This document shows, one piece after another, positions 1 to 15,174 of a DNA stretch of 15,174 nucleotides (the stretch's first letter is position 1; each line of letters opens with the position of its first letter). The position numbers were made by a program, and so were the translations under genes. Source of the DNA: Candidatus Bathyarchaeota archaeon (GTDB lineage: Archaea > Thermoproteota > Bathyarchaeia > TCS64); the NCBI GenBank assembly GCA_043826455.1, contig JBDRQD010000032.1, forward strand, positions 1 through 15,174. Direction: 5' to 3'. Under the pieces are notes generated by a model, which saw only the letters and a program-made list of their open reading frames with translations, had not been told where the DNA came from and made no database searches.

Positions 1-1
1 A

Positions 2-76
2 GCGGAGCTTGTGTTGGGAAGCGTGAGCCACCAGGTTGTAAACGAGTCTAAGACACCTGTCTTAGTAGTAAAGTAA
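2..76 (+). CDS. Universal stress protein (Usp family), C-terminal end, partial at window edge
   Basis: Frame from position 2 reads AELVLGSVSHQVVNESKTPVLVVK*, matching the Usp C-terminal signature LGSVS..V......PVLVV. Confidence 0.85.
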   Translation, partial: AELVLGSVSHQVVNESKTPVLVVK

Positions 77-112
77 AGATGCTTTGAGTTCGTTAACGAG
101 ATTATCGGCCAT

Positions 113-132
113 TTCCTCTACCGGAAGAGGAA
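113..132. terminator. Hairpin between convergent usp and PRTase genes, possible terminator
   Basis: TTCCTCT (113-119) and AGAGGAA (126-132) form an inverted repeat with a 6-nt loop. Confidence 0.3.
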
Positions 133-146
133 GTGAAACAAATTGA

Positions 147-803
147 TCATGGTCTACGAAGTGTGTCCCCGGATGCCCGAAGTTCAATCGTTCCAATGCA
201 TGGATCAGTCACTTGGATAAAATCGTCCGGATTACTAATAGTTCGCATTGCGGCGAAAGCACGGATACAGGTTCCTGGAAAAATCTCTGCTAATCGATTC
301 GCGGCACCTAGAAGGGTTGAACCTCGCGTTACTATGTCGTCTACCAACACGATATCTTTTGGTTCGGAGAGGCGCCCCTGAACAGTCAAAGAATCATAGT
401 GAACGGCTGGAGTCGGCCTCTCACTTGACGGGCTTGATGCAGACTTGGGTACTGGTTTTCTCCGAACAAGGCATGGAGCAACCTCTTTTCCGAGGCCTAC
501 GCTGACTAAAGCGGTGGCAATACGCTCGGGAACCCACAACGTACCCGGCTGCATAAGTGAACTCTTCGGAGTAGGGATCAAAATGGTATCTGGGTGAAAA
601 AATGAGAAAAATGGAAGATTAGTTCCTTGATTTCGTATTGTTTGAGCGATCCATTGCGACATCAGAATCGGAGGATTACCTACAAATCTATCACCCTTAA
701 GCGCTAGCATTACGTTTTTTGAGTGTAGTATTTCGTTAGAGTCACCTCGTGGACAATAAGATAAGAGTGCACCGAACTGAAGTTGAGAGAGCCGCATACT
801 CAT
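147..803 (-). CDS. Type I phosphoribosyltransferase-fold protein (ComF/ShosT-like)
   Basis: PRPP-binding loop IVLVDDIVTRGSTL and an upstream LIPTP motif. No N-terminal CxxC zinc ribbons. Starts 3 bp after the DprA stop. Confidence 0.8.
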   Translation of the reverse strand: MSMRLSQLQFGALLSYCPRGDSNEILHSKNVMLALKGDRFVGNPPILMSQWIAQTIRNQGTNLPFFSFFHPDTILIPTPKSSLMQPGTLWVPERIATALVSVGLGKEVAPCLVRRKPVPKSASSPSSERPTPAVHYDSLTVQGRLSEPKDIVLVDDIVTRGSTLLGAANRLAEIFPGTCIRAFAAMRTISNPDDFIQVTDPCIGTIELRASGDTLRRP

Positions 804-806
804 GTT

Positions 807-1502
807 TCACAGAGCCAAATTGAGTATTCCTTCATGAGTTGGTATATATTCGAATATTTCTTCAGGATCACCTAGTTCAATCGCCCCATACTCAAGCATC
901 TTCATCGGCCAGCTCAATGAAGGATCATTCATCAGAGTATTCCATATGAATAACGGCCTCCCGAGTCTAAGAGCCTCCCACCCTTGGTGAAGAGAACCGC
1001 TGGAGTCACCAGCCTCAACAATGATGGAAGCATCTGATATTAACGCCATTGTTCGATTACGAATCACAAAATCCCTTGGTCGAGTCTGATGACCGCTTGG
1101 GAACTGAGAAACAGCCAGGTGCTGGCGCATGATGACGTCCTGAAGTTTATAGTTTTCTCGCGGGTATACATTGTCTAAAGGTGTTCCGAGGACCGCGATC
1201 GTGTACCCGCCTTCCTCGATAGCTGTTCTATGTGCTTTAGTATCAATTCCTTTAGCGAGCCCACTGACAACTATCGCCTCATTTCTAACAAGGGTTTTTA
1301 CTATCTTGCCAACTGCTTCTAGGCCTTCAATAGATGCATCTCGTGATCCAATTACTGACAGCCTTGGCCCTGGCAACGGGATTGGCAGAGACCCCGAAAC
1401 GTAGAGCTCAGTTGGAGCATACTTCTTCTCAACGTCATTTAAGGGACCCAAAAGTTCTTCTAGGGTATAAGTAAAAATTTTTTTCCCGCCTAGTATTTTC
1501 AT
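807..1502 (-). CDS. dprA: DprA/Smf Rossmann-fold protein (short form)
   Basis: Motifs VIGSR, VVSGLAKGIDTKAH, AVLGT, YPREN, F.IRNRTMALIS and IVEAGDSSGSL. ATG at 1502 follows SD GGAGGTG. An alternative GTG at 1610/1613 overlaps the upstream gene's stop. Confidence 0.9.
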   Translation of the reverse strand: MKILGGKKIFTYTLEELLGPLNDVEKKYAPTELYVSGSLPIPLPGPRLSVIGSRDASIEGLEAVGKIVKTLVRNEAIVVSGLAKGIDTKAHRTAIEEGGYTIAVLGTPLDNVYPRENYKLQDVIMRQHLAVSQFPSGHQTRPRDFVIRNRTMALISDASIIVEAGDSSGSLHQGWEALRLGRPLFIWNTLMNDPSLSWPMKMLEYGAIELGDPEEIFEYIPTHEGILNLAL

Positions 1503-1606
1503 TACACCTCCATTTGAATTCAAGGTTACTAACGATTCATTAAATATACTATCCCTATTTTTATCGTCTTCTCGTTCCGATGTTCGATTGTATCGAAAGG
1601 GTATTC

Positions 1607-1774
1607 TCACCACCCCCCATTGTCTAAGAGAATATTTATTACGTCATTGTATGTCAAGTTGGGATTTAATCTCTCTTTAATCAAATTGGCCTTAAGGCTT
1701 TCTAAGCGTCTATATGTCTCAAGGTTAAGGGCGATATTTCTTTTTTTGACGCTTACCTTGTTGTTCTGTTTCAT
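1607..1774 (-). CDS. Small ribbon-helix-helix-like DNA-binding protein (archaeal VapB/antitoxin-like), 55 aa
   Basis: MKQNNKVSVKKRNIALNLETYRRLESLK...LTYNDVINILLD follows the pattern 'I.l..e.Y.rL..lK....s(F/Y).dvI..Ll' of archaeal RHH antitoxin-like proteins. Confidence 0.6.
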   Translation of the reverse strand: MKQNNKVSVKKRNIALNLETYRRLESLKANLIKERLNPNLTYNDVINILLDNGGW

Positions 1775-1786
1775 AGAATTCACGCT

Positions 1787-1854
1787 AATGTATGTAATGT
1801 TACAGGTGAATTTATTACATTGAATGTATTTAATGTTACCGATGTATAGGTTAC
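1787..1854. repeat. Direct repeats, candidate operator upstream of the RHH-dprA-PRTase operon
   Basis: AATGTATGTAATGTTAC (1787-1803) and AATGTATTTAATGTTAC (1823-1839) are 16/17 identical. A third degenerate copy GATGTATAGGTTAC lies at 1841-1854. Confidence 0.55.
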
Positions 1855-1903
1855 AATACAAGGATTCGTAATTAACTGGGTTTGTCCTTCTTGCTCACTT
1901 CGT

Positions 1904-2008
1904 AGCAAAGCAGCAACCGCGACCGATGAGATCTGCAAACTGGTGGAGTCGGGCTTCGAGTACGTCTGCGACGTGGGTGAAGCCAAGGTTTTCAGGAAAC
2001 GCAAGTAG
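1904..2008 (+). pseudogene. C-terminal remnant of an archaeal tyrosine recombinase/integrase
   Basis: SKAATATDEICKLVESGFEYVCDVGEAKVFRKRK* resembles the 'KL.E.GFEYV......K.FRKRK' tail I recall from bathyarchaeal integrases. No catalytic domain lies upstream. It ends 29 bp before a tRNA-like att core. Confidence 0.65.
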
Positions 2009-2037
2009 CCCTGAAAAATGCGGAGGGATATGCTAAC

Positions 2038-2062
2038 GTGCGGAGAGTGGGATTCGAACCCA
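2038..2062 (-). mobile_element. att-like site: tRNA 3'-end fragment (probably tRNA-Leu), copy 1
   Basis: Minus strand TGGGTTCGAATCCCACTCTCCGCAC gives a T-arm, acceptor 3' strand TCTCCGC and discriminator A. No D or anticodon arm is present. Repeated at 13024-13048. Confidence 0.8.
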
Positions 2063-2265
2063 AAGAGGTCTTGGTTCTTCCTTGTGAGCTCCGCTATGAC
2101 GCTTTTTGCTTCCTCGGGCTTATCCCCCATGGCGTCGAGGACCTCCCGTACCTCCTTCTCGTCGCTGGTTACCCTGTACACTCACTGAGTTGGAGAGATT
2201 CTAGAAGAACAAGCATCTCAATTAATCAAAGTAACTAAACATTTGAACGAAATATTCAGTTGACG

Positions 2266-2278
2266 GGAAATCTTTTAA
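2266..2278 (+). promoter_or_regulatory. Archaeal BRE/TATA promoter of the thiamine operon
   Basis: GGAAAtcTTTTAA, with the TATA-like box at 2273-2278 about 25 bp upstream of the riboswitch 5' edge. Confidence 0.5.
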
Positions 2279-2303
2279 CCCTGAACTGTGAGGAAATAAG
2301 CGG

Positions 2304-2388
2304 AAGGGGAGCTGGGCAGCAGCCCGGCTGAGAGGACGCTGTGCGTCGACCCTTTGAACCTGATCCAGGTAATACTGGCGGAGGGAAA
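2304..2388 (+). ncRNA. TPP (THI-box) riboswitch aptamer
   Basis: AGGGG-AGCTGGGC(agca)GCCCGGC-TGAGA-GGACGC(tgt)GCGTC-GACCCTTT-GAACCTGATCCAGGTAATACTGGCGGAGGGAA contains P2, P3, UGAGA, P3a, P4 and P5 with the consensus core. It lies directly upstream of thiamine genes. Confidence 0.93.
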
Positions 2389-2391
2389 GAA

Positions 2392-2976
2392 GTGAAGATA
2401 AGGAATATTGGATTCTGGGGGCACACACACGAGGCCCCACACAGTCACACCAGCAGCCTAGAAAAGAAACCTGAAAGCGCGGAGGGAGGCGGTGCGGCCA
2501 GAAGGATAGCACTATCTGCGGTCCTGTCGGCCCTCACCGTCGTGCTCTCACCCCTATACATACCACTCGGGGCCACCAAGTGCTTCCCGGCGCAGCACAT
2601 GATGAACGCTGTGGCGGGCGTACTCCTGGGGCCATGGTACGCGGCCGCCATGGCCGTGGTGACTGGCACTGTTAGGAACGCCCTGGGGCTGGGTACACTG
2701 TATGCCTATCCAGGAGGCATACCCGGCGCCCTGGTTGTGGGCCTAGCCCACAGGTACCTCAAGAAGACCGACCTTGTTGCGCTGATGGAGCCCCTGGGCA
2801 CGGTGGCGGTGGGCGCCACCCTGAGCGCCCTCCTGCTGGCTCCAGCCCTCGGCCAAAGCACGACCCTGATCTTCTTCTGGGCGGCCTTTGCGGCCAGCAG
2901 TGTACCCGGCGCGGTTCTAGGCTACGTGGTACTGAAGGCGTTGAGGAGACTTGGACTCATTGGAACTCTCCTTTAA
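2392..2976 (+). CDS. thiW: ECF-type thiazole transporter S component ThiW
   Basis: Motifs KCFPAQHMMNAVAGVLLGPWYA, RNALGLGTLYAYPGGIPGA, EPLGT and F.ASSVPGA, with several TM helices. GTG at 2392 follows GGAGGG (2380-2385). Confidence 0.88.
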   Translation: MKIRNIGFWGHTHEAPHSHTSSLEKKPESAEGGGAARRIALSAVLSALTVVLSPLYIPLGATKCFPAQHMMNAVAGVLLGPWYAAAMAVVTGTVRNALGLGTLYAYPGGIPGALVVGLAHRYLKKTDLVALMEPLGTVAVGATLSALLLAPALGQSTTLIFFWAAFAASSVPGAVLGYVVLKALRRLGLIGTLL

Positions 2977-2989
2977 GGAGCTCAGGGGA

Positions 2990-3514
2990 ATGAGGACCAT
3001 CATCCTCGGAGACGTGGGGACGGGCAAGACCCTCCTCACCAGGAGGCTCCTACATGAAGCCTTGGAGGAGGCGGGGGGGCTGGTAACTGTGCTGGACTTC
3101 GCGCCCCCAGCCAAGGTAGTTTCAGGCTTAAGGGTGGGCGGGCTCCTCACCGGGGAGGAGCACCCCAGGCTCAGGCACCTGAAGTCGAGCCTCATCGAGA
3201 CCCCGAGGCTATCGGCTGGAAGCGGCGACGAGCTGGTTAGGCTGGCCGACCACAACAAGAGGATCACAGAAGCCATGCTGAGAGAGTTCACCCTGTCACC
3301 CACAGAGGCCCTGTTCGTCAACGACGCCTCAATCTACTTGCAGAGGGGCGAGATCGATCGCCTTTGGCGAGCCTTCGAGGCCGCTGAGACGGTCGTGGCC
3401 AACGGCTACTACGGTGAGAAGCTGCAGGCGGACTACGGGACGGGGCTGTCCTCCAGGGAAAAGACGCTGATGGAGGAGCTCGCCTCTAGGATGGACAGGG
3501 TGATCAGGCTATGA
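2990..3514 (+). CDS. Small P-loop NTPase/kinase of unknown function
   Basis: Walker A IILGDVGTGKT and Walker B-like ALFVND. ATG at 2990 follows GGAG; an alternative TTG lies at 2951. Confidence 0.8.
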   Translation: MRTIILGDVGTGKTLLTRRLLHEALEEAGGLVTVLDFAPPAKVVSGLRVGGLLTGEEHPRLRHLKSSLIETPRLSAGSGDELVRLADHNKRITEAMLREFTLSPTEALFVNDASIYLQRGEIDRLWRAFEAAETVVANGYYGEKLQADYGTGLSSREKTLMEELASRMDRVIRL

Positions 3515-3568
3515 CCCACCCATCTTCTCCCCGTTTTTCAGGTTCAACGAAAGGAAGGAGTGATTGAA

Positions 3569-4864
3569 ATGACGACCCAGATGGAGTATGCGAAGAAGGG
3601 TAAGCTGACAGACGAGGTGAAGAGCGTCGCGAAGGCCGAGGGGTTGACCCCGGGGCACGTGATGCGCGGAGTCGCTGAGGGGCGGATAGTTATCACCCGT
3701 AACCTCGACCACGAGATCCCAGCGATGGGCATAGGTGACGGATTGAGGATAAAGGTGAACGCCAACATAGGCACGTCGAGGGATATCTGCGACGTCGACA
3801 GGGAGCTGCTGAAGGCGAAGGCCGCCCACGAGGCGGGCGCCGACACCTTGATGGATCTGAGCACCGGCGGCGACATCGACGCCAATAGGCGGAAGATCAT
3901 GAAGGCGACGCCTCTCCCCATCGGAACCGTCCCCATCTACCAGGCGGCCATCAATGCCCAGGAGAAGAGGGGCGCCATAGTCGACATGACGGAGGATGAC
4001 CTCTTCAATGTCATCGAGAGGAACGCGAAGGACGGCGTGGACTTCGTAACCGTTCACTGTGGCATAAACAAGGTCAGCGTGGACAGGATAAAGAGGAGCA
4101 AGAGGCTCACGGGCATCGTGAGCAGGGGAGGCACCTTCCTGGCCGCATGGATAATGCACAACGGCCAGGAGAACCCACTGTATGGGAACTACGACTACCT
4201 CCTCGAGCTGGCGAAGAAGTACGATATGGCGCTGAGCCTCGGCGACGGGCTTCGCCCGGGCTGCATACAGGACGCCACGGACGGCCCCCAGATCCAGGAA
4301 CTCATAATCATCGGAGAGCTCGTCGATCGGGCGAGAGCTGCGGGTGTGCAGGCGATGGTTGAAGGTCCTGGCCACGTACCCATCGACCAGATCGATGCGA
4401 ACGTCAAATTGGAGAAGGCGGTCTGCAAGGGGGCGCCTTTCTACGTCCTCGGGCCGCTGGTCACCGATGTCGCTCCGGGCTACGACCACATCGTCGGAGC
4501 CATAGGAGGAGCCGTGGCCGCCATGGCTGGGGCCGACTACCTCTGCTACGTGACGCCGACCGAGCACATAGGCCTCCCAGACGTGGAGGACGTGAGGGAG
4601 GGCGTGATCGTCTCCAGGATCGCGGCCCACGTGGGCGACCTCGTCAGGAGGAGGGATAAGGCGATCGTGTGGGATAACGACATGTCGAAGGCGCGGGCAG
4701 AGCTCGACTGGCAGAGGCAGATAGATCTCTCGATCAACCCGGCGAGGGTGAGGAGGGTGAAGGAGGAGCGCTCGCCGGGTGAGATGGCGGACAAGGGCTG
4801 CAGCATGTGCGGGGAGTACTGCGCCATCAAGATCCTCAAGGAGTACATGAGGGCGGAGCACTGA
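3569..4864 (+). CDS. thiC: Phosphomethylpyrimidine synthase ThiC
   Basis: Motifs KVNANIGTS, MDLSTGG, GTVPIYQ, VSRGG, LGDGLRPG, EGPGHVP, GYDHI, YVTPTEH and the C-terminal CSMCGEYC Fe-S motif. The thiamine context argues against BzaAB/F. SD GGAG precedes ATG 3569. Confidence 0.95.
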   Translation: MTTQMEYAKKGKLTDEVKSVAKAEGLTPGHVMRGVAEGRIVITRNLDHEIPAMGIGDGLRIKVNANIGTSRDICDVDRELLKAKAAHEAGADTLMDLSTGGDIDANRRKIMKATPLPIGTVPIYQAAINAQEKRGAIVDMTEDDLFNVIERNAKDGVDFVTVHCGINKVSVDRIKRSKRLTGIVSRGGTFLAAWIMHNGQENPLYGNYDYLLELAKKYDMALSLGDGLRPGCIQDATDGPQIQELIIIGELVDRARAAGVQAMVEGPGHVPIDQIDANVKLEKAVCKGAPFYVLGPLVTDVAPGYDHIVGAIGGAVAAMAGADYLCYVTPTEHIGLPDVEDVREGVIVSRIAAHVGDLVRRRDKAIVWDNDMSKARAELDWQRQIDLSINPARVRRVKEERSPGEMADKGCSMCGEYCAIKILKEYMRAEH

Positions 4865-6216
4865 TGCTCAAGATAGCGTGTGTTCTGACGATAGCCGGCT
4901 CCGACAGCGGAGGCGGGGCGGGCATTCAGGCGGACCTGAAGACCTTCGCGGCCCTGGGCGTCTACGGGATGTCAGCCATCACAGCAGTAACGGCTCAGAA
5001 CACGGTGGAGGTGACGGCCGTCCAGGACGTGGACCTTGAGGTTATCGCTGCCCAGATCGACGCCGTCGCCCGGGATATTGGAGTGGACGCGGCCAAGACG
5101 GGGATGCTTCATAAATCGGAGGTCATAGAGCTGGTCTCCGACAAGATAGTTGAGTACGGGTTCCCCGTGGTTGTGGACCCGGTGATGGTGGCCAAGAGCG
5201 GCGCCGAGCTCCTAGACCCCGAGGCCAAGAACACACTTGTAACTAGGTTGCTGCCCCTCGCCAAGGTGGTTACCCCCAACGCCTTGGAGGCCGAGGCCAT
5301 CACAGGGATCAAGGTGACCACCATCGAGGACGGGGTGGAGGCCGCCAAGGCCATCTACGAGACGGGCGTCGAGGCGGTGCTGGTGAAGGGGGGCCACATA
5401 TTCAGCGAGGACAAGGCCGTGGACGTGCTCTACCACCGGGGCGGGTTCAGGCTCCTGGAGGCTAAGAGGCACCAGACCGGGGACACCCACGGCACGGGGT
5501 GCAGCCTGAGCGCCGCCATAGCTGCTGAACTGGCAAAGGGAGCTGAGATACCTGACGCCGTGGAGAGGGCTAAGATGTACGTCAACACGGCCATCCTGCA
5601 TGGGCTCAGGCTGGGGCGCGGCCACGGCCCCCTGAACCACATGGCCGAGCTGACGAACGAGGCCGAAAAGATCACAGTCCTAGGGAATGTCCGAGAGGCC
5701 GTGAAGGTCATCGAGGCGGAGCCAAGGCTGCGAGAGCTGGTGGCCGAGTGCCAGATGAACGTGGGCATGGCCCTGCCCCACGCGTCCACGGTGGAGGACG
5801 TGGCTGCCGTGGAGGGTAGATTAACGAGGAGGGGTGCAGGCGTCAGGGCTTCGGGGTGTCCCTGGTTCGGTGCCTCTGGCCACGTGGCCAGAACTATACT
5901 GGCGGTGAGGAGGTTCGACCCGTCCGTGAGGGCCGCGTTGAATGTGAGGTACTCTGAGGAGGCCGTGAAGGCGCTTGGGGAGATGGGGCTGGTGGTCTCC
6001 CACTACGACAGGAGGGAGGAGCCGCCTGAGGTCAAAGCCTTGGAGGGCGGCACCACCTATTGGGGTGCGGAGCAGGCCGTCAGGAGGGCCGGGCGGGTGC
6101 CCGATGCCCTGTACCACCTGGGGGACTGGGGGAAGGAGCCCATGATCGTGCTCCTCGGCGAGTCGGCGACCAAGGTGGCAGGGATGGCCGTGGAGCTGGC
6201 CAGGAGGCTGTTTTAG
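4864..6216 (+). CDS. thiDN: Bifunctional HMP(-P) kinase / thiamine-phosphate synthase ThiD-ThiN fusion
   Basis: ThiD motifs TIAGSDSGGGAGIQADLKT, DPVMVAKSG, VKGGH and HGTGC. C-terminal ThiN motifs FGASGHVAR, YDRREEP and GDWGKEPMI. TGATG coupling to thiC. Confidence 0.95.
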   Translation: MLKIACVLTIAGSDSGGGAGIQADLKTFAALGVYGMSAITAVTAQNTVEVTAVQDVDLEVIAAQIDAVARDIGVDAAKTGMLHKSEVIELVSDKIVEYGFPVVVDPVMVAKSGAELLDPEAKNTLVTRLLPLAKVVTPNALEAEAITGIKVTTIEDGVEAAKAIYETGVEAVLVKGGHIFSEDKAVDVLYHRGGFRLLEAKRHQTGDTHGTGCSLSAAIAAELAKGAEIPDAVERAKMYVNTAILHGLRLGRGHGPLNHMAELTNEAEKITVLGNVREAVKVIEAEPRLRELVAECQMNVGMALPHASTVEDVAAVEGRLTRRGAGVRASGCPWFGASGHVARTILAVRRFDPSVRAALNVRYSEEAVKALGEMGLVVSHYDRREEPPEVKALEGGTTYWGAEQAVRRAGRVPDALYHLGDWGKEPMIVLLGESATKVAGMAVELARRLF

Positions 6217-6218
6217 CT

Positions 6219-6887
6219 GTGGGGTTCTCCGACGAACTCAAGTACCATGCCAGGGATATCTGGGACGCCATCCTGGCTCACCCTTTCGTGGCCGAGCTGG
6301 GGAACGGCTCGCTGCCGCCCGAGAAGTACCTCTACTACATAAAGCAGGACTACGCCTACCTCCTGGACTTCTCACGGTGCCTGGGGCTGGCGGCGTCCAA
6401 GGCCGGGAGCCCGGAGGATATGCACACCCTGGCGGGGTTGATGAACGGGTGCCTGAGCTACGAGCTGAACATCCTCACAGGCCATCTCTGGGAGCTTGGG
6501 CTGACCGGTGAGGAGATAGGCTCTATAGAGATGGCGCCCACCAACCACGCGTATACGCGTCACATGCTGCACGTGGCGTACTCTGGCTCGGTGGGTGAGG
6601 ACCTGGCTGCGCTGCTGCCCTGCATGTGGACTTACAGGCTGATAGGGGAGAAGCTGTGGGCGGAGAGGGCCGAGGCGATTCCAAGGCACTATCTTGAGTG
6701 GATCGAGGGGTACAGGGCCCCAGAGTACTTGGCTCTCGTGGACAAGTACCGGGCCATGGTGGACTCCTGTGGGGAGGGGGCGGGTTCCATGGAGCGGTCG
6801 CTGATGGTGAGGCACTTCTTGACGAGCAGCAGGTACGAGTACATGTTCTGGGGCATGGCTTACAGGATGGAGAAGTGGCTCATTTAA
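6219..6887 (+). CDS. tenA: Thiaminase II / aminopyrimidine aminohydrolase TenA (Cys-type)
   Basis: Motifs HPFV.EL..G.L, YIKQDYAYL, AYTRHM, the catalytic LLPCMWTY, WIEGY and EYMFW. GTG start 2 bp after the thiDN stop. Confidence 0.92.
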   Translation: MGFSDELKYHARDIWDAILAHPFVAELGNGSLPPEKYLYYIKQDYAYLLDFSRCLGLAASKAGSPEDMHTLAGLMNGCLSYELNILTGHLWELGLTGEEIGSIEMAPTNHAYTRHMLHVAYSGSVGEDLAALLPCMWTYRLIGEKLWAERAEAIPRHYLEWIEGYRAPEYLALVDKYRAMVDSCGEGAGSMERSLMVRHFLTSSRYEYMFWGMAYRMEKWLI

Positions 6888-7083
6888 TGTGTTCACATTT
6901 TATCTGTTTGCATGTGGCTGACTCTTGGTCATCACTGATGTGCTGGCTCATGGAGACATGCAAGCTTCTTCGCCTAAACGTCATGCACCGAACGGTCGAC
7001 AAGCCCATCTTGTTACAAGCCGTCAGTTGGAGCGATTCGAGTTTACTAATCCTTATTAACAAAACATTACATGGAGAGATAAC

Positions 7084-7899
7084 ATGACTCCAGAAAATCC
7101 ACGCGTGAGTGGTGATACTGAAGCCAAGCTACGGTTCACACGAGACACGCTGAACCAGTTCCACACAGTAGAGGACGTGGCCATGTTCTCCACGGCCATA
7201 CTGCACTCCATCATACCCACCGACAAGGTCGCCCTTGCAGTCGTCGAGGGCAACATCCTGAAGTCTGTGAGCACCATCGGCAGGCGGGTGATCATGGACC
7301 TGAGCCTGGACCAGCCCAGCATAAACGGCCGAGCCGTCAGGACCGGGCAGACCCAGCTTGTGAACGATACGCGGGAGGACCCCGACTACTTCCCGGGGGA
7401 CGGCGGCGACAGCTTCACCATGCTGTCCGAGCTGTGCGTACCGTTGATCCATGAGGGAGAGGCCCTGGGAACCATCAACTTCGAGAGCAAGACGCTTGGG
7501 CGCTTCACCAGTGAAGAAGCCGAGGCCGCCGAGGCCTTCGCGGGGGAGATCTCCGACGCCCTGCACCGTGTGCTGGGCGACGAACAGGCGAAGGGAGGAC
7601 AAGTATGCTACCTGACTGGGACCCGCTCCACGCTGGACAGGTACTATGATGTTCTGAGGGTCGTATACGATGGCGAGTCCGTGATGAACAAGATTCTGAA
7701 CAGGACTGCGATCCAGTGGATGCCGGGGAAGCAGCTGATAGACGACCTCGTGCACAAGGGGTACCTTGAGAAGAAGAATGTATCAGCCTCCAGGTACGCC
7801 TACAGGATGACCGAGGAGGGCGTCAAGGCCCTGAAGACCTACGAGGACATCGTCGAGAACCTCGGCAAACAGCGTCTCCAAACCCATTCAATCACATGA
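7084..7899 (+). CDS. GAF sensor domain + C-terminal archaeal winged-helix regulator
   Basis: GAF motifs GRAVRTGQTQLVNDTREDPDY, SELCVPL and GTINFES....FT.EE. The C-terminal R..LD.YYDVL...L..KGYL...Y.MTEEG..AL resembles archaeal HTH_45-type wHTH. Confidence 0.8.
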   Translation: MTPENPRVSGDTEAKLRFTRDTLNQFHTVEDVAMFSTAILHSIIPTDKVALAVVEGNILKSVSTIGRRVIMDLSLDQPSINGRAVRTGQTQLVNDTREDPDYFPGDGGDSFTMLSELCVPLIHEGEALGTINFESKTLGRFTSEEAEAAEAFAGEISDALHRVLGDEQAKGGQVCYLTGTRSTLDRYYDVLRVVYDGESVMNKILNRTAIQWMPGKQLIDDLVHKGYLEKKNVSASRYAYRMTEEGVKALKTYEDIVENLGKQRLQTHSIT

Positions 7900-7912
7900 A
7901 ATAGGTGAGCCG

Positions 7913-8638
7913 CTACAACATGGCCGGCTCAGAGCACAGCACGTTGAGGCCTCCCCCCGTGACCACGTACCGCCTCGGCTCCTCGTCGTAGCCTATCCCG
8001 CGCATCTTATCGATCCTAAGAGTCTTGACGAGCTGAAATCCCAGCAGATCCCTCTGCATGCATATGACTCCGTCCGAGAGGAAGCTCTCAGAGTAGACGG
8101 CGTCGTCTCTGGGCAGGTCCTCAGACGTGATCAGGGCCGAGCAGCCCAAGCCCCGTATGGACTCGTAGAGCGTGTGCACCGTGTACCGCTTCCTCTGCGA
8201 GTTATTCTCATGAACCAGAATGCTGGTAAGCGGATCAAGGACGATGTGCCTGGCCTTGACTCTATGGGCGGCCTCGGCTATCTGGCTCTCTATGGTGAAG
8301 CTGAGCTCCCCGCTGGCCCTCTCAACGAGCTCGACGGCGCTGCCTCGGGGGACAAACTGGTAGTCCAGAATAGCTAGGAGCCCATCTTTCTCAGCAGCCT
8401 CCAGGTCCCAACCGAAGGCTCTCGCATAAGCCTTTTTCTTATGCATGGGCTCCTCGAGGCTCACGTAGACGCACGGCTCGCCTCTTCATAGGGCTGCGTC
8501 CATGTACTGGAGGGAGAGGATGGTCTTGCCTGACCCGGGGCCACCACACACAAGGACGATGCTCATGGCTGGGAACCCGCCGCACAGCATCTCGTCCAGG
8601 CCCTGAACCCCCGGTACTCTAGGTAGTGGTTTAACCAA
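7913..8638 (-). pseudogene. KaiC/RAD55-like RecA-fold ATPase interrupted by an in-frame TGA
   Basis: From TTG 8638 the frame reads VKPLPRVPGVQGLDEMLCGGFPAMSIVLVCGGPGSGKTILSLQYMDAAL*RGEPCVYVSLEE...VLDPLT...SDGVI...LRIDKMRG. The stop is at 8486-8488, in the same frame as ORF 7913..8464. Confidence 0.88.
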
Positions 8639-8810
8639 GCTAGGCTCATCTCCATTAGAGTAATATTAATTTAAACTTTTAAGGTGTGACGTATTCTTGG
8701 AAGTATCCTCAAAACACGTTTACCGCCCCTTGGATAATTGAGCCTACACTGGAATTAGACCAGTCGTTCATAAAGCATAATTAACCTACCCGAGACAATA
8801 TCCGTGTACG

Positions 8811-9038
8811 ATGTTCTGGCTTAACGCCGACACCCCCACACGGATATGGAAGCTCCACCGAGAGGGCTGCCTCTTCTGCAGGCCCCATGAGTCCAGGGCT
8901 AAGGGCCTAGGCGCCATGAGGGGCTCCGGCGGCTGGTTCAGCTTCAAGACCCTTGAGGAGGCCCATGTGTTCTACGAAAGCCAATCAGAGCGCTACATCT
9001 GGCAGCCATGCAAAATATGTAAACCGGATCAAACATGA
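8811..9038 (+). CDS. Small putative zinc-binding protein
   Basis: HREGCLFC ... PCKICKP gives an H-x3-C ... CxxC arrangement reminiscent of Ada-type metal-binding domains. Confidence 0.6.
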   Translation: MFWLNADTPTRIWKLHREGCLFCRPHESRAKGLGAMRGSGGWFSFKTLEEAHVFYESQSERYIWQPCKICKPDQT

Positions 9039-9222
9039 CTTTTCAGTACCAAAATAATACGAGTTGAACCGTAAGTTCGCTTAACGATGAAAAACAAGGT
9101 AATTAGGATAGGCTGAAAGGTTATTGTAAGTCCTGCACCACAATTGCAGTGATCGTTATGTTACGTCCAGGCTTATATGAAAAAATTAATAAACGTTATA
9201 GATCATGATTCGAATGGTTTAC

Positions 9223-9909
9223 ATGAAGACCAAGAAAACACTTCTAGTCCTACTGGCTCTGACTTTACTGGCTTTACCTATCGTCAACGCCGCTCCCAAG
9301 AAAAGCTACAACACCATCACTGAAGGCGAGATACTCTACAGTACAGGCCACTACTTGGCTGGGCAGCCTATACCCACCGGCTTTGACCCCTATGGGTACA
9401 ACTACCAGGGGCACCTCTTCAAAGGAAGCTATTTCAACGCATACTCAGGTGGAGCGGGGTTCCCGCCTTACGAAGGTGACGATGAAGCCTACCTAGAAGC
9501 TAACCCTGGCGCCGCTAGTCACTGGGCCTGGCCATATAGGGATATACCGCTTATGATGAAGTGGAACGACGCCTGGCTTAGCAACATGGATAGAGACGGC
9601 GATGGTAGCCTAGACAGGTATTATGGGTTCCTGAGCTACATAGGCTCCGGCGCTTGGTTGACTAACCACATGTGGGGCGAGAATGAAGACGGCACCAACT
9701 GGAACTACTTCTGTAAGATAGTTGCTGCCCCAGCTGACGCATGCGTTGATTCAGGCTACTGGTATCTATCAGATGGTACAGAGATGGGTGAAGTCATTTG
9801 GGGCTCATTCGCTATAATATTCCAAGTTTCCAATGATCCCTCTCTAGGTGAGCATGGAGTCCTATACAACCCGCCGTCACCAACTGGCTTTGGCTACTAC
9901 AAACCCTAA
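9223..9909 (+). CDS. Secreted hypothetical protein with a DxDxDG motif
   Basis: Signal peptide MKTKKTLLVLLALTLLALPIVNA|A. Gly/Tyr/Trp-rich. Contains a DRDGDGSLD loop. Confidence 0.8.
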   Translation: MKTKKTLLVLLALTLLALPIVNAAPKKSYNTITEGEILYSTGHYLAGQPIPTGFDPYGYNYQGHLFKGSYFNAYSGGAGFPPYEGDDEAYLEANPGAASHWAWPYRDIPLMMKWNDAWLSNMDRDGDGSLDRYYGFLSYIGSGAWLTNHMWGENEDGTNWNYFCKIVAAPADACVDSGYWYLSDGTEMGEVIWGSFAIIFQVSNDPSLGEHGVLYNPPSPTGFGYYKP

Positions 9910-9917
9910 TTTTTTTT
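9910..9917 (+). terminator. Archaeal oligo-T terminator
   Basis: T8 tract immediately after the TAA of the secreted protein gene. Confidence 0.5.
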
Positions 9918-10052
9918 AGTGCGGTTGCAGGTTGTGCAATGTATGTAAAATAGATCAAGTGTAATCAGTCAAATTACACATGCTTTTTAACTTGTATAGC
10001 CTTCTCTATAAAGCCTTTAAACTGACCACGCTGTTGGACAATCGGCTCCTTA

Positions 10053-10349
10053 ATGAGACCGAAAAATAGCTGTGAAATTTCAATCGACGACCTATCACCC
10101 ATTAAATTTCAACACGGGTCCTTCGATTACGAAAAAGAAGGAAAAAAGCTCACCTTCAGCAGCCCTTATCCAAGTGGAGGCGGATGCTACCTAGTCACCC
10201 TCAACGACACCATCAAGTACGTCGGAGAGACAGTTGACTTCAAGAGGAGAATAAGAAACTTCCTTACCCCCGGAAACAGGAAAACCGCGAAGAGAGTGCA
10301 CGAGAACATGGTCATGAGCCTGTACGAGACCTTTCTAGGCTTCACATAA
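10053..10349 (+). CDS. Minimal, possibly truncated GIY-YIG nuclease-domain protein
   Basis: GCYLV....IKYVGETVDFKRRI matches GIY...YIG.T....R with the conserved Arg. The later catalytic Glu helix is not clearly identifiable. Confidence 0.6.
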   Translation: MRPKNSCEISIDDLSPIKFQHGSFDYEKEGKKLTFSSPYPSGGGCYLVTLNDTIKYVGETVDFKRRIRNFLTPGNRKTAKRVHENMVMSLYETFLGFT

Positions 10350-10423
10350 AACAACTTGTATCTTCACTTAATGAGACAATAATTCATATTGTAACCAGAA
10401 CACAGGATCCATGTTTTAATGGC

Positions 10424-10954
10424 CTAGTCTTTTACTCCTCGCTCATAGTAGTTGATCACCAGGCAGACCCGGTAATCATCATACGAGACTCCGATATCCA
10501 CTGAGTTAAACCCGACACCCAACAGCAGCTCCCTGTCAGATTCACTGGACATAAGACCACTCACCAGCAGATTAATAACCACCAGGTCAACCGAGTCCCC
10601 GTTGTAGCTGGCCAACATTATGGTCTCCGCTGCATCGTACGGGAGATCCTTGTTGTGGAATATCTCATTTATTTCCAGCACAGCCTGAGAGTGCCTCTCA
10701 GCCATCCCCGTTTCTCTGTACTGAAGTTTGGGTATGTTCTCGCGCCACCTTTCAACGTTAATAAGCCCATAGACATTGTATCTTATTTCCTGGTTACGGT
10801 CGCTTGACGCTGCCATGCTGGATGTCTGCATGGTGGTGGTCTCGAGAGCCATGGTGTAGACGACGCTGAGGGCGAATACGGTGATCAGCCCGGCTAAAAT
10901 CGTGATTCTTGAACTGCCTCTTTTCTTTTGCTCAGTTCTTTCGCGTCTTTTCAA
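10424..10954 (-). CDS. Membrane-anchored CAP/SCP-like domain protein (divergent)
   Basis: Basic N-terminus and a TM helix, then LINVER..ENIP.L, AERHS, FH, AET, S..DRELLL...FNSVDIGV, paralleling the CAP consensus. Confidence 0.65.
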   Translation of the reverse strand: MKRRERTEQKKRGSSRITILAGLITVFALSVVYTMALETTTMQTSSMAASSDRNQEIRYNVYGLINVERWRENIPKLQYRETGMAERHSQAVLEINEIFHNKDLPYDAAETIMLASYNGDSVDLVVINLLVSGLMSSESDRELLLGVGFNSVDIGVSYDDYRVCLVINYYERGVKD

Positions 10955-11121
10955 GAACTCACAAGCATAGCCTTATGTTTATAAAAACGTTCATAACTAT
11001 ATAAGATAACTACATCAATCCCATTACCCTCCTCTATATTCGTTGCTCTGCTCTCATGGTCTGTATTTTAGTGCCGTGGAAGAGGAGAAGGCCAGGAGCC
11101 TCCTGAGAGAAGGTACAAGTC

Positions 11122-11481
11122 CTACAGGAGGCTGTCTGTCTTCGCGGCGGCGAGGCGCTCCTTGAACTGCTAGATGGTGCTGTAGTCGAGCGGCTGCCCC
11201 GGGAACCCGAAGAACCGCTGGACGCTGATCCTGTCTGCCACCTGCCTCTGCAGCTCTGGGTCGCTGAGGCCGTACCAAGCTTGTAGCACCAGCAGCTTCA
11301 TCATCACCACCGGGTCGGTGTTGGGTCTGCCTCCCCTGTGGGTGTCTTTGGTGTACATGGGTTTGATGATGGGTCTGAACCGTTCCCAGTCTAATTGTTT
11401 CTCTGCTGAGGCGAGTCTGTCGCCGTTTCGGGATGTTTTCACGTACAGCTTCCTGAGGAGGTAGGAGTCAAAGGAGTCCAT
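11122..11481 (-). pseudogene. IS5-family transposase N-terminal remnant (InsH N-term/DUF772-like)
   Basis: DWERFRP, GGRPNTDPVVMMKLLVLQAWYGLSDPEL, DRISVQRFFG and DYSTI*QFKERL...LL*. TAG stops at 11170-11172 and 11122-11124, after which similarity is lost. Confidence 0.9.
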
Positions 11482-11539
11482 ATGATGACTGGGTTAGCGT
11501 GATCTATAAACCTAACCGAGGGAGAGTAAGCAAAAACTA

Positions 11540-11557
11540 GAGGTTAATCAAAATCCT
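11540..11557 (-). mobile_element. Candidate left terminal inverted repeat of the IS5 remnant
   Basis: Minus strand AGGATTTTGATTAACCTC, flanked by TAA, lies about 60 bp upstream of the transposase ATG and its TTTATA box. No partner IR was found. Confidence 0.3.
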
Positions 11558-11577
11558 TTACTATACAATAAGGGGAC

Positions 11578-12105
11578 TTAATTAGGAAGGGCTTTTGCAG
11601 CGGGTGTTAGTCTGTATCCTTGAGTTTCTGAGCCAGTGATTTTTGGAGTTATATCTATGAGCAGGCTACTTGTCTGTCCAGCGTTGATGGTTACGCCTCC
11701 CTGTATTATGGCTATATTGAGTTTCCCGCTTGCTACCGAAGCTGTATAGTTCGCACCGTTGATCGTGACTACTGCTTCCATAATCTCAAATCTGACGAGG
11801 TTGTATTTCCCCGCTTGCAGACTCTTTGTGCCTAGAGTCTTTGAACTGTTAAGAGTATCAGTGAGGTCCATCCATGCCTCGCTGTCGACTGCTTTGATCC
11901 ATCCTGTCTGGTTTCCGGCGTCGGCTCTATGGATATCGACTGAACTGTACTTTATGTAGACATTGGTGGCTTGACCCCAATCACGTGGGGGGTCTGTCAT
12001 CTCCACCACCAGTGTTCCATTTCCGAAGGTTCTGTACCCCAGGAATGCTCCTATTAGGACAACGACCGCTGTCGCGACTAAGATTAGTTTTTTATTTTGC
12101 TCCAT
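11578..12105 (-). CDS. DUF4382-domain membrane-anchored/surface protein
   Basis: N-terminal TM helix, then GTLVVEMTDPP, VDIH, AGKYNLVRFEI, VASGKLNI and LLIDI, typical of DUF4382. Confidence 0.75.
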   Translation of the reverse strand: MEQNKKLILVATAVVVLIGAFLGYRTFGNGTLVVEMTDPPRDWGQATNVYIKYSSVDIHRADAGNQTGWIKAVDSEAWMDLTDTLNSSKTLGTKSLQAGKYNLVRFEIMEAVVTINGANYTASVASGKLNIAIIQGGVTINAGQTSSLLIDITPKITGSETQGYRLTPAAKALPN

Positions 12106-12278
12106 CTTGTTTAGTATTGTATAGACGTCTCTTATAAGGGGCATCTTGGAACGATGAGTCCAGCATGTCTCGTTTGGGCATTATGGGGCTGTTCTCGACA
12201 AAAGCAGGTTGAGTGGGTGTGTGGGGTCGGAAAGGCAGAGCTTCTTCTACTACTACTTAACCTCCTTAAACCCTTTAA

Positions 12279-12437
12279 TCATGACAGCGGATGACCCCTG
12301 ACACCACGAAGCATCGTCGCATCAAACCCACGAGGCTTGACATCGAAGTACCCCTTATCCCGGTAAACCACCTCGCCGGGCAGAGACAGGTCCACGCGGC
12401 TGTCGTGGACACTGGCCGTGGTCGCCTCCAGGCTCAT
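12279..12437 (-). pseudogene. IS5-family transposase internal (DDE region) remnant
   Basis: Not in the ORF track (52 aa): MSLEATTASVHDSRVDLSLPGEVVYRDKGYFDVKPRGFDATMLRGVRGHPLS*, with T.ASVHDS and YRDKGY typical of archaeal IS5 transposases. Confidence 0.85.
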
Positions 12438-12676
12438 AACTTTAACATCTCTCCTTGTTCGACTCTGACGACGTTCTCGAAGTAGTTTGTGAGGTGGCCT
12501 GGGTGCTCTGTGTGGATGGGCACTATCTTCTTCGGGTTTATTGTCTTAATCATCTCTATGATCTCTGTGCCTGAGGCGTGCCCCGACGCGTGAAGCCCGT
12601 CGTCCCCAGTTCTCCCATACTGTTTGAGGCCGAAGAGGCCTAGCCAGTTATCGATCCTCCTTGCATCCAGCTCCAT
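12434..12676 (-). pseudogene. C-terminal fragment of an MBL-fold / beta-CASP (RNase J-like) hydrolase
   Basis: LHASGHAS..EI..MI..INPKKIVPIHTEHP is the RNA-metabolising MBL C-terminal motif. The N-terminal HxHxDH region is absent. Confidence 0.8.
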
Positions 12677-12687
12677 CTTGCGCGCGC

Positions 12688-12954
12688 GCCATACTGAAGC
12701 TCTACGGCATGGAGGACAAGGCGAGCGGCGAAGAGGAGAGTCGGTTAGCCCCTAGGCGGTGCCCAAGGTGCAAGGAGATGAATCCATCGGGGTCCAAGTA
12801 CTGCTCCCGTTGCAGCCTGCCTCTGGACATGGAGACCGTTGAGCTGGAGCAAGAGGTGCGGGGAGAGGTAGACCGGGGCATGGATCTACTTTTCAGCGAC
12901 CCAGAGTTCAGAGACTACGTGGCCAGGAAACTGATGGAGCTAAAACCAGCCTAA
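12688..12954 (+). pseudogene. C-terminal zinc-ribbon remnant of an archaeal tyrosine integrase
   Basis: AILKLYG...LAPRRCPRCKEMNPSGSKYCSRCSLPL is the tail that follows the catalytic Tyr in many archaeal integrases. It ends 69 bp before the second att core. Confidence 0.7.
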
Positions 12955-13023
12955 CCAAGTAGGGATGCCAAATTGCGTTCCTGGCACGAATCGAAAAACA
13001 AAGTGTGAATAGTTTATCAAAAA

Positions 13024-13048
13024 GTACAGAGAGTGGGATTCGAACCCA
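13024..13048 (-). mobile_element. att-like site: tRNA 3'-end fragment, copy 2
   Basis: GTACAGAGAGTGGGATTCGAACCCA is 23/25 identical to 2038-2062, with a 20-bp perfect core at 13029-13048 = 2043-2062. Confidence 0.8.
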
Positions 13049-13114
13049 TGGAAATGGTGAAGTGACCCGTCAAACTCTCTCCTTTTTTCACTCTAGCATC
13101 TTTGGCTAGTCTGC

Positions 13115-13459
13115 TTGCGCGGGCCTTTCATCCCTCAGAGTTGGTTATCCAGGCAGTGGAATGAGATTCATGGCGCTCCAATCGTAGATATCCGGGTATT
13201 ATATGGAGACCGAGGAATAGCTTCCTATTTATTGGGTTATCTTGGGCATCATTTAGAATATCATATGGGTTTCTCAAGACATTGGGTGTTTCCTGGATTC
13301 GTCCGTGAGTGGACCAGGATAAAGCGATACTATCTTAGATCCTTCTATTTTTATGGCTGTTCGTTTAGACAAGCAATGGCTTCTGCGGTTTTTCATTTAA
13401 AGCAGTTACTGTATTGGGTGGCTATGGACCCATTTTATCCTGATGGTCTGTGCATGTGA
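13115..13459 (+). pseudogene. Probable C-terminal fragment of a rolling-circle (HUH) replication initiator
   Basis: RGPFIPQSWLSRQW..IHGAPIVDIR......IASYLLGYL resembles the region after motif 2 through the YxxxY motif 3 of archaeal RCR Reps. An in-frame TAG at 13094 cuts the 5' part. Confidence 0.5.
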
Positions 13460-13515
13460 ATCAATATGACATTTATACCAAATAATTAAAATAAAAAGAA
13501 AAAACATATTTACAT

Positions 13516-15174
13516 GTGGAATTGCCTGAACTTATAGAAATAATTAGTTCAAGGCCATCGAGTCTATTTATTGGAGCTGGTTTCTCGATGGACGCTGGTG
13601 GTCCTGGTGGGCATAGACTTATTCAAGAGTTAAAAGTCAAGTTTGGAGATTTTAATACAAATGATTTATTTGATTATTTAGAAGAAAAAATAGGCATCGA
13701 TTCAGATAGAAGAAAAGAAATTGAAAAATATCTTAAAAAATATTTAGTTAATTTAACTCCAAATGAAAATCAAAAATATTTATTTTCGATCCCGTGGAAG
13801 GCTATATTAACAACAAATTATGATCTAATACCTGATAGGATTTTAACAAGTAATGATGGGAAACGGGATGTATCTTGTGTAATAAGTGAAAATGATAGGA
13901 TAGATATTAGAAGAGAAGATAAATTATATTGTTTTAAACTTTTTGGAGATGTAAATAAAGAATATCCTGAAGAGGGCCATATGATATTAACTAGAAGTGA
14001 TAGAAGACATTCAATATCAAGAATTTATTATTTTTATAAATTATTTAAAGACTTGGCTATATCTGGAAATATGATATATCTAGGATATTCCTTTAATGAT
14101 AATTTAGTATTAGATTTATTAGCAGATTTACAATATTCTTTAAAAAAAATTCCATGGAAAGGTTATGCAATTATTCCGAAACAGCCATCGAGTGATATAT
14201 TAAAGAAATTTGAAAAATATAATATAGAATGGGTAGAAGGAACAGTCGATCAATTTGTAAAGGAATTAGAACAAGTATTCACTAATAAACCAATAAGTTA
14301 TATTATGGAAGACAAAACTATTATTTTAAAAAATAGAGGATTAACTATCAGCAAACAAACTCAAATTAATACAAGATATCAGATTAAATATTTACATAGT
14401 GAATTATTAGAACCAATAGTGGATAATCCAAAATATTTTTTTGAAGGTAAAGATGATTCTTTTTATCCATATGTTAAAAATTGGGATATCGAACGGAAAG
14501 TATTGACTCATAGTTATAAAAGTAAAAATGTACCAAATTATCAGTTAAATTCTAGATTTTTTATACTAAATAGATCTACTAAATTTAATGCTACAGAGAA
14601 TATAAAAATTATATTATTAGGTACAGCGGGATCGGGAAAAACTGTAGTTGCTAAGAGAATAGCTTACGAATGGTATAAAGAAGGTAATCCTGTTATTTTT
14701 ATAGAACCACAAGGATATCAAATAGATAGAAAATCAATTGAAGGTTTTATAGAAGAATTAAATATTAATTATTTAAAAAGGATTGAACTGTTTGGAGATA
14801 AAGAAAATGCTTTAAGAATTTTATTAATTGCTGATAATCAAACCATTCATCTTAAAAATATTATTGACTTTTATCATTATTTATCTTCGAAAGATATTCT
14901 AGTAGATTTACTGGTAGTTGATAGATTTAGTAATTTGCCTTGGAAAAAATTAGATGAGTATGAATTTGATGCAGTATATACTATAAATAATACTTTAGAT
15001 GAATCAGATCAGTTTAAGTTTGTAAATCATTTAAAAAATAATGTAAATTTAGATATATCTGAAGAAGATATTATTAGAAATCTTAAAGATGAAGAAATTA
15101 ATAATAATTTTTTTGCTTTGATGTATTCGACCATTAAAGAAGTAAGAAAACCATTGAAGGATATTATAATAGAT
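13516..15174 (+). CDS. SIR2-like domain + STAND P-loop NTPase (Avs5/AVAST-like defence protein), partial
   Basis: Open for 553 codons from GTG 13516 to the window end. Motifs LFIGAGFS (13564-13587), TTNYD (13810-13824), KLFG (13936-13947), YLGYSFND (14077-14100), Walker A GTAGSGKT (14620-14643) and Walker B LLIADN (14821-14838). Strongly AT-rich. Confidence 0.85.
   Translation, partial: MELPELIEIISSRPSSLFIGAGFSMDAGGPGGHRLIQELKVKFGDFNTNDLFDYLEEKIGIDSDRRKEIEKYLKKYLVNLTPNENQKYLFSIPWKAILTTNYDLIPDRILTSNDGKRDVSCVISENDRIDIRREDKLYCFKLFGDVNKEYPEEGHMILTRSDRRHSISRIYYFYKLFKDLAISGNMIYLGYSFNDNLVLDLLADLQYSLKKIPWKGYAIIPKQPSSDILKKFEKYNIEWVEGTVDQFVKELEQVFTNKPISYIMEDKTIILKNRGLTISKQTQINTRYQIKYLHSELLEPIVDNPKYFFEGKDDSFYPYVKNWDIERKVLTHSYKSKNVPNYQLNSRFFILNRSTKFNATENIKIILLGTAGSGKTVVAKRIAYEWYKEGNPVIFIEPQGYQIDRKSIEGFIEELNINYLKRIELFGDKENALRILLIADNQTIHLKNIIDFYHYLSSKDILVDLLVVDRFSNLPWKKLDEYEFDAVYTINNTLDESDQFKFVNHLKNNVNLDISEEDIIRNLKDEEINNNFFALMYSTIKEVRKPLKDIIID

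Follow-up and report, generated by a model that had tools for sequence, protein, structure and literature searches.

ThiM (PF02110, TIGR00694) is a ribokinase-like enzyme. PMC3020362 names ThiM as the thiazole kinase, and ThiK and TPK as the enzymes of thiamine salvage. PMC6593275 lists ThiC, ThiD, ThiE, ThiM and ThiL for auxotrophs of 4-methyl-5-(2-hydroxyethyl)thiazole (HET) and names ThiW and ThiU as HET transporters; HET as the substrate of ThiW is itself a prediction in that source.

We analysed a stretch of 15,174 nt from a Candidatus Bathyarchaeota genome, called the window here. Among its thiamine genes is one for a P-loop protein, which we name X (product of window positions 2990-3514, plus strand). 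X resembles ThiM in its proposed reaction, its place in the pathway, its partners ThiE and ThiD and its control by a TPP riboswitch. In contrast to ThiM, it has no sequence match to PF02110 or TIGR00694, and its predicted fold is that of a RecA-like protein with a P-loop and a length of 174-190 amino acids.

The thiW-X-thiC-thiDN-tenA operon and its genome

The genes thiW-X-thiC-thiDN-tenA form a same-strand run downstream of a TPP riboswitch (Table 1). Pfam and NCBIfam models confirmed the identities that a first-pass annotation had given to ThiW, ThiC, ThiDN and TenA. We placed the thiW start at GTG 2392 because a GGAGG precedes it (2380-2384); the longest ORF starts further upstream, at 2341. 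This likely ribosome-binding site of thiW (window 2380-2394) falls within the riboswitch match, immediately 5' of the GTG.

Table 1. Features of the thiamine operon in the window.
Feature	Position	Strand	Evidence or size
TPP riboswitch (RF00059), head of operon	2295..2405	+	cmscan 64.1 bits against a gathering threshold of 54.3, E 6.8e-11
thiW, ECF S component, predicted HET importer	2392..2976	+	TIGR02359 156 bits, PF09512
gene X, candidate HET kinase with a P-loop and a predicted small RecA-like fold	2990..3514	+	174 aa
thiC, phosphomethylpyrimidine synthase	3560..4864	+	NF009895 645.7 bits
thiDN, HMP/HMP-P kinase fused to ThiN thiamine-phosphate synthase	4864..6216	+	NF006346 559 bits; PF08543 + PF10120
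tenA, thiaminase II, putative start (longest ORF from 6060)	6219..6887	+	TIGR04306 156 bits

The absence of thiM, thi4 and thiG, noted before for the operon, was borne out and extends to the whole source genome (97.66% complete, 7.21% contaminated). No full-length ThiM, Thi4 or ThiG was found there: Pfam models gave short cross-matches only, and the TIGR models for ThiM (TIGR00694) and Thi4 had no match anywhere in the genome. One ThiM candidate, a 506-aa frame, was rejected, as PF02110 matched it over 85 positions and TIGR00694 not at all; the Thi4 and ThiG candidates were rejected as short cross-matches. A genome-wide search found neither TPK nor ThiK. The genome holds ThiC, two ThiDN, two ThiW, ThiT and ThiL. 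This is the HET-auxotroph set of Table 1 in PMC6593275 with ThiN replacing ThiE and minus ThiM.

A second copy of X with 52.6% identity was found in the same genome (C66:6341-6859). It is part of an operon thiW-X-thiDN-tenA-thiT downstream of a TPP riboswitch, and two TPP riboswitches are present there. Two thiW-X-thiDN-tenA operons (C32, C66) thus occur in one assembly with 7.21% contamination, and one of them may be misbinned. In relatives, however, two copies were found on single contigs as well (L013; G223 C22).

Family and predicted fold of X

The 174-aa reading frame of X proved to be a real gene. A sequence search gave 125 homologues at E<=0.001 and a profile search gave 275 cluster representatives (50% identity) at E<=1e-10, so X is not a chance ORF. 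Translation may start at an in-frame TTG at 2951, giving 187 aa, since the match to the family profile begins at 2963 and the nearest homologue (P0002) has 187 aa. The motifs described for X by the first-pass annotation were all found at their places in the translated ORF: GDVGTGKT (residues 7-14), LFVNDASIYL (108-117), VVANG (135-139) and the C-terminal element EELASRMDRVIRL (162-174). Its statement that X is not an EcfA also held. The ABC signature LSGGQ is missing from X and from the family alignment, and a separate EcfA is present in the same operons, which rules out an EcfA or other ABC ATPase.

Pfam and NCBIfam gave no match to X above the cut-off, and a PDB sequence search gave matches at the level of the P-loop only. 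The best matches in the ESM Atlas were unnamed clusters (NTPase_1 score 0.81). No description of the family was found in the literature searched, subscription papers and archaeal ThiR-regulon work being outside this search, and X is not mentioned in the accessible part of PMC13325395. Judged by these sequence comparisons, X is the founder of an unnamed family. Members were found in Bathyarchaeia, Methanocellales, Theionarchaea, deltaproteobacterial lineages, Promethearchaeota and Calditenuaceae, and named homologues include Candidatus Bathyarchaeota proteins. When P0159 alone was used to scan metagenomes, no match was obtained. Across 142 diverse X sequences three residues never vary (G7, N89, E157), and at least 90% of the sequences share G12, K13, T14, D36, P39, G50, P72, R73, N111, D112, G120, Y140 and G142.

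Fusions of X to other proteins were also observed. An in-frame ThiW-X fusion is present on one contig and another in P0122. P0263 (EcfT-X) and P0243 (X-MnmA) are one library protein each, known from the protein sequence alone. An EcfT-X fusion in Desulfacinum was rejected, because the extended reading frames that precede X there proved to be shadow frames with no EcfT match.

The AlphaFold2 model of X had a pLDDT of 92.4; its core is RecA-like, and Walker A follows the first strand. The best Foldseek match, among RecA-like proteins, was thymidine kinase (E 5e-4, TM 0.46). With VIA-align the best matches were CobA/BtuR (PF02572, 1g5r; Z 13.4, rmsd 2.8, 138 aligned), the type II thymidine kinase TK1 (PF00265; 2orv, 2qq0; Z 12.0, rmsd 2.6, 119 aligned) and the adenosylcobinamide kinase/guanylyltransferase CobU (PF02283, 9vio; Z 11.8, rmsd 2.6, 127 aligned), with identity of at most 14-15%. 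The likeness to CobU and thymidine kinase suggested before from the sequence was recovered in the model, which is CobA/TK1/CobU-like. The matches among those listed were all P-loop proteins, and a ThiM chain was not among the matches listed. Walker B of X is N111-D112, not D-E, nor D-C as in CobU, so that Asn111 takes the position of the Walker B Asp; D36 is conserved in addition.

CobA gave the sole near-full-length profile alignment. A profile of 7 CobA sequences aligned with X over 150 columns (probability 84.6%) and placed N111-D112 on the CobA D-E motif. X has no PF02572 match, however, and carries the full GxxxxGKT P-loop, while the CobA loop GxGKGKT is one residue shorter. The context of X is thiamine and not cobalamin, and the source genome has a separate CobA.

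TK1 phosphorylates a primary alcohol, and thymidine kinase carries a C-terminal Cys4 zinc-lasso domain. This domain is missing in X, which is free of Cys and whose match to TK stops at about residue 150 of the latter; the family alignment contains no conserved Cys either. X further differs from TK1 by N-D instead of D-E and by the low identity of 14-15%. PF00265 was not among the matches of X (25 of 45 families listed), and a search of five carrier genomes yielded no thymidine kinase.

CobU is similar to X in size and in a C-terminal helix-strand, but from a profile of 5 CobU sequences the P-loop alone aligned (22 columns), and PF02283 did not match. The CobU motifs RI.RH..R and NEVG.G are missing in X, and X carriers have their own CobU. 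Because of the fold scores and the partial profile alignments we place X near the small-RecA group of CobA, TK1 and CobU, yet outside each of the families in it. Likeness of fold does not reveal function.

Gene neighbourhoods and distribution of X

We compared 148 loci with X, the best 80 of 99 GTDB loci and 68 metagenome loci, for genes within 5 kb. A core thiamine gene was present in 125 of 148 loci (63 of the best 80 of 99 GTDB loci, 62 of 68 metagenome loci). Many metagenome loci have an identical gene order and may not be independent. The homologues of X are linked to thiamine genes. thiW was found in 103 of the 148 loci, CytX in 15 and thiM in none. The six metagenome loci without a core thiamine gene had less than 650 bases upstream of X. 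In ten of the 17 GTDB loci without one, the Nramp-like or MFS carrier found upstream of X in thi operons was present, in two of them along with a TPP riboswitch; seven of the best 80 of 99 GTDB loci showed no thiamine link. The gene orders include thiE-thiW-ecfA-ecfT-X, thiC-thiE-MFS-X, Nramp-like-X-thiDN-cytX and thiDN-thiW-X. Since position and partners of X vary, its link to thiamine genes is not that of one inherited block.

Several other genes recur in these loci. An Nramp-like permease gene lies between the TPP riboswitch and X in seven loci (L042, L043, L059, L062, L067, L068, L073), the riboswitch being an Rfam match in L042, L043 and L067 and the result of a motif scan in the others; the permease is a candidate new thiazole carrier. 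A gene for an MFS protein similar to aromatic-acid symporters lies between thiE and X in L033 (6757-7959), L034, L044, L046 and L051, and this protein is possibly ThiU-like. A MenA-like prenyltransferase gene is located between thiC (or the riboswitch) and thiE in L034 (5107-6117), L036 and L076. In other archaea HTH-ThiN proteins, which we take to be ThiR-like regulators, adjoin X operons (L018 9073-10044, L009 12130-13185, L037 4357-5082).

Across 201 Bathyarchaeia genomes, each at least 75% complete, X was present in 54 and ThiW in 52, with both in 48 (expected 14); most of the genomes sampled in this study are incomplete MAGs. A ThiD(N) match was found in 47 of the 48 genomes with X and ThiW, some of them split at contig ends. 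Thi4 was present in 34 genomes but together with X in 1 (expected 9). Genuine ThiM was found in 3 of the 201 genomes, 2 of them with X; a genome that is 79% complete (G172) has thiC-thiM without X.

The exclusion of ThiM and Thi4 is less clean outside Bathyarchaeia. Among 251 genomes of Desulfobacterota, the phylum of Desulfacinum hydrothermale, X was present in 26. ThiG occurred in 83 of these 251 genomes with no overlap with X, and ThiM in 59, with an overlap of 2 (expected 6), one of these a frameshifted X. This anti-correlation with ThiM is modest (one-sided Fisher p=0.03, related genomes being non-independent). For carriers outside Bathyarchaeia the 50 genomes behind the GTDB loci were counted, leaving out L055. 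X carriers mostly lack ThiM, which was found in 2 of 54 Bathyarchaeia carriers and in 12 of these 50 genomes, mostly Syntrophales and Desulfarculaceae. Where checked, the ThiM of X carriers belongs to a separate thiM-thiE cluster, and thiM stands beside thiE in most loci examined. Thi4 was found in 21 carriers out of a mostly bacterial set of 71, which means that X also occurs outside thiazole auxotrophs; coexistence of salvage enzymes and de novo routes is common. Of the phylogenetic profile expected for a substitute of ThiM, the part that X follows thiW and thiDN was found, while its avoidance of ThiM is incomplete because of the 12 carriers outside Bathyarchaeia.

Walker A was intact in 171 of 177 full-length X copies from the loci collected. 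The six copies lacking it are the same six that, in Bathyarchaeia, occur without ThiW, and they have lost the NGY motif too. Five of these six genomes are without ThiDN, and neither ThiE nor TPK was found in the four of the five that were tested. As Walker A fails only where ThiW, and in five of six cases also ThiDN, is gone, the catalytic motifs of X are retained only alongside the enzyme consuming HET phosphate (HET-P). In a single-contig genome (G208) thiW is kept, and X and ThiDN are both missing.

The Walker A-less copies form a subfamily in six genomes of the source genus (L101 2886-3590, minus strand; L106 1626-2318, minus strand; L102-L105). Two degenerate copies stand alone 7 bases 3' of a TPP riboswitch. 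From their sequence and position, such copies could be relics or could have a non-catalytic thiamine-related role. A ThiL/PurM-like (AIRS) protein is encoded beside thi operons (L001 4574-5563, L004 1212-2648, L005 5157-6584, L100 8118-9143) and is fused to a ThiN domain in some loci. Genomes G145 and G169 have ThiT and ThiL and are missing ThiDN, ThiE and TPK; they therefore also lack a thiamine kinase, for which the AIRS protein is a candidate.

Proposed function of X and alternatives

Gene content, neighbourhoods, genome profiles and the conservation and loss of motifs, taken together with the predicted fold, suggest that X is likely a non-orthologous, ATP-dependent kinase of HET or a close thiazole relative, replacing ThiM; it is the substrate and the reaction that we infer. 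HET would be imported by ThiW, in bacteria by the neighbouring MFS or Nramp-like permease, or released from thiamine by TenA. X would then transfer the gamma-phosphate of ATP to the hydroxyethyl OH of HET to give HET-P. K13 and T14 are predicted to bind the nucleotide, and Asp112, which falls on the Glu of the DE motif in CobA, would be a possible general base acting on the primary alcohol. ThiC and ThiD would provide HMP-PP, which ThiN or ThiE would join with HET-P to TMP. ThiL would convert TMP to TPP, and TPP would repress the operon via the riboswitch. This assignment is weakened by the carriers that have ThiM or Thi4, the seven loci with no thiamine link and the degenerate copies kept behind riboswitches. 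It is also weakened by the fold, which is closest to that of an adenosyltransferase, and by Asn111 in the place of the Walker B Asp.

We also consider it fairly probable that X represents a second, unrelated thiazole kinase family (RecA fold, N-D Walker B). Bathyarchaeia that are thiazole auxotrophs, and other archaea, would obtain thiazole phosphate mainly through X. The family would be shared with Desulfobacterota, where it would be paired with new carriers (Nramp-like, MFS), and it may prefer another vitamer (cHET) where ThiM is present. The reaction proposed for X is known; the family and the fold are new. If the assignment is correct, a step of vitamin B1 synthesis hitherto given to ThiM alone has a new enzyme family, and one reaction is carried out on two unrelated folds. 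About a quarter of the sampled Bathyarchaeia (48/201), Methanocellales and hot-spring archaea would then be thiazole scavengers, as would about a tenth of the sampled Desulfobacterota, and unrecognised thiazole transporters would be indicated. The thiamine pathways of the carriers now look broken, and X would therefore have a bearing on vitamin cross-feeding in anoxic sediments. Cultured carriers of X are available in the Desulfacinum type strains.

The first-pass annotation had proposed a thiazole or thiamine kinase. Fold and co-occurrence support the thiazole branch, while the profile of ThiT weakens the thiamine branch: ThiT was present in only 18 of 48 genomes with X and ThiW, compared to 18 of 20 genomes of the same family without X. 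A kinase converting thiamine to TMP in place of ThiK would agree with the source genome, which has ThiT and ThiL but neither TPK nor ThiK, would act on the same hydroxyethyl OH, which thiamine also bears, and would account for the coexistence of X with ThiM. Yet X decays where ThiDN is gone, the very setting that would leave a thiamine kinase as the sole route, and its gene clusters with those of ThiE and ThiN, both dispensable for a thiamine kinase. We regard this function as unlikely.

X is usually encoded 3' of a transporter gene, ThiW-X and EcfT-X fusions exist, many archaeal operons have thiW without ecfAT, and catalytically degenerate X persists behind TPP riboswitches. All this would fit an ATPase linked to transport, or a partner that regulates the thiazole importer, instead of a metabolic kinase. 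We nevertheless find such a role quite improbable, because X has no ABC signature and is found in riboswitch-X-thiDN operons without thiW (L009, L023). Some of its neighbours are ThiW-EcfAT modules that are already complete, others unrelated secondary carriers (MFS, Nramp-like, CytX), which work without an ATPase. Moreover, the lack of a source of HET-P would stay unfilled.

The structural match to CobA/BtuR with its near-full-length profile alignment, and the N-D Walker B, would rather point to other chemistry on a thiazole or thiamine derivative, either nucleotidyl or adenosyl transfer as in CobA and CobU or the hydrolysis of a thiazole that has been phosphorylated or adenylated. Against this, X has the full GxxxxGKT loop and not the GxGKGKT of CobA, and the gene sets miss a source of thiazole phosphate, not a transferase; the chance that X acts in this way is small. 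Although X often adjoins thiDN and cytX, a kinase of the pyrimidine side or of the terminal step (HMP kinase, or TMP kinase replacing ThiL) is highly improbable, as ThiD is encoded in the same operons, X tracks ThiW over CytX (103 versus 15 of 148 loci) and 71 of the 80 genomes checked, 79 being carriers, encode ThiL, on which ground the replacement of ThiL was rejected.

HET phosphorylation thus is the function we prefer for X. The rest of the window contains genes of other kinds. At 147-1613 on the minus strand lie a DprA/SLOG gene (PF02481) and, after it, a PRTase-like gene, in a stretch with a GC content of 44.8% compared to 62.4% for the operon; such pairs are known from anti-phage systems. 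Regions 7084-8464 and 11054-11481 comprise a GAF-winged-helix protein, an N-truncated KaiC-like ATPase and short ORFs, which we take to be transposase fragments. A 3'-open ORF of low GC content at 13516-15174 (plus strand) has what we assume to be a Sir2-like start and later a P-loop GTAGSGKT, and is possibly a defence NTPase.
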